Position numbers and translations under genes: made by a program. This document shows positions 1-64,000 of a stretch of DNA of 64,000 bases, piece by piece. The DNA is from an uncultured Candidatus Cloacimonadota bacterium. GTDB taxonomy: Bacteria; Cloacimonadota; Cloacimonadia; Cloacimonadales; WRIO01. The stretch lies in assembly GCA_964573665.1 (NCBI GenBank), contig CAZNKI010000015.1, forward strand, positions 556 through 64,555. The letters run 5' to 3'. Each line of letters opens with the position of its first letter. The first letter of the stretch is position 1. A model generated the notes under the pieces. The model ran no database searches and was not told where the DNA came from. It saw only the letters and a list, made by a program, of their open reading frames with translations.

Positions 1-1262
1 TTTAATTTATTTACAATCTGTTTTACAATACTCAGCCCGATCCCATTTCCAGATTTCTTTGTTGTAAAAAATGGGATAAAGATATTATCAAGATTACTCT
101 TTTCGATCCCATATCCATTATCAGTCAATGTTATTGACAAAACGTTCTGATCACAGGTAAAGGTAAGCGTCACGATTTTTTGATTTCTCTCAGATACTGC
201 ATCAAAAGCGTTGTAGATCAGATTAATCAATGCCTGTTGCAACATCGCATCATCACTAATGAACTCATAACTTTCATCACATTCAGATTGAATCTTCCAT
301 TGTATTTCTTCATTTAGAACCCGATGTTCCACCAGATGTTGAAGGGTTTGTATAAAAGAAGACAATGATATTCTTTGGATTCGAGGTTCTGATACTTTTA
401 ACAAAGATCGAAAAGAGTCCACAAAAGCGAGCAAGCCACTACTTCTTTTTTGGATAGTATTCATTGCTGTTTTGATATCTTCTGAATATTCTGAATCATG
501 CTTACTGTCTGACAGAAGCGCTGATACAGTTGCTGACAGAGAGGTAATCGGTGTAATAGAATTCATAATTTCATGTGTTAATACCCGAATCAGCCTTTGC
601 CAGGAATCAATCTCCTGTTCGTCCATTTCAGAGCGTATATCATGAATACTCAATAAATGAATGCTCTTATCTTTAAACTGCAAAGTATTGGATCTAAAAC
701 TCAGTTTGTTGTTCTGCCACTCTTCAAGTTTAAAGACCTGACTTGTACTCTCTTTCAAAGAAAAAATTGCATGAGTCAGTGTTGTAGGAAGTTCGTTGAT
801 ATTATTGATGCCCATATTTGTCGGAAGCGCTAAGAGCTTTTTAGCATATTGATTTATAAACTCAATTTTTCCATTATCATCGTAAGCAATAATCCCAATG
901 TTTAAATGTTCAATCATCGCATTCAGGTAATAGATCTTTTCCTCTTTTTCAAATTTTGAGCGATAGAAAAGTTCTTTGAGTTTACTTGCATTTCTATTTA
1001 ACTCATCAAATGGATGCCCCATTTGATCAAAGTCAAAAACATAATTTTGATCTTGCTGAGTTAAAGCATCAATAAAATGAGCCATAGATCGAATTGTTCG
1101 TTCGATATATTTCAGTAAATTTGTCAGTAACAATGCACAAACAAGCAGTATGAGCAAACTAACAAAAAAGTATTGCTTCAATGTCATCATAAAGACAAAT
1201 ATCAAAATGAATAAAAGCAGTAAATGTAGAATAATCCTGAAACGAAAGTTATTATAATTCAA
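1..1262 (-). CDS. sensor histidine kinase (NtrB/AtoS-like), C-terminus cut by window edge
   Basis: Absent from the ORF track because it is edge-truncated. My minus-strand translation gives two N-terminal TM helices (IILHLLLLFILIFVFMM, YFFVSLLILLVCALLL). It also gives an H-box LIRVLTHEIMNSITPI, an N-box LINLIYNAFDA and a G-box KKSGNGIGLSIVKQIV. The start is uncertain: TTG at 1262 preceded by GGAG, or ATG at 1190. It overlaps the stop of the upstream response-regulator gene, so the two are probably co-transcribed. Confidence 0.8.
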   Translation of the reverse strand, partial: MNYNNFRFRIILHLLLLFILIFVFMMTLKQYFFVSLLILLVCALLLTNLLKYIERTIRSMAHFIDALTQQDQNYVFDFDQMGHPFDELNRNASKLKELFYRSKFEKEEKIYYLNAMIEHLNIGIIAYDDNGKIEFINQYAKKLLALPTNMGINNINELPTTLTHAIFSLKESTSQVFKLEEWQNNKLSFRSNTLQFKDKSIHLLSIHDIRSEMDEQEIDSWQRLIRVLTHEIMNSITPITSLSATVSALLSDSKHDSEYSEDIKTAMNTIQKRSSGLLAFVDSFRSLLKVSEPRIQRISLSSFIQTLQHLVEHRVLNEEIQWKIQSECDESYEFISDDAMLQQALINLIYNAFDAVSERNQKIVTLTFTCDQNVLSITLTDNGYGIEKSNLDNIFIPFFTTKKSGNGIGLSIVKQIVNKL

Positions 1263-2622
1263 ATTTCTCCATCCTTCTGTATAATGCTGCCCGAGTTAAT
1301 CCTAACTCTTTTGCAGTATAAGTGACATTACCGTTGTGCTTCTTAAGACATTCTGAGATTCTATTCTTTTCAATTTCATCAAGTGTTCCATTGAGTAAGG
1401 GCTCTTTACTTGTGTGTTTATTGATCAGGAAGGCAAAATCTTCAGGGATAAGCATGCTTGATTCTGCAAGAATAATAGCTCTTTCTATCGCATGAATCAA
1501 CTCACGAACATTTCCAGGCCAAGAATACTGTTTAAGATAATCAGTTGTTTCTTTTTTAATGGAACTTACATTCTTATTATATTTTTTTGAGAAGATCTGA
1601 AGGTAATAAGACAATAAATCGTCAATATCTTCCATTCGATGTCTCAAAGGCGGAATATAGATTTCGATGGTATTAATGCGATACAATAAGTCCTGACGAA
1701 ATTTCTGTTCCTGAAGCAGATCATCCATTGAAAGATTCGTCGCACTGATGATGCGAACATTAACGGGAATCGGGTGATTTGAGCCCACACGAACAATCTC
1801 TTGTTTTTCTATTGCCGTGAGTAATTTGCTCTGTTGTGATAAAGACAGATTACCAATTTCGTCCAAAAATAGAGTGCCACCAGAAGCGGCTTGAAAACGG
1901 CCCATCCGATCATTCTTCGCATCAGTAAAAGCCCCTTTGCAATGCCCAAATAATTCGCTTTCAAAGAGCGATTCTGTGATCGCGCCTAAATCGACACTCA
2001 GGAAGGTTTCTTTATTTCTTAAAGAACATTGATATAAAGCACGAGCGATCAGTTCTTTACCAGTTCCATTCTCGCCTGTAATCAGCACATTTGCATCGGT
2101 GGGACCTACTTTTTTTATGACAGAGATAATATGTTTCATCGATTCTGATCTGCCAATGATATTCATAAAAGACATTGCAAGGTCATCCTGAAGCAAGGTT
2201 TGCTTTTCTTTAAGAAATGTCATTTCTTTCCTTGATCGGCTGATTTCGGCAGCAGAATTAATGGTTGCCAGGAGCTTTTCATTTTGCCATGGTTTTAAAA
2301 CAAAATCAACTGCACCCGCCTTTAAAGCTTTGATTGCTTTATCCATATCTCCGTAAGCCGTAAGAAAAACGACAACCATTTGTGGATTGAGTTTTAGGAT
2401 CAGATCCAGTAAATCAAAACCTTCTTGTCCGCTGATCGTATCTTTAGTAAAATTCATATCAAGAAGAATAATATCAAAGTCATTTTTTTTGATTAATTCA
2501 GGTACTTTTGCAGGATTATTCTCTGTGATAATCTCTTTAACCTGATTCTTTAACAACAATCTCAAGGAGAGTAAAATATCAGGATCATCATCAACAGCGA
2601 GAATTCTCATATCTTCTTTCAT
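1252..2622 (-). CDS. sigma54-dependent response regulator (NtrC-family enhancer-binding protein)
   Basis: N-terminal receiver domain (ILAVDDDPDIL ... ILLDMNF). AAA+ domain with Walker A GENGTGKE, the sigma54-contact motif GAFTDA and ESELFGH. C-terminal Fis-type HTH (AKELGLTRAALYRRM). GGAGGA RBS before the ATG. Confidence 0.92.
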   Translation of the reverse strand: MKEDMRILAVDDDPDILLSLRLLLKNQVKEIITENNPAKVPELIKKNDFDIILLDMNFTKDTISGQEGFDLLDLILKLNPQMVVVFLTAYGDMDKAIKALKAGAVDFVLKPWQNEKLLATINSAAEISRSRKEMTFLKEKQTLLQDDLAMSFMNIIGRSESMKHIISVIKKVGPTDANVLITGENGTGKELIARALYQCSLRNKETFLSVDLGAITESLFESELFGHCKGAFTDAKNDRMGRFQAASGGTLFLDEIGNLSLSQQSKLLTAIEKQEIVRVGSNHPIPVNVRIISATNLSMDDLLQEQKFRQDLLYRINTIEIYIPPLRHRMEDIDDLLSYYLQIFSKKYNKNVSSIKKETTDYLKQYSWPGNVRELIHAIERAIILAESSMLIPEDFAFLINKHTSKEPLLNGTLDEIEKNRISECLKKHNGNVTYTAKELGLTRAALYRRMEKFEL

Positions 2623-2671
2623 CGATCCTCCTGATTACAGAATATCAAAAGAAAAAGACTTGTCAAGAAAA

Positions 2672-2687
2672 TGTCCGTTATCGGACA
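2672..2687. promoter_or_regulatory. perfect 6-4-6 palindrome TGTCCG-TTAT-CGGACA, candidate enhancer (UAS) for the adjacent sigma54 activator
   Basis: Read directly from the sequence. It lies about 75 bp upstream of the -24/-12 element, in the divergent intergenic region. Confidence 0.45.
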
Positions 2688-2747
2688 CTTAATTTTTAAA
2701 ATCGAACAAATAAGTGTGGTAAATGAGGAATTTTTACCCATAATAAT

Positions 2748-2763
2748 TGGCATTGAGATTGCA
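2748..2763 (+). promoter_or_regulatory. sigma54 (-24/-12) promoter TGGCAT-TGAGA-TTGCA
   Basis: The GG and GC dinucleotides have the canonical spacing of TGGCAC-N5-TTGCW. The element sits about 38 bp upstream of the ATG at 2801 and is divergent from a sigma54 activator gene. Confidence 0.65.
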
Positions 2764-2800
2764 GATAGAAAAAGCATGAACAAAATTATATGGAGGAATT

Positions 2801-3010
2801 ATGTGTGACTTTTTTAGTCCTGGCATGTACTCATTTTTGAAGTATCTGGTATTCTTTTTTATTGTAATGCTTATTGTCTCACTTTTTGAATTACCTGACT
2901 GGATTCAGAGAAAACTCGGCAGACATAGCAAATCAGATTTGGAGAACAAAGTGAGTGAATTACAAAAGAGAATTGATGAATTAGAAGCAAAAATCAAAAA
3001 AGACGAGTAG
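2801..3010 (+). CDS. small membrane protein, single TM plus C-terminal coiled coil (PspB-like architecture)
   Basis: 69 aa with a GGAGGA RBS. TM segment YLVFFFIVMLIVSLF followed by a charged helix (DLENKVSELQKRIDELEAKIKK). It is the first gene after the sigma54 promoter. The function is inferred from architecture only. Confidence 0.5.
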   Translation: MCDFFSPGMYSFLKYLVFFFIVMLIVSLFELPDWIQRKLGRHSKSDLENKVSELQKRIDELEAKIKKDE

Positions 3011-3018
3011 CATCGATC

Positions 3019-4296
3019 ATGGAAAAAATCACTCAGATATCAATGGATCGAATCATTGAAAAGAAGTTTTGGACAAGAAAACGGATCATTAGCCTTTTAT
3101 CAGCAATAATAGTCCTTGTTATCATCAGTTATCTGCTTATTTTTAAAGACTATAAAAAGAGCATTAGAATCAATACAGATCATGTGGGGATTCAACTGGT
3201 CAAAAGAGGAGAATTTCTTGATTACACGGTGATCAGCGGACAAATCGTTCCTGAACAGGTGATCTATCTGGACGCTATGGAAGGTGGACGAATAGAAGAA
3301 ATCTATGCAGAAGAGGGTCAAATACTCGAAAAGGGGACCCCGATCTTGAGGTTGAGCAACTCTAATCTACAGATGAGTATGATGAATCGTGAATCTGAGC
3401 TTGCTGATCAGATGAATAATCTCCGCAATACACGCCTATTGATGGAAGAAAACCGATTATCCATTAAAGCACAGTTGCTTGATAATGAATTTGCCCTGAT
3501 CCAGTCCAAGCGAGATTATGATCAGACACGTGAACTCTATGAAAGAAAACTGATATCAAAAAACGAGTACTTGATCGTATTTGAAAAGTATCAGCTCTAT
3601 GATAATAAACAAAAGTTGCTAAAAGAAACGGCGAAACAAGACTCTGTCTTTCGTAGTGTTCAAATTGAGCAACTCAATGATTCAGTAAAAAGATTGCAGG
3701 GCAATTTAAAACTTATCAGAGAAAAAATGGATGGGCTACTTGTTAAAGCGCCTGTTACAGGCCAACTAAGTTCATTCAACGGAGAAATTGGACAATCAAA
3801 GAATCCAGGGGAAGCTTTAGGCACAATCAATGTCATCAATAGTTATAAGATTCAAAGCAACATCAGCGAGTTTTATCTCAATCGAATTCAAGTGGGATTA
3901 AAAGCAAGTGCAGAATCGAACAATGAGTCATTTCCTATTCGATTGCAAAAGATACATCCAGAAGTCAAAAATGGCAGTTTTCAGGTTGACTTTATCATTC
4001 CAAATGAGTTAAGCAAAAATTTCCATATCGGCCAATCATTTTTAGTAAATATTGAGCTTGGCAAATCGAAAGAAAGCCTTCTTTTACCCAAAGGCAGTTT
4101 TTTCCCATACACTGGGGGTCAGTGGGTATTTGTTTTAAGCAAAGATAAAAAAACCGCAGAGAAAATACCTATAAAAATAGGTGGTCAAAATCCAGATTAT
4201 TATGAAGTTTTAGAAGGCCTTCAAGAAGGTGATCGTGTGATTATCAGCGGTTATGAACGTTTAAAAAAAGCAGAAAGAATCATTTTTAATAAATAG
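3019..4296 (+). CDS. HlyD-family efflux periplasmic adaptor (MacA-like)
   Basis: N-terminal TM anchor, long coiled-coil region and C-terminal beta-barrel-like region. It directly precedes a MacB-type ATPase and permease. Confidence 0.85.
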   Translation: MEKITQISMDRIIEKKFWTRKRIISLLSAIIVLVIISYLLIFKDYKKSIRINTDHVGIQLVKRGEFLDYTVISGQIVPEQVIYLDAMEGGRIEEIYAEEGQILEKGTPILRLSNSNLQMSMMNRESELADQMNNLRNTRLLMEENRLSIKAQLLDNEFALIQSKRDYDQTRELYERKLISKNEYLIVFEKYQLYDNKQKLLKETAKQDSVFRSVQIEQLNDSVKRLQGNLKLIREKMDGLLVKAPVTGQLSSFNGEIGQSKNPGEALGTINVINSYKIQSNISEFYLNRIQVGLKASAESNNESFPIRLQKIHPEVKNGSFQVDFIIPNELSKNFHIGQSFLVNIELGKSKESLLLPKGSFFPYTGGQWVFVLSKDKKTAEKIPIKIGGQNPDYYEVLEGLQEGDRVIISGYERLKKAERIIFNK

Positions 4297-4308
4297 TAAG
4301 GAGGATCC

Positions 4309-4992
4309 ATGATCAGAACGAGTAATTTAAGTAAGATCTATCAAACAGATACCATAGAAACCACAGCATTAAACCGAATCAATATTGAAATCAAATCAGG
4401 AGAGTTTGTTGCCATCATCGGACCTTCTGGTTGCGGAAAAACAACGCTTTTAAACATCATTGGCTTGCTTGATCAAGCAAGTGCAGGAGATCTGTTTTTT
4501 CTTGATCAGGATATCAGTTCTTTCAATGAATACAAACGCACACAATTAAGAAAAGAGAATATTGGCTTTATTTTTCAAAGCTTTAATCTGATTGATGAAT
4601 TAAGTGTATTTGAAAATGTAGAACTCCCCTACTTTTATATGAAAATGCCTGCCCATGAACGCAAAAGAAAGGTAGATGAGGTATTGGAACGTTTACAGCT
4701 CAGTCACAGAAGAAATCATTTCCCTCAACAGTTATCTGGAGGTCAGCAACAAAGAGTGGCAGTAGCCCGGGCAGTCGTTAATCAGCCAAAATTAATTTTA
4801 GCAGATGAGCCGACAGGAAATCTGGACTCAAAAAACGGTGAAGAAGTGATGGATATTCTCAATCAGCTCAACCAGAGCGGAACAACGATTGTTATGGTGA
4901 CGCATTCACTGGCACATGCCCGATATGCTAAACGTGAGATTCATTTGCTTGATGGACAAGTCATTCAGGGCAACATCGTCCAGGATATTTAA
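4309..4992 (+). CDS. ABC transporter ATP-binding protein (MacB/LolD type)
   Basis: Walker A GPSGCGKTT, signature LSGGQQQRVAVARA, Walker B ILADEPTGNLD. Confidence 0.92.
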   Translation: MIRTSNLSKIYQTDTIETTALNRINIEIKSGEFVAIIGPSGCGKTTLLNIIGLLDQASAGDLFFLDQDISSFNEYKRTQLRKENIGFIFQSFNLIDELSVFENVELPYFYMKMPAHERKRKVDEVLERLQLSHRRNHFPQQLSGGQQQRVAVARAVVNQPKLILADEPTGNLDSKNGEEVMDILNQLNQSGTTIVMVTHSLAHARYAKREIHLLDGQVIQGNIVQDI

Positions 4993-5001
4993 GGAGGAAT
5001 T

Positions 5002-7443
5002 ATGTTTGGCAGTTATTTTAAAATCGCCATCCGCAATATCATGAAAACAAAGCTCTATTCTTTTTTAAATATCATGGGGCTGTCAATAGGATTAGCTAGT
5101 GTGATCCTTATCATTTTATATACTTATCATCAACTGAGTTATGATCATTATCATCAAAAAGCTGATCGAATTTATCGAATTGCCTCTCATTTCACCATTG
5201 ATGGAAAAGATGATCTATTTGCGGCTTCTTCATTTGCGATTGCACCTTTATTCAAGGAAATCTACCCAGAAGTGGAAGAATTCGTAAGATTTACCAATGC
5301 AGGAGAACTTGTTCTCACTTATAAAGATAAACAACATAAAGTAGAACGAAATTTCTTTGCCAATCAAAGCGCATTAAGTATTTTTACTCATGAATTTAGT
5401 GCAGGTAATCCTGCAAATGCTTTGGACGGCGTCAATAAGGTCGTATTATCAGAAACTACTGCACAACAAATTTTTGGAGAAGAACCAGCAGTAGGTAAAA
5501 ATATTACTACTTCCTCGGGCGCATTATACAAAGTGACAGGAGTATTTAAAGATCTGCCTGATAATGTACATTTGAAGTATGACGCTCTTTATTCTGCTGA
5601 TACAATGTATCAGAGAATCATCAGCCAAGCCGGTCCAGAAGCTCTTGATTATCACAACCCACAATTACTTTGGCAGATCAATGATTTGTCATATATCGTA
5701 CTCAAAGAAAATGCAAACCATCAGGAGTTCCTAAAAAAAGCAAAAGGCTTTGGCGATAAATATATGAATGATCAAGGCAAAGCTTTCAATGCATCATTTC
5801 AACCGATCATTCAGAATTTGAAAGAAACTCATTTTTGTCAATTACAATGGGATATGCCTCAAGGTAAAAAAGAGTATCTCATGTTGTTTGTCATCGTTGG
5901 TTTTTTCATCATGAGCATTGCCAGTATCAATTATATGAATCTGGCTACTGCACGCTCTGCTAAAAGAGCCAAAGAAGTCGGTTTAAGAAAAGTGATCGGT
6001 GCACAAAAAAACCAACTGATCAGCCAATTCCTCATTGAATCTGTCGTCATGACGCTCATCGCCTTATTTTTTGCGTTGATACTCGCAGAACTCGTTTTAC
6101 CTACTTTTAATCACTTAGCTGGAACAAAACTCAGCATTGGCTTACATACCCCAATTTTCATCTATCTAGGCATATTTATTGTAAGCATTTTGGTCGGTAT
6201 CATATCTGGAAGTTATCCTGCCTTTGTATTGTCTTCGTATCAACCAGCAATCGTTATAAAAGGAGAAGTGACAAAAGGCGTCAGAGGAAAGCTTGTTAGA
6301 GAGATTCTGGTTATTCTGCAATTCTCATTATCCATTATCATGATCATCGGTACACTGGTCGTACTAAAGCAATTAAACTACCTAAGAAATCAGGAACTCG
6401 GATTTAACAAAGAAAACGTCCTCTGTGTCGTTGCATCACGCGATAGCCTTTTTGCACAAAACTATCAGGCCTTCAGAAATGAAGTTTTGCAAAACCCAAA
6501 CATCAAGAATGTAGCAACGACAAATATCATTCCAGCAGGTGAAATGGGAAAACTCATCTTTACGACCAGCAATAAAGGCAAAAATGTCAGTACAGGCTTT
6601 AACTATCTAGTTGCTGATCCTAGTTTTCTGTCTCTTTTAGGAGCACCGATGGTACAAGGTAAGGGTTTTGACACTATTGATGGTATAAATTATACTGGAC
6701 CAACATTAGATGGCCAGGCAACAGAATTCATCCTCAATGAAAGCGCTGCAAAAGCAATCGGATGGGAAAAGAATGCTGTGAATCAAAACATTTCTCCATC
6801 AGGCAATCCAAGCCTTGGAAAAGTGATTGGTGTGGTGAAAAACTTTAATTACAACTCATTGCACAACAGTATTGAACCATTGGTCATCATGCCTGCAACC
6901 CGTGTTGAGCGTAATGTCATGATCAGAATCAATGGTGAAGATACCCCTCAAACACTGGCGCTTGTTGAAATAGCCTGGATGAAACATTTCCCAAAATCTC
7001 CTTTTGAATTCAGATTTCTGGAAGATAAAATCGATGAGCTATATGAATCTGAAGTTAAATTATCCCAGATTTTTACATATTTCTCCATCTTATGTATCTT
7101 TATTGCCTGTTTAGGTTTATTGGGATTAGCCACATTTGCAGCCCAACAAAGAACAAAAGAGATCGGTATTCGCAAAGTCATGGGTTCAAGTATCCGAAGT
7201 ATTATCTTACTTCTAACAAAAGATTTTTCAAAACTGGTAATCATCTCGAATATTATCGCTCTCCCTGTGTCATATTACCTACTCTACCAGTGGCTCAACA
7301 AATTTCCATATCATATATCTATTCCGGTCAGTTCGTTTGTTATAGCGATGTTTTCGGCGTTTTTAATCGCATGGATCACCGTGGGCATTGTAGCATACAG
7401 AGCAGCATCATCTAATCCCGTTGAAGCGCTAAGATACGAATAA
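5002..7443 (+). CDS. ABC transporter permease, duplicated FtsX/MacB-periplasmic-domain type
   Basis: 813 aa. N-terminal TM followed by a large extracytoplasmic domain and a 3-TM FtsX block. The pattern then repeats, as is typical of roughly 800-aa MacB-like permeases. Confidence 0.9.
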   Translation: MFGSYFKIAIRNIMKTKLYSFLNIMGLSIGLASVILIILYTYHQLSYDHYHQKADRIYRIASHFTIDGKDDLFAASSFAIAPLFKEIYPEVEEFVRFTNAGELVLTYKDKQHKVERNFFANQSALSIFTHEFSAGNPANALDGVNKVVLSETTAQQIFGEEPAVGKNITTSSGALYKVTGVFKDLPDNVHLKYDALYSADTMYQRIISQAGPEALDYHNPQLLWQINDLSYIVLKENANHQEFLKKAKGFGDKYMNDQGKAFNASFQPIIQNLKETHFCQLQWDMPQGKKEYLMLFVIVGFFIMSIASINYMNLATARSAKRAKEVGLRKVIGAQKNQLISQFLIESVVMTLIALFFALILAELVLPTFNHLAGTKLSIGLHTPIFIYLGIFIVSILVGIISGSYPAFVLSSYQPAIVIKGEVTKGVRGKLVREILVILQFSLSIIMIIGTLVVLKQLNYLRNQELGFNKENVLCVVASRDSLFAQNYQAFRNEVLQNPNIKNVATTNIIPAGEMGKLIFTTSNKGKNVSTGFNYLVADPSFLSLLGAPMVQGKGFDTIDGINYTGPTLDGQATEFILNESAAKAIGWEKNAVNQNISPSGNPSLGKVIGVVKNFNYNSLHNSIEPLVIMPATRVERNVMIRINGEDTPQTLALVEIAWMKHFPKSPFEFRFLEDKIDELYESEVKLSQIFTYFSILCIFIACLGLLGLATFAAQQRTKEIGIRKVMGSSIRSIILLLTKDFSKLVIISNIIALPVSYYLLYQWLNKFPYHISIPVSSFVIAMFSAFLIAWITVGIVAYRAASSNPVEALRYE

Positions 7444-7463
7444 AGATAAAAGGAGATCAAAAA

Positions 7464-8798
7464 ATGAAAAAAAACCATATCATCCTCATTGGATTATTCC
7501 TCTTCTTCTTAATAAGTTCACTTTTTGGGATTGAGGAGCAGAAATATACATTTAGCAAAGCGGATAGCCTTTTTGAATTATTGTCAAAGCATCACAAAAC
7601 CATGGGCACTTTTATGATCAAAAAAGGGAATGAAGTCATTTACAGCAAGGCAGTAGGATATCAAAACATCGACAAACAGATTGAAAACAATATCGATACC
7701 AAATTTAGAATCGGCTCTATTTCCAAAATGTTTACCTCCGTAATGATCTTCCAACTGATTCAGGAAAAGAAACTCAGTCTTGACACAAAATTAAGCGAAT
7801 ATTTCCCCAAGATAGAAAATGCAAAAGACATCACTATTGCTATGATGCTCAATCATCACAGTGGTATTCATTCATTTACAAACGACAAGAAATACCTTGA
7901 ATGGTGTACTGAGAAGAAAAGCAAGAAAGACATGCTGAAGATCATCGAAAAGAGCAAAGCAGTATTCAAACCAGGAGAAAAAGGTGAATACAGCAACTCC
8001 AATTATGTTTTGCTTGCCTATATCATCGAAGCCATTGATCAACAGAATTATCAGCAATCATTGGAACAAAGAATTTGCAAACCTTTGGGATTAACAAACA
8101 CTTATTATGGCGGAGATATATCATCTGAAAGAAATGAAGCATTCTCTTACAATGAAGATCAAGGCTGGAAACAGGAAATGATCACCGATATGAGCATACC
8201 TTCAGGAGCGGGTGCTATTGTGTCTAATGCCAGTGATTTATGCCAGTTTGGTTCAGCATTATTTAATGGTAAACTGATCTCTGAAAAGAGCCTTAATCAA
8301 ATGATCGAAATCAAAGACGAATTTGGTTATGGAATCTTTAAGTATAACGCGCCAGGGATCAACGTATACGGGCATGGAGGTGGAATAGACGGATTTACGA
8401 CACAACTTTGCATCATGCCAGAAGAAAACCTTTATTTTGTTGCTTTATCTAATGGCAGTGTATATCCAACGATGAAGATTGCCTTTGATATGATCAAAAT
8501 CTACCATCATTTCCCCTATACAATGCCTGATTTTGAAGTGAAAGATGTTAAAATTGAAGATCTTTCAATCTATACAGGCATTTATCAAAGCAAACAAATC
8601 AATTTAAAGATAAAGGTGAGTGAAGAAAAGGGGCAACTCTTTGCTCAGGCAGATGGTCAAATGAAATTCCCGCTCAGTGTGGCTGATATTCATAAGTTCA
8701 GGTTTGAGAAGGCAGGAATAGAAATGCTTTTTAAACCTGAGCTGGGAGAATTTATCCTTTATCAAAACTCACAGGAATTTCTGTTTAAAAAAGAATAG
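7464..8798 (+). CDS. secreted serine hydrolase, beta-lactamase/PBP4* (class C-like) fold
   Basis: Signal peptide. SxxK motif (GSISKMF), YxN motif (EYSNSNY) and an HGG triad (YGHGGGIDG). Confidence 0.85.
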   Translation: MKKNHIILIGLFLFFLISSLFGIEEQKYTFSKADSLFELLSKHHKTMGTFMIKKGNEVIYSKAVGYQNIDKQIENNIDTKFRIGSISKMFTSVMIFQLIQEKKLSLDTKLSEYFPKIENAKDITIAMMLNHHSGIHSFTNDKKYLEWCTEKKSKKDMLKIIEKSKAVFKPGEKGEYSNSNYVLLAYIIEAIDQQNYQQSLEQRICKPLGLTNTYYGGDISSERNEAFSYNEDQGWKQEMITDMSIPSGAGAIVSNASDLCQFGSALFNGKLISEKSLNQMIEIKDEFGYGIFKYNAPGINVYGHGGGIDGFTTQLCIMPEENLYFVALSNGSVYPTMKIAFDMIKIYHHFPYTMPDFEVKDVKIEDLSIYTGIYQSKQINLKIKVSEEKGQLFAQADGQMKFPLSVADIHKFRFEKAGIEMLFKPELGEFILYQNSQEFLFKKE

Positions 8799-8824
8799 TT
8801 TTTCGCATATTGTTGCGCTTTAAC

Positions 8825-8853
8825 TTGACTTTTTTATTGAACCATGATAGATT
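8825..8853 (+). promoter_or_regulatory. sigma70-like promoter TTGACT-N17-TAGATT
   Basis: Read directly from the sequence. It precedes the ATPase gene starting at 8917. Confidence 0.45.
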
Positions 8854-8916
8854 TACTTGATGGGATGATTCATTGATATGAGTCATCCTCGCTCAAGTTG
8901 TAATGAGGAGAAGAAT

Positions 8917-9630
8917 ATGATAGAACTCATTGAAGTGAATAAAAGATATCGAACTCATGAGATAGAAACTCAGGCATTAAAAAAGATCAGTTTATCCATT
9001 CAGGAGAATGAGTTTGTCTCAATCATGGGTCCTTCTGGCAGTGGTAAATCCAGTTTACTCAACATCATTGGATTAATTGACTCGATGTCATCTGGACAGT
9101 ATTACTTCAATAAGCAAAACATAAGTACATACAATGAGAAGTTAAGATCAAATCTTAGAAAGCTGAAAATGGGTTTTGTCTTTCAGAAGTTCAATCTGAT
9201 CGATGAATTAAGCGTCTATCAGAATATTGAACTACCTTTAAACTTTTTTAATGTTCCTGCAAAAGAAAAGAAAAAAAGAGTGCTCAGTATATTGGAAAAA
9301 ATGTCATTAACCTCATTGGCTCAAAAAACACCATTGATGCTATCTGGCGGTCAACAACAGAGTGTAGCTGTTGCGCGTGCTTTAATTACAGAACCTCAGG
9401 TCATCCTTGCAGATGAACCTACGGGCAATCTGGATAGCCAAAGTGGAAAAATCGTAATGAATTTGCTGAAAGAAATCCACTCAGAAGGCAGTACTGTCAT
9501 TATGACCACTCATTCGATGGATTATGCGCGAATGGGTAGTCGTATCATCAATCTTTATGATGGAGAAGTGGTGACAGAGAGTTTCTTTGAAAGTGTGTAC
9601 GCGACAAAGAAGAAAAAGGCCTTTTATTAA
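8917..9630 (+). CDS. ABC transporter ATP-binding protein (second MacB/LolD-type ATPase, no cognate permease adjacent)
   Basis: Walker A GPSGSGKSS, signature LSGGQQQSVAVARA, Walker B ILADEPTGNLD. I prefer the ATG at 8917 (GAGGAG RBS; N-terminus MIELIEVNKRY parallels MIRTSNLSKIY of the first ATPase) over the track start at 8878. Confidence 0.88.
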   Translation: MIELIEVNKRYRTHEIETQALKKISLSIQENEFVSIMGPSGSGKSSLLNIIGLIDSMSSGQYYFNKQNISTYNEKLRSNLRKLKMGFVFQKFNLIDELSVYQNIELPLNFFNVPAKEKKKRVLSILEKMSLTSLAQKTPLMLSGGQQQSVAVARALITEPQVILADEPTGNLDSQSGKIVMNLLKEIHSEGSTVIMTTHSMDYARMGSRIINLYDGEVVTESFFESVYATKKKKAFY

Positions 9631-9684
9631 TGTTTGGTAGGTAAAAAATCCTTGTATTCATGTTATTTGACGACCAAAACAATA

Positions 9685-9851
9685 CGCAACCTGGTAGGTT
9701 GCGATACGATTGTATGGCAATCTACCAGATTGCCTATTTCTTTAAGATAAATATCGCAAGCTAATAGTTCGCATTTCAAATCAGCAAACAAGGATGTTTG
9801 CAGAACAATGATATTCGTAGACGAGGACGTCCACGAACACAGACGTCCTCG
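9685..9851. repeat. array of five short stem-loops (REP-like hairpin cluster)
   Basis: Hairpins read directly: CGCAACCT-GGT-AGGTTGCG (9685-9703), GGCAATCT-ACC-AGATTGCC (9716-9734), an imperfect GCAAGCT-AAT-AGTTCGC, GCAAACA-AGG-ATGTTTGC (9784-9801), and CGAGGACGTC-N10-GACGTCCTCG (9822-9851). Related hairpins recur at 13.35-13.44, 13.82-13.91 and 36.06-36.17 kb. Confidence 0.7.
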
Positions 9852-9865
9852 TAAAAAATATTTAA

Positions 9866-10666
9866 CTATTCTCTTCGCATTTTACCAGAAACTGAGTCAA
9901 AAGAACTGTCTGTTATTTTACTTTGAACCACAGAGCAATCTCCGCTCACAGTTTCACCTTGATAAGTGTGAATGTTAGAATTATTGATCAATATATCGCC
10001 AGAAACAGAATCAAAATCAAGGAACTGAAGCATTGAATTTAATACTTCAACTGATCCTGATACAGTTTCAACCTGAAGTTTCTTCATCTTCTTTACCTTA
10101 TCAAATGATAAATTTCCACTGACTGATTCAGAAGCCACATTGTCGATAGAGAGTACATCAATGACAAAGATGCTTCCACTGACATTTTCTGCATAGAGAG
10201 AATTAATCGTATTGATCTTGCTGAGGTATGCACTTCCTGAAGTAAGCGACAATTTGATTTCAGGGCATTGATTCATTTCTGAAATGTCAATATCGCCACT
10301 GACTGTTGAAACATCCAATTTACAATTTGCTGGAATAAAAGCAACAATATTCACAATGTTAATTGAACTCTTTGATTTACTTTTTGCAAAAAATTCATTG
10401 CCTGCAATGCCAAACTGAGCATCATCTTTTTCTTTTTCATAATACTCAATACTGATCGAATATTGCTCGTCTTTTGCTGGTTTTATCGTAATCTTGGTAT
10501 TCACGAGATCAAACTTCAAATCACTTGGTAATTGTTTGTAAACAAGTTTCTTTTGCCGGTGTACTTTTAGGTTTTTAAAATCATTATTTGGAAGGTTCAA
10601 TTCCATTCCGATTAAAAGTGACAATAATGCACATAAACTGATAAGTATCATAAAGGCTTTTTTCAT
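9866..10666 (-). CDS. DUF4097-family beta-repeat protein (LiaG-like putative adhesin), secreted
   Basis: Signal peptide. Repeated VSG[DSN] strand motifs: VSGDIDIS, VSGSIFV, VSGNLSF, VSGSVEV, VSGDILI, VSGDCSV. Confidence 0.7.
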   Translation of the reverse strand: MKKAFMILISLCALLSLLIGMELNLPNNDFKNLKVHRQKKLVYKQLPSDLKFDLVNTKITIKPAKDEQYSISIEYYEKEKDDAQFGIAGNEFFAKSKSKSSINIVNIVAFIPANCKLDVSTVSGDIDISEMNQCPEIKLSLTSGSAYLSKINTINSLYAENVSGSIFVIDVLSIDNVASESVSGNLSFDKVKKMKKLQVETVSGSVEVLNSMLQFLDFDSVSGDILINNSNIHTYQGETVSGDCSVVQSKITDSSFDSVSGKMRRE

Positions 10667-10808
10667 AAGAACTCCTATCCCGTTTTGAATATTTTATATA
10701 ATGAAATGCAAAAGAGATGCCAATGATCAAAATGAGTCATTCTGGGCTAAGAAGCAAATATCTGGACGCTTTTAGTGTGTTTCTGATATAAATCTTATCA
10801 ATTTGATA

Positions 10809-12644
10809 TTATTTTATTAAGGGCAGAAGAACTGAAAATGTGCTTCCTTTATTAATTTCAGATTGTACGATGATTTGTCCGTAATGCAGATCCGTAAGTC
10901 TTTTCACAATTGACAGCCCTAAACCCGTACTGCTTTCTCCCTTGGTTCCTTTTCTGCTGGCTTTGGTAAATGGATCAAACACTTTCTGAATCGCATCAGC
11001 TGGAATGCCGATTCCTTGATCACATATCATTAATTCAGCAAAATCATCCCTTTTTTGAGTGATGATCTTTATCTCAGATTCTGGGAAACTAAATTTACAG
11101 GCATTTGAAGTTAGATTAAACAGTATTTGCCAAAACTTCTCAAAATTGATATTTACCATTAATGGTTCAGGATGCTTATCAATACTCACATGCAATTTTT
11201 TATGTTTAGCCTGAAAGTATAGTGAGTCTTCATAATGTTCAATAAATTCATTCAAATTTGTAGCAACCAAGTTCAGTTTAAAATCAGGCATCTGAATCTT
11301 CGAAGTCTCAAGAATGCTATTCACCAAATCTAAAGCTTGCGTGGAAGTCTCATAAATCATTTCTGTAATTTCATTATTGAAGTCTTTTTTCTGATCTAAA
11401 ATATATCGGCTGGCAGTTTTAATGCCCCCAAGGAGATTTTTCAGATCATGAGAAACGATATTGAGAATCGAATCTTTGGACTTGTTTGTCTCAATCAATT
11501 CTTTCTTTTGCTGTTCCATTTCCTGATATGAAAAAATCAGAGCTTCATTCTTCTGTTTTAATAACTCACTCTCTCTTTTCTTTTGTTCAAATTCAAACTC
11601 AGACTGAAGTCTTTTTGCTTCTGCACTCAGATTAATAGAAAACATCTTATCCTTGATTTCATGAGCTTTTTTGTAATATTGAGCAGAAGTTTCGAAATCT
11701 TTTACTTTAAACTTAAATGAAGCATAATCCAGATAAAGTCGGGCGATAATCTCGGTATCCTCTATCACAGGAGATAGCTCAAAAGCGCTTAAATATTGCT
11801 TTTCAGCATTTTCAAAATCATTCTTTGAAGATGAGATCCCCGCAAGTTCCTGAATATTCTGCATGATACCTTGTTTAAAGTTCAGTTTCTCACAAAGCTG
11901 TAGTGATTTTTGATAGTAATCATAGGCAAAATCAAGTTGATCTTTAACTTTATACAAAGAAGCAAGATTTCTGTAAATCAGTGATAAAAGATAATAATCT
12001 TGAGTATTCTCGATCAACTTCAAAGCTCGTTTCATATAAGCCATTGCCAGGGACATATCACCAATTTCACGGTAGTTGTTGCTGATATTGTTCAATGTCA
12101 TCCCAATACTGCTCACATCTTTATTGTGTGAACGTATCTTTAGTGATAAACGTGAATAATACAAGGCATTTTTTCTGTCTTTAAAACGGGAATAAAAGCC
12201 ACCCAGGTTGTGATAAACTTTTCCTAATAAATGTTGATCCTCCATTTGTGAAAGCGGTCCTAGCAATTCCAGATTTCTCTCTATGGCGTCATGAGTTCGA
12301 CCCAAAGATGCTTCCACATTGGCAATGTTGATCATAAGGTTGATATAAGCGTCCAGATCTTTTTCTTTATCAAGAAAGCGTAAAGCAGACAAAAGATGAA
12401 CCTCTGCCTTGTTAAAATGCCCCATCATTGCACAATTGATCCCTGCTAACTGATAATAAACATATCGATCTCGGCTTGAAAGGTTTTCTCCCGCAATATT
12501 AAAAATCAGATCAATGACATCACAAGAGTCTTGCCATTGTTGCTTTTTCGCAAATTCCTCAGTTCTGTCTTTTAAATAATTATATTTTTCATCTATGCTG
12601 TTTAAGTGCTCACATTCCTGTTTCACAAGGTCGATGCTATTCAT
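10809..12644 (-). CDS. cytoplasmic TPR-repeat sensor histidine kinase
   Basis: About 380 aa of TPR-like repeats, then a coiled coil, then an H-box NIVSHDLKNLLGGI and an HATPase domain (DQGIGIP ... GLGLSIVKRL). No TM segments. The track start at 12683 is a TTG lying inside a TTGACA-N17-TACATT promoter, so I prefer the ATG at 12644 (MNSIDLV). Confidence 0.85.
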   Translation of the reverse strand: MNSIDLVKQECEHLNSIDEKYNYLKDRTEEFAKKQQWQDSCDVIDLIFNIAGENLSSRDRYVYYQLAGINCAMMGHFNKAEVHLLSALRFLDKEKDLDAYINLMINIANVEASLGRTHDAIERNLELLGPLSQMEDQHLLGKVYHNLGGFYSRFKDRKNALYYSRLSLKIRSHNKDVSSIGMTLNNISNNYREIGDMSLAMAYMKRALKLIENTQDYYLLSLIYRNLASLYKVKDQLDFAYDYYQKSLQLCEKLNFKQGIMQNIQELAGISSSKNDFENAEKQYLSAFELSPVIEDTEIIARLYLDYASFKFKVKDFETSAQYYKKAHEIKDKMFSINLSAEAKRLQSEFEFEQKKRESELLKQKNEALIFSYQEMEQQKKELIETNKSKDSILNIVSHDLKNLLGGIKTASRYILDQKKDFNNEITEMIYETSTQALDLVNSILETSKIQMPDFKLNLVATNLNEFIEHYEDSLYFQAKHKKLHVSIDKHPEPLMVNINFEKFWQILFNLTSNACKFSFPESEIKIITQKRDDFAELMICDQGIGIPADAIQKVFDPFTKASRKGTKGESSTGLGLSIVKRLTDLHYGQIIVQSEINKGSTFSVLLPLIK

Positions 12645-12837
12645 ATCTTCTCCGTCATTTTTCTGTTTTTGATAATGTAACAAGCTATATTCGCATTTGT
12701 CAAGGAAATGTTTTGTAGAATTATTTTCAAAAGGGAGTTTCGAATCTCATATTTGAATAAAAAAGCCTATAGTATTCGTAAATATTTTATATTTTGATGT
12801 GCCGATTTTTCATCATTATCGATTCGTTTCTATGAAT

Positions 12838-12954
12838 AAAATAGTTGAACCGAGAGCAAGGCGAGACGAAACGGAGGGTATGCCTGAGGTTTTTCGTAAA
12901 AATATTAGGTTTTTTGAAGAAAAATTGGCTTTGGGAGATAGTTGATATCAAGTA
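12838..12954 (+). repeat. ~117-nt intergenic repeat module X, copy 1
   Basis: AAATAGTTGAACCGAG..CGAGACGAAACGGAG ... TTGATATCAAGTA. It aligns with the reverse complement of 36213-36328. Confidence 0.65.
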
Positions 12955-13016
12955 ATTCAATAAAGTAATATCTTTAGAAAAGAAGGTTGGCATAACATTA
13001 AAAGCTTTATTATCAT

Positions 13017-13444
13017 CGATATAAACAATGACTACCCCGTCACTGGCATTGCCAAACCTCTACATTAGGGAAAAAGTTGCATGTGAATTTTAGCTGAATT
13101 GGGATATTTAGCTGTTTGAGCTGAACAATTAATTGGAAATCTGAATCATCCCGTAAATAGTATTAGTACGACCAGCTCAGTTTATTTTATTTATTTCCAA
13201 ATCCATTTATAATTTATAATCCATAATTCACCATTATTTAACCTCTGTGGAGGGGTGGACGCCTTGGCGGACGGGATGGTCAGCTCTTGCTAATGCTCTA
13301 ACTGTATGTAGAGAACCGTTTTATCGCACCTAATATCCTAAAGTAACCCACCAGGTTGCGATTTTTAACGAGCACTCCGTTTGCAGAAATGGTTCAAGCA
13401 GGGATGCTTGAACAACGAAGAAGCAAGCTGGTAGTTTGCTTTAC
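13017..13444 (+). repeat. large non-coding tandem repeat unit, copy A (428 nt, carries a ~60-nt AT-rich insertion at 13180-13242)
   Basis: Direct alignment to copy B. 13286-13444 is identical to 13756-13914 (159 nt), and the central ~108 nt differ at one position. No ORF is conserved. Confidence 0.85.
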
Positions 13445-13544
13445 GATTGTCGATATCTATCACCCCTAAAGGGGCTCTGATTATTGGCATTTGTTTATTA
13501 AGGATTCTGGCGTTCTAAATCATCGTTAAAACAATGTCGATCAA

Positions 13545-13914
13545 CGATATAAACAATGATCACCCCGTCAGCTGGCACTGCCAAACCTCTTCAGAGGGAA
13601 AAAAGTTGCATGTGAATTTTAGCTGATTTGGGATATTTAGCTGTTTGAGCTGAACAATTAATTGGAAATCTGAATCATCCCGTAAATAGTATTAGTACGA
13701 CCAGCTCAATTCCCCTCTGTGGAGGTGGACGCCTTGGCGGACGGGGTGGTCAGTTCTTGCTAATGCTCTAACTGTATGTAGAGAACCGTTTTATCGCACC
13801 TAATATCCTAAAGTAACCCACCAGGTTGCGATTTTTAACGAGCACTCCGTTTGCAGAAATGGTTCAAGCAGGGATGCTTGAACAACGAAGAAGCAAGCTG
13901 GTAGTTTGCTTTAC
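13545..13914 (+). repeat. large non-coding tandem repeat unit, copy B (370 nt)
   Basis: Same orientation as copy A, 528 bp downstream. Contains many short hairpins and a 9-bp long-range complement: CACCCCGTC (13561-13569) with GACGGGGTG (13740-13748). Confidence 0.85.
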
Positions 13915-14001
13915 AAAAGGAATACAGATGATATCACACTCAGGCACATCTTCTTTCTATCCTGTAGAAAAGTCAAAAATGCAAGCAAGCCGAAAAAATA
14001 G

Positions 14002-14040
14002 TTTGACAATCAAAGCACTTGATTTACTTTGACAATCAAA
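14002..14040. promoter_or_regulatory. two direct copies of TTTGACAATCAAA (pseudo-palindrome TTGA-CAA-TCAA), candidate MarR operator/promoter
   Basis: Copies at 14002-14014 and 14028-14040, immediately upstream of the marR-family gene. Each contains a TTGACA -35-like hexamer. Confidence 0.45.
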
Positions 14041-14062
14041 ATATTAAGTTTGAGGAGATGAG

Positions 14063-14467
14063 ATGAAGTTAAGTCAAAATATCATCGAACTTTACGATAA
14101 ATTAACTTCTTGGGAACATGAGGTCATTTGTGATAGCGGAATTACGGTTCAGCAAATTCATACCATTGAAGTCATCGGCGATCATCAGCAAATCAGGATG
14201 AAGGATTTAGCAGACAAACTAGGAATTGTGATGGGAACACTCACCGTAATGGTTCATCGTTTACAAAGATTAGGTCTTGTGAACCGCTCAAAGGATGAAT
14301 CTGATAAACGTTCATTCATCGTCACTTTAACAGAAAAAGGAAATCAAATCTTTAGAGAGCATGAAGAAAAGCATGATTTACTGATCGAAGAAATCACGAG
14401 CAGTTTATCAGATCAGGAAGAAGAAGAGTTTAACCGAATATTAGAAAAAATGCTAAAAAAGTTTTAG
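14063..14467 (+). CDS. MarR-family transcriptional regulator
   Basis: 134 aa with a winged-HTH region (IRMKDLADKLGIVMGTLTVMVHRLQRLGLVNRSKDESDKRSFIV). GAGGAG RBS. Confidence 0.85.
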   Translation: MKLSQNIIELYDKLTSWEHEVICDSGITVQQIHTIEVIGDHQQIRMKDLADKLGIVMGTLTVMVHRLQRLGLVNRSKDESDKRSFIVTLTEKGNQIFREHEEKHDLLIEEITSSLSDQEEEEFNRILEKMLKKF

Positions 14468-14475
14468 GAGAAGAC

Positions 14476-14826
14476 ATGCTTTATTATATCATAAAATTAC
14501 TCATCTCTTCGGCATTGATTGTTTTAATTTCAGAAATTTCCAAGAGAAGTTCAGTGACTGGTGCGTTTTTTGCCTCATTGCCATTAGTCTCAATCTTAGC
14601 CATCATCTGGATGTACATAGAGACAAAAGACATTGAAGCGATTCGGCAATTATCAATAAGCATTTTCTGGTTGGTGATTCCATCACTGGCATTGTTTGTT
14701 TTGTTACCGCTCTTTTTGCATTATCAGATCAGATTCTACTTATCATTGATACTTTCAATTGTTTGCACGGTGATCCTGTATCTAGTATTAATCTATATAC
14801 TACAATATTTTAAAATAAAAATCTAA
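14476..14826 (+). CDS. small four-TM membrane protein (DUF3147-like)
   Basis: 116 aa, four hydrophobic helices, tightly packed between the marR and CDF genes. The family assignment is from memory only. Confidence 0.5.
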   Translation: MLYYIIKLLISSALIVLISEISKRSSVTGAFFASLPLVSILAIIWMYIETKDIEAIRQLSISIFWLVIPSLALFVLLPLFLHYQIRFYLSLILSIVCTVILYLVLIYILQYFKIKI

Positions 14827-14839
14827 TAAAGAGGTAAAA

Positions 14840-15724
14840 ATGAAATGCGAAGCGCTTCATCAAGAAATTGAGACACAAAGAAATCAAAAAAGAACGATAA
14901 TTGTGGTCTTGATCACAGTCATCATGATGATTGCCGAAATCAGTGCAGGCTTGGTCTTTGGATCTATTGCATTATTGTCTGACGGCATCCACATGGGAAC
15001 CCACACATTGGCTTTAATGATTACAGTCATTGCCTATGTTTTAGCCCGTAAACATTCCAGTAATTATCGATTTACATTTGGTACTGGTAAAATCAGTGTA
15101 TTAGGCGGATACACCTCCGCTATAGTGTTGATCATTGCTTCTGGCCTTATGACATGGGAAGCCGTCATGCGATTTTTTAATCCGGTTCAGATTGAGTATA
15201 ATCAATCGATGCTAGTCGCAGTTATCGGTCTCATTGTCAATGTGATCAGTGCAATCCTTTTACGCGAAGACCATGACCATCACCACCATTCAGGATGTGA
15301 ACATCATCACCATGAAGATCATAATCTTAAAGCAGCTTACTTGCATGTGCTTGCAGATGCTTTGACATCTGTTTGTGCCATAGTAGCTTTACTTGGCGCA
15401 AAGTACTACAATCTGGTTTGGTTGGATCCTGTGGTTGGTATTGCCGGAGCGATCGTAGTGATCAAGTGGGGGATCGGATTACTTGGCAGTACAGGGAAAA
15501 TCCTCGTTGACTATTCAGATGACGAAAGTCTAAAAGAAAAGATCATCAACAGCTTAGAAAATGAAGGTGTAAAACTAATTGACTTACATATTTGGGATGT
15601 GCTTAACGGTAAAAAGGCAGTTATTTGCTCTCTCGATTGTCATGATAAAGAAAAAGTAGAAAATTTAAGAAAAATCATCCTGAAAAATGAGATCATCAAT
15701 CATTTAACCATCGAAATCAAATAA
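14840..15724 (+). CDS. czcD: cation diffusion facilitator (CDF) divalent-metal exporter, CzcD/ZitB-like
   Basis: Six TM helices with HxxxD-type motifs (LLSDGIHMGTH, YLHVLADALTS), a histidine-rich loop EDHDHHHHSGCEHHHHEDH and a C-terminal cytoplasmic domain. Confidence 0.88.
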   Translation: MKCEALHQEIETQRNQKRTIIVVLITVIMMIAEISAGLVFGSIALLSDGIHMGTHTLALMITVIAYVLARKHSSNYRFTFGTGKISVLGGYTSAIVLIIASGLMTWEAVMRFFNPVQIEYNQSMLVAVIGLIVNVISAILLREDHDHHHHSGCEHHHHEDHNLKAAYLHVLADALTSVCAIVALLGAKYYNLVWLDPVVGIAGAIVVIKWGIGLLGSTGKILVDYSDDESLKEKIINSLENEGVKLIDLHIWDVLNGKKAVICSLDCHDKEKVENLRKIILKNEIINHLTIEIK

Positions 15725-15748
15725 TAACATACGACGCTGAATATTGAC

Positions 15749-15777
15749 TTGACAAAGTAATATTGAGCTGATATAAA
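15749..15777 (+). promoter_or_regulatory. sigma70-like promoter TTGACA-N17-TATAAA
   Basis: Read directly from the sequence, upstream of the gene starting at 15795. Confidence 0.45.
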
Positions 15778-15794
15778 AGAGATAAGGAGTGTTT

Positions 15795-18230
15795 ATGAAA
15801 CATGTCTTTATCTCTTTTGTATTTACGCTATATGGCTTATTTTTACTCGCCTTGCCTATGCAAAGTGCTTTGGAAACGACAGGTATAGCCCCATGTGCTA
15901 TTTATTTTGATGCGACAAACACAGCGTCAGGCATCATTCAACCCAATCTGATCAACGATCGAAAAGAATATGCTGATTTTTACTATACGTGGGATTTTGG
16001 AGATCCAAACTCAGGAAACTGGCCATTAACTCAAACGCCAAGAAATAAAGATATCGGCTATGTTGCCTGCCACGTGTATCAAACTCCAGGTCAATACACT
16101 GTAAGCCTCAATGTCAAAGATCATAATGGAGTCAATCATCAATACACTCAGGAAATCACAATACTTGATCCAAACATCATTTTTTCTGGAAATAATACAA
16201 TCTGTGTCTCTTCCAGCGGTGATTTTACAGGAGCACCTGTAGGATCATTACAAATTCAAACACAACAAATTAGCGATATTGGCAATTATTTGATTTCAGG
16301 GAAAAGAGTTTTATTGCGTCGAGGAGATAACTGGTCAAGTGCAACAAATATCTTAAAAAGCAATATTCAGGGGCCTGTACATTTAGGTGCTTTTGGAGAG
16401 CCAACAAACATTGATGAATATGGCATCGCAGATAATAATCCGATCATACAATACAGCGGCTCAGACCCGTTCCTTTATCTGATGAATATCAAGAACTGGA
16501 GTATTTACGATCTTCATTTTATCGGCACTAATCGTTCAAATTCTGCAATAGAAACAGGACGTTTTGGTGTTGAGAATATTTTGCAGTATCAGCTTGAATT
16601 TGAAGAATTTGGTACTTCAACCTATATGGTTCACTGGGATTGTGATGGTGCGAATAAACGCTGGGCACTTGTGAACAGCAAGGCTTATCATAATGGTGGA
16701 ATGATCGTCTATACAGGAGCTGAGCATTTAGCAGTCATGGGCAATTTAATTTATGAATCGGATGACACCCATGCCTTAAGAGTTTTTCAGTCATATAAAG
16801 GCGTCATTTCTCATAATTATTGTCACGGGAGCAGTTTTCATTCATCGAGTGGAAGACATGCTTTAAAATTTCATGGACCCTCAGAATCAATTATCAACAG
16901 CACTGGTGGTGACCAACTCAATCAGAGATCTCAATACACGATCGTTTATGACAATATATTTGGCACCTGTGGACCTTGGCCAGTCATGATCGCGCCTCAA
17001 GATAACTGGCAGGATGAACGATTAAGTGACATTCAATTTGAAGGGAATAAAATACTCTCAGATTTTGGGACAGGAAGTGATTCTTCATCACCTGTTCAAA
17101 TTTCACTACATGTCATTGGTGATCATATCACTGTCAAAAATAATATTTTTGATGGAAAAGGTTCGATCAATGGATATACAGGGATAGAAGTCTCAGGCAC
17201 CTCATTTAAAAATTCATACAGTAATCGTATTTTTCACAACAGTTTCTATAAAAACGATTTCCATTCAAACAGCGAAAGCAATTTTACGGGGATATCCATC
17301 AAAGCAAATGCCAATGACACACAAGTCTTCAACAACCTTGTAATGCATCCTTTTGAAAACATTACTTTTGAATACTCTGTACATGATCTTGGGGCAAATA
17401 GTAATATCAGTCAAAACTTACTCACTCATGAACCCGTTTATATCAATCCAGACCATAACCAACCATTGAGCAGAGACTATCATCTCATCGCTCAAAGTCC
17501 AGCAGTGGATCAGGGAATAACATTGCCCGTCGCTCATGATTTTGCACTCAATGCCAGACCGAGCGGGCAAAGTTTTGATATCGGTGCATTTGAGTATCAG
17601 CAGGGAGAATCAACATTACCTGTAATTTTAAGTGCTTTTGACGCTGTTCTATGGCAAAATCAGTATGTTAAAATACTTTGGCAAACAGAATCAGAAGCGA
17701 ATTTACTTGGTTTTCATATTTATAGAAACACCTCCTCTGACTTAAGTCATGCCGTACGAATTTCGCCTGTGATCATCGAAGCAAGCAATAGCCACATCAC
17801 ACAATCTTATACTTTTATCGATCAGGAAACAGAAGAAAATATGAGCTATTACTACTGGTTGAAAATCATAGAAAATAACAGTTCCCAAGAATATTATGGA
17901 CCTTCCATGATTCAAATTACTTCATTTCCGGAAAACCCAAATCCTGTAATCCTAACGCAGTTGAAAAGCATTTCACCTAATCCTTTCAAAGAAGAATGCA
18001 AGATCTACTTTGATCTTCAGGAAGAAGGAGCCGTAAGATTTGATATTTACAACATCAAAGGCAAAAAAGTGAAAAGCCTGTATCAAAGTAATTTAAACAA
18101 AGGCAATCATCAAATCATCTGGCGTGGTGAAGATCAGAATAATCATCAACTACCGAGCGGGATTTATTTTTGTATCATGAAAAGCCTTTATTATCAAAAA
18201 GCACAAAAAATATTATATTTACGAGATTAG
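15795..18230 (+). CDS. secreted PKD-domain / right-handed beta-helix protein with T9SS-type C-terminal sorting domain
   Basis: Signal peptide. PKD motif (YTWDFGDPNSG ... GQYTVSLNVKDHNG). Repetitive beta-helix-like middle region. C-terminus SPNPFKEECKIYFDL ... GIYFCIMKS. ATG at 15795 follows an AGGAG RBS; the track start at 15789 is a GTG. Confidence 0.75.
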   Translation: MKHVFISFVFTLYGLFLLALPMQSALETTGIAPCAIYFDATNTASGIIQPNLINDRKEYADFYYTWDFGDPNSGNWPLTQTPRNKDIGYVACHVYQTPGQYTVSLNVKDHNGVNHQYTQEITILDPNIIFSGNNTICVSSSGDFTGAPVGSLQIQTQQISDIGNYLISGKRVLLRRGDNWSSATNILKSNIQGPVHLGAFGEPTNIDEYGIADNNPIIQYSGSDPFLYLMNIKNWSIYDLHFIGTNRSNSAIETGRFGVENILQYQLEFEEFGTSTYMVHWDCDGANKRWALVNSKAYHNGGMIVYTGAEHLAVMGNLIYESDDTHALRVFQSYKGVISHNYCHGSSFHSSSGRHALKFHGPSESIINSTGGDQLNQRSQYTIVYDNIFGTCGPWPVMIAPQDNWQDERLSDIQFEGNKILSDFGTGSDSSSPVQISLHVIGDHITVKNNIFDGKGSINGYTGIEVSGTSFKNSYSNRIFHNSFYKNDFHSNSESNFTGISIKANANDTQVFNNLVMHPFENITFEYSVHDLGANSNISQNLLTHEPVYINPDHNQPLSRDYHLIAQSPAVDQGITLPVAHDFALNARPSGQSFDIGAFEYQQGESTLPVILSAFDAVLWQNQYVKILWQTESEANLLGFHIYRNTSSDLSHAVRISPVIIEASNSHITQSYTFIDQETEENMSYYYWLKIIENNSSQEYYGPSMIQITSFPENPNPVILTQLKSISPNPFKEECKIYFDLQEEGAVRFDIYNIKGKKVKSLYQSNLNKGNHQIIWRGEDQNNHQLPSGIYFCIMKSLYYQKAQKILYLRD

Positions 18231-18248
18231 AGAAAAAGAGGGGGAAAT

Positions 18249-19226
18249 ATGAAAAACGAAAAAGAATTCAGGGATTCTCTAATAAAACACAAAGTTAATC
18301 CCGTTACTATTGAATTTACAGTTGAGACGGTAAAGCATTTTCTAAAATCAAAAGCTCAAAGCATGATCTCATTGAAGAGATTTTGCAAAAAACATATCAG
18401 TTCTTCTCCAAAAGCAATGGACTATATTATTGCATTAATCCGTTATTTTTCATTTATTAAAGATAATGAAAAAATGATATATATGATCACTCTGTCAGGA
18501 ACTGAAGGCATTATTGAAAGTCAAAAAGATCGTTTGATTCAATTAAAAGGAGAAGATCTGGCAGAAGATATATTTAAAGACATCTCATTTCCACCTTTGG
18601 GTACACCTTATGAAAAATACCCTGATGTGATCAGAAAATACCTAAAAAAACTCCAAAATAAAATGCCATTAGAAGACTGCCAAAATATGCTGGCAGGTAA
18701 TCATCACCATGTATCAGAGTCTCATTTTGAAAATGAGCGTAAGAAACTGGAAGCTTGTGGCGATTTTGACCAATATTTAAGGGAAAAACATCAAACTTTA
18801 GTTGAGACTCTTCAGTTCCATTGTGATTATAAAAAACTCTGGTTTGAGCAAATCATCACTCAAGAGGTGGTAGATATGGTCAAAAACAATCAGGAAATTC
18901 AAACGGGGATTCGCAGAGGCAATCAATTATTTGTTCAAAAAATACCATACAAACCTGATGCCTGGCTCAAAGAAAAGGATCCTGTTCAGAAAAGATATCT
19001 TGCGTGTCATTGCCCATTTGTACATTCTTCTATATTAAAACCAAAAGAAAAAGTATCATCGTTATGGTGTTACTGTACTGGCGGATTTATTAAAGTATCT
19101 ATGGAAGTAATTTTTCAACAGGAAGTTAAGATCCATTTATTAGAGTCACTTCTTGATGGTCATGATCGTTGTTATTTCTGTATTGATTTACCCGAAGAGG
19201 CACTAAAGTATATAAAAGAGTCTTGA
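18249..19226 (+). CDS. hypothetical cytoplasmic protein with Cys/His-rich C-terminal motif
   Basis: 325 aa with a GGGGG RBS. Motifs CHCPFVHS, WCYCTGGF and RCYFC suggest a metal-binding site. I do not recognise the family with any confidence. Confidence 0.55.
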   Translation: MKNEKEFRDSLIKHKVNPVTIEFTVETVKHFLKSKAQSMISLKRFCKKHISSSPKAMDYIIALIRYFSFIKDNEKMIYMITLSGTEGIIESQKDRLIQLKGEDLAEDIFKDISFPPLGTPYEKYPDVIRKYLKKLQNKMPLEDCQNMLAGNHHHVSESHFENERKKLEACGDFDQYLREKHQTLVETLQFHCDYKKLWFEQIITQEVVDMVKNNQEIQTGIRRGNQLFVQKIPYKPDAWLKEKDPVQKRYLACHCPFVHSSILKPKEKVSSLWCYCTGGFIKVSMEVIFQQEVKIHLLESLLDGHDRCYFCIDLPEEALKYIKES

Positions 19227-19273
19227 TTGGTAGATCTGTAATTGATTAAAGAAAGCATCGCAGAAAATATCTA

Positions 19274-19302
19274 TTGACAAATTAGATAGATATCTCATTA
19301 TT
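19274..19302 (+). promoter_or_regulatory. sigma70-like promoter TTGACA-N17-ATTATT
   Basis: Read directly from the sequence. It is followed by an 8-bp stem, TTTTACGT (19311-19318) with ACGTAAAA (19338-19345), in the leader. Confidence 0.4.
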
Positions 19303-19431
19303 TGTTCATGTTTTACGTGATCAGTCATCAAAGACAGACGTAAAACACCATAATTGAGTTATCTAAGAATTTTTAATAGAGATAATATCATACTTAGTAC
19401 AAGTAAATTTTTTCTTAAAGAGGAGAATACT

Positions 19432-20274
19432 ATGAAGATCATCGATTGTCATTTACACTATTCAAAGATTGCATCATTTCATGAAGCTAGTCGGAACAAT
19501 GGTGTCAATTATTCAAAAGAAGGATTAATCGAGGAATTCAGAAAAAACAATGTAGTTAAGGGAATCATTATGGGTTTGAGTGAAAATCTTGCTAACAGTT
19601 TTCCAGATCGTGAGTCAAGTAATCCAATGCTGGCAGATTTAGACAGTCTTCCCGATTCATTTTACTACTGTGCCGGGATCAATCCACATTTGTTAAATCA
19701 TGAAAGTTTACTCCAAATTGAGAATGAATTAAGACATCCATTGTGCGTAGGCTTAAAAATATATGCAGGATATTATCACTTTTATCTACTTGATCCTGTG
19801 TACACTCCTGTTTATGAGCTGGCATGGAAATATGATCTTCCTGTTGTCATTCATACTGGGGACACCTACAGTACACAAGGACTCTTGAAATATGCTCATC
19901 CATTATTAGTTGATGAACTGGCAGTTCGCTATCCAGAGGTTAAATTTATCATCGCCCATTTAGGTAATCCCTGGTTAATGGATACTGCTGAAGTTCTATA
20001 TAAAAATAAAAATGTGTATGCCGATTTATCAGGCTTACAAGTAGGAGACGCCAAACTTTTCCAACGATTCTGCTCGCAAGAACTTTATCTCAACATGTTT
20101 CGAAGTGCACTCATCCTGGCGGATGCTTATGATAAGCTGATTTATGGATCAGACTGGCCTTTAGCGCCCATCGACATCTATATTGATTTTATCAAACAAA
20201 TCATCCCTGCCGAACATCAAGAAGCGGTATTTTACAAAAATGCCTTAAATTTATTCACCCGCTTAAGCAATTAA
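19432..20274 (+). CDS. metal-dependent TIM-barrel amidohydrolase (amidohydrolase-2-like)
   Basis: N-terminus MKIIDCHLHY (HxH metal motif), internal VVIHTGD and IIAHLG, and GSDWP near the C-terminus. ATG at 19432 follows AGGAG; the track start at 19354 is a TTG extension. Confidence 0.8.
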   Translation: MKIIDCHLHYSKIASFHEASRNNGVNYSKEGLIEEFRKNNVVKGIIMGLSENLANSFPDRESSNPMLADLDSLPDSFYYCAGINPHLLNHESLLQIENELRHPLCVGLKIYAGYYHFYLLDPVYTPVYELAWKYDLPVVIHTGDTYSTQGLLKYAHPLLVDELAVRYPEVKFIIAHLGNPWLMDTAEVLYKNKNVYADLSGLQVGDAKLFQRFCSQELYLNMFRSALILADAYDKLIYGSDWPLAPIDIYIDFIKQIIPAEHQEAVFYKNALNLFTRLSN

Positions 20275-20286
20275 AAGGAATTTTAA

Positions 20287-23200
20287 ATGTCAGAAATAAA
20301 AATCGTTGAATATACACCTTCTTTAGCAAAAAGTATTGCTGAAATGTGGAACAATAGCGGAGAAGGCTGGAATGGAGATGCTGGCAACAGTACAGAACAA
20401 AGTACAATCGAAAAAGAAGCTCAGTCATCTCATTTAAATCTATACATCGCCCTTGATGGCGATAAAGTTGTTGGTTATTGCAAACTTTCAAAGTATGCGT
20501 ATGACGAACAAACCCTGTACATCGACCTGCTCAATGTTTTACCCACTTATCACGGGAAAAAAGTCGGAAAACTTCTTGTTTTAAAGTCAGTTGAACGAAC
20601 AATTGAACTCAATTATCCTCGTCTTGACTTATTTACCTGGGCTGGAAATACCAAAGCGGTTCCTCTATATAAAAAAACTGGCTTCTTTTGGGAAAAAATG
20701 GAAAGCAACTCAACTCATCTAATGAATTTTATTCCAACTGTGCTTAACACAGAACTTATTCGTCATTATTTTGATGAGATTGACTGGTATAATGATTCAA
20801 AAAGAGAATTAGAAATCGAACCCGATGGTCAAAAAGAGAATGGATTTGACTTCTATCACTATACCTGGGAGAAAAATGACAAATATCTCAATGTCGGATT
20901 TGAAAAAACCGGGCGAGGCATTGCAAAAATTGACTGTGATGAATTTTCAATTGAAACGATCGTCAATGATGCAAAGCTTGTTTTTGGACAAAAACACCAG
21001 ATTACCTATAAGGTAAATAATAAAACTCAAAAACCCTTATTGCTTGAAATTAAAGGTAAAGACAATAAGAATATTCAGTTTGATTTCAACATTTCTAAGG
21101 AGATTATCGACTGCGAGAGCATTACAACGGACTTTTATCTGGATCAAATAGAGAAGACTCAAACCCAGTGGACAACACATCCAGTTGTTTTATCTGAAAT
21201 CTCCATTAATCATAAAAAAGCTTTATTCAAAACAGGTATCAATCCTCAGTTTCCGCTTGTTTTTAAAACCTTTAATGGAGAAATGTTCCACAAAGATCAA
21301 GAATCAGAAATCATCTTCAATCTGGAAAACAATTTTTATGAGGATTGTGAGTTTACTGTTGAATTACCAGAGAGTGATACGCTTAAATTTGCTCAAAAGA
21401 CCCTAACTGTCCAATTAAAAGCTAAAGAGAAAAGCAGTGTAACAGCAAAGGCCGTCCTCTCCAACTCCAGCATCATTAAAACAAAGATCCCAATCAATGT
21501 AAGATTCATTGAAAGCAACAATGATTGGAAATATGAACAAGCCTTTATACTCAACATAGGCACATATAATGGGAATAATTATGGTGAAACACAAACGACT
21601 TACTTTATGAGCCTTGATAAGCTTTATTTTTGGATTGATAATAGTGTAGAATGTAATGAAATACATTTCAGAAATATCATTAGCTATGCATGGGCATCTA
21701 TCGGAATCCCTAAAGTGGGTAAGCCGTTCAGTTCTGAGTTTAACAACAAAAGAGCTGAAAAAATAGCATTCAATCGAACATTTGATTATAGCGAAATGAT
21801 TGCTTATTATCTTTCGGATGACTTCAAGGGTTGTGAATTCGCTTGCCATTATCGGTTATTCCCAAGCGGGATTTTGGAGTATTTCATTGAGATGATTACA
21901 TTTCCAAATGATCTGACAGAGGTACAAATCTGTTATTCAGCTTCGTTTGATCACCGGCACTTACAGTTTTCTTATGAAGGGAAAATCATTCATACAGATG
22001 ATCTTCTTTATAATGACGCAGATTTAAGCAATTGGGATGGCAAAAAGATTGATGAAAACTGGTTGTATAATGAACAAGGACAAAACACTTTTGCATTAAT
22101 TTGGGATAAAGAATTGAAGCCAATCAACTGTTCATGGTACTTTTCATTTGAACATAAGTTTAATCAGGAATCTTCCCGACAGAGCAAATCCATCTATATT
22201 GCTTTGGATTACTTCAACTCAGTTAAAAAAGTACGAGAGTTTGCACTCAGAAAAGAAGTTGAAAATAAAAAGGCATTTCAAAGTCTTAATCTTCTCGTGA
22301 ATGAAGGGAATCCATTTGTTACAGAAAACTGCAATGTATCATATATTGATTTCAAAGACGCAGCTTTAGAATGTACGGTTAACTTAAAATCTGGCAACCA
22401 TTCTTTTGAGACGATATCTTCATCAGTAAGCAAAAAAGAAGATAAGCGACAACTTGATTTCCTGATTAAGCTTAATAAAAATCAAAGCTTACAATTTATT
22501 GAAGCAGAAGCCAAGTATTTAACCAAAGATTTTTATTTTAAAAAAGCATGCTTTATGAAAGAAAAGGGCGATATTCTTTGTAAAGTATCTGAAAGAGAAC
22601 AACATCAAATCTATGAAGTCAACAATGGCATTTTCACGATTCAATCATCTCCTGAGTTTGCACCATCATTATTCTCGTTAAAGTATCAAGATCAGGAATG
22701 GCTGAACAGTGATTTTCCTGTCAAAGGACCAAAAGCGTGGTGGAATCCATGGTTTGGCGGTTTATGCCATATGCCAAGCTCTATAAAATCACTCTTTTAT
22801 CTTGAAGAAAAAACAAGTGTTCAATTTACCAAAAAGAAGGACAATTTTGCCAATGAATGGGAAGGGTTAGAAATCACAACCTATTTTGAAAATTATGAGC
22901 CACTAAAAGGCATGACCATCAAACAATACTATCTGATGATGCCCTATCTGCCGATTCTCTTGACCTATGCGATCATTACACAAGAAAAAGGAATCTCACA
23001 ATATATCAGTCCTTACTGTGAATTATTCCCAAAAACTGATGAAGATATCAAAAACACACGCTTTGATTATGAATATAAGGGCGAGAATATCATGACTAAG
23101 TGTGGTGTTGAAGATATCGGTTTTAGTTCTGATTCAAGTTTAAGTCGGTTCTATGGAAATAATCGCAAAGAAAAACTATACTTCTACAATAATGAAGTAT

Positions 23201-23382
23201 ACAGCAGTATGGGAATTGGTTCAAACTTAAGTGTAACTAACTGCTCTTATAACAATAATAAAACCACAATACTCAAGAATGATAAAACTATAATTATTGC
23301 ACCAAAATTTCTTATTATTTCTGAACAAGAAATTAAAGAAAGCGAACTGATCGATCTTAAAAATATCAATCAGTTCAAATAA
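20287..23382 (+). CDS. 1031-aa fusion: N-terminal GNAT acetyltransferase domain plus ~880-aa uncharacterised domain
   Basis: Residues ~1-150 show a GNAT pattern (VVGYCKL ... LLNVLPTYHGKKVGKLLV ... YKKTGF). I see no recognisable motifs in the remainder. No signal peptide. Confidence 0.7.
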   Translation: MSEIKIVEYTPSLAKSIAEMWNNSGEGWNGDAGNSTEQSTIEKEAQSSHLNLYIALDGDKVVGYCKLSKYAYDEQTLYIDLLNVLPTYHGKKVGKLLVLKSVERTIELNYPRLDLFTWAGNTKAVPLYKKTGFFWEKMESNSTHLMNFIPTVLNTELIRHYFDEIDWYNDSKRELEIEPDGQKENGFDFYHYTWEKNDKYLNVGFEKTGRGIAKIDCDEFSIETIVNDAKLVFGQKHQITYKVNNKTQKPLLLEIKGKDNKNIQFDFNISKEIIDCESITTDFYLDQIEKTQTQWTTHPVVLSEISINHKKALFKTGINPQFPLVFKTFNGEMFHKDQESEIIFNLENNFYEDCEFTVELPESDTLKFAQKTLTVQLKAKEKSSVTAKAVLSNSSIIKTKIPINVRFIESNNDWKYEQAFILNIGTYNGNNYGETQTTYFMSLDKLYFWIDNSVECNEIHFRNIISYAWASIGIPKVGKPFSSEFNNKRAEKIAFNRTFDYSEMIAYYLSDDFKGCEFACHYRLFPSGILEYFIEMITFPNDLTEVQICYSASFDHRHLQFSYEGKIIHTDDLLYNDADLSNWDGKKIDENWLYNEQGQNTFALIWDKELKPINCSWYFSFEHKFNQESSRQSKSIYIALDYFNSVKKVREFALRKEVENKKAFQSLNLLVNEGNPFVTENCNVSYIDFKDAALECTVNLKSGNHSFETISSSVSKKEDKRQLDFLIKLNKNQSLQFIEAEAKYLTKDFYFKKACFMKEKGDILCKVSEREQHQIYEVNNGIFTIQSSPEFAPSLFSLKYQDQEWLNSDFPVKGPKAWWNPWFGGLCHMPSSIKSLFYLEEKTSVQFTKKKDNFANEWEGLEITTYFENYEPLKGMTIKQYYLMMPYLPILLTYAIITQEKGISQYISPYCELFPKTDEDIKNTRFDYEYKGENIMTKCGVEDIGFSSDSSLSRFYGNNRKEKLYFYNNEVYSSMGIGSNLSVTNCSYNNNKTTILKNDKTIIIAPKFLIISEQEIKESELIDLKNINQFK

Positions 23383-23468
23383 TTTACAAAGTACACAGTG
23401 TCTCAGATAATGGGGCACTGTGTGTTTATTGATATACGAGACAATTTTGGTTTGAAAAATGAGGTATA

Positions 23469-24797
23469 ATGGATCAACTATTATCAATTTATGAGACAGA
23501 TCCCCAAAAGTATTATCATGAACTCGATAAAATTTATGCTAATATGCTTCTCCACAATCATTCAAAACTTGATACTTATCACTTTTACTATTTAATCAAA
23601 TTCAAAAGTATAAAAAACTATGTTATCGACAGATTAAGAACGAAGTTGCAAGAAAGCCAAAAAATTGAAGACACTCAGAGATATTTGTATGATTTAATGT
23701 CAATATATCTATGCTCACGAGACATAGATGGATTTAACGATATACTTGTTCAAAAATCACAAATAAGTGATCCAGGGCTCGTTTTTGGGCTTGATTTCAA
23801 ACCTATCAATCACCTTGTTGAACTTGAAGATTCAGAAGCGATCACATTTATTGCTGATGATCAGGCAGATTTAGCTATATGCAAATCGCTTATTGCTGGT
23901 TTGTCTGAAACTGTAAACAAAGAATTTCAGACCTTCTTTCCTAAACCTCAAGTCTTTTTATTAAGAGGAAAAGGACCTTCGCCATATTATAAGCCTTTAA
24001 ATTGTGCATTTCTCATGGTCGGGCATTACTGTGGTTCAATGTATGAAAGAAAGATTTTCTCAACTTCAGTTACTCATGAGTTAACTCATCTTCAGTATGG
24101 GATTTATCAAAAAGTAAATATTACTAAAGAAAGTCTTAACCCCTACAAATTCTTTGATGAGGGTCTTGCAATTCAAAAGTCTTATTTATTCCTCTCTGAT
24201 TATCAGCAGTATTTCACAAAATTCAGAAACAGTGCATCTATTATCCATCGATATTCAACTCATACTACAATGGAAATAATGGAAAACTGGTTCTCTCTAA
24301 CTTTTAATGATATTCATATCCCCACTTATGATTATGCCTGTTCGTTTGTAAACTTTATTGATGAACTTTTCCCTTTAAAAAGATGTAAAACTTTCTATAA
24401 AGAATGGCTATCTCAAACTCAGATTACTTCGATTAAAGATTATTTTAAAACGTTCTATTCTGTTGACATTGAAACTATTAATCAAAAATGGATTGATGAA
24501 CTAGATAATTATTCTTCATTATCAAATTATGAAAATAATACGAGTATTGAGTTTATACATAAAGATGAGAACTCTTGCATTTTCAAATATTCATCAAAAT
24601 TTGAATTATGGATCCATTCAGACATCTTCTGCATATCTCAAGATAGGATTAAGCCTATATCAATCAATAATAGTGACGGATTAAGGTATAAAAAATCAGG
24701 ACATTTTAGTATTCAAGCATCAAAAGAAGAACTTTCTAATATATTCTTCATTGTATTGTTTAAAGACAACGTAGATCTCATAAAATTACAAGACTAG
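23469..24797 (+). CDS. putative cytoplasmic zinc metallopeptidase (gluzincin-like HExxH ... E)
   Basis: HELTH motif, followed 24 residues later by FFDEGLA, which resembles the M1-type third zinc-ligand motif. No signal peptide. Confidence 0.55.
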   Translation: MDQLLSIYETDPQKYYHELDKIYANMLLHNHSKLDTYHFYYLIKFKSIKNYVIDRLRTKLQESQKIEDTQRYLYDLMSIYLCSRDIDGFNDILVQKSQISDPGLVFGLDFKPINHLVELEDSEAITFIADDQADLAICKSLIAGLSETVNKEFQTFFPKPQVFLLRGKGPSPYYKPLNCAFLMVGHYCGSMYERKIFSTSVTHELTHLQYGIYQKVNITKESLNPYKFFDEGLAIQKSYLFLSDYQQYFTKFRNSASIIHRYSTHTTMEIMENWFSLTFNDIHIPTYDYACSFVNFIDELFPLKRCKTFYKEWLSQTQITSIKDYFKTFYSVDIETINQKWIDELDNYSSLSNYENNTSIEFIHKDENSCIFKYSSKFELWIHSDIFCISQDRIKPISINNSDGLRYKKSGHFSIQASKEELSNIFFIVLFKDNVDLIKLQD

Positions 24798-24835
24798 TTT
24801 CATTAATTTTTATACTATTTATGAGAAAACTGGTC

Positions 24836-26863
24836 TTACATTTTCAATATCAGGTGATCTCCCTTATTCTCCAAAATCAATACTTTTTGCTTAAGGTTTT
24901 CATGATTGATTTGTTCTTTAAACTGATAATAATATTCTTCTCTACCCGTTCCATGCATCGGAATAATATGTTTTGGATTAAACGATCTAATCATATATTG
25001 ATTGCTTTGATTTAAGGCATCGGTATTGCTGAAACCACAACCAACAACAGGGATAAAAGCAAGGTCAACATCCTTTATCGTCTGACTGATTCTATCAATG
25101 CTTTGAGTATAAGTATTTGGCCACTCATTACCCATGAATAAGGCATCACCAGGATGTAGCAGTTTAAAATCAGAAGTTTGAATAACAAATCCTAAACCAC
25201 CATCAATCGGAGACTTAAAAGTATCTATTTTAAGGTCAGAAAAAGAATAAGTCGTATCCGCTTTTAAAATATTGTAATTGGGCAGTTCAAATGGGTGATT
25301 TGTAAATGTCTGAAAAGAATTAGGGTCAAATCCAAAATAGTATTCAATTGAAGGATTCGATTTTTGCCAGTCAGTGATTAATGGATCAAAATGATCACTA
25401 TGTTCATGACTGACAAAGACAAATACTTTTTTATCTTTTAAAAATTCAGGACTAATCTGAGCATTGTCAATTGATGGTTCATCTGAAAAAGGTAATTGAG
25501 CATAATAGTCAAAAATATAAAAAGCATCTTTATATTGAATCATAAATCCGCTATTACCTGTATGATAAATAAGCATTTCATCTTTCTTTAACTTTTTTGC
25601 GATATCATCGTAGTATTTTTGTGAATTTTTCTTAAATTGATCAGGAGATAAGAGTTTTGCGATTTTCTGATTCTTATATTTTAACGCATAATCATAGGCA
25701 GTCATTGAGTGCTGATCTTTATGATCAATTTTTGCTTTATTCTCAATCAGTAGCGTTACTATTTCCTGATATCCCTTAATTGAAGCAATGATCAGCGGTG
25801 TTTGCCCATTTTGATCTACAACATCTGTCTCAGATTTGAGTTTAAGCAAGGCTTTAAATGCCTCAATTTTATTGCTTTCACATGCGATAAATAGGGCATT
25901 CTTGCCAATGTTATTTTTTTGATGAACATCAGCTCCTGCACTAATAAGCAATTTAAAGGCATCCAAAGAATCTGCATATAATGAAAACATCAAAGGAGTT
26001 TCACCTGATTCTGACTTTTTGTTAATATCAGCACCCGATTTGATGAGCATTTGCACCATTTCTGGATTAGATCTGCAAGCTTGATGTAAATACAAATCTT
26101 CCCATGTATCGCCAGAATTTATTATCTGATCAATATGATTTAAAAATAATTTCACAATTTCTAATTGGTTTAATCTTATAGCATAGAATATTACATCAGC
26201 TCCCTGAGCATCTTTTATGTATAGATCTGGATTTTTCTTAAGAATTTTTTGAATGATACTCTGATTTCTAGCAAAAACTGCCAATTGTAAAGCTGTCGCC
26301 TGATAATTATTATTTGCTTTTAAGTTAACATTTGCGCCATTCTCAAGCAAGAAATCAATTAGTTGTTCTTTGTTTCGATATACTGCGAGGTGTAAAGGCG
26401 TCATCCCGTTTGAAAAATACTGATTTATTGAATAAGACTTGCTTAATAAGTCTTTCAAAATTTCAATATTGCTTCCATTTATTGTATATAATAAAGTGAG
26501 ATTCTGAGGATCATTAGGATCACTGATTAATGCTCCGTGAATAAGCATCCAATCGTACAATTCTTTATTGCCTTGAAGACAGGCATACATAATCGGAGTA
26601 TCATGTTCCATCGTTTCTTTATTGATATCAGCACCTTTGAGAATCAGCGTTTTTGCCAAATCAAAGCGTTTAAATGCTAAAGCATAATGCAGTATCGTAT
26701 TGCCCTGGGAAATATCCTTGTTTAAGTATTCTGGATTTGCTTCTAATAATTGGTAGATATCAGCATCAGTCAAACGGTTTTCCATAATATCCTGATCGGA
26801 AATTGAGTATAAAACGCTACTCAATAATAAGCATAAGAGAACAATCAATTCTTGTATTTTCAT
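24836..26863 (-). CDS. secreted ankyrin-repeat protein fused to a C-terminal MBL-fold metallo-hydrolase domain
   Basis: Signal peptide. About 12 ankyrin repeats (G.T.LH.A ... LI..GADIN pattern). C-terminal HxHxDH motif (VSHEHSDHFD). ATG at 26863 follows a GGGG RBS; the track start at 26890 is a TTG. Confidence 0.8.
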   Translation of the reverse strand: MKIQELIVLLCLLLSSVLYSISDQDIMENRLTDADIYQLLEANPEYLNKDISQGNTILHYALAFKRFDLAKTLILKGADINKETMEHDTPIMYACLQGNKELYDWMLIHGALISDPNDPQNLTLLYTINGSNIEILKDLLSKSYSINQYFSNGMTPLHLAVYRNKEQLIDFLLENGANVNLKANNNYQATALQLAVFARNQSIIQKILKKNPDLYIKDAQGADVIFYAIRLNQLEIVKLFLNHIDQIINSGDTWEDLYLHQACRSNPEMVQMLIKSGADINKKSESGETPLMFSLYADSLDAFKLLISAGADVHQKNNIGKNALFIACESNKIEAFKALLKLKSETDVVDQNGQTPLIIASIKGYQEIVTLLIENKAKIDHKDQHSMTAYDYALKYKNQKIAKLLSPDQFKKNSQKYYDDIAKKLKKDEMLIYHTGNSGFMIQYKDAFYIFDYYAQLPFSDEPSIDNAQISPEFLKDKKVFVFVSHEHSDHFDPLITDWQKSNPSIEYYFGFDPNSFQTFTNHPFELPNYNILKADTTYSFSDLKIDTFKSPIDGGLGFVIQTSDFKLLHPGDALFMGNEWPNTYTQSIDRISQTIKDVDLAFIPVVGCGFSNTDALNQSNQYMIRSFNPKHIIPMHGTGREEYYYQFKEQINHENLKQKVLILENKGDHLILKM

Positions 26864-27005
26864 TCGTTCACCCCTTTTATATTGAACCAAGATTTCAGAA
26901 ATCTACTATTTTTTTATGCCTTTGTCAAACAAAAACTTAATGAAGAATCTCTCTAACAGCATTTTGCTTCATAAATCTCCCTTTTTGAATAGCAAAGAAA
27001 TTCAC

Positions 27006-27034
27006 TTGACATCAGTTTAAGTCGAAAGATAATT
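27006..27034 (+). promoter_or_regulatory. sigma70-like promoter TTGACA-N17-ATAATT
   Basis: Read directly from the sequence, upstream of the ybaN-like gene. Confidence 0.45.
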
Positions 27035-27054
27035 AGAAGCGATAAGGATAAATC

Positions 27055-27450
27055 ATGAAACATATAAAAAAGCATAGTATATACTTACGCGCATTACTCT
27101 ACTTATGTGGGATTGTTGCAATGATCGTTGGGATTGTTGGAGTTTTTGTTCCTTTGCTCCCAACAGTACCATTTTTACTATTAGCTTCCATATGTTTTGT
27201 GAACAGTTCTGAGAAAGCACATCGTTTCTTGCATCAAAACCGCTTGTTTGGTGCACAGTTTCACGATTACCAGGCAGGAAAAGGGATCAATCTGATATCA
27301 AAGATTTGGACATTGAGCATACTCTGGATATCAATACTAAGCAGTATTATTTTTCTGATCCCTAAATCAAACATCATCATAAAATTACTCTTACTATTCA
27401 TTGCAGTCGCAGTCAGTATTCATATAATTTTAATCAAAACCAAATCATAA
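27055..27450 (+). CDS. ybaN: YbaN-family (DUF454) inner-membrane protein
   Basis: GIVGVFVPLLPTVPFLLLASICF motif typical of DUF454. 131 aa with several TM helices. Confidence 0.75.
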   Translation: MKHIKKHSIYLRALLYLCGIVAMIVGIVGVFVPLLPTVPFLLLASICFVNSSEKAHRFLHQNRLFGAQFHDYQAGKGINLISKIWTLSILWISILSSIIFLIPKSNIIIKLLLLFIAVAVSIHIILIKTKS

Positions 27451-27460
27451 AGGAGAATCC

Positions 27461-27934
27461 ATGTTACGCAATAAAAATAATGACTTTAAGTTCATCGCTA
27501 TAGATCGTCACAATTGGGAAGAAGCATTGAATATAAAAGTAAGAAGAGATCAAAAGAAATTTGTACCCTCTGTCTTAGAGTCATTGGCATGTGCCTATAT
27601 CAAGCCTTGGGATGAAGCATTTGATCCTTACCTCATTAAATGTAATGGAAAATCAGTAGGCATCTTTTATCTGTCTTACACTCCAAATAGCATTGATAAC
27701 TACTGGATCGGTGGATTTCAAATTGATAAAAAGAGTCAGGGAAAAGGGATTGGCAAGAAAGCATTTATGGCAATCATAGAATTTATTAAAAAAACTCATA
27801 CTCACTGCAAACTCATTTCTTTAACTGTTGAAAAATCAAATACTTTGGCAGCTAATCTCTATTCTCAATGCAATTTTATCACTGATGGTCAGTGTAATCG
27901 TGATGATGAAGTGATATATCGATATGCATTTTAA
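27461..27934 (+). CDS. GNAT-family N-acetyltransferase
   Basis: 157 aa with an acetyl-CoA-binding pattern QGKGIGKKAF. AGGAG RBS. Confidence 0.8.
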   Translation: MLRNKNNDFKFIAIDRHNWEEALNIKVRRDQKKFVPSVLESLACAYIKPWDEAFDPYLIKCNGKSVGIFYLSYTPNSIDNYWIGGFQIDKKSQGKGIGKKAFMAIIEFIKKTHTHCKLISLTVEKSNTLAANLYSQCNFITDGQCNRDDEVIYRYAF

Positions 27935-28952
27935 AAACATTATATCTCGAAGAATTATTGTTCGATCTCTGATATTATCCATATTGCTTACTGAATTAAT
28001 TTTCTTTTTTTTAGAAACTGAGATCCAGTACTTTATCAACAATATTATCCGAACTGTCAGTGGAAAAGCTGTTATTGCATCAACGCATTATGATGAAGAT
28101 GGAATTCCATATACCATTTATCCCGATGCAAAAAAGCAGTACAACCCTCTCTTTATCGCCAATGAAGGAAACGCTCAATACCGTTTGATCAATGAAGGAA
28201 AAGATGCTAAAACATTCTTTCATATTGTAAGATATCTTGAAAAAGAAAGCATACTTCAAGATGACAAAGCACGAATTCCTTATCATTTTGATTTTTCATA
28301 TCGTTCGATCCCCATTAAAGCCCCGTGGTTTTCCAGTTTAGCCCATGGATCAGTGATGCTTGTTTTTCAAAAGGCATATATACTCAGTGGAAATATGGAA
28401 TATCAAAGACTTGCTCAGGCATATCGTAATGGTCTGGATCAGCCTGATATTGGACTAACTTATCATCAAGGGGCAGATAAAATCTGGTTTGAAGAGTATC
28501 CAATTAAAGAAAAACCACACGTGTTAAACGGGATGATGGAAATATTGCTTAATCTTCATGAACACTATCAGTTAAGCGGTGATACGATTTCTTATCAGTA
28601 CTTTAAAAAAGGGATGAATGCGCTTGTTGATGATTTACCATTATATTCCAACGGCATCTTTTCATTCTATGACCGCCGAAAGGTGCCTTGTAACCGATCC
28701 TATCATGAAATGCATATCGATCAATTAAAACAATTGTATGAAATCAGCCATGAAGAAAAACTTCTTCCATTTATCAAACAATGGTCTGTTGGAGTGTATA
28801 TGCCTACTATCATTCAAGTCATCGTTGCAAAATCCATAAAAAGGATTGCGCTTTATTTGAGCTTTATCTTTGCTTTATTTATAATTTCATCATGTTCGGT
28901 ATATCTGTTAAAGAAGAATCCAAAAAACCCCGACGGGGTGACAGGATTATAG
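27924..28952 (+). CDS. membrane-anchored D-glucuronyl C5-epimerase C-terminal-domain-like protein
   Basis: N- and C-terminal TM segments. PWFSSLAHGSVMLVFQKAY and VLNGMMEILLNLHEHY resemble the conserved blocks of the C5-epimerase family (from memory). The last ~8 codons are encoded by the first REP hairpin. Confidence 0.5.
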   Translation: MHFKNIISRRIIVRSLILSILLTELIFFFLETEIQYFINNIIRTVSGKAVIASTHYDEDGIPYTIYPDAKKQYNPLFIANEGNAQYRLINEGKDAKTFFHIVRYLEKESILQDDKARIPYHFDFSYRSIPIKAPWFSSLAHGSVMLVFQKAYILSGNMEYQRLAQAYRNGLDQPDIGLTYHQGADKIWFEEYPIKEKPHVLNGMMEILLNLHEHYQLSGDTISYQYFKKGMNALVDDLPLYSNGIFSFYDRRKVPCNRSYHEMHIDQLKQLYEISHEEKLLPFIKQWSVGVYMPTIIQVIVAKSIKRIALYLSFIFALFIISSCSVYLLKKNPKNPDGVTGL

Positions 28953-29097
28953 AAGGTGACAGGATTATAGAAATTGTAACAACATCATCCATTAAAACCC
29001 CGAAGGGGTGAAAGGATTATAGAAGGTGACAGGATTATAGGATTATAAAAATAACCAAAAAATCATTCAAAACCCCGAAGGGGTGAAAGGATTATAG
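28928..29097 (+). repeat. three tandem REP units (~72-nt period): hairpin CCCCG-AC/AA-GGGG plus tail TGA[CA]AGGATTATAG
   Basis: REP1 at 28928-28952, REP2 at 28998-29022, REP3 at 29073-29097. Extra tail copies AAGGTGACAGGATTATAG at 28953-28970 and 29023-29040. Confidence 0.85.
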
Positions 29098-29101
29098 GAT
29101 T

Positions 29102-29563
29102 ATGGCAGGTACATTTTCACAGATTTACATTCAATATGTTTTTGCTGTTAAAGGCAGAGAAAACCTATTACAAAAACCTTGGCGTGATGATTTGTTTAAA
29201 TATATTGCAGGCATCATCAAAGGTAAAGGTCAAAAACCAATTATCGTTAATGGTGTTGCTGATCATGTACATGTTTTTGTTGGATTAAAGCCTATTGTTA
29301 ACATATCAGATTTGCTTCGAGATATTAAAAACAATTCATCCAATTACATCAACGAAAAGAATCTCGTCCATGGAAGATTCTCCTGGCAAGAAGGCTATGG
29401 TGCTTTTTCTTATGCTCATTCACAAATTGAAAGCGTATATCGATATATTTCTAATCAAGAAGAACACCATCAGAAGAAGAAGTTTAAAGATGAATACATC
29501 GATTTTCTTCAAAAATTTGAAATAGAATACAATGAAAAACATTTGTTCGAATGGATTGATTAA
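29102..29563 (+). CDS. IS200/IS605-family Y1 (HUH) transposase, REP-associated tyrosine transposase (RAYT)-like
   Basis: HUH motif (DHVHVFVG). Catalytic-Tyr region FSWQEGYGAFSYAHSQIESVYRYISNQEEHH. 153 aa. Confidence 0.85.
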   Translation: MAGTFSQIYIQYVFAVKGRENLLQKPWRDDLFKYIAGIIKGKGQKPIIVNGVADHVHVFVGLKPIVNISDLLRDIKNNSSNYINEKNLVHGRFSWQEGYGAFSYAHSQIESVYRYISNQEEHHQKKKFKDEYIDFLQKFEIEYNEKHLFEWID

Positions 29564-29576
29564 AACTTCGATTTTT

Positions 29577-29602
29577 CTATAATCCTGTCACCCAGTCGGG
29601 GT
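29577..29602 (-). repeat. inverted REP copy downstream of the RAYT gene
   Basis: Its reverse complement, AACCCCGACTGGGTGACAGGATTATAG, matches the upstream REP consensus. Confidence 0.8.
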
Positions 29603-29664
29603 TGATATGGATAATAACAATTGATTGATCATGACACGTTTGTTGCATTTTTGCAATTAGTTCT

Positions 29665-29692
29665 TGACAAGTTCAATGCATTGAATAATATC
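29665..29692 (+). promoter_or_regulatory. sigma70-like promoter TTGACA-N16-TAATAT
   Basis: Read directly from the sequence, upstream of the DUF3795 gene. Confidence 0.4.
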
Positions 29693-29718
29693 GTTCCATT
29701 AAATAAGTGGAGGGAATC

Positions 29719-30057
29719 ATGTGTAGTTTAAATCAAGGTGCATGTGGACTTGATTGTTATCAATGCGAAGCAAATATTGCTTATCGTGATAATGACCAGG
29801 CATTAAGAGAAGAAGTTGCAAAAAAATGGGCTGAACAATACGGTGCAGTCATGAAAGCAGATGATGTTAATTGCAGCGGTTGTATGCAGGAAGGTGTCAA
29901 AATCGGACATTGCGCTGAATGCGAAATGAGAGCTTGCAATATAAAACGCGGAACAAAACATTGTGCTGAATGTGATGAGTTCTCATGTGAAACAATTGAA
30001 AAATTTATGAATATGGTTCCTGTTGCCAAAGAGAACCTGATGAAATTAAGAAAATAA
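29719..30057 (+). CDS. DUF3795-like cysteine-rich protein
   Basis: Cys clusters CGLDCYQC, CSGC, CAECEMRAC and CAECDEFSC. ATG at 29719 follows a GGAGGG RBS; the track start at 29707 is a GTG. Confidence 0.7.
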   Translation: MCSLNQGACGLDCYQCEANIAYRDNDQALREEVAKKWAEQYGAVMKADDVNCSGCMQEGVKIGHCAECEMRACNIKRGTKHCAECDEFSCETIEKFMNMVPVAKENLMKLRK

Positions 30058-30071
30058 ATACTTGGATGAGT

Positions 30072-30096
30072 TATGGAGCCGGCTCGGCTCGAGCCG
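30072..30096. repeat. 25-nt GC-rich palindromic element TATGGAGCCGGCTCGGCTCGAGCCG, copy 1
   Basis: Identical to 42617-42641. Contains overlapping palindromes GAGCCGGCTC and CGGCTCGAGCCG. It begins 15 nt after the stop codon of a plus-strand gene. Confidence 0.8.
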
Positions 30097-30168
30097 AAAA
30101 TCCAGATATTTTTTAAAACTATGATCTATTTATCTTAGTGCTTAAATCGTATTCTTTGTATTGTTGCA

Positions 30169-30196
30169 GGCAGTAGGATGATATTTTTCTACTGCC
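30169..30196. terminator. stem-loop GGCAGTAG-N12-CTACTGCC between convergent genes
   Basis: 8-bp perfect stem in an AT-rich context between the 29719-30057 (+) and 30215-30892 (-) genes. The U-tract is weak. Confidence 0.45.
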
Positions 30197-30214
30197 TATT
30201 ATATCATTTTCATT

Positions 30215-30892
30215 CTAATTCAATTTCATATAATTCGCATTGATTAATGAAATACCTGCCTGATCATATTTCTGGATTAGATCATTATAGTTTTCAGGTT
30301 TTCCAAGCAGAATTCCATCAACAAATATATTCACTTTATACTTACGATTAAGTGCTCCTTTAGCAGTTGTAAATACACAATACTCCCCATCAATACCACA
30401 TAAGTACAGCTCATCTACTTGATTTTCGATCAGATATTCATCAAGCTTTGGATTTGTAAAGGCATCTCCCCTGTCTTTTGTAAAGTCGATATTTGAGAAA
30501 AACTGAAGTCTTTTATCCATTTTAGCGCCTTCAGTCCCCTTAATCGTTGTGCCTTTCATAAAGACCTTTGACATCATTTGTCCAAATATCCCATCAAATT
30601 CCTGACGGATATAGATGATTTTCATACCTCTAAGACTTGCGGAGTACTGAATGGCATTTATTCTCTGAAAGAACAGATCAATATCTTGATAATTAGCTTT
30701 CATCTTTGCATGTTCACCCAAATAATCTTCCTGAGTATCGATAACCAGTAGTGCTTTTGCGGGACGATCATATTGTTTAATCGGCACTCCTTTACTCGGT
30801 GTTGAAATATAATTGATAAAGAGAAACATTGAAATGATCAAAGCGATAATTACAGAAGTTATGATCAGAATAATTTTTATCCATAGTTTCAT
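30215..30892 (-). CDS. membrane-anchored isochorismatase-family cysteine hydrolase
   Basis: N-terminal TM. LLVIDTQEDY and LYLCGIDGEYCV (catalytic Cys) motifs. Confidence 0.75.
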   Translation of the reverse strand: MKLWIKIILIITSVIIALIISMFLFINYISTPSKGVPIKQYDRPAKALLVIDTQEDYLGEHAKMKANYQDIDLFFQRINAIQYSASLRGMKIIYIRQEFDGIFGQMMSKVFMKGTTIKGTEGAKMDKRLQFFSNIDFTKDRGDAFTNPKLDEYLIENQVDELYLCGIDGEYCVFTTAKGALNRKYKVNIFVDGILLGKPENYNDLIQKYDQAGISLINANYMKLN

Positions 30893-30904
30893 AAGTACCT
30901 CGAA

Positions 30905-31879
30905 TTAGATAGATTTTTTTAACAGAACCTCTAACAGATCATTTTTAATATCTGCTTCTCCATTGATTGCATCAACCACAAAAGAAATCAGAGGCAATGA
31001 AATATTTAAGCGGGTGAGTTTCATCACTGTTTTCGCCATTGACACGCCTTCGACTTCCATGCCGACTTTTTCTAATGCGTCATTTACGCTAAACCCTTGA
31101 GCCAGTAGTTTTCCAAATTGTCTGTTTCTGCTATTCTCAGATAAGCAGGTTGTGATCAGATCGCCCATACCAGCGATACCATAGACAGTTTTAGGATTGA
31201 CATTAAAAAACTTCATTAATTTATAAAATTCAGCAAGTCCCTTAGTCATTAGAAGACCATAAATATTGGTTTTATACCCAAGACCATCAGCGATACCAAC
31301 GGCAATGGCAATCAAGCCTTTCAACGAAGAGGTAAGCTCAATCCCTTTCACATCTGTACTGAACTCAAAAAAGAGTTGTGAATTTTCGAGTTGGCTCTGC
31401 AAATAAAACAACAATTCTATATTATCAGAAGCCAATACTGCTTTGGCAGGCAATCCTTCGGCGATTTCTCGGGCAATGGTTGGTCCGGAAAGATTTGCAA
31501 ATCGAACAGAAGGGAGTATTTCTTTGACAATTTCATGTATCGTTTTGAGGCTTTTATGTTGCACTCCTTTAGAAACATTGACATAGATTAGATCTGAGTA
31601 ATTATGACTTTTCAGTTCCTGGCAAATTTCTGTGACTTTCCTTGAAGGAACGCCAACGATCAGGATATCACCTTCTTCAATTTTTGAAGTATATTTTTGC
31701 TCAGCGATAATGGAATCAGGGAGTATAAAACCAGGTAAAAATTGTTTATTTTCTTTATCCAGATTAATCTGGTCGGCTTCATCTTTTGTATTTGTCCATA
31801 ATACCACTTGATTTTTTTTAGCAAAGACCAGTGCAAGTGTCGTACCCCAGTTTCCAGCACCTAAAACATAAATCTTCAT
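30905..31879 (-). CDS. gpsA: NAD(P)H-dependent glycerol-3-phosphate dehydrogenase
   Basis: N-terminus MKIYVLGAGNWGTTLA (Rossmann fold). The rest has GpsA-like blocks (NLSGPTIAREIA, GMGDLITTC). Confidence 0.92.
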   Translation of the reverse strand: MKIYVLGAGNWGTTLALVFAKKNQVVLWTNTKDEADQINLDKENKQFLPGFILPDSIIAEQKYTSKIEEGDILIVGVPSRKVTEICQELKSHNYSDLIYVNVSKGVQHKSLKTIHEIVKEILPSVRFANLSGPTIAREIAEGLPAKAVLASDNIELLFYLQSQLENSQLFFEFSTDVKGIELTSSLKGLIAIAVGIADGLGYKTNIYGLLMTKGLAEFYKLMKFFNVNPKTVYGIAGMGDLITTCLSENSRNRQFGKLLAQGFSVNDALEKVGMEVEGVSMAKTVMKLTRLNISLPLISFVVDAINGEADIKNDLLEVLLKKSI

Positions 31880-31897
31880 AAGAAGCTCCTTTACTAA

Positions 31898-32785
31898 TTA
31901 ATGACTTTTAGAAAGCACTAAACCATCATAATCAAGAGTAAATGCATGAGGATCGTGGTCGAAAATCAGTAAACCTTTTTTTTCTTTGAGTTCGTTGATA
32001 ATGTTGGTCTTCATCTGATAGCAAGTTTTTCTGCATATTTCATAGGCAGAAGTAACCGACGGAGTTAAATGCAGTTCAGAGGGAAACAAATCTCCTGCAT
32101 AAATCAGAGGACGTCCCAGATCATTGATTTTGACAATCTGCATACCTTCAGAATGACCCTGAACCAACTGTAAAATGATATCAGGGAACAATTCTGTATC
32201 ACCGTCAATCAGATCCAGTTTGATTGAATCACTGAGCAGGCGAATATGTTCCTGAAATGGATAAGCGGCTTGATTGAGTGAATTAGGATTGGTAGCGGTC
32301 AGCCATTCTCTTTTTTGAACATGATGATAGGCATTGGGAAAAGTCAGTTCATCTGGGAAATCTTTATGGATGATCCCCCCCATATGATCAAAGTGTAAAT
32401 GAGTTAAAATCACATGATGAATATCTTCTCTCTTTAAGCCATGAGATTTTAATTGTTCTAACAAGGTAAAAGGCCCAGGACGATATATCTTGATTTGCTT
32501 TTCTGAGAGTACATTTCCTAACCCTGTATCTACGAGAATATTATTGTTATTGTACTGAATCAGTAAGCAATTGAGTTCCATTTTAATTGTATCATTTTCA
32601 TATAAATCTACAGATTTTTTCCATATTGCTTTTGGCAGGACTCCCATAGCAGCGCCAGCATCAGTAAAATAATGACCTGCGCTCAGCAAGAAGACCTTCA
32701 ATTTTGCATTTTGGGTATTGATAATCAAAGTATTCCCCTTTATAATAAAAAAAGACAGAGTATCATTTACTCTGTCTTTCATCAA
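31898..32785 (-). CDS. MBL-fold metallo-hydrolase
   Basis: HxHxDH motif (LTHLHFDHMGG). Confidence 0.8.
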   Translation of the reverse strand: MMKDRVNDTLSFFIIKGNTLIINTQNAKLKVFLLSAGHYFTDAGAAMGVLPKAIWKKSVDLYENDTIKMELNCLLIQYNNNNILVDTGLGNVLSEKQIKIYRPGPFTLLEQLKSHGLKREDIHHVILTHLHFDHMGGIIHKDFPDELTFPNAYHHVQKREWLTATNPNSLNQAAYPFQEHIRLLSDSIKLDLIDGDTELFPDIILQLVQGHSEGMQIVKINDLGRPLIYAGDLFPSELHLTPSVTSAYEICRKTCYQMKTNIINELKEKKGLLIFDHDPHAFTLDYDGLVLSKSH

Positions 32786-32788
32786 TAT

Positions 32789-33481
32789 TTATTCTTCTGG
32801 TAATGGTGTCTTCACAGGTTTTTTGTATATTCTTTCTGAAGAGGCACTCACTGAACGTCCTCTGGTCAGAGATATAATCACTTGTCTTTTTTTACCATCA
32901 CCGACAGTCGCGGTTTTGAATCTTTTATCATCTAATACCATTTGATGAACGACTCTTCTTTCAGATGATGTCATAGGTTTTAACTTTACGCTCATCTTTG
33001 TTTTTAAAACTCTGGAAAGCGCTATTTTTACCTCTCGAACCAACCCATCAGATCGTCTTTGACGGTAACCATCAACATCCAATTTAATTGAAGAACGGTT
33101 TTCCTGATTTTTGAGTACAGCTAAATTTAAAAGATATTCTAAATCATTAAGAAAATTGCCATCTTTGCCGATAAGAAATCCAGGTTCACTTGGATTGACA
33201 ATAGTAACTTCAAAACCAGATTCTTCTTTTTTAATATCGATACTGTCAACTTCGAGATTAACCAATTGAAAGAATGTTTTTAAGTAATTCTTTATGCTAT
33301 CTTCAACATCAAAAACTGTAAAACGTACCACAGCTTCTTTACCGCCAAACATCCCTAAAAAGGATGAGGAGGGTTGCTGAATTATCTCATAAGAAAATTG
33401 ATCATCGCTAAGATTATGTTCTGATTTAAGTTCATCAATAGCTAACTGAACTGTTTTTGCTTTTTTTTCAATAGTTTTCAT
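32789..33481 (-). CDS. khpB: Jag/KhpB RNA-binding protein (Jag_N, KH, R3H)
   Basis: Located immediately downstream of yidC with a 4-nt overlap. KH-like GFLIGKDGNFLNDLEYL and R3H-like region SSERRVVHQMV. Confidence 0.85.
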   Translation of the reverse strand: MKTIEKKAKTVQLAIDELKSEHNLSDDQFSYEIIQQPSSSFLGMFGGKEAVVRFTVFDVEDSIKNYLKTFFQLVNLEVDSIDIKKEESGFEVTIVNPSEPGFLIGKDGNFLNDLEYLLNLAVLKNQENRSSIKLDVDGYRQRRSDGLVREVKIALSRVLKTKMSVKLKPMTSSERRVVHQMVLDDKRFKTATVGDGKKRQVIISLTRGRSVSASSERIYKKPVKTPLPEE

Positions 33482-35172
33482 CTTACAGCCTTCTTTTTAT
33501 AATCTTGATACAATTGTTGAGCGATCTGGAATACATTGAATACCATCCAGTAAAGTACTAAACCTGATGGTAATGATTTAAAGATAAAGAACATAAATAC
33601 AGGCATGATATACAACATCATTTTCTGACTTTGGATCTGTGCTTTTTGTGTATCATCCATTCTTTGTAATTCTTCAGGAGTATTTTTTGGTGAAGACATC
33701 TTCTGTTGAACAAACATTGAGACACCCATCAAAATTGGCAAAATCCAGTATGCATCAGGTTCTGATAAATCCGTCAACCAGCCAAAGAATGATGCTTGTC
33801 TTAAATCAATTGAATTTTTCAAGACAGGATACAAAGCAAAGAATATTGGCATTTGTAACAAGATAGGTAAACATCCGCCTAATGGACTGACTTTGTGCTC
33901 TTTGTATAATTTTTTCAGTTCCTGATTCATACGAATCGGATCACTCTTGTATTGTTGTTGAATCTCTTTCATCAGAGGATTGATTTCCTGCATCTTTTTT
34001 GCAGAACTCATCGTTTTATTGGTCAATGGAGTCAATAATACCTTTAAGAATAAAGCAAAGATGATGATCACAATTCCCCAGTTGCTAATGAATTTATTAA
34101 TAAAAGTAAGGAATTTTAAGAAAAATTTACTGATCCAGCGAATCCAGTTACCACCCAATTCGGCGATATCTTCCATACCATTGTTGTAAGAAGCTAAACG
34201 GTGATAGTCCACTGGTCCTAAATATAAGCTGTAATAATCTTCGAAAGTGGTACTGTTTTTTGAGAACTGAACATTATATTTAAACGCAGGGCTGTCATTT
34301 TTAGCAGTAATTTCAATATTTTTTGATTCAATTTTCTTTTCAGGCACTAAAGCATAAATAAAGTATTTTGAACGAACGGCTGCCCAATCGATTCGACCTT
34401 CATGTTTCAGGAATTCATCAACTTTGGGTCCCGCACCACTCTCATTTTCAGTTTTGAACTTTGCAATATCTTTTATGATGCGTGAAAGTGCGACATCTTT
34501 ATATTCATTATTGACCTGACTTACGACTTTAAAGGTATTTTTTTTGTCTTTAACAGAAGCAGGATTATCTTCGGTAAGATTGATGCCTGATGCAAATGAA
34601 ATACTATACGCTTTTATATCAGCGTAATTATTATTAATTAATCTGAAATCAAGATTATAATCATCTTTTAAAGTAATCACTTTTCTAAAGACTCTGTTAT
34701 TCTGTGCATCTTCAATATAAAATTCGATACTTTGTGTTGAGTCGGTTTTGATGATTTCATGTTTTAAATTATAAGCATCTAATGCTTGTGTTCCTTTTGC
34801 GGAGCTAAGTGAAACATTGAGTAAAGATGCGTTTTCAGGGATTAATTGAACTGGAGTTTTCTTATCTGAATTTGTAAAATCTTTAACGATGATTGAGTTT
34901 AAATTACCGCCACGGTTGGTAAAACTAAGTTTTAAATGTTCATTTTCAAGTAGTATATGATCCTGTAATTCAACAGAAGAGACAATCAATGAATCTGTGC
35001 TTAATACAGCTTCTTCTTTTGGCTGAGATTGATTTTCAGTTGTTTTAGCAACTGATTGAGTATTGGTTTTTGAAGTTTGCTGGTTTAGGGTTTTTGGTTT
35101 CCAGAAATATTCTGAAGCAACCCACCAAATGAGCATGATTAATACCATTGCAATTAAAGTTCTTTTTTCCAA
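33478..35172 (-). CDS. yidC: membrane protein insertase YidC
   Basis: N-terminal TM, large periplasmic domain, and a conserved C-terminal 5-TM core (GCLPILLQMPIFFALY). Confidence 0.92.
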   Translation of the reverse strand: MEKRTLIAMVLIMLIWWVASEYFWKPKTLNQQTSKTNTQSVAKTTENQSQPKEEAVLSTDSLIVSSVELQDHILLENEHLKLSFTNRGGNLNSIIVKDFTNSDKKTPVQLIPENASLLNVSLSSAKGTQALDAYNLKHEIIKTDSTQSIEFYIEDAQNNRVFRKVITLKDDYNLDFRLINNNYADIKAYSISFASGINLTEDNPASVKDKKNTFKVVSQVNNEYKDVALSRIIKDIAKFKTENESGAGPKVDEFLKHEGRIDWAAVRSKYFIYALVPEKKIESKNIEITAKNDSPAFKYNVQFSKNSTTFEDYYSLYLGPVDYHRLASYNNGMEDIAELGGNWIRWISKFFLKFLTFINKFISNWGIVIIIFALFLKVLLTPLTNKTMSSAKKMQEINPLMKEIQQQYKSDPIRMNQELKKLYKEHKVSPLGGCLPILLQMPIFFALYPVLKNSIDLRQASFFGWLTDLSEPDAYWILPILMGVSMFVQQKMSSPKNTPEELQRMDDTQKAQIQSQKMMLYIMPVFMFFIFKSLPSGLVLYWMVFNVFQIAQQLYQDYKKKAVR

Positions 35173-35184
35173 GTTTCCTCCTGA

Positions 35185-35403
35185 TTAGGGTAAAGGGTCA
35201 AATCCGCCCGGATGAAAGGGATGACACTTTGATATTCGTTTGATAGAGAGATAAAAAGCTTTGTGGATAGGATATTTGACAAATGCCTGACGGGCATATT
35301 CACTGCAAGTCGGTTCAAATCTGCAAGATGGGGGTAAATAAGGGGAAATGAGTTTTTGGTAGAAACGAATAAGCAGTAAAAAAGGAGTATTAATTTGGCG
35401 CAT
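35185..35403 (-). CDS. yidD: membrane protein insertion efficiency factor YidD
   Basis: [23 protein letters not shown] ... HPGGFDP, the canonical YidD sequence. Confidence 0.9.
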
Positions 35404-35728
35404 TTTGACTTAACTTTTTAAACAGATAATTAATTTCATTTTTGATATCCGAAAATTCCACATGAGCGACATCCGGCTTGGCAATAATATTCACATAAAA
35501 ATGGGACAAGGCTGAAGGAAAGGATAAAGAAGTTAGAATTGCTTTCAAACGTCTTCGGATTCGATTACGAATAACAGCATTTCCAACTTTTTTGCTCACT
35601 GTCAATCCAACAGCCAATTCATCGTTGTCCCTGTCAATAATATAAACAAACAAAAAATTCTTACCAAATATCTTCGTTTGAGAATTTCTTAAACGATCAT
35701 AGAGTTTCTTTTGTTTGATTCTCAGCAT
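35390..35728 (-). CDS. rnpA: ribonuclease P protein component
   Basis: Located between rpmH and yidD. Basic RNR motif ([12 protein letters not shown]). Confidence 0.88.
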
Positions 35729-35863
35729 TTATACACAGAGTACTTTTCTTCCTTTTGCTCTTCTGCGTTTTAATACTCTGCGACCATTCTTTGTAGCCAT
35801 TCTTGATCTGAAACCATGTACAGATTTTTTTCTTCTATTGTGTGGCTGAAAAGTTCTTTTCAT
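35729..35863 (-). CDS. rpmH: 50S ribosomal protein L34
   Basis: Not in the ORF track because it is under 60 aa. My translation is [53 protein letters not shown] upstream. Confidence 0.9.
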
Positions 35864-36063
35864 TAGTCCTCCAATTTATACTTTTTTATTATAATTCTTT
35901 CTTAGATTGCCAAATTATTATTTCGCAAGGAAGTGTCAAGGATAAAAATTTGGATAATTCATTCCTCTCTTTGTAGGCGTGACCTCGTCAGCTGATGCTA
36001 AGTTCATTGTTTATATTGTTGTTGTTCTATCATTTATCTATGTTTTTCATTTTCTCGTAGGGT

Positions 36064-36166
36064 GCAGACCTGTGTGTCTGTCCAATTATTCGTAAGGTAA
36101 TCTACCAGATTGCTAAAATCGTTGTGCATGCATCCCTGCTTGCACCATTTCAGATGGGCAGGCGTA
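36064..36166. repeat. cluster of REP-like hairpins
   Basis: CAGAC-N6-GTCTG, GTAATCT-ACC-AGATTGC (36097-36113), GTGCATGCA-TCCC-TGCTTGCAC (one mismatch), and GGGCAGG-N7-CCTGCCC (36146-36166). The stems are related to those at 9.7 and 13.4 kb. Confidence 0.65.
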
Positions 36167-36212
36167 AAACCTGCCCCTACATGCAAAATCTTCGATACAG
36201 GAAGACCGAAAA

Positions 36213-36328
36213 TACTTGATATCAAATTTCTCCAGGAGTGGTTTTTTGGTCAGAAAACGCATCATTTTGTCAATTTACCATAGGTTAACACTCAGTTCCG
36301 TCTCGGTTCACCCTCGGTTCAGCTATTT
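36213..36328 (-). repeat. ~116-nt intergenic repeat module X, copy 2 (inverted relative to copy 1)
   Basis: The reverse complement aligns with 12838-12954. Contains the tandem CTCGGTTCAcc/CTCGGTTCAgc. Confidence 0.65.
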
Positions 36329-36693
36329 GTTTTATATCGCTTATCTAGTTTTTGACACAAAAACTATCAAATATTGATAAAATCTTCACTCAATTTACAG
36401 ATGGCACCATTAGTCTTCAAAATCAACTTGAACCGTTGATTCATATTGATCATCGGAAGTGATAATTAGATTGTTTGTGCCTTCTTCAAATCTGATCTTG
36501 ATGTTGTAAATGATATGGTCAACTTTACCATTTTCATCGTAGATATTTTGATAGGAGTATGGCACACCAGCAATTTGCCCAACAAAGAAGGTATTATGTC
36601 AAGGAAAAACATTTACATATTATTAAAAAAGAAATGAGAAATTATCTTGACGGTATCCCTCCATTGTGTTTATATTTAAAAATTGGAGGGATA

Positions 36694-37059
36694 ATGCAAA
36701 GAAGTAAAGTAGAAAAAATCGTATGGTTCGGTTCTTGGCTTGGAACATTTCTTTTTATTCTGATTTTTGCCATTATCTTTTTTATACAAAGTTATCATTT
36801 ACAAGGGATTTTATGCCTTGCCGTTTTTGCAACAGCAATGATCAGTATCTTTTTTATAAGTCCCTGGAATTATCCCAATACATATTACTGGAAATTGATG
36901 ATAATCCCTTATGTATTATTAGGGATAGGTGTTTATCTGCTGATGAAGATTTATGGAAACACGATACAAGGCAATGTCAATTGGTGGATTTATACGACAT
37001 TTATCCCGATCTTATCACCTGTCTTTACCATCGGCAGAAGAAAATGGGGAAATGAATAA
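36694..37059 (+). CDS. small multi-TM membrane protein, unknown function
   Basis: ATG at 36694 follows a GGAGGG RBS and a TTGACG-N18-TATATT promoter. Four hydrophobic helices. The track's 45-codon N-terminal extension would overlap the promoter. Confidence 0.5.
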   Translation: MQRSKVEKIVWFGSWLGTFLFILIFAIIFFIQSYHLQGILCLAVFATAMISIFFISPWNYPNTYYWKLMIIPYVLLGIGVYLLMKIYGNTIQGNVNWWIYTTFIPILSPVFTIGRRKWGNE

Positions 37060-37082
37060 ATCAGAATAAATATGGAGGAACA

Positions 37083-37265
37083 ATGGCTCATTTAATTAAA
37101 AAAGAAGAATGTATCAACTGCGGAGCGTGCGAAGCGGTTTGCCCTGTTCAATGCATTAGCGAGAAAGATTATGCAAGAATCATCGATGCAAGCGCATGTG
37201 TCGATTGTGGCGCATGTAAAAGTGTGTGTCCAGTTGCATGCATTTTAGGTGCTGATGAACAATAA
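37083..37265 (+). CDS. 2x[4Fe-4S] ferredoxin
   Basis: CINCGACEAVCP and CVDCGACKSVCP motifs. 60 aa. Confidence 0.9.
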   Translation: MAHLIKKEECINCGACEAVCPVQCISEKDYARIIDASACVDCGACKSVCPVACILGADEQ

Positions 37266-37445
37266 AGTTCTAATACTCTGATCATCAATTTATTAAAGGT
37301 CATTCTACTCAAAGAGCGATATTATCTTTTTGTGTTAGCATCAAAAGATAAGTTTGGACTTCATTAAAATACTTTATGAAGCCCTGAAATCTATGTCATT
37401 TGAAAAAAAATTGACATGAATGAACGCTTATATTAATTTGGATTT

Positions 37446-38675
37446 ATGAAGATTAAATCATTTTTAACGCTTAAATATCTTAAAGGTCGAAATCAATATT
37501 TTCTATCTCCGTCTAACTTTCTGTCCCTTTGTGGCATTGTCATCGCTGTATTTTCTTTGATTATCGTTTCCTCTGTAATGAATGGTTTTGCAGAAGATAT
37601 GACACGAAGAGTCATTGAAACAAAGGGAGAAATCAGATTTCAACATACAGATAAAAATCCGATCAGCAATTATATTGAAGTGCAAAAAGAATTATCTCAG
37701 GTCAAAGGGATAGCTTCGATTAGTCCTGTGGTCAATTGTGAATTATTGCTTAAACGAGGGCAGTTTAACGCTTATTCTCAATCCATGGGTATCAATTTAA
37801 CAGAGCATGCAAAAGTAAGCAGTTTATTGCAACGCATAAAATTGGGTAGTGTAGATAAATTTCAGTTTGATGAAAAAGGAATCATTCTTGGGGCTGACTT
37901 ATCCTATCAACTTTTTGCAACGATCGGTGACAGCGTTGAGGTTATTGCTCCTGAAGGTGCAACAATGACCGTGTTTGGCTATTTCCCAAAAATCGAGAAG
38001 CTCAAAGTAATCGGTGTTTTTTCAAGTGGTTTGCCAGAATACGACCGAAACTTGTCATATATTTCTTTGCCTTTAGCAATGGAACTAAAAAATCAGGATG
38101 GCATTGATTATTTTGAAACGCTCAGCAAAAGAAATCAATCATTGAAAATCAGCAGGCAGTTCAATCAAAATCATCCGCTTAAAACGAAATATCAGTTACA
38201 GGCTGAACATTGGAGTGAAACAGATCACTCATTATTTACAGCCATTAAAATTGAAAAAACAGCGATGTTCTTTGTAATATCATTGATGTTGATCCTGTCT
38301 GGATTTAACATTATGAATAACAATATCAGAACTGTTTCAGAGAATAAATATGACATCAGTATGTTAAAGTCAATGGGGCTTACTTCAAAAGAGATCTATC
38401 GTGTGGTATCAAACATGGGGCTCTATTTAGGGATTGCAGGAGTGATTATTGGAGAGGTGTTTGCCTTTATCATTGTTTTTACCCAAAGCAAATGGTCATG
38501 GATTCAAATTCCAATCAGTGGTTTTCCATTTACATCATTACCCATGTCATTACGTTGGCAGGATTTTCTATTTTTTGGATTTTTATCGATCATTGTCAGC
38601 TATCTGAGCGCTCTGTTGCCTGCAAAAAAAGCAATGAATTATAACATTATTCAAATGATCAGAGAAAATGAATAA
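37446..38675 (+). CDS. FtsX-family ABC permease, LolC/LolE-like
   Basis: 409 aa. One TM, a periplasmic domain and 3 TM helices, with the typical MKIKSFLTLKYLKG start. No ATPase gene is adjacent. Confidence 0.78.
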   Translation: MKIKSFLTLKYLKGRNQYFLSPSNFLSLCGIVIAVFSLIIVSSVMNGFAEDMTRRVIETKGEIRFQHTDKNPISNYIEVQKELSQVKGIASISPVVNCELLLKRGQFNAYSQSMGINLTEHAKVSSLLQRIKLGSVDKFQFDEKGIILGADLSYQLFATIGDSVEVIAPEGATMTVFGYFPKIEKLKVIGVFSSGLPEYDRNLSYISLPLAMELKNQDGIDYFETLSKRNQSLKISRQFNQNHPLKTKYQLQAEHWSETDHSLFTAIKIEKTAMFFVISLMLILSGFNIMNNNIRTVSENKYDISMLKSMGLTSKEIYRVVSNMGLYLGIAGVIIGEVFAFIIVFTQSKWSWIQIPISGFPFTSLPMSLRWQDFLFFGFLSIIVSYLSALLPAKKAMNYNIIQMIRENE

Positions 38676-38757
38676 AAGTCTTGAATCTTATTCAAAATTA
38701 TGTTAGCAAAGAATCTAATAAGATAAATTAAATCTGAAATGCTCAAAAGGAGATTTT

Positions 38758-40311
38758 ATGAGTTCAGTTAAAGAAAAACTGGAAGATTTGAAGAAAAGAG
38801 AAGCGAAAGCACTTCAAATGGGTGGACAAGAGCAGGTTGATGCTCAGCATAATAAAGGGAAATTGAGTGCCAGAGAACGATTGGATTTATTATTTGATCC
38901 TGGTACATTTCAGGAGATTGACATGTTTGTACGTCATCGCTCCTATAATTTTGGGATGGAAAAAGTGAGTATTCCTTGTGACGGCGTGATCACCGGACAT
39001 GGACTGGTCAATGGGCGTGTCGTTTTTGCCTATGCACAGGATTTTACAGCACGCGCAGGTTCTTTAGGAGAAATGCATGCCAACAAAATATGCAAAATCA
39101 TGGACTTAGCTTTAAAAGCAGGGAAACCTGTCATTGGGCTCAATGACTCAGGTGGCGCAAGAATACAGGAAGGTATCGATGCTTTATATGGTTATGGCAA
39201 TATATTCTTCCGTAATTCAAGAGCTTCAGGTGTGATTCCTCAAATTTCTGCGATTATGGGACCTTGCGCAGGTGGAGCAGTATATTCACCAGCGATGACT
39301 GACTTTGTATATATGGTAAAAAACAGCAGTTTTATGTTTATCACTGGACCAGATGTCATTCGTGCGGTCACAGGCGAAGAAACGACACAGGAAGAACTTG
39401 GTGGAGCAATGGCACATAATGCAAAGAGTGGTAATGCTCATTTTGCCTGTGAAGATGATGCGCATTGTATCGAAGAAATAAAAGTTTTACTAAGTTATTT
39501 GCCTTCATGCAACATGGAAGAAGCGCCTCTTATTCCGACTCAGGATTCAGCAAAGAGAGTTTGCACTGAATTGGACAGCATCATTCCTGATAATCCAAAA
39601 TTAGGCTACGACATGAAAGATGTCCTTCATTCCTGTTTAGATGAAGGATCATTTTATGAAGTACATACCCATTATGCGACAAATGTTATTGTTGGATTCG
39701 GCAGATTAAATGGACGTTCTGTTGGTATTATTGCCAATCAGCCATTAGTTCTTGCAGGTTGTCTTGATATTGATGCATCAGATAAGGCATCCCGATTTAT
39801 CAGAACCTGTGATGCGTTTAATATCCCGATTATCAGCTTTGTTGACGTTCCAGGATATCTTCCAGGCACGCATCAGGAATGGGCTGGAATTATCCGTCAT
39901 GGCGCAAAATTACTTTGGGTTTACTCTGAAGCTACTGTTCCAAAATTAACCGTCGTCACTCGTAAAAACTATGGCGGATCATATATTGCGATGAGTTCAA
40001 AACATTTAGGTGCAGATTTTGTATTTGCTTGGCCAACCTCCGAGATTGCTGTTATGGGTGCACAGGGTGCTGCAAATATCATTTACAGAAAAGACATCAC
40101 TACGGCAGAAAATCCAGCTGAAAAACGTCAGGAAAAAATCAAAGAATATGAAGATTTATTTTCCAATCCATACATTGCAGCAGAACGCGGTTATGTAGAT
40201 GCTGTGATCATGCCTTCAGATACAAGAATCAGACTCATTGCCGCATTGGAAGCGATGTCAGGCAAGTCAGAGCTGATGCCTCCAAAAAAACATGGCAATG
40301 TGCCATTATAG
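38758..40311 (+). CDS. methylmalonyl-CoA carboxyltransferase / acyl-CoA carboxylase beta (12S-type) subunit
   Basis: 517 aa. The N-terminal block GKLSARERLDLLFDPGTFQEID and duplicated crotonase-like CT domains (GGARIQEG ..., GIIRHGAKLL) are typical of MmdA/PccB. Confidence 0.92.
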   Translation: MSSVKEKLEDLKKREAKALQMGGQEQVDAQHNKGKLSARERLDLLFDPGTFQEIDMFVRHRSYNFGMEKVSIPCDGVITGHGLVNGRVVFAYAQDFTARAGSLGEMHANKICKIMDLALKAGKPVIGLNDSGGARIQEGIDALYGYGNIFFRNSRASGVIPQISAIMGPCAGGAVYSPAMTDFVYMVKNSSFMFITGPDVIRAVTGEETTQEELGGAMAHNAKSGNAHFACEDDAHCIEEIKVLLSYLPSCNMEEAPLIPTQDSAKRVCTELDSIIPDNPKLGYDMKDVLHSCLDEGSFYEVHTHYATNVIVGFGRLNGRSVGIIANQPLVLAGCLDIDASDKASRFIRTCDAFNIPIISFVDVPGYLPGTHQEWAGIIRHGAKLLWVYSEATVPKLTVVTRKNYGGSYIAMSSKHLGADFVFAWPTSEIAVMGAQGAANIIYRKDITTAENPAEKRQEKIKEYEDLFSNPYIAAERGYVDAVIMPSDTRIRLIAALEAMSGKSELMPPKKHGNVPL

Positions 40312-40323
40312 GATGGAGCTCAC

Positions 40324-40518
40324 ATGAAAGATAATAAAGAATTAAAACAAAAAGCTGCTCTTGCGGCAGTGATGATGTTTATAGATGAAGAAATGGCAAA
40401 ACAAAGCCAGTGCAATCAGAATAATAACGACCCGTCTTTCAGTTCATGGGGACAATATGGAAGACAAGCGATCATGAGTAATCGTGGGATGATGCAATTA
40501 AGATTGAGAAAGAGATAG
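40324..40518 (+). CDS. small protein between carboxyltransferase subunits (possible accessory subunit)
   Basis: 64 aa with a GGAG RBS. The position is analogous to the small delta/epsilon or OadG-like subunits, but I recognise no motif. Confidence 0.4.
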   Translation: MKDNKELKQKAALAAVMMFIDEEMAKQSQCNQNNNDPSFSSWGQYGRQAIMSNRGMMQLRLRKR

Positions 40519-40529
40519 ATGGAGGAAGA

Positions 40530-42485
40530 ATGAGTGACAATCACGGCACTGTAAAAATGACCGCAATGAATTACTCAGCAGATAGAGCCAAGGCTGAGCA
40601 TCCAATAAAAATACAAGATGTCAGTTTTAGAGACGGTCATCAGTCAATCTATGCCACACGTGGCAGAACTGAAGACATGATCCCAACAGCAGAAATGATG
40701 GATCAGGTAGGATTTCATTCAATGGAAGTTTGGGGTGGTGCAACATTTGATACCATGCATCGCTTTTTAAATGAAGATCCATGGGATAGAATTAAAACTT
40801 TAAAGAAATACATCAAAAAAACTCCTTTTTCCATGTTACTTCGTGGACAAAATCTTGTCGGTTATCGTAATTATGCAGACGATATCGTTGAAACATTTGT
40901 CGATCGGGCATGTGCAAATGGTATTGATATATTCAGAGTTTTTGATGCTTTAAATGACTTTAGAAACTTTGAGACCTGTGTCAAAGTAATCAAGAAAAAC
41001 CAGAAACATTTCCAGGCAACCATTTGCTATTCACTTACTGAACAGAGAATGGGTGGCGATATTTACAATCTTGATTATTATCTTGAAAAAGCAAAAATAT
41101 TAGAACAAATGGGTGCTGACAGTATCTGTATCAAAGATATGGCAGGCCTTGTAGCTCCTTACGATGCTTATAACTTAGTCAAAGGCTTAAAAGAAACTGT
41201 AAAAGTCCCTATTCATTTACATACGCATTTCACATCAGGAATGGGTGATTTAGCGCTGTTTAAAGCAATAGAAGCAGGTGTCGACGTGATTGATACTTGT
41301 ATGGCTCCTTATGCTTATCGCACGTCACATGCAGCAGTTGAACCTTTAGTCATTTCTTTATTAGGTACCAATAGAGATACTGGATTTGATATTAATTTAC
41401 TCAATAAAATTGATGAAGAATTAGAAAAAATTACTCCAAAATACAAACACTTATTAGATAACTCAAAAACTGCAATTATTGACACAAATGTGATCATTCA
41501 TCAGACGCCTGGTGGAATGATTTCAAATCTTGTCAGTCAATTACGCGCAATGGGTGCTGAAGATAAACTTGAGCAGGTTTATGCTCAATTACCTGGAGTA
41601 CGAAAAGACTTAGGAATGATTCCGCTTGTAACACCAACCAGTCAAATCGTTGGTATTCAGACAGTGAATAATGTACTTTTTGACAAAGAATTAGGGGAAT
41701 ATTCTCGCATTACCAATGAAGTCAAAGATCTTTGCTATGGCTTGTATGGAAAAACAACCCGTGAGATGAACCCTGAAGTGCAGAAAAAAGGCTTAAAAGG
41801 CTATGTAAGAGGAGAAGAACCAATTACCTGCCGTCCGGGTGATGTATTAAACCCTGAAATGCCTGAAGTCAAAGAAAAAGCAAAAGGACTGGCAAAAAAC
41901 ATCGATGATGAACTCATTGTTGCCTTGTATCCTTTAACAGGTATTCGTTTCTTAAAATGGAAATATGGCATTGAAGAAGTGCCAGAAGAAGCTAAAGCGA
42001 AATCAATGGAACAGGTCAAAGCAGAAGATGAGCTTGTAAGAAAAGCTTTAGCTGGAGATGTCGTTGAAAAACCTAAAAAAGATAAACCTGAAAATGTTAA
42101 AGCCTTTGACGTATTTATTGATGGAGAATATTTTAAGGTAGAGGTTGCCGTTCCTGATGGATTCAATCCTGCTCCTGTCCGCAATGTCCCTCAGATCAAC
42201 CGACCTGCTGCCGCTGCACCAGTAAAAACATCTGCTCCAGCAGCAACACCTTCTGTTGCTTTAGCTGACGGTCAACATGGAATTGTTGCGCCAATGCCAG
42301 GCATGATTGTCTCTTACGAGAAAAAAGAAGGTGATGCAGTCAAAGCAGGAGATACTGTGGTTATCTTAGAAGCGATGAAAATGAACAACAACTTAACAGC
42401 TCCATGCGATGGCGTGATTAAGTCTATCCCTAAAAAAGCAGGAGACAGTGTCGGTAAAAACGATGTACTCTGCATCATCGAATAA
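40530..42485 (+). CDS. oxaloacetate decarboxylase alpha / transcarboxylase 5S-type subunit fused to a biotin carboxyl carrier domain
   Basis: HMGL-like N-terminus (IQDVSFRDGHQS), an Ala/Pro-rich linker (PAAAAPVKTSAPAATPS) and a biotinyl-lysine motif EAMKMNN. Confidence 0.9.
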   Translation: MSDNHGTVKMTAMNYSADRAKAEHPIKIQDVSFRDGHQSIYATRGRTEDMIPTAEMMDQVGFHSMEVWGGATFDTMHRFLNEDPWDRIKTLKKYIKKTPFSMLLRGQNLVGYRNYADDIVETFVDRACANGIDIFRVFDALNDFRNFETCVKVIKKNQKHFQATICYSLTEQRMGGDIYNLDYYLEKAKILEQMGADSICIKDMAGLVAPYDAYNLVKGLKETVKVPIHLHTHFTSGMGDLALFKAIEAGVDVIDTCMAPYAYRTSHAAVEPLVISLLGTNRDTGFDINLLNKIDEELEKITPKYKHLLDNSKTAIIDTNVIIHQTPGGMISNLVSQLRAMGAEDKLEQVYAQLPGVRKDLGMIPLVTPTSQIVGIQTVNNVLFDKELGEYSRITNEVKDLCYGLYGKTTREMNPEVQKKGLKGYVRGEEPITCRPGDVLNPEMPEVKEKAKGLAKNIDDELIVALYPLTGIRFLKWKYGIEEVPEEAKAKSMEQVKAEDELVRKALAGDVVEKPKKDKPENVKAFDVFIDGEYFKVEVAVPDGFNPAPVRNVPQINRPAAAAPVKTSAPAATPSVALADGQHGIVAPMPGMIVSYEKKEGDAVKAGDTVVILEAMKMNNNLTAPCDGVIKSIPKKAGDSVGKNDVLCIIE

Positions 42486-42537
42486 AATATGATAATGTAG
42501 ATGTCAGCATCTACGATATCTTAAAATTAATAGTTTA

Positions 42538-42569
42538 AAGAGACGTACGCATGTGCGTCTCTTGTTTTA
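42538..42569 (+). terminator. rho-independent terminator AGAGACG-ACGCA-TG-TGCGT-CTCT followed by TTGTTTT
   Basis: GC-rich hairpin plus a T-tract, about 50 nt after the stop of the 40530-42485 gene. Confidence 0.7.
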
Positions 42570-42616
42570 TTAAGCGTTGGGACTTCTTGATGAACAATAT
42601 GAGAGCTTTGAATTAG

Positions 42617-42711
42617 TATGGAGCCGGCTCGGCTCGAGCCGTAAATGCCGATTAATAAAGGACTCAATAAATAAGAAATCACCCTTTTTCTTCTACATCA
42701 AAGTTCTCAAT
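42617..42711 (+). repeat. ~94-nt intergenic repeat unit, copy 1 (starts with the 25-nt GC-rich palindromic element)
   Basis: 42617-42641 is identical to 30072-30096. The whole unit aligns at roughly 70 percent (by eye) with 42777-42869. Confidence 0.7.
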
Positions 42712-42776
42712 ATGCAAAAAATCAAGTTCTCAATCTGATAATTCATAATAATGAACAAGAGAACTATTCATAAGTC

Positions 42777-42869
42777 ATGGAGATGACTCTGATCAAACTG
42801 TAAATGCTGATTAATAAAAAATCCAATGTTTTGAAAAGACTTTTATTCTTCTAAATCTAAGCTCTCATT
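42777..42869 (+). repeat. ~93-nt intergenic repeat unit, copy 2 (palindromic core decayed), abutting the hepT stop codon
   Basis: Shared blocks ATGGAG, GTAAATGC[CT]GATTAATAAA and TTCTTCTA[CA]ATC[AT]AAG[TC]TCTCA. Confidence 0.6.
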
Positions 42870-43212
42870 AATTTTCAAGAAGTATCGTTTCAATGTCTTC
42901 TTTTAAATATGGCAAATAAATGCAGATAACATCCCAAAGTAAAGAATAGTCGATACCGAAATAATGATGGATTAATCGATCTCTCATACGGGCAATATTC
43001 TTCCAATTAGTTTGTGGATATTGGTCTGTCACATCATTAGGTATGTTTTTTACTGCTTCTCCAATGATTTCAATACTTCTGACAAAAGCTCTTTTAAGAA
43101 TCTCATTGGAAATAAATTGATCATAAGTTAAGTCTTGACTATTTTTTTCAATAAAAATAATCTCATCCATAATATGTTTTGAATATTCTTTATAATTCTT
43201 CATAAATGACAT
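42868..43212 (-). CDS. hepT: HepT (DUF86) RNase toxin of a type VII toxin-antitoxin pair
   Basis: Rx4HxY active-site motif (RDRLIHHY). 114 aa. Overlaps the upstream nucleotidyltransferase gene by 23 nt. Confidence 0.85.
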   Translation of the reverse strand: MSFMKNYKEYSKHIMDEIIFIEKNSQDLTYDQFISNEILKRAFVRSIEIIGEAVKNIPNDVTDQYPQTNWKNIARMRDRLIHHYFGIDYSLLWDVICIYLPYLKEDIETILLEN

Positions 43213-43495
43213 CTTTTTCGATATATTCTTTTAAATAAGGACTAATTGATTCAGGGGTCAAAATATCTAAAGACTTATTTAGAAGTCTTTCAAGAATATC
43301 ATAAATTCTCATATAATTATCAATATTCTTTTTCCCTTGGCTAAATTCTAAAATCAGATCAATATCACTGTTTTCTGTTTGATCATTGCGTGAATATGAA
43401 CCAAATAATCCAATTCTTTCTAAACCATTGTCTTTCAATTCTTTTCTATTCTGACGAATGGTCATAAAGATTGTATGACGATCCATTAAATCCAC
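43190..43495 (-). CDS. mntA: MntA minimal nucleotidyltransferase antitoxin
   Basis: GSxxR ... SDIDL motif (GLFGSYSRNDQTENSDIDLILE). 101 aa. Confidence 0.85.
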   Translation of the reverse strand: MDLMDRHTIFMTIRQNRKELKDNGLERIGLFGSYSRNDQTENSDIDLILEFSQGKKNIDNYMRIYDILERLLNKSLDILTPESISPYLKEYIEKDVIYEEL

Positions 43496-43672
43496 CTTTT
43501 TGATTTTTTTTTCAATATATGAAATCAGATGCCCTTGTCAATATCTTTTTGTTCTGAGAGTTATAAATGATCAAATCATACTCAATTATGAGGTAAAAAC
43601 CTATTTATCAAAGAAAAGATAGATTTTGTAGCATATTTCTTATAACTACTTATTTTATTTTCAGGAGGAACA

Positions 43673-44158
43673 ATGAAAAAAGAAATATACGATTTTGTTG
43701 TTAAAGATATCAATCTGGAATCTCAAAGTCTTGCACAGTTCAAAAACCAGGTACTCTTAATCGTCAATACAGCGAGTAATTGCGGATTCTCGGGTCAGTA
43801 TGAAGGACTTGAAAAACTATATAAACACTATAAAGATCGCGGATTCACCGTATTAGGATTTCCCTGCAATCAATTCAATCATCAGGAGCCAGGCGATGAA
43901 CAGGAAATTAAGAACTTCTGCAAACTAAAATATGATGTCAGCTTCCCCCTTTTTGCAAAAATTGAGGTTAAAGGAGAGCATCAGGAACCTCTTTTTGCCT
44001 TTTTAACTGAAGAGAAAAAAGGTTTGTTTGGAAGTAAAGAAATTAAGTGGAATTTCACAAAATTTCTGATCAGCCGAGAAGGTAAGGTTGTTAAAAGATA
44101 TGCACCGACTACTCCACCTGAAGCGATAATCAAAGATATTGAAAAATTCCTTTTATAA
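43673..44158 (+). CDS. glutathione peroxidase (Cys-type)
   Basis: NTASNCGF active-site block, LGFPCNQFNHQEPG and WNFTKFLI motifs. Confidence 0.9.
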   Translation: MKKEIYDFVVKDINLESQSLAQFKNQVLLIVNTASNCGFSGQYEGLEKLYKHYKDRGFTVLGFPCNQFNHQEPGDEQEIKNFCKLKYDVSFPLFAKIEVKGEHQEPLFAFLTEEKKGLFGSKEIKWNFTKFLISREGKVVKRYAPTTPPEAIIKDIEKFLL

Positions 44159-44309
44159 AACAATTTCAATGCCTTCAGTACTCCTTCTTCATATTCAAGG
44201 GAAGATTTTTTTAGTGAATTTTATCTATTTGCTGTTTTGGGAGAAACATAAAAAAATAAATTGACTTTTTAATAAATCTGTCTTATAAATTGAATTAGAG
44301 GGAGTATTC

Positions 44310-44705
44310 ATGGAACTGATGCAAAATGATTTTAATGAAGAGATCAGGGAGCTATCGACTCAGCTAAAAGATGCCCTGAACATGGAAGATGAGCTTCAAA
44401 AGGCTTTGAAAACGCATGATTCAGAAAAGGCTAAAGTCTGTCAGGCAACTTTACTACATCTTTACAGGATCTTTTCCTACAAAATCTATCATTTACTTGA
44501 ACAGCATCTCACTGACCTTGATAGCTTGCTCGAAACTATAAAAAAAATGCAGAGTCAACTGAAGTCAGATGATCTGAGCTTGATCAGCCTTGAAAAAAAC
44601 AATAGAGAACTCTACCTCGATAAAATTATCACAGAATTTTCAAGATACTATGAAAAAACAGGACAAAACTCAAAATCTCTCTGGAATTTAAAAGAGATTA
44701 AGTAA
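44310..44705 (+). CDS. hypothetical coiled-coil protein
   Basis: 131 aa, all-helical composition, GGAG RBS and a TTGACT-N17-TATAAA promoter upstream. No family recognised. Confidence 0.45.
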   Translation: MELMQNDFNEEIRELSTQLKDALNMEDELQKALKTHDSEKAKVCQATLLHLYRIFSYKIYHLLEQHLTDLDSLLETIKKMQSQLKSDDLSLISLEKNNRELYLDKIITEFSRYYEKTGQNSKSLWNLKEIK

Positions 44706-44734
44706 ACTCATTACTATTTAACAGTTTAATATCT

Positions 44735-47700
44735 CTACTTTAAAAGCATCATTTTTTTTGTTAGTAAATTCTTCCCTGCTTTCAATCTATAAAAGTAAAT
44801 CCCTGATGACACTTGATGACCAAGATCATCTTTGCCCTGCCAAATGATCTGATGAATACCTTTTTCTAGTTTGTTACTTAAAAGCGTTTTTACCTTTTGA
44901 CCTTTTATATTGAATATTTCCAAACGAACATCTTCCTCATTTTCGATTTCAAAATTAATCCTTGTTTCTGGATTAAATGGATTCGGATAGTTTCCTAATA
45001 GCCTCGTCTTACTTTCACTAACAAGTGTTTCGGTTGTTGTTGCTGGACTTAAAGAACTAAGAATTTTGAAATTATCAATAAGCAATCGACTTGGTAAGGG
45101 GCTATTATAATGCCTGAAAGCAATATATACAATTCTCCCCGCATAATCATTTAAAATTGCATTGAAACCAGTTGTTCGGTTGATATCTATTACTTCAAAA
45201 TTTGACAAAACTTCATCATTGAAATGAGATATTGGACTATCTGGAGAGTAGATCAAAACAGAATAAATCGAATCATAAAGACTTGGGTAACCTGATAATT
45301 TAAAGTTTAACTCATACAAAAAATTTGCTTCAAGTATTATAGGAGGACTTATCAGCCAGTTATCTGTATTAACGATGCCAATATTTGAATAATAATTAAT
45401 TGAGGATACAAAATCACTTTCTAATATGGGAATCTCATTCATATTACCTATTGTCCAATTATAATTGTTATCATCAAGAGAATAAACGGTCCAGTTGGAA
45501 GACACAAAATCAAAATAGTTAAAATCTTCAGAAAAATGAATTCTGCATCTTTGTAATGTGATTAGAGGATGAACATAACCCGTACTGTCAATTCGAACAT
45601 TTTCCTCAATATAAAGCAGAAAATTATCCTTTTTGACTATTATTTTATAATTTCCAATTCTAACTGAATTGAAGTTTTCAAATTCATCAGTCAATTCTGA
45701 ACTATGATTGTGAGTATAATTGCCATCATTATTAATCAAGTAGATTCTAGATCCAATTGGTGTTTGTCCAGTTGATGTGGCAATTTGAAAAGTAGCATCT
45801 ACTAACATTTTGTATTCTGCAATATTTGAATAATAAATATCAGATACCTGTCCATTTTCATAAAGTGCTCTAATAGCAAATCTATATTCTCCAGCTGGAT
45901 AAGAATTCATATTATAAGTAAATTGCGGACCACTGATGTTTGAAGCAATCTCTATCCACGTTTCTGGATTACTTTGAGTAACATTATTCATCATCCATAT
46001 CTGAAAACCAGTGATCTCTCTGTCAGAAATTTTATTTGAGTCTTTGCTTAAATGAGTTGAAGCTATACTTTTATTTGATAATACCTCTGATCTTTGATCA
46101 GAGTTGAGAATACTCCATTGAAGAGTGATATGGTTATTATAAGAATAAGCATGTATATTTATGGGTCTTGAAATGTCTTCTTGAAGCATGATTGGAGATA
46201 GTATTAAATTTGAGGATTCTGTATTGATAAATAATGTGTCTGAAATATATCCTGATTTCGATAATATCATTGCGTATGATTGGTATGAATAAACTGAGGG
46301 TAGCATAAATGTTCCATTATCTAAACTTGTAGTTTGATATTCTCCATAACCATCTAACTTTACTAACACTTGCGATAATCCCATCTCTGTATCTGATGCA
46401 TTCACCTGACCTGAAATACTAATTGTCCCCAAGATATCAAGAGAAGCATTGATGGTATAAGTTGAATCTGCCGATATAGTCACGTCAGATATCTGTTGAG
46501 AAGAATACCCATGTTTTGAAAATGAAAGATCTACATTATGAAGATTAATATTATTAATCTGATAGTAACCTTCAGAATTTGAAATCGTACTTTTATGTGT
46601 TCCTGATATTGTTATATCTGCTCCTTCAAGAGGTAATCCATTGGATGTAATAACACCATTTATGTTACCATATCCAACTGTGTTAAATGATAAACTAATA
46701 TTTGGAATTGCATTGATATGATAAAAAGAATTAGATTCATCTATTTCAAATAAATCGTATGAGCTATAAAATGCCATTCGATTTAATGAGTGTGGGTCAT
46801 TAGTATATTTAAACGCTATATTGTTAGAATTATTGTTATTGTATGTTTGAATCATGATGACTATTTGATGACCTTCATAAACGAAGGGTTGCATAAAATC
46901 TATAATGATTTGATCTGGTTGATCTTCAAAATACTTTATTATGCCATCATAAACCAGGCTAAACTCACTGAAAGGTAAAACATTTAAGTCATTAAAGGAA
47001 TCTATTGTTGTATTTGCCATCCATACTTTCAGTGGGATGTTTAATTGAGGATTTATCTGATATTCTGAGAAATAGCTAATCGATGATATGGTATTGCCTG
47101 GGCTTAAGTGATATTGATCGTTAAGCTCTTGTTCTAAATAAATACATTGAGAGGTACTACTGTTAGCACTCAAGTTCAAAAGACAATCATTATTATGATA
47201 TGGAGTAAATATGTCTCCTATGAATATATCTGAATAATCAGGATTCACTTCAAGGCTAATAGATAAATTACTTGGTTCTTCTTGAACAATATACTGTTCA
47301 ATCTTATAAACGCGATATCCCTCTTTATCAGCTGTGATCTGATAAGATTGACCTACATAGAGAGATGGTATTATAAATTGTCCTTGATTATCTGTATAAA
47401 TTTCATAGAAATCTAAACCTAATACTCGTATTCTTACACCACTGAGTTCTGTGAAACCATTATCTCGAACAACCCCAGTCAATGAGACTGTAGGAGCTCT
47501 GAATATCTCTATATTATTTACGACAGTTTCATTGTTAATAAGTGAAATATTGCCAATATTTTGCGAGATATATCCAGCTTTAGATATATTCAATGATATA
47601 AGATTTTCTCTTAAATATTTTATTTCATAGTATCCGAGACTATCAGTTAACGCATTTCGATTTGTGCCCTCAATTGATACTTTCACCCCTTCTACAGGCT

Positions 47701-50572
47701 GATTATCTGATATAATTTGACCTTCAATTGAACATAACAAATCAGAATTTAAGGTCATTTTTACTTTAGGGATTCCATTTGAAGTATTACCGATTCCTGG
47801 ATTTTCTATATCAAAATCATGATGAAAATAATCTGTAAATGTGGATAATGAATTTACTTGATTTGTTTGACTAAATGTGAAAAAATTTTGTGCTCCACTC
47901 GCTTCTCTATTACTTGGAGAATAAACCATTACTGCCAGATTTTCTCCTTCATACATATATGGATTTGATAATAAAATATCGATAATAACCCCCATTGAAG
48001 GCTGATAATCGAACATCCCATCGTAAACTAAACTAAACTCATGATAAGGGATCCATGGTGAATTATTATTAAATTCAGAAACGTTTGTATTCTTCATCCA
48101 AATCTTTATCGGTATCTGACAAGGTCTCCCATGATTAAAATTAACAAAGTATTTAATTGAGGTGATCACATCTCCTGCTTTTATCTGATTCTCTGAATTA
48201 TTTAAGTACTGTTTATGATAAATACTTTGACTCATACTTTTCTTACTTGCTAAACGTAAAGGGACATTATCTGATTGATTTAGAATATTATCATCAAAAA
48301 CATCAATTTCATATATATTTGGATTCTCTTCAATTGATAGATCTGACATGTGCATATTTTGAAATCCAATATTAAATTCTTGAGTATATACTTGATATCC
48401 CGCTTTATAGATCGAAAGTTTATAATTTTGATTTTCATACAAGTCTTGAAAAACAAAATATCCATTTATATCTGATAGTGTTTCTCTTGTAACGTACCCT
48501 TCCAGCTTGATAAAAGCGCCTTCAAGAGACAAATTATCAACGCTTCCAAGAATGTTACCACTTAGTGTTAATAAAGACAATCCCTGTAGTGCGACATTAT
48601 GAGTTTGATCCTGATTTTCTATCAAATTTACAGTAAATTGATCGTGATTAAATGGAAATTTTGTTGCTGAGAATTGATGAATACCTGTGGTCAATTGGCT
48701 TAACTGATAATTACCAAAAGTGTCTGAATAGGTGTATTTAAGTGTTTGAATATCTTGAATTTTTACTCCTTCAACAGGTAATCCATTAGAAGTTACAGTT
48801 CCTGATAAAGTTGAAAAACCTGTCGTATTGAAGTTCAACCTGATATTTGGTTTTTGACGAGTCCTGACTCCACCTTGATTATCAGGATTATCATTTGTTG
48901 ATGGAAAATTGAAAATTGATCGATTTTTATGATCCGCATTTTGACTCATATAGCTTTGAAAACTGATTAAATCATATGAACTAAAAAAACCTGAAAAAAG
49001 CCTAACTACCAGGTTTTGACCATTATAATAAAAAGGTTGATCTAATGGAATAGATAAATATGCATCACCTGATCCATTAAACTCAACTAGACCGTCATAA
49101 ACTAATACAAACTGACTTAACATATTCTGTGGTAAGGGTAGCTGATCAATATTCAAATCTGCATTTAACATCCACAATTTAATCGGAATAATTCCATTAT
49201 ATGAGCCATTAAGTGAAACATGATAATTCATTGAAGTGATATAAGTATCTGAATCAAAATTGATTTGATCTGTATCGATCTCTTCAGATAAATATATAGA
49301 GTAAGTAAGCACATTACCCTGATGAATAAATGGAAAATATTGATTCACTAATGAGCTTGTTTCTCCAATTGATATAGAAAACTGATCGGGATTCTCAAGA
49401 ATTTGTATGTTTGATAGATTACTTTGTTGAGAAGAGATGTTTACTTCTTGTGAATAATGCTGATAACCTGGTTTATAGATGCTTAATGTGTAATTAACAC
49501 CAGAATAAACACCAGAAAAATAAAACTGCCCAAAGGCATCTGTTACAGTCTCGTATATACTATATCCTGAGAGTTTAACAATTGCTCCTGCAATTGCTTG
49601 ATTACTTTGATCAATGACATTTCCAGATACAGGTATTTGTGAACAGCTATTGATAGTAAAATCAAGACTTGTCGTTTCATTAGCAGAGAGTGTTATATTT
49701 GAAATATTTTGTGGTAAATAGCCAATCTTGAAGACATTGACATTAACATTTCCTGGATCTAATGATAATAAAGTGTAATTTCCCTGTGAATCAGATAAAG
49801 TATCATGTGATGTACCTTCTACACTAACACTTACTCCTTCTACTGGGACTCCGTTACTTCTAATACATCCTGATATTGTTGCTAATCCATCAGTACTATA
49901 TAAAAAAATGGTATTAGGCACAATAGTGCCATAACTGCCAGTCATTTGCATACCTTCTATATCGATTGGAGCTTCACTGGTAGTCCTTAAAATTCTGTTT
50001 GCTATTTCGGTATTTGTACAACGCCATTTATTTTCTAAGCTGTAAAAATTACTTTCATAAGGATGTTCTATCATAACCACTAAGTTTTGACCATTATAAC
50101 GAAAAGGTACTGACAATGGTAATGAGAGAAGAAAATCTCCACTGGTATGCAAATCGACTAAGCCATCAAAAACAGAGGTAAATTCTGAAAATTGCAACCA
50201 GTCATTCTGTGAATTAAAAGAAGTTTTTGTCGTATTTGCCATCCATACATTTAATGGGCGGTCATTTCCTAAGTCCCCATGTAATGAGGCAAAGAATTTG
50301 ATCTGAGTGATAATTCCATTAAAATCTAACTCTTCTGCAGTATAAATGATCTGTATAACACTTGCCCGATGATTGAAACTCACAGGAATATAACTTGAAA
50401 GTAAATTACCTGAAAAATCACCAACATGAACTTCAAATCGATTAGAGACAGATGGGTTTAGATTGTTTATAGGTGCAGTCATATCAGAAGAATTGATAGA
50501 AAATAATCCTTGAAAACCCAAAACACAAAAAATCAAAAAGATAAAATAAAACAATTTCAATGCAATACTCAT
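44735..50572 (-). CDS. 1945-aa secreted multi-domain protein: four [unknown ~200-aa domain + two carboxypeptidase-regulatory-like domains] modules, then a choice-of-anchor-J-like domain and a T9SS C-terminal domain
   Basis: Signal peptide. Motif sets recur four times: [NIL][VK][VIL]WM.N, F[TVS][SL]V[FY]DG, and then [YF][RYM]Y[NE]G[QEH][NQ][LI][VA]V. About nine SGxVxxxxxPVEGVxV-type CarboxypepD_reg units. C-terminus NYPNPFNPETRINFEI ... GIYFYRLKAG. Confidence 0.8.
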   Translation of the reverse strand: MSIALKLFYFIFLIFCVLGFQGLFSINSSDMTAPINNLNPSVSNRFEVHVGDFSGNLLSSYIPVSFNHRASVIQIIYTAEELDFNGIITQIKFFASLHGDLGNDRPLNVWMANTTKTSFNSQNDWLQFSEFTSVFDGLVDLHTSGDFLLSLPLSVPFRYNGQNLVVMIEHPYESNFYSLENKWRCTNTEIANRILRTTSEAPIDIEGMQMTGSYGTIVPNTIFLYSTDGLATISGCIRSNGVPVEGVSVSVEGTSHDTLSDSQGNYTLLSLDPGNVNVNVFKIGYLPQNISNITLSANETTSLDFTINSCSQIPVSGNVIDQSNQAIAGAIVKLSGYSIYETVTDAFGQFYFSGVYSGVNYTLSIYKPGYQHYSQEVNISSQQSNLSNIQILENPDQFSISIGETSSLVNQYFPFIHQGNVLTYSIYLSEEIDTDQINFDSDTYITSMNYHVSLNGSYNGIIPIKLWMLNADLNIDQLPLPQNMLSQFVLVYDGLVEFNGSGDAYLSIPLDQPFYYNGQNLVVRLFSGFFSSYDLISFQSYMSQNADHKNRSIFNFPSTNDNPDNQGGVRTRQKPNIRLNFNTTGFSTLSGTVTSNGLPVEGVKIQDIQTLKYTYSDTFGNYQLSQLTTGIHQFSATKFPFNHDQFTVNLIENQDQTHNVALQGLSLLTLSGNILGSVDNLSLEGAFIKLEGYVTRETLSDINGYFVFQDLYENQNYKLSIYKAGYQVYTQEFNIGFQNMHMSDLSIEENPNIYEIDVFDDNILNQSDNVPLRLASKKSMSQSIYHKQYLNNSENQIKAGDVITSIKYFVNFNHGRPCQIPIKIWMKNTNVSEFNNNSPWIPYHEFSLVYDGMFDYQPSMGVIIDILLSNPYMYEGENLAVMVYSPSNREASGAQNFFTFSQTNQVNSLSTFTDYFHHDFDIENPGIGNTSNGIPKVKMTLNSDLLCSIEGQIISDNQPVEGVKVSIEGTNRNALTDSLGYYEIKYLRENLISLNISKAGYISQNIGNISLINNETVVNNIEIFRAPTVSLTGVVRDNGFTELSGVRIRVLGLDFYEIYTDNQGQFIIPSLYVGQSYQITADKEGYRVYKIEQYIVQEEPSNLSISLEVNPDYSDIFIGDIFTPYHNNDCLLNLSANSSTSQCIYLEQELNDQYHLSPGNTISSISYFSEYQINPQLNIPLKVWMANTTIDSFNDLNVLPFSEFSLVYDGIIKYFEDQPDQIIIDFMQPFVYEGHQIVIMIQTYNNNNSNNIAFKYTNDPHSLNRMAFYSSYDLFEIDESNSFYHINAIPNISLSFNTVGYGNINGVITSNGLPLEGADITISGTHKSTISNSEGYYQINNINLHNVDLSFSKHGYSSQQISDVTISADSTYTINASLDILGTISISGQVNASDTEMGLSQVLVKLDGYGEYQTTSLDNGTFMLPSVYSYQSYAMILSKSGYISDTLFINTESSNLILSPIMLQEDISRPINIHAYSYNNHITLQWSILNSDQRSEVLSNKSIASTHLSKDSNKISDREITGFQIWMMNNVTQSNPETWIEIASNISGPQFTYNMNSYPAGEYRFAIRALYENGQVSDIYYSNIAEYKMLVDATFQIATSTGQTPIGSRIYLINNDGNYTHNHSSELTDEFENFNSVRIGNYKIIVKKDNFLLYIEENVRIDSTGYVHPLITLQRCRIHFSEDFNYFDFVSSNWTVYSLDDNNYNWTIGNMNEIPILESDFVSSINYYSNIGIVNTDNWLISPPIILEANFLYELNFKLSGYPSLYDSIYSVLIYSPDSPISHFNDEVLSNFEVIDINRTTGFNAILNDYAGRIVYIAFRHYNSPLPSRLLIDNFKILSSLSPATTTETLVSESKTRLLGNYPNPFNPETRINFEIENEEDVRLEIFNIKGQKVKTLLSNKLEKGIHQIIWQGKDDLGHQVSSGIYFYRLKAGKNLLTKKMMLLK

Positions 50573-50622
50573 ATTATACCTCCATTATATTTAGCTTCTT
50601 ACAATATCCAATTTACCCATAT

Positions 50623-50639
50623 TTGACAATTTTTGTCAA
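50623..50639. promoter_or_regulatory. perfect palindrome TTGACAA-TTT-TTGTCAA upstream of the 1945-aa gene
   Basis: Read directly from the sequence, about 50 nt upstream of the ATG at 50572. On the minus strand it provides TTGACA -35-like hexamers. Confidence 0.4.
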
Positions 50640-50822
50640 TAAATATTTTTTGTATTCAAAATATTAAAGAATTTTTTCTGTTTGGTATTTTTGCCGTCAA
50701 TAAAATTATTTAGAATTTCACCAATTTATTAACAATTATTTCTAACATCATTAAGAAACTTTTCTACAGGATAGAAAGAAGAGGTGAATGAGAGAGATGC
50801 CTTCAGTCCCCCATCAATAAAC

Positions 50823-50850
50823 GAAAAAAGGCAGGTTAGATCACCTGCCT
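50823..50850 (-). terminator. rho-independent terminator GGCAGGT-N6-ACCTGCC followed by T-tract (minus strand)
   Basis: The minus-strand reading is AAGGCAGGTGATCTAACCTGCCTTTTTTCG, about 25 nt after the acyl-CoA dehydrogenase stop. Confidence 0.75.
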
Positions 50851-50876
50851 TGAATTTTCTAATTTTAACTGATCTT

Positions 50877-52022
50877 TTAATATTCTTTTAATAAATGTGA
50901 GGCAACGATACCACGTTGAATCTGATTGGTTCCTTCATAGATCTGCATGATTTTTGCATCACGCATCATCTTTTCTACAGGATATTCTTTCATGTAACCA
51001 TAACCACCAAGAATCTGAACAGCATCAGTGGTAACTTTCATCGCAACATCTGAAGCAAAATACTTACACATTGCTGATTCCATAGAATACTTTGTGCTTC
51101 CATTGTCGATCATTTTTGCTGTTTGGAAAATCATTGCACGTGCTGCTTCGATCTGTGTCGCCATATCTGCTAACATAAACTGAACGGCTTGGAATGATGA
51201 AATTGGCTTGCCAAATTGTTGACGTTCTTTTGAATATCTGACACTGATTTCAAGAGCACCCTGAGCAATACCAATCGCTTGAGCTGCGACCATTGGTCTT
51301 GACTTGTCAAATGTCTTCATCGCAACGATAAATCCCATTCCTTCTTTAGAAATCAGATTTTCTTTTGGAATACGGCAATCTTCAAAAATCAATTCACGAG
51401 TTGCAGAAGCGCGGATACCCATCTTATTCTCTTTTTTACCAAAGGTGAAGCCAGGAGTGTCTTTTTCCACGATAAAACATGAACATCCTCTTGCACCCTT
51501 AGTCTTATCTGTCATTGCAAATACAGTATAGATTTCTGCTTCTCCGCCATTGGTGATCCACTGTTTCGTTCCATTTAATACATAAAAATCACCATCACGG
51601 GTTGCTGTTGTTTGAATTGCTCCAGCATCTGATCCCGCATTCGCTTCAGTTAATGCAAATGCAGCAAGGCGTTTCCCTGTTGCAATTTGTGGTAAGTATT
51701 TCTTTTTCTGTTCTTCTGAACCTGAAAGTAAAATAGGATACATTCCCAAACCAGTAGCACCAAATGCCAGTGATATGCCTGCATCAACTTTACATAATTC
51801 TTCTGTAACAATAGCAAGATCCATGACTTTTCCGCTAAGTCCATCATATTCTTCTGGAACTAAAACGCTGAATAAATCAGACTGTGCCATAATTTCAACG
51901 ATATCCCATGGGAATATCTGTTCTTCGTCATATTTTTCTGTTAAAGGTGCTATTTTTTCCTGAGCGATTCTTCTCGCTAAATCTCTTAATTCTTTTTGGT
52001 CATCTGTTAAAAAATAATCCAT
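50877..52022 (-). CDS. acyl-CoA dehydrogenase (short-chain/butyryl-CoA type)
   Basis: 381 aa. ALTEANAGSDA, WITNGG and YEGTNQIQR blocks typical of Bcd/ACAD. Confidence 0.92.
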   Translation of the reverse strand: MDYFLTDDQKELRDLARRIAQEKIAPLTEKYDEEQIFPWDIVEIMAQSDLFSVLVPEEYDGLSGKVMDLAIVTEELCKVDAGISLAFGATGLGMYPILLSGSEEQKKKYLPQIATGKRLAAFALTEANAGSDAGAIQTTATRDGDFYVLNGTKQWITNGGEAEIYTVFAMTDKTKGARGCSCFIVEKDTPGFTFGKKENKMGIRASATRELIFEDCRIPKENLISKEGMGFIVAMKTFDKSRPMVAAQAIGIAQGALEISVRYSKERQQFGKPISSFQAVQFMLADMATQIEAARAMIFQTAKMIDNGSTKYSMESAMCKYFASDVAMKVTTDAVQILGGYGYMKEYPVEKMMRDAKIMQIYEGTNQIQRGIVASHLLKEY

Positions 52023-52081
52023 TTTTCCTCCAAAACTAATAGTTTGATAATAATTTCTTCTTGCTTTTGGTCAAGAAAAAA

Positions 52082-52690
52082 TTAGTTTTGCCTTTTCTTT
52101 TCAATAAATCCCTGAATTAATGGGACAATCTCTTTAGGTACAAAAAATGAAATATCTTCATTTTTTTCTATTTTAAGTCTTAATTCACTCGATGATATAG
52201 TTATTAAATCCATTTTTATAAACGCTAACTGATCGATATAGTCAAGATCTTTCCACAAATTCCGATCAGCTGTCTCTCGACTCATCACAAGAATTTTTAC
52301 TTCTTTTAACAATGTTCTGTATTCTTTCCAGCTTTTAAGTTGTGTGACGAGATCCTCTCCAATCACAAAATAGAGGTCATCATCAGGATGCTCATTTCTA
52401 AAAGCACGAACAAGATCAATCGTATAAGATTTATCATTAGTCATTTCATCCAATGCGCTCAAAATCACATTATCCATTGAAGATACAGCAGATTCAAGCA
52501 ACTTCATTCGCTCAGAAAATGTAAACAAAGTATCTTCTTTAAATGGGTGTCTGCCAGAAGGTATGACATATACCTGATCAATGGTTCCTTGATTGAGTAT
52601 ATGTTTGATCACAGCAAGATGACCACAATGTACTGGGTCAAAAGAACCACCATACAATGCAACTTTTCTTCTATTCTTGTCAGTACACAT
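52082..52690 (-). CDS. nadD: nicotinate-nucleotide adenylyltransferase
   Basis: GGSFDPVHCGH (HxGH) and ISSSELR motifs. Confidence 0.9.
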   Translation of the reverse strand: MCTDKNRRKVALYGGSFDPVHCGHLAVIKHILNQGTIDQVYVIPSGRHPFKEDTLFTFSERMKLLESAVSSMDNVILSALDEMTNDKSYTIDLVRAFRNEHPDDDLYFVIGEDLVTQLKSWKEYRTLLKEVKILVMSRETADRNLWKDLDYIDQLAFIKMDLITISSSELRLKIEKNEDISFFVPKEIVPLIQGFIEKKRQN

Positions 52691-52698
52691 GAGAGTGA

Positions 52699-53454
52699 CT
52701 ATTCGTTGATTTTTAGTTTCTTGCTGAGTTTTACTGTTTTTTTGATGATACTCTTTAATTCTTTACTTTCAGGAAAACTTTCTCTCAACTTCTCTTGAAT
52801 AAAAAGAAGATTATCAAGGTCTTCTCGTTCATAAAAGATTTTACCGCAGTAATAAAGAGATTTTAACTCCAGATCATCTTTGTTATTCAGTGCAATAATT
52901 TCATTGAAATACAGAATCGCTGAGCTATAATCATCAATTTTATAGTAAATATAGCCTGCAAGATATTTCTTTTCTATCAGTTTTTGCTGAGATTTTTGGA
53001 TATATTGATACGCTTCGTTAATTCTCGTATCATTGGGATATTTATCAATAAAGATCTGCATCGCTTCGATCGATTTATTACTTTCATCCTGAGTATAGTG
53101 AGGGCTGAGTGCTAAATGATAATTACACACACCAATCATAAATTGAGCGCTGGCGATATTTTTGTAATCTGGGAACAGACTTTGTAACAGCTGATACTCA
53201 GTAATTGCTTCAGCGTATTTCTCCTGTAAATAGTATGATTCTGCTAGTTTATATTGTGAATCAGCAGTATAAGAAGAATTACGCTCAAGCACTATTTGCT
53301 CATACAATAACGCAGCTTTATGGTATTTTTTCTGACTGAAAAATTGTTCTGCTTTATCCCATTTTTCTTTTGCACTCATACGGTTCATATTGTTTGATGA
53401 ACATGCAAAAAGTAATAACACGATTAAAAGAATACTTGCAAATTTAAATCTCAT
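52699..53454 (-). CDS. bamD: outer-membrane assembly lipoprotein BamD/YfiO-like (TPR)
   Basis: Lipobox LLFACSS, TPR-like repeats, about 250 aa. Confidence 0.7.
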   Translation of the reverse strand: MRFKFASILLIVLLLFACSSNNMNRMSAKEKWDKAEQFFSQKKYHKAALLYEQIVLERNSSYTADSQYKLAESYYLQEKYAEAITEYQLLQSLFPDYKNIASAQFMIGVCNYHLALSPHYTQDESNKSIEAMQIFIDKYPNDTRINEAYQYIQKSQQKLIEKKYLAGYIYYKIDDYSSAILYFNEIIALNNKDDLELKSLYYCGKIFYEREDLDNLLFIQEKLRESFPESKELKSIIKKTVKLSKKLKINE

Positions 53455-53463
53455 TTAAACCTC

Positions 53464-54072
53464 TTAATGATTTCCATAATATATTAAATAAATTAAACTA
53501 CCAACCACCGCAGTCAGTATAATTGGATCAAACCATTTTGCTTTTGAATTTCTTTTCTCAAAAGCACTATTCTCAAAGCTGATTTCTTCTGACAAAATGA
53601 CCTGCCGATCCTTAACAAGCATGATCCTGTACAGAGGAAATTCTTTTGTTGTGATTCTCGTAAAAAGATACTGATTTTTTACTATTTCGGTTTTCTTCTG
53701 ATCAACATAAATCATTAACTTAGGAATTGTTTCGTCATAATTCTCATAAATTATGTAGTCTTTTTTCTTTGCAGATTGTGTCAGCTGATAATACAATGAT
53801 GGAGTTGAATTGTTTTGTACTTCAAGGTAGAACTCCCTGATGTGCAAATCAGTTAATTGTTGATCAATATATGTCCATAATTCAGAATAATTCTGAGCAG
53901 ACAGTTCATAATTCTCAGCAAAAGATAATGAACTTATAAGTAATAGAATAGCAAGAAAGAAACCATTACGCAAACTACTCCAAAAACATCTGTGAGTTAT
54001 TTTGATCATGATCAGTTTACATTCCTTTTTAAAAGAAACAGAGGGACAGAGAATCCTGCCCCTCATAATCAA
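53464..54072 (-). CDS. hypothetical exported/membrane protein
   Basis: Signal-like segment FFLAILLLISSLSFA and a C-terminal TM. The true start is probably the internal ATG at 54009 (MIKITH...). Confidence 0.45.
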   Translation of the reverse strand: MIMRGRILCPSVSFKKECKLIMIKITHRCFWSSLRNGFFLAILLLISSLSFAENYELSAQNYSELWTYIDQQLTDLHIREFYLEVQNNSTPSLYYQLTQSAKKKDYIIYENYDETIPKLMIYVDQKKTEIVKNQYLFTRITTKEFPLYRIMLVKDRQVILSEEISFENSAFEKRNSKAKWFDPIILTAVVGSLIYLIYYGNH

Positions 54073-54077
54073 ATATT

Positions 54078-55508
54078 TTATGCTTTCAGCATGAATGCTT
54101 TATAAGCTTTGTAAGTAGAATACAGATCGGCTTTTGAGCATATTTCCCATAAAGAATGCATACTTAACAATCCAGGTCCGCAATCGACGACATCACATCC
54201 ATAGTAAGCAAGGAATTTAGCGATGGTTCCACCGCCACCCTCGTCCACTTTGCCAAGTTCACCGATTTGCCAGTTCACTTTTTCATCATTAAAGATCTTC
54301 ATTACACGGGCAACAAATTCACTGCTGGCATCATTGGATCCGCCTTTACCACCACTGCCTGTAAATTTGGCAATACCAACACCAAAGCCCATATGAACTG
54401 CATTACTTGCTTCATGTACACTTGGGAAATTTGGATTAATTGCAGCATTCACATCAGCAGAAAGAACCGCTGTTTTGATCATTGTTTTTCTTACATTAAA
54501 GCTACCATGATCTTCATTGTTATATTTCAAAATATCTGCAATAAAGTCTAAGAAAAAGATTGAATTTGCCCCTGATGCGCCATCTGATCCGATCTCTTCT
54601 TTATCAAAGAAATAGATGACCGATGTTTTATCATTTTCCATTTCCATCACATCAAGCATAGCCTGTAATGAAGTGTAAGCACAAATTCTGTCATCCTGAC
54701 CGTAAGCAACAATCATACTCTTGTCAAGACCAAGATCTCTTGCTTTGCCTGCTGGAACTAAATATAACTCTGCACTTAACAAATCATCTTCTTTGATCTC
54801 ATATTTCTCGTAAATTAAATTTAAGGCATTCAATTTAATTGCTTCTTTCACTTCTTCTTTATCTTCATAAAAAGGAATTGAGCCTATAATTACATTCATA
54901 TGAGAAGCAGTTATGGCTTCTGGCATTGTCTTGCCATACTGTTCTTTACGAGCTAAATGAGGAAGTAAATCAGGCATAATCAGCACTGGATCATTTTCAT
55001 TTTCACCAATACAGACATTTACTTTTTCACCATTACTTTTGATGACGACGCCATGCAATGCAAGCGGAGTTGACATCCACTGGTATTTTTTTATACCTCC
55101 GTAATAATGAGTTCTTAATATCGCTAATTTTGTTTCTGAATCTTCATAGATTGGGTTCTGTTTAAGATCAACTCTTGGCGCATCAATATGAGAAGCAACA
55201 ATGTTGATCCCTTCAGAAATTGGTTTTTTACCAATGATAGCTATAGCCATCGCTTTATTTTTGAAAATCTTGTACACTCTCTTGTTATGGTTATTCTTTT
55301 GAGGAACATCAATATTAACGAAGTTTTTTCCCTTTAATTCTTCTACGGTATAATCAATAACTTCTCTCTCAGTTTTTGCCGCACTGAGAAATTTCTTGTA
55401 ATTTTCAGCGAACTTCAGAGCAGTTTTCTGCTCATTTTTGGTCGTATCCGTCCAAAAATTCTTCCTTTCATAGCCAATCTTTTTTCTGAGTTCATCTGAT
55501 TTTTTCAT
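54078..55508 (-). CDS. M18-family aminopeptidase (aminopeptidase 1 type)
   Basis: 476 aa. VASHIDAPRVDLK, EEIGSDGASGA and LSMHS blocks are typical of the M18 family. Confidence 0.85.
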   Translation of the reverse strand: MKKSDELRKKIGYERKNFWTDTTKNEQKTALKFAENYKKFLSAAKTEREVIDYTVEELKGKNFVNIDVPQKNNHNKRVYKIFKNKAMAIAIIGKKPISEGINIVASHIDAPRVDLKQNPIYEDSETKLAILRTHYYGGIKKYQWMSTPLALHGVVIKSNGEKVNVCIGENENDPVLIMPDLLPHLARKEQYGKTMPEAITASHMNVIIGSIPFYEDKEEVKEAIKLNALNLIYEKYEIKEDDLLSAELYLVPAGKARDLGLDKSMIVAYGQDDRICAYTSLQAMLDVMEMENDKTSVIYFFDKEEIGSDGASGANSIFFLDFIADILKYNNEDHGSFNVRKTMIKTAVLSADVNAAINPNFPSVHEASNAVHMGFGVGIAKFTGSGGKGGSNDASSEFVARVMKIFNDEKVNWQIGELGKVDEGGGGTIAKFLAYYGCDVVDCGPGLLSMHSLWEICSKADLYSTYKAYKAFMLKA

Positions 55509-55552
55509 ACTGACTCCTTCTATTTTCGTTTTGAAAACGCTTTGTTTTTCAT

Positions 55553-56023
55553 TTAATATATCTTGTTGATTTTAAACTTACGATCACCTTTGGGAGCTTT
55601 CACGATGACTTCGTCATGCACTTTTTTCCCAATTAAAGCTTTCCCTAAAGGTGAAGCAACAGATACCTGAATGATCTCATCATCACGGTCATAGACTTCA
55701 TCAACGCCGACTAAATGATAATGAAACATCACTTCATCAGGATATTCAACGATATCTACAAATGCACCAAATCGTACAGCATCCTTTGGAAGGGTACTTG
55801 GATCAATCAGCTTTAGCGATGCAATCCTTTCCTGCAATTTGGATAATTCGGTTTCAATATTTCTTTGTCTTTCTCGAGCAGCATGATATTCTGCATTTTC
55901 GCTTAAATCTCCAAGCTCACGGGCTGCAACCACCTGATTAATTATTTCTGGTCTCTCTTCTATGAGGTGTTGGACTCTTTTTTGTAATCTTTGCATTCCT
56001 TCTGGTGTGATATAATCGGCCAT
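55553..56023 (-). CDS. greA: transcription elongation factor GreA
   Basis: Coiled-coil N-terminal domain (DLSENAEYHAARERQ) and a C-terminal FKBP-like domain. The start is either 56023 (MADYITPEG) or the track's 56035. Confidence 0.9.
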   Translation of the reverse strand: MADYITPEGMQRLQKRVQHLIEERPEIINQVVAARELGDLSENAEYHAARERQRNIETELSKLQERIASLKLIDPSTLPKDAVRFGAFVDIVEYPDEVMFHYHLVGVDEVYDRDDEIIQVSVASPLGKALIGKKVHDEVIVKAPKGDRKFKINKIY

Positions 56024-56027
56024 GATA

Positions 56028-56840
56028 TTAATCATTCCCTTTCTTTTTTAAAAATTTGAGTCCGCTCAATGCTGCTTTTTTTACTCGGGCATTGCCACTT
56101 TTTGACCAATTTTCAAAATATGTTTTCAATGAGTCAGAATAGAGTGTCAATCCACCACTTAATATTTCAACAAAGACTGGTTCTCTGGTTGTTTTATAAC
56201 TGTCATATACTGAGAAATAAAATTTCTCATCCAATTTCGCAATCGATTTTAACAAGAAAGCATTTATTTTCGCAAAGGCAGGACTCGCATTCATCCAACG
56301 ATTTTCCATTTTTGCAAAGAACTTCTTGAGTAAATCATTATCAGATTTAAACACTTTTAACACCATTTTGATAATGGATTGGGAAACGATTTCTTTATCT
56401 TCTCTGATCCATTGAATCAAAAGATCAAAGTAGTTTTCAGGGTTTTTCTTTAACAATAAATAAATTGTTTTTTCAAGGAGCAGGTTAATCTCTGTTGCGC
56501 TTTCTGAATGAAAGAGGTAATCCTTCAAAAAAACGAGATACTCCTGATTCTTCTTCAGTAAAATACGGCCTAAAATGCATGAAAAAGCAACCTTGCCATA
56601 CTCTCCTTTATTTTTCCAGAGATATTCAAGAAAAGGCTTGAATGCATCAGGACTCTTTACCATATTTACAGCTAATGTATTTGCTACCAATACAATAACA
56701 TCTCGAGGTATTTTATTATCTACACGCTCAGGATATGCATTAAATATTATATCAAAATCATAATCACCTGTAGGCAACTTACGTGTAAAATAATCCTGAC
56801 TATCCTGGATTAATCTATCTTTCCAGTCTAAAGAGATCAT
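56028..56840 (-). CDS. hypothetical all-helical (HEAT/ARM-like) protein
   Basis: 270 aa with helical-repeat character. It could be DNA-alkylation-repair-like, but I cannot support that from motifs. Confidence 0.45.
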   Translation of the reverse strand: MISLDWKDRLIQDSQDYFTRKLPTGDYDFDIIFNAYPERVDNKIPRDVIVLVANTLAVNMVKSPDAFKPFLEYLWKNKGEYGKVAFSCILGRILLKKNQEYLVFLKDYLFHSESATEINLLLEKTIYLLLKKNPENYFDLLIQWIREDKEIVSQSIIKMVLKVFKSDNDLLKKFFAKMENRWMNASPAFAKINAFLLKSIAKLDEKFYFSVYDSYKTTREPVFVEILSGGLTLYSDSLKTYFENWSKSGNARVKKAALSGLKFLKKKGND

Positions 56841-56891
56841 TGATTCTCCTTTCTTAAATCGAACTGATTATACTTCAATATTATCCACTTA

Positions 56892-59800
56892 TTAGTGAAT
56901 AACAACTATTTTCCCTTTTTTCAATTGATCCCCAATTCTGAGCAAATAAAAATATATACCTGAGCTCAGCGACTGTCCATGATTGTTTTTCACATCCCAG
57001 ATAAACTCTGAAGATTGTTCAATCTTACTTGTAAAAACAAGCTCACCAGCTATATTATATATTTTTACTTCCCCTTTTTGGTTTTCTGGGAGGTTCACAA
57101 ATCGAACCTCTTCAAACTCCTTTAATTTCAAAGGATTAGGGTACACTACCATAAAACTTAAATCCCTTATTTCTGTCAAGGATAAAGAGCATCTGCCCTG
57201 ATTATTTAGTATTTTATTTCCTGCAAGATCATAGATTTGTGGAAAATTAATCCAATATTTCTTTAATGATTGAAGCAATTCATTGTCCAATTCCAAATAA
57301 ATTGTTGAATCTGAAAGACTTGCAGAGATCACATTGTAATTTATCTCTGGAAATGCTGACTCGATTATGAAATTAAAGGAAGGATTATTGATACTTCTTT
57401 CATCAAGTAGCTCTGAAAACTTTAAGGAAATACTTCTTGGATTCAAGACTTTGCTTTCCAGTAAGTATGGTGCTTCTGAATCAACCTGAAAGGCGATTTC
57501 TATGGTATGATCCTCAACAGGCAATCCATACTCTGATATCAGATGATGAAAATGTAAGGAGAAATCATTGCTGACATTTAAAGCATTTCTAAAATGTAAA
57601 AGTATTTTTTTATTGTTTGAAAAAGTATTAACTGAACTCGGGTTGATCGACTGTTCACTGTTACTTACTGTAAAATGAGAAGGAATGATTGAACTGGAAT
57701 TTAAAGCTTTATCGAAAGTCAAAAGTATTAAAGTCTGAGATAGCATTTCCCCATCGATCAAAGAGGAGGCAATATGAGGTCTAACAGAGATAAAATTAGA
57801 CAAATAGCTCTCTTGAGGATCATACGCATCATTAACTGCACTTACTGCATAATAATAAAGGGAGTCTGTTTCGAGTCCATCATTTACAAAATAATTTTGA
57901 TCAGACTCAGCAACAAGTTCTAATACCCCGTTTATATTCTGTTTTCTGTAGATGCGATAACTCATATCAGGAATTGAATTCCATGATATCTGTACAGAAT
58001 GTTCAGACAAAATTTCTGATTTGAGATATTGAGGTGTTGGAGGACCTGTAAATTCTGATTTTTTACTCACAAAGTATGAGCGTAACTCCCCATCAGTTTC
58101 CTTATTTATGAAAAATCCACCGGAATTATAATCATTCTTGTCAATCGCTACGATCTGGTAGGTTTTATCAGAGGATGACACCCAAATTGGCCATAAACGC
58201 TGATCCTCGTATTTTATAATATAAACGTAGGGAACTATTGAAACGATCAGTTCATCTTGACCATCATTATCAATATCGGCCTGTGAAATAGAACTTTGCC
58301 CTGTGATTACATTATGAAAATTGATTTCGCTCAATTTCTGATACTGATTGTTCCCCGTATTTTCATATAATTCAAAGTGCCAGAATGATTTCGCAGCATC
58401 GGTTTCTTTAATATATGCACCAACTATAAAGTCATTATTCTGATCTCCATCAAAATCTCCACAAGATAAGTAATAGGCATTCGGTACTGATAATCGAGTT
58501 GTCCAGGAAAGTACCGGAGCATTGTTGATCCACTCATAGATCATCACATCTCCATCTGTATCAGCACAAAGTAAATCAGGATAAGAATCATTGTCGAGAT
58601 TCCCGCCTGTCAATTTTGCAACAAACCCTCTTCGTTTGTCTGTTGCTGTATTATTAGCGATACTCCCGTTTTTATAAAACTGATTACCCTCTCGCTGATA
58701 TAACTCGATCATCGTCTGATCAGGTAAATTTCGATTCACAATAATTTCAGAGGTCCCATCACCTGTAAAATCAAAATAAAAAGCGCCTTCAACATCATTT
58801 AAAGACCATATCGGAAGATCAGGATAGACAAGAGACCCTAATGCCTCATAAAGTTCTAAACGATCTGATTTTAAGCCAAGCAATTCAATCTTCTGCTGAT
58901 TTGAATCTCCTAAATAGAGAGGATTAAACTGTTCTGAAAATGTGAAACTCTGTACAAAGGTTTGGTTTAACTCACTAAATACATGAACACTGCCATTGAT
59001 TGAATTTCCGATCTCCATCCCTACGATATCTTGTTGAAGATCATTATCAAAATCAAAGGTATTTCTGGCAAACATCAAACCTGAAGATATCTCCTGTTCC
59101 AGATAATCATAGTTAAGAATCTCACCCATTTTAAACTCATGTAAGTGAATAAACTCTTCTGAAATACTGATATGATTTGCCAAATCTCTGGCAAAAACTT
59201 TCACATTAAGGATATCATGTTGATAAACATCGGGGATTTTTATGTAAAAAACTGAATCTGCCTGAGCAGAAAATAAAGAGAATTCGTCTGTATAAGTTAA
59301 TGAAGAGTTGTTATAGATCCGACAGTCAAATTGTACATTCACTTTTTCATCAAAGCTCATCGTCAAATAGTGATCAAGACGATGATTATTCCATCTTTCC
59401 TGAACCGATAATCGAGTTAAATCAATAACTGGTGGAAGTCTATCAATGAAGAAAGTTGAATAATGATCATAAAAATCACCATTTCTGAGTTCAACTCTTA
59501 AACGAAGCCGATACTGTCCATCTTTAAACAAAGAAGGTATATAAAATTGCCCCAACACTTCATCATGTTTAATCTGATAGATGAAACCTGGTGTATTTTG
59601 ATGAGTACTGATATCTTTCCAATCAATAGATGAAGGGTTTTCTTTATCTGTATAACTGAGAGAATATCTAAAAAAATCTGGGGCATCTACTGTACCAAGA
59701 ATATCAAATGTATTATCTAAAAATGAATGATCAAGAGGATGAGTAATGTTCAATTCATAAGTATTACTGATCATCAGTAACTTATACATATCAAGTAGCC

Positions 59801-61061
59801 CAGCCCCAAAGTAATTATCAAATCCTGATTGCCCTAAATCTTTTGCTGAAGCATGTAAACGTGACTTAACCTGCTCAAAAGACATTTGATTATTTATCGA
59901 GAGCAGTAAAGCAACAGCTCCAGATACAAAGGGAGCGGACATAGATGTTCCACTTTGATTAAAATATTGATTTTCATCACTAAAGGTACTTAGTATTTCC
60001 TGACCGGGTGCAACAATATCTAACTCTGGTCCATAACTTGAAAAACCGGTCAATTGGCTGAAATTATCCACTGCACCCACAGCAATGACATGTTGTAATT
60101 TAGCAGGATATGAGATGACGGGTTCAGGAGTATTTCCCGCTGAAGCTATAATGATTGATCCTTTGTTATAAGCATAATTGCATGCATCTTCTATAATTGG
60201 AGAGTAATTACGATCACCCCAACTCAAATTGATCACCTGACATCCCATGTCAGCGCTATAAATAATTGCTGCTGCAGCATCATCATCTTCTAAAAAGCCT
60301 TGACCTCCAGAAGTTTTAAAACCTGCTCTCACAGGCAAGATTTTCACCTTCCAGGCAGTGCCACAAATGCCTTCATTATTGTTGCTCCCAGCGCCAATTA
60401 TTCCAGCAACATGTGTCCCATGAAAAATCTCGTCACTCGCATCAGAATCCTGACCAATATAATCTCCCAAACCAATGCCTATCATACCTGGGGCATCAAC
60501 AAAATCCCAACCCATAACATCATCAATAAAGCCATTTTCGTCGTCATCAATACCATTATCAGGTATCTCATTTGGGTTAATATATATATTTGCCTGTAGA
60601 TCTGGATGTGAAAAATTGATCCCTGAATCAACAAGACCCACAAGTATCTGATGAGAGCCTGTACTCTTGTCCCAGGCTTTACTTGCATTGATTAAGTCTA
60701 AATAGATTTTTTGATTGTAATAGTAAGGATCGTTTGGCACACGATATAATTCATTGATATAGTTAAACTGAACAAATTCAAATTCAGCGCTATCAATCAG
60801 TTGCTCTTTAAATTGTTGTAAAGAAGGTTCATTTGATATTTTCAGTAAAAAATACTTACTCTCTGCATTGGCATAGATTGATTTAATTTCTTCTATTGGG
60901 AGAGTTCTTAAAACATCATTTAATCTCTTACTCTGAAATCTATTCTGCTTGAGTTGTTCTTTTTGCTTAGTTTTTACAATAAGCTCTCCAGGAACATACT
61001 CAATCGAAAAAAGGGAAAAAAGACTTATAAAATAGAGTAAGACAAGAATCCCTTTTTTCAT
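56892..61061 (-). CDS. secreted S8 (subtilisin-family) serine peptidase with FG-GAP/VCBS-like repeats, Fn3-like region and T9SS C-terminal domain
   Basis: Catalytic triad blocks: D (VGLVDSGI), H (HGTHVAGIIGA) and S (SGTSMSAPFVSGAVALL). FDGDQNNDF and DIDNDGQDE calcium-loop repeats. C-terminus YPNPLK ... GIYFYLLRIG. Confidence 0.88.
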   Translation of the reverse strand: MKKGILVLLYFISLFSLFSIEYVPGELIVKTKQKEQLKQNRFQSKRLNDVLRTLPIEEIKSIYANAESKYFLLKISNEPSLQQFKEQLIDSAEFEFVQFNYINELYRVPNDPYYYNQKIYLDLINASKAWDKSTGSHQILVGLVDSGINFSHPDLQANIYINPNEIPDNGIDDDENGFIDDVMGWDFVDAPGMIGIGLGDYIGQDSDASDEIFHGTHVAGIIGAGSNNNEGICGTAWKVKILPVRAGFKTSGGQGFLEDDDAAAAIIYSADMGCQVINLSWGDRNYSPIIEDACNYAYNKGSIIIASAGNTPEPVISYPAKLQHVIAVGAVDNFSQLTGFSSYGPELDIVAPGQEILSTFSDENQYFNQSGTSMSAPFVSGAVALLLSINNQMSFEQVKSRLHASAKDLGQSGFDNYFGAGLLDMYKLLMISNTYELNITHPLDHSFLDNTFDILGTVDAPDFFRYSLSYTDKENPSSIDWKDISTHQNTPGFIYQIKHDEVLGQFYIPSLFKDGQYRLRLRVELRNGDFYDHYSTFFIDRLPPVIDLTRLSVQERWNNHRLDHYLTMSFDEKVNVQFDCRIYNNSSLTYTDEFSLFSAQADSVFYIKIPDVYQHDILNVKVFARDLANHISISEEFIHLHEFKMGEILNYDYLEQEISSGLMFARNTFDFDNDLQQDIVGMEIGNSINGSVHVFSELNQTFVQSFTFSEQFNPLYLGDSNQQKIELLGLKSDRLELYEALGSLVYPDLPIWSLNDVEGAFYFDFTGDGTSEIIVNRNLPDQTMIELYQREGNQFYKNGSIANNTATDKRRGFVAKLTGGNLDNDSYPDLLCADTDGDVMIYEWINNAPVLSWTTRLSVPNAYYLSCGDFDGDQNNDFIVGAYIKETDAAKSFWHFELYENTGNNQYQKLSEINFHNVITGQSSISQADIDNDGQDELIVSIVPYVYIIKYEDQRLWPIWVSSSDKTYQIVAIDKNDYNSGGFFINKETDGELRSYFVSKKSEFTGPPTPQYLKSEILSEHSVQISWNSIPDMSYRIYRKQNINGVLELVAESDQNYFVNDGLETDSLYYYAVSAVNDAYDPQESYLSNFISVRPHIASSLIDGEMLSQTLILLTFDKALNSSSIIPSHFTVSNSEQSINPSSVNTFSNNKKILLHFRNALNVSNDFSLHFHHLISEYGLPVEDHTIEIAFQVDSEAPYLLESKVLNPRSISLKFSELLDERSINNPSFNFIIESAFPEINYNVISASLSDSTIYLELDNELLQSLKKYWINFPQIYDLAGNKILNNQGRCSLSLTEIRDLSFMVVYPNPLKLKEFEEVRFVNLPENQKGEVKIYNIAGELVFTSKIEQSSEFIWDVKNNHGQSLSSGIYFYLLRIGDQLKKGKIVVIH

Positions 61062-61123
61062 TTATCCTCCACTCAGTATGACATAAAAATCATCCTTTAA
61101 TTTTTATTATACTGAGATCATTT

Positions 61124-62044
61124 TTAATAATGTACTGAAAAACCAATATGATGAATATCACCTAAATCATTGATTTTTACCGGCACATATGAATAATCAA
61201 TTTCAAAACGTTTGTAGCTAATACCAATACCTGCGGACAAATCTTCGTTATCATGATTAAATTTGTAGCCTGCTCTAAGATGCAACATTTCATAAAGACT
61301 CACCTGAGCCCCAAAATTAACTTTAAAATCTTCATCATCCTGATGATACAAACCTTTTACTTCTGTATTCGCCTTTACATTTGAAGACAACTCTCTTGAA
61401 TAAGCAGTGCCTATTTCATAGGTATATGGTATATCAATCTTTTCATACTTCATTTTATCAGCAAACCCGATATTTTTAAGATTTGTTATAAGGCTTAGAT
61501 TTTTTATCGGCGTCAGGTAAATATAACCGAAATCAAATGCTGCACCAAGGCTTGATTCTGTATGAATTTTTTCGTATAATCCTTTGGCGGTAATTCCCAA
61601 AAGATGATTATCCGCAAAGCGTTGAGCATAATTGACTGATAAAGCTAAATCCAAAGGATAATATTCTCCCGTAAGAGTCCCATTTTCAAGCCGTTCTTCA
61701 AATTTTCCATAGTCAAGCGTCACAAAGCTTACACCAACCGAACGATTTAAACCAGAATTTCTCCATGCTAAAGCATAAAGATCCGCATCAAAATGATTTA
61801 ATCTCATTTGAGAAAAATGAACGTTTTTGCTTTTAAAATTCAAAGCAGCAGCCGGATCTTGTAAAACTACTGATGCAGTTTGATTAAAAAAAGCTCCTGT
61901 TCCTGCCTGTGATGAGAAGGCAGGGGAAAAATTAAGTTTTAAAAATTGAAATCCATATTTTCCTGAGTCCTTATCAATCGTTTCAGAATATAAGTATCCA
62001 GTGATTATGATCATTATTAAAACAATTATCGTATATTTTTTCAT
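61124..62044 (-). CDS. PorV/PorQ-family outer-membrane beta-barrel (T9SS-associated)
   Basis: Signal peptide. N-terminal FLKLNFSPAFSSQAGTGAF block resembling the PorV/PorQ signature. Alternating beta-strand pattern with a C-terminal aromatic residue (SVHY). Confidence 0.6.
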   Translation of the reverse strand: MKKYTIIVLIMIIITGYLYSETIDKDSGKYGFQFLKLNFSPAFSSQAGTGAFFNQTASVVLQDPAAALNFKSKNVHFSQMRLNHFDADLYALAWRNSGLNRSVGVSFVTLDYGKFEERLENGTLTGEYYPLDLALSVNYAQRFADNHLLGITAKGLYEKIHTESSLGAAFDFGYIYLTPIKNLSLITNLKNIGFADKMKYEKIDIPYTYEIGTAYSRELSSNVKANTEVKGLYHQDDEDFKVNFGAQVSLYEMLHLRAGYKFNHDNEDLSAGIGISYKRFEIDYSYVPVKINDLGDIHHIGFSVHY

Positions 62045-62058
62045 GGATCACCTCCAGT

Positions 62059-64000
62059 TTATTTTTCTACAGCAAATTTTAAACGACATGACTGATTATT
62101 CGCTTCAAGGATTGCAAAATACATCCCTGTTGACAGCTTTGAACTATCAATCACAAATGAATTTATATTGGGGATATATGCGGTGCATAGATCTTTTTGC
62201 TTCCACACAATATTGCCTGCAACATCAAAGACAGTCACCTTGACTTCAGCTGTCTGGCTCAACATGGTTCTTATGACAATTTTTTGTTGATATAAATGCA
62301 ACCAGGGATTGGGATAAACATAGTTTTCACCTTTGATAAAAAGTTGTTTTGTTTGATAGGTATTTTCAGGCATTTCTGCATTCCAGGCAGCAGTTCGATT
62401 TAAGTTTCCATAAGTATGTGTAAACGATGAGGTTTGGATATCTTCTGGCGTAAACATTGGCAGATAATGTTTGTACACCGAACCGTATCGTGAGCCTATA
62501 TATGCAAATACAGAATCATTATCGGCATAAACAAATGGTGATTTAAAAGCATCATTTAACGTTACAGGATAACCAGACATCAAAGTTCCTGTATTGTCCC
62601 ACAAACATAAGCGATTATGCCCGATTAAACTCAATATATATGTTTTATTGTCTTTTTGAATCGTGACCAAGCCTTCTGCTGTTCCTGTGCTATCTGCAAA
62701 ATCCATATTAAAATGTGAATTCAATAACGCACTATTATACGCAAATGCCTGAAATCCGTTTTCTGTGCCAACAATTAAATCTAAAGTACCATTATTATCT
62801 AAATCTGCGATTGCAGGCGGGCAAATAGATTTTGCTTGATTCTCAATTGGGAAAGGAGATAATAATACTCCGTTATCTTTCATGAGTCCAACCACAAAAG
62901 TATCATGATCAGTTTTGTAAGTAAAACTATATTCAGAGGCTTGATCATTATTAAAATCCGCCTGGAGCAAGTATGCATAGTTAATTTCATTATTATAAGT
63001 CATTTCAGTTAAAACCTGATTCATATCTGTCAGATTAATTGTCGCTAAATAATTTTTATCATTCTTTCTCAACAAAAAACTGATTTTGTTGTCAAAATAA
63101 CACATATTACTCAATGGACGATAATCTTCCATGATCATTTCATAAGTACTCACCTGATCGGCATTATCTTTCAGCCAGGCAGTAAACTTTGATCCACCAT
63201 TTTTAGATACTTTTTGGCTTAAACCTGCTAAAAAGAGACGATTCCCCTGATAAGAAACAGTATCTGGAACTGAAATCAATGGAGCCCAAAAAGAATAACT
63301 CGTTGCACTGTCTGGTTGACCAATCAGATTAACCTGACTCCCATCAAAGCTGGCAATTGTATTATTACCGCTTCTAAATGGCACATAAAGTGTTTTACTC
63401 ACTGAGTCAAAAGTATAGTCTCTGTGAAAACGGTTGAGTGTATTTGCATCATAAGAATAAGAATGCTGATTACCATTTTCATCAGCCAATATATTATCAA
63501 ATTCATTCAGATAATATACTTCCTGATCTCCATTTTCATTAAGATCAGCAACAAATACATACTCTGCATCAATTGCATGGGCATTAGGGAAATTAATTTG
63601 CTTATTAAAGCGAACAGAGAAAGACATTGTATCTGCTGAAGAAGAGATATTAAAGATTTCAATATTCGTTTTCCCATAATAACTCTCACTATTGGGACTT
63701 GAATACAACTGAGTTATAGGATTCACAGAAAGACCAAAATAGTTGTTATTCCCTTCTCTAAAAGAATCAAAAGGACCGCCACGCATATAATAATCAGGCA
63801 AACCTGAATCCATCTGCTGAATTCCGTCAGCCTCTTCCAGATCAACCCCTTTATGAAAGGCATTGTTATTAGGTCGATTGATATAAAAATCATCCGTAAA
63901 GAATTGATTAATCACATTTTCATCAATATGCCAGATAAATAAACCAGATGGATTGACATAATCACCTGTTTCTGCATTGGTAAATGGGAAAAAATAATCC
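62059..64000 (-). CDS. secreted FG-GAP-repeat protein with T9SS C-terminal domain; N-terminus lies beyond the window end
   Basis: The track start at 63915 is a GTG. The frame stays open to position 64000 (..NPSGLFIWHIDENVINQFF), a block reminiscent of M6/InhA-like peptidases. Also ADLDNNGTLDLIVG (FG-GAP) and C-terminus YPNPW ... GMYFAILEA. Confidence 0.7.
   Translation of the reverse strand, partial: DYFFPFTNAETGDYVNPSGLFIWHIDENVINQFFTDDFYINRPNNNAFHKGVDLEEADGIQQMDSGLPDYYMRGGPFDSFREGNNNYFGLSVNPITQLYSSPNSESYYGKTNIEIFNISSSADTMSFSVRFNKQINFPNAHAIDAEYVFVADLNENGDQEVYYLNEFDNILADENGNQHSYSYDANTLNRFHRDYTFDSVSKTLYVPFRSGNNTIASFDGSQVNLIGQPDSATSYSFWAPLISVPDTVSYQGNRLFLAGLSQKVSKNGGSKFTAWLKDNADQVSTYEMIMEDYRPLSNMCYFDNKISFLLRKNDKNYLATINLTDMNQVLTEMTYNNEINYAYLLQADFNNDQASEYSFTYKTDHDTFVVGLMKDNGVLLSPFPIENQAKSICPPAIADLDNNGTLDLIVGTENGFQAFAYNSALLNSHFNMDFADSTGTAEGLVTIQKDNKTYILSLIGHNRLCLWDNTGTLMSGYPVTLNDAFKSPFVYADNDSVFAYIGSRYGSVYKHYLPMFTPEDIQTSSFTHTYGNLNRTAAWNAEMPENTYQTKQLFIKGENYVYPNPWLHLYQQKIVIRTMLSQTAEVKVTVFDVAGNIVWKQKDLCTAYIPNINSFVIDSSKLSTGMYFAILEANNQSCRLKFAVEK

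Follow-up and report, generated by a model that had tools for sequence, protein, structure and literature searches.

GTAG-tagged REPs and the BIMEs that they form have been described as short extragenic palindromes of 20-40 bp that form stem-loops and bear an unpaired tag at one end; they occur in many dispersed copies, often clustered with alternating orientation, and mostly lie downstream of genes (PMC3733652). Two inverted REPs and a spacer that together fold into one long hairpin make up a REPIN, as known from the REPIN/RAYT systems (PMC3116915; PMC2817692). The TIRYT arrangement consists of a Y1 gene with inverted repeats that bear the motif GGGGWSAS, and these repeats can occur as dimers elsewhere in the genome (PMC3733652). 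Palindromic repeats may also serve as targets: the known REP-targeting elements, IS1397, ISKpn1 and ISPpu9, belong to the IS3 or IS110 family and insert into short REPs (PMC1525189; PMC8450116). Our literature search on REPs found no description of REP-type repeats in Cloacimonadota.

We analysed a 64-kb stretch of DNA from an uncultured Cloacimonadota bacterium (the window), in which a long non-coding unit occurs twice in tandem. The unit is modular, joining a REPIN-like palindromic element (PE) to a BIME-like cluster from a GTAG/GTAA-tagged REP family, and both families are found separately in other genomes. It is likely that the unit is a locally duplicated mosaic of at least two unrelated extragenic palindromic DNA repeat families belonging to a narrow Cloacimonadota lineage. 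The features concerned are as follows; L040 and L041 denote the corresponding loci of two relatives, and the remaining handles denote loci of other lineages.

9685-9801: REP cluster between convergent genes, comprising 9685-9703 (plus), 9716-9734 (minus), 9756-9772 (plus, degenerate) and 9784-9801 (hairpin with an AGGA loop)
12831-12957, plus strand: module H, a 127-nt repeat of weak structure, found ahead of the mosaic at this locus, at the rpmH locus and in L040 and L041
12987-13016, plus strand: sigma-70-like promoter match (TTGGCA-18-TATCAT, 10/12; consensus match only) just 5' of copy A
13012-13446, plus strand: copy A of the composite unit (start motif, PE, middle hairpin, REP cluster), from direct repeat and alignment
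13030-13281, plus strand: PE-A, the PE of copy A, with one terminal-helix mismatch and an internal AT-rich insertion
13180-13241, plus strand: the 62-nt AT-rich insertion, in the right-arm hairpin region of PE-A; absent in copy B and in L040
13453-13490, no strand assigned: spacer hairpin between the copies, ATCTATCA-CCCC-TAAA-GGGG-CTCTGATTAT, resembling the Y1-flanking repeats and conserved in L041
13540-13917, plus strand: copy B of the composite unit, from direct repeat and alignment
13558-13751, plus strand: PE-B, the 194-nt palindromic element, a single long hairpin with termini GATCACCCCGTC and GACGGGGTGGTC; its arms match IS flanks in L096, L113/L115 and L117
13766-13783 (copy A: 13296-13313), plus strand: middle hairpin CTCTA-N8-TAGAG, within the linker 13752-13812
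13813-13829 (also 13343-13359), minus strand: degenerate REP GTAACCCACCAGGTTGC, followed by a T-run; compared with 9686-9702 and the X and Y families
13862-13883 (also 13392-13413), plus strand: hairpin 1, GTTCAAGCA-GGGA-TGCTTGAAC
13893-13914 (also 13423-13444), plus strand: hairpin 2, GCAAGCT-GGT-AGTTTGC and TTTAC, a Y-type REP that reads GTAAA plus palindrome on the other strand
28924-29097, plus strand: three tandem Y1-flanking repeats, AAAACCCCGA(C/A)GGGGTGA(C/A)AGGATTATAG, upstream of the Y1 gene
29102-29563, plus strand: Y1 (HUH) transposase gene (Pfam Y1_Tnp, 82 bits), seen at a single locus
29575-29603, minus strand: inverted copy of the Y1-flanking repeat (97% over 29 nt), downstream of the Y1 gene
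36004-36336, minus strand: second, shorter mosaic upstream of rpmH, with module H (36336-36210), hairpin 1, hairpin 2 and TTAC (36151-36090) and the start motif (36021-36004)
36003-35970, minus strand: decayed PE left arm, after the start motif of the rpmH mosaic

As the original prediction had it, the two copies are direct repeats on the same strand, 528 nt apart from start to start. They share a gene-free gap with a histidine kinase gene on one side and a MarR operon on the other; the longest ORF in 12684-14062 has at most 68 aa and none is supported, in agreement with the earlier view that no credible ORF exists there. The kinase and MarR genes that flank the mosaic are divergent. The identity claimed for the 3' 159 nt was confirmed (13286-13444 equals 13756-13914), and the differences, said to cluster in the 5' ~55 nt, fall within the first ~60 nt of our alignment. 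Near-identity also holds for the central 108 nt, but two positions differ rather than the one that had been counted. The AT-rich insertion of about 60 nt noted in copy A measures 62 nt, and copy B has ATTCC in its place. All of the short stems listed earlier sit where they had been located, but GGCA-C-TGCC cannot form as drawn because its loop would be 1 nt; GGC-ACT-GCC can. The long-range complement proved longer than claimed, with 16 nt at 88% complementarity (13557-13572 with 13737-13752). Single hairpins of the unit are also found at 9685-9801, and other parts of it on the minus strand at 36004-36336, so that copies are not confined to the 13-kb locus. The middle hairpin had no relatives by BLAST against all loci, and the consensus fold of module H is weak (-10.6 kcal/mol).

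The 5' half of the unit is PE, with ends GAYCACCCCGTC and GACGGGGTGGTC. In each of its two inverted arms, of about 40 nt, a small GC-rich hairpin comes after a conserved terminus (GAYCACCCCGTC); between the arms lies a core of about 110 nt. The terminal helix has 13 pairs (15/16 paired over 13557-13572 with 13737-13752), and the predicted fold gives z = -4.3 as DNA and -5.1 as RNA. PE thus has the REPIN organization, that is, inverted REP-like arms and a spacer in one long hairpin. It resembles REPINs further in that its arm termini carry a motif also present in the inverted repeats beside an apparently single-copy Y1 gene, and in that it varies among close relatives. However, PE is about twice the typical REPIN length and its termini are of the CGTC type rather than the GTAG type. 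REPIN/RAYT systems are counted in tens to hundreds of copies per genome; in the 64-kb window, two copies and one remnant of PE were seen. PE exists independently of the REP cluster as a family of its own: copies interrupted by an IS were found in L113/L115, L117, L096 and probably L118, for which the right flank only is available, which makes three or four further lineages. Target-site duplications, as expected of a MITE, are absent around both copies, the flanks being different (ATAAACAAT versus AGTTCTTGC for copy B, and AGCTCTTGC for copy A), nor did any site come to light that is empty for PE alone.

The Y1 gene at 29.1 kb had been proposed as the source of mobility. Its protein scores 61 bits with the NCBIfam IS200/IS605 model (cutoff 55) and 19 bits with the RAYT model (cutoff 80), which places it outside the RAYT clade and, unlike the enzymes of REPIN/RAYT systems, with the IS200 type by score. 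The gene was found in one genomic context only, and it looks like a single-copy gene with flanking inverted repeats, in the REPtron/TIRtron layout, rather than a multicopy IS200. The original prediction had noticed that CACCCCGTC and GACGGGGTG resemble the halves of the REP hairpin of Y1. This likeness is correct because the 9-mer GACGGGGTG is common to the PE termini and the Y1 inverted repeats: it occurs three times in the window against 0.07 expected, at both PE-B termini and in one Y1-flanking repeat and nowhere else. Beyond these 9 nt plus CAG, the likeness between the PE termini and the Y1-flanking repeats is loose. A relative of the Y1-flanking repeat also lies in the spacer between the copies (13453-13490). 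As in TIRYT systems (PMC3733652), inverted repeats with a GGGGWSAS-type motif (here GGGGTGAC) surround the Y1 gene, and related repeats can occur as dimers elsewhere in the genome; in contrast, the exact motif is present in one of the three upstream copies here, and the PE termini are GGGGTGGT.

Judging from these shared termini, PE may be mobilised by the Y1 protein. The earlier suggestion of a mobile element served by Y1 thus comes close for the 5' half, with its long palindrome and shared termini, and fails for the whole unit as one PATE. A PATE has unlike left and right ends with similar subterminal hairpins on one strand and inserts 3' of a fixed tetra- or pentanucleotide; the hairpins at the two ends of the unit are mutually unrelated, PE ends in inverted repeats, and a conserved target was not seen. 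Nor is the 370-428-nt unit a single PATE with left and right ends of the IS200/IS605 type; its 3' third belongs to an unrelated GTAG/GTAA-tagged REP family.

Clustered in this 3' third are three REP-type hairpins. They and their relatives are extragenic palindromes of 17-22 nt, with stems of 7-9 bp and loops of GGT/ACC or GGGA, and carry the unpaired GTAG/GTAA tag of the classical GTAG-tagged REPs (PMC3733652): X reads GTAG plus palindrome, and the reverse complement of Y reads GTAAC plus palindrome. Hairpin 2 with TTAC is the reverse strand of such a GTAA/GTAG-tagged REP, and hairpin 1 has a core that is reverse-complementary to CAAGCATCCTGCTTG, the third array hairpin in metagenome contigs. 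At least 8 copies lie at three loci in the window, in addition to the arrays elsewhere. Hairpin 2 with TTAC stands alone at 9685-9734, in alternating orientation; in L004, a Cloacimonadota MAG, it forms six tandem 30-nt units upstream of gpsA, and it occurs in 34 metagenome contigs without taxonomic assignment, mostly in arrays with a GTAG-tagged inverted partner. The X/Y arrays are spaced by 31-43 nt and alternate in a BIME-like manner, as do the regularly spaced arrays of the classical family. In the stem, the fifth pair covaries (G-C, U-A, C-G, G.U) and the remainder is fixed. Over 140 kb, the 34 contigs carry 78 hairpins of type Y and 42 of type X, versus none in 260 kb of non-Cloacimonadota loci.

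Differences from the classical REPs are that the tag is GTAA or GTAT in many copies, that the Cloacimonadota family is AT-richer and that the cluster here lies between divergent genes, an unusual location for REPs, most of which follow genes (PMC3733652). For the hairpin 1 module, an exact pattern gave no match in genome or metagenome contigs and a looser pattern none in viral contigs. A 15-base pattern of hairpin 2 matched 25 times in viral contigs; these matches are single and non-arrayed, and we read them as chance. A role as a CsrA sponge was rejected: the loop of hairpin 1, CAGGGAUG, is CsrA-like, but the corresponding loop in L041 is AGUA; 8 GGA occur in 381 nt.

The modules have been gained and lost between close relatives. 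In L040 (93% kinase identity) PE is present at the locus, whereas in the sister species represented by L041 (83% kinase identity) module H is followed directly by the REP cluster and PE is missing. Likewise, the REP cluster at 9.7 kb is present in L040 and not in L041. The modules at the rpmH locus are missing in the L040 species, and more distant Cloacimonadota have none of them upstream of rpmH. Short-read contigs from several samples end at the REP cluster. The lineage is present in samples SRR10083292-96 and SRR15311598. Unit B had no BLAST match among phages or plasmids, and no further full-length unit was present in any collection searched. ORF166, beside the rpmH mosaic, was considered as kin of the 197-aa ORF that adjoins module H in relatives and is unrelated to it.

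PE also serves as an insertion target of a Tn5-like IS. In L096, the left flank of an IS4-family element is similar to the PE left arm (85%) and the right flank to the PE right arm (93%), so that the transposase gene lies directly between both arms, with the asymmetry of left and right arms kept. This arrangement would fit a reading in which the 5' half of the unit is a MITE, an internal deletion of the element in L096 whose terminal inverted repeats would be the PE arms. The target duplications and the restored PE contradict this reading, which we regard as very improbable. The IS carries Tn5-like 19-nt ends of its own within the arms, and it is the sole IS found beside PE arms, so that no autonomous element with matching terminal repeats was found. 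Within the PE hairpin an 8-bp direct repeat stands on either side of the IS, reading CTCCACAG in L115/L113 and CTTGATAG in L117; L118, seen from the right flank only, has the same hairpin context, with CTCCAATG adjoining the IS end. Removal of the IS and one repeat copy in silico leaves 105 nt colinear with the PE left half. Because of the separate IS ends, the 8-bp repeats and the continuous PE after removal, PE is a target of the IS and not a derivative of it. The case resembles the REP-targeting elements (PMC1525189; PMC8450116) in that an IS is found repeatedly at the same position within a palindromic repeat; it differs in that the IS is Tn5/IS50-like (IS4 family), makes an 8-bp duplication and uses the hairpin of an element of ~194 nt.

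Several other accounts of the unit have to be weighed against the mosaic. PrrF1 and PrrF2 are tandem duplicated sRNA genes, near-identical, intergenic and on the same strand about 95 nt apart. The present copies are likewise two near-identical same-strand intergenic sequences with about 95 nt between them, but they are 3-4 times longer, built of dispersed DNA repeats and predicted from sequence alone. A duplicated gene for a large structured ncRNA of an undescribed class, transcribed from the promoter-like site at 12987-13016, would account for the strong predicted fold of unit B, which is better on the plus strand (z = -5.2 against shuffles) than on the minus strand (z = -3.5), for terminal-helix changes among A, B and L040 that keep G-C or G.U pairs, and for the high conservation of the 3' 159 nt. 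The sigma-70-like site is moreover identical in L040, but it has no counterpart at copy B, neither copy has a convincing terminator, and one L040 substitution disrupts a predicted inner helix. The statement that no ncRNA class is recognisable was borne out: Rfam returned nothing at the gathering threshold, and relaxing the cutoff to E<=10 added noise only; neither the window nor the related loci gave a match, and the best sub-threshold hit reached 22 bits for a family whose gathering score is 43. What would be the domains of such an RNA are separate families of DNA repeats, seen in other settings and on either strand, IS elements interrupt relatives of the 5' half, and this half is missing at the locus in a sister species. 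Since there is no Rfam match, the repeat families are separable and presence varies between sister species, the structured RNA gene suggested earlier is not supported as stated, and we consider it unlikely. Of similarly low probability is that PE and the REP cluster are a domesticated repeat that now yields a structured host-function RNA of ~430 nt from 12987-13016, or that PE is a dedicated landing pad, steering insertions of the Tn5-like IS to places where they do no harm and kept together with a TIRYT-like Y1 enzyme. Guide RNAs of TnpB or IscB were set aside, neither gene being within the window; so was a diversity-generating retroelement, as the changes between the copies show no specificity for adenine and a reverse transcriptase gene is lacking nearby, and so were group II intron domains 5 and 6, for which stem length and bulges are wrong on a reading of the sequence and Rfam gives no match.

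Even less probable is that the units are cis-regulatory leaders, in the manner of tandem riboswitch-like elements, of the downstream MarR/cation-efflux operon. They do lie upstream of this MarR-CDF operon on the same strand, but between copy B and its start codon the operon has a promoter-like region of its own with two operator-like repeats that are palindromic (TTTGACAATCAAA), and one strain departs from the window sequence just 5' of 13976, immediately before the operon promoter region. Riboswitch models do not match, and rpmH is also preceded by these modules. Somewhat more deserving, though still improbable, is a single composite non-autonomous transposon of ~380-430 nt, from the start motif to TTTAC, that was inserted twice. 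Beyond PE the copies have a further 18 nt in common 5' of the element and 165 nt 3' of it; the repeated unit therefore exceeds PE on both sides, and a simple pair of PE insertions does not explain the duplication. The order of 3' module, spacer, start motif and PE arm also recurs at the rpmH locus. However, the unit ends have neither terminal inverted repeats nor a target duplication, the 3' module occurs without the rest in L041 and at the rpmH locus, and no other full-length copy appeared in any collection.

We therefore prefer the locally duplicated mosaic, for which the following course can be envisaged. PE would be copied, at present or formerly, as single-stranded hairpin DNA by the Y1 HUH transposase at 29.1 kb. 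Unequal recombination between repeats, or slippage between them during replication, could have doubled the unit, and gene conversion may later have homogenised the 3' parts of the two copies. Effects on the host, such as hairpins in transcripts, insulation of the divergent kinase and MarR promoters and a landing site for the IS, would be by-products, and the unit would not be a dedicated RNA gene.

The analysis disposes of a misleading candidate for a large new RNA and puts REP/BIME-like and REPIN-like repeats on record for Cloacimonadota, a phylum from anaerobic digesters that is without cultivated members. Such repeats break short-read assemblies at fixed points, which therefore bears on MAG quality in the phylum. 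Finally, the repeated presence of a Tn5-like IS in one PE hairpin is a clean natural case of structure-directed target choice.

The original prediction of a duplicated, hairpin-rich unit is confirmed. The interval 12684-14062 contains no credible ORF and holds two copies of the unit in the same orientation, each with a palindromic element (PE) in its 5' half and a cluster of REP-type hairpins in its 3' third.

Features of the locus, with related copies elsewhere
10809-12683, minus strand: TPR histidine kinase gene, left border of the gene-free interval
12831-12957; 36210-36336 (minus strand); L040 230-356; L041 149-275: module H, a 127-nt repeat
13012-13446, same strand as copy B: copy A of the unit
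13540-13917, same strand as copy A: copy B of the unit
From 14063, plus strand: MarR / BV97_02767 / cation-efflux operon, right border of the gene-free interval
L096 61-2003; L113-L118: Tn5/IS50-like IS4-family element of ~1.9 kb, ends CT(T/G)TCCTCTCTACACATCT

The 3'-terminal 159 nt of copies A and B are identical, their differences are concentrated in the first ~60 nt, and the AT-rich insertion in copy A is a 62-nt segment at 13180-13241. All of the stems named previously were found in the sequence, with two details to be corrected: the central 108 nt are nearly identical but differ at two positions rather than one, and the long-range complement, reported as 9 bp, extends over 16 nt. The 18-nt start motif is doubled ahead of copy B (13521-13538 and 13540-13557). 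The predicted fold of unit B is far more stable than that of shuffled sequence, with z = -5.2 for the plus and -3.5 for the minus strand. The search for a known RNA was negative: the window gave no Rfam match at the gathering thresholds, and nothing beyond noise when hits up to E<=10 were admitted.

Two further repeats were observed to the right of the unit. Two direct copies of TA(G/C)TTTGACAATCAAA lie just upstream of the MarR gene (13999-14014 and 14025-14040), each containing the palindrome TTTGA-CAA-TCAAA and overlapping TTGACA promoter-like boxes; they are probably MarR operators. A 41-nt motif (...CTTCTTTCTATCCTGTAGAAAAGT) downstream of copy B (13933-13973) recurs with 88% identity at 50758-50798 (minus strand), upstream of a 1945-aa ORF.

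The hairpins of the 3' third are of REP type. A metagenome scan for GCAANCTGGTAGNTTGCNTTAC returned 34 contigs, most of which carry arrays alternating Y (the GCAANCTGGTAGNTTGCNTTAC hairpin) with X (CAAGCAACCTGCTTG) at a spacing of 31-43 nt; a third hairpin, Z (CAAGCATCYTGCTTG), is likewise common. The X consensus is GTAG followed by a palindrome; Y, read as its reverse complement, has GTAAC ahead of a near-identical one. Since tags and palindromes correspond on the reverse complement, X and Y are one kind of repeat in opposite orientations, the same layout as in BIMEs and the GTAG-tagged REP superfamily (PMC2817692, PMC3733652). Within the unit, hairpin 2 with TTTAC represents Y, hairpin 1 has a core (CAAGCAGGGATGCTTG) that corresponds to reverse-complemented Z plus one extra base, and GTAACCCACCAGGTTGC at 13813-13829 is a degenerate, oppositely oriented REP. 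Stem variation among all hairpin copies is limited to the fifth pair (G-C, U-A, C-G, G.U), a pattern that fits recognition of the hairpin by both sequence and shape. In a Cloacimonadota MAG (L004, 7653-7823), six tandem 30-nt units, each a GCAAGCTGGTAGCTTGC hairpin followed by ATTAC, occupy the stretch immediately before the gpsA start codon; the window counterparts of the genes at this array are only 18 nt apart (31880-31897), and the array is absent there.

Window self-comparison and pattern searches revealed a second mosaic upstream of rpmH (36336-36004, minus strand). Its 127-nt module H shares 68% identity with 12831-12957, with conserved ends, and its hairpin 1, hairpin 2 and TTAC share 82% identity with the unit's copy, the stem changes being compensatory; the 18-nt start motif is followed by a decayed left arm of the unit's 5' half. 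Hairpin 2 also occurs on its own at 9685-9801, in alternating orientations between convergent genes. Module H, which always precedes the REP cluster, contains a perfect palindrome, TTGATATCAA, as well as a direct pair of TGAACCGAG-like half-sites separated by ~11 nt; the structure predicted for it is weak.

The PE, which spans 13558-13751 in copy B and 13030-13281 in copy A, is predicted to fold as a single long hairpin (z = -4.3 as DNA, -5.1 as RNA). On metagenome contig L096, the arms of this hairpin match the flanks of a gene encoding an IS4-family transposase of 478 aa (NCBIfam NF033590, 317 bits, with a Tn5-type N-terminal DNA-binding domain), at 85% identity left to left and 93% right to right. 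Derivation of PE from this element as a MITE was considered and dropped, because closer homologues, including contigs from the window strain's sample series (P0030, 83% identical), show the IS's own ends and 8-bp direct repeats inside a PE hairpin. The 19-nt ends, CT(T/G)TCCTCTCTACACATCT, resemble the Tn5 mosaic end at 14-15 of 19 positions. The direct repeats are CTCCACAG in L115/L113 and CTTGATAG in L117, a single contig; L118, represented by its right flank only, has CTCCAATG next to the IS end, again within this hairpin context. The L096 copy of the IS shows no clear direct repeat. When the IS is cut out of L115/L113 together with one of the repeats, the remaining 105 nt align colinearly to PE's left half at ~73% identity. 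Because the IS has its own ends and 8-bp repeats, and its removal restores PE-colinear sequence, PE is an independent repeat family, present in several lineages, and a preferred target of the Tn5-like IS. Insertion of IS elements into REPs is known from other systems (PMC1525189, PMC8450116). The IS sits within the same PE hairpin in several lineages, and this recurrent location suggests structure-directed target choice.

The PE may also be related to the Y1 transposase gene (29102-29563, Pfam Y1_Tnp), which is flanked by three direct and one inverted copies of AAAACCCCGACGGGGTGACAGGATTATAG. The PE termini are GATCACCCCGTC and GACGGGGTGGTC, and the 9-mer GACGGGGTG occurs three times in the window (0.07 expected), at these two termini and in a Y1-flanking repeat. 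The originally noted resemblance of CACCCCGTC and GACGGGGTG to halves of the Y1 repeat is partly supported. The spacer between copies A and B holds, at 13453-13490, a relative of the flanking repeat that L041 has conserved. Only one genomic context was found for the Y1 gene, on a contig unbroken at the gene, which fits a single-copy, REPtron/TIRtron-like gene; GGGGTGAC at the gene matches the GGGGWSAS inverted-repeat motif of TIRYT genes (PMC3733652). The Y1 enzyme might have mobilised PE, a link weakened by the protein scoring as IS200-type, not RAYT, and by the weak similarity past the 9-mer. No target duplication flanks PE, and the duplicated unit extends beyond it. The mobile-element proposal is partly supported; the picture of a single IS200/IS605 PATE is not. 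Genes for TnpB, IscB, Cas proteins and reverse transcriptase are absent from the window. The upstream repeat of Y1 (28924-29097) is triplicated with a ~70-nt period, every unit carrying a second GGTGACAGGATTATAG half-copy, and the L040 species has, upstream of rpmH (L074 1-60), a GGGTGACAGATTAATG motif similar to the Y1-flanking repeat.

Regarding the host, the window YidC shares 60-67% identity with YidC from MAGs labelled Cloacimonadota, and the window encodes sigma-54 activators and one protein bearing a type IX secretion sorting domain. Exact copies of neighbouring proteins occur only on short Logan contigs from a few sequencing runs, and these contigs end inside the repeats. Downstream of two unrelated genes lies a 46-nt repeat (30062-30107 and 42608-42652, 87% identity) that includes the GC-rich palindrome GGAGCCGGCTCGGCTCGAGCCG; it may be a further repeat family or a shared terminator. 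The copy at 42608-42652 adjoins the gene for a HepT-like ribonuclease, the toxin of a HepT/MNT pair (42868-43212, minus strand).

Close relatives differ in these modules. L040, whose kinase is 93% identical, shares module H and the promoter-like site, and its PE is a mosaic of A and B variants. In L041/L042 (kinase 83% identical), module H is followed after 56 nt by hairpins 1 and 2 and then by the spacer hairpin; this locus lacks PE and the middle part, and L041 also lacks the 9.7-kb REP cluster. The position of the rpmH mosaic holds unrelated sequence in the L040 species (L074), none of the modules lies upstream of rpmH in more distant Cloacimonadota, and one strain (SRR27460537; L046 1-19) differs from the window immediately upstream of 13976. 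Between the kinase gene and module H, L040 (519-1371) and L041 (~405-1185) carry a 197-203-aa membrane-like ORF without a Pfam match, flanked on both sides by directly repeated ~22-nt copies of kinase promoter sequence (TTGTCAAGGAAATGTTTTGAGG). In the window this repeat occurs once (12698-12716) and the ORF is missing, which suggests that the ORF was lost by recombination between the repeats.

The main rival, that the unit is a dedicated structured RNA gene, was part of the original prediction and is not supported; we consider it improbable, although the plus strand folds better than the minus, the terminal-helix substitutions among A, B and L040 are G.U-compatible, and a sigma-70-like site precedes copy A. 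Because modules of the unit are gained and lost over short evolutionary distances, selfish or recombining repeats fit better than a conserved RNA gene. Since REPs are frequently transcribed (PMC3733652), a by-product RNA is probable, provided that the region is transcribed at all. The unit is thus probably a mosaic of extragenic palindromes, REPIN-like and BIME-like, that was duplicated locally, and it brings REP-type repeats to Cloacimonadota, a phylum for which we found no published description of them.
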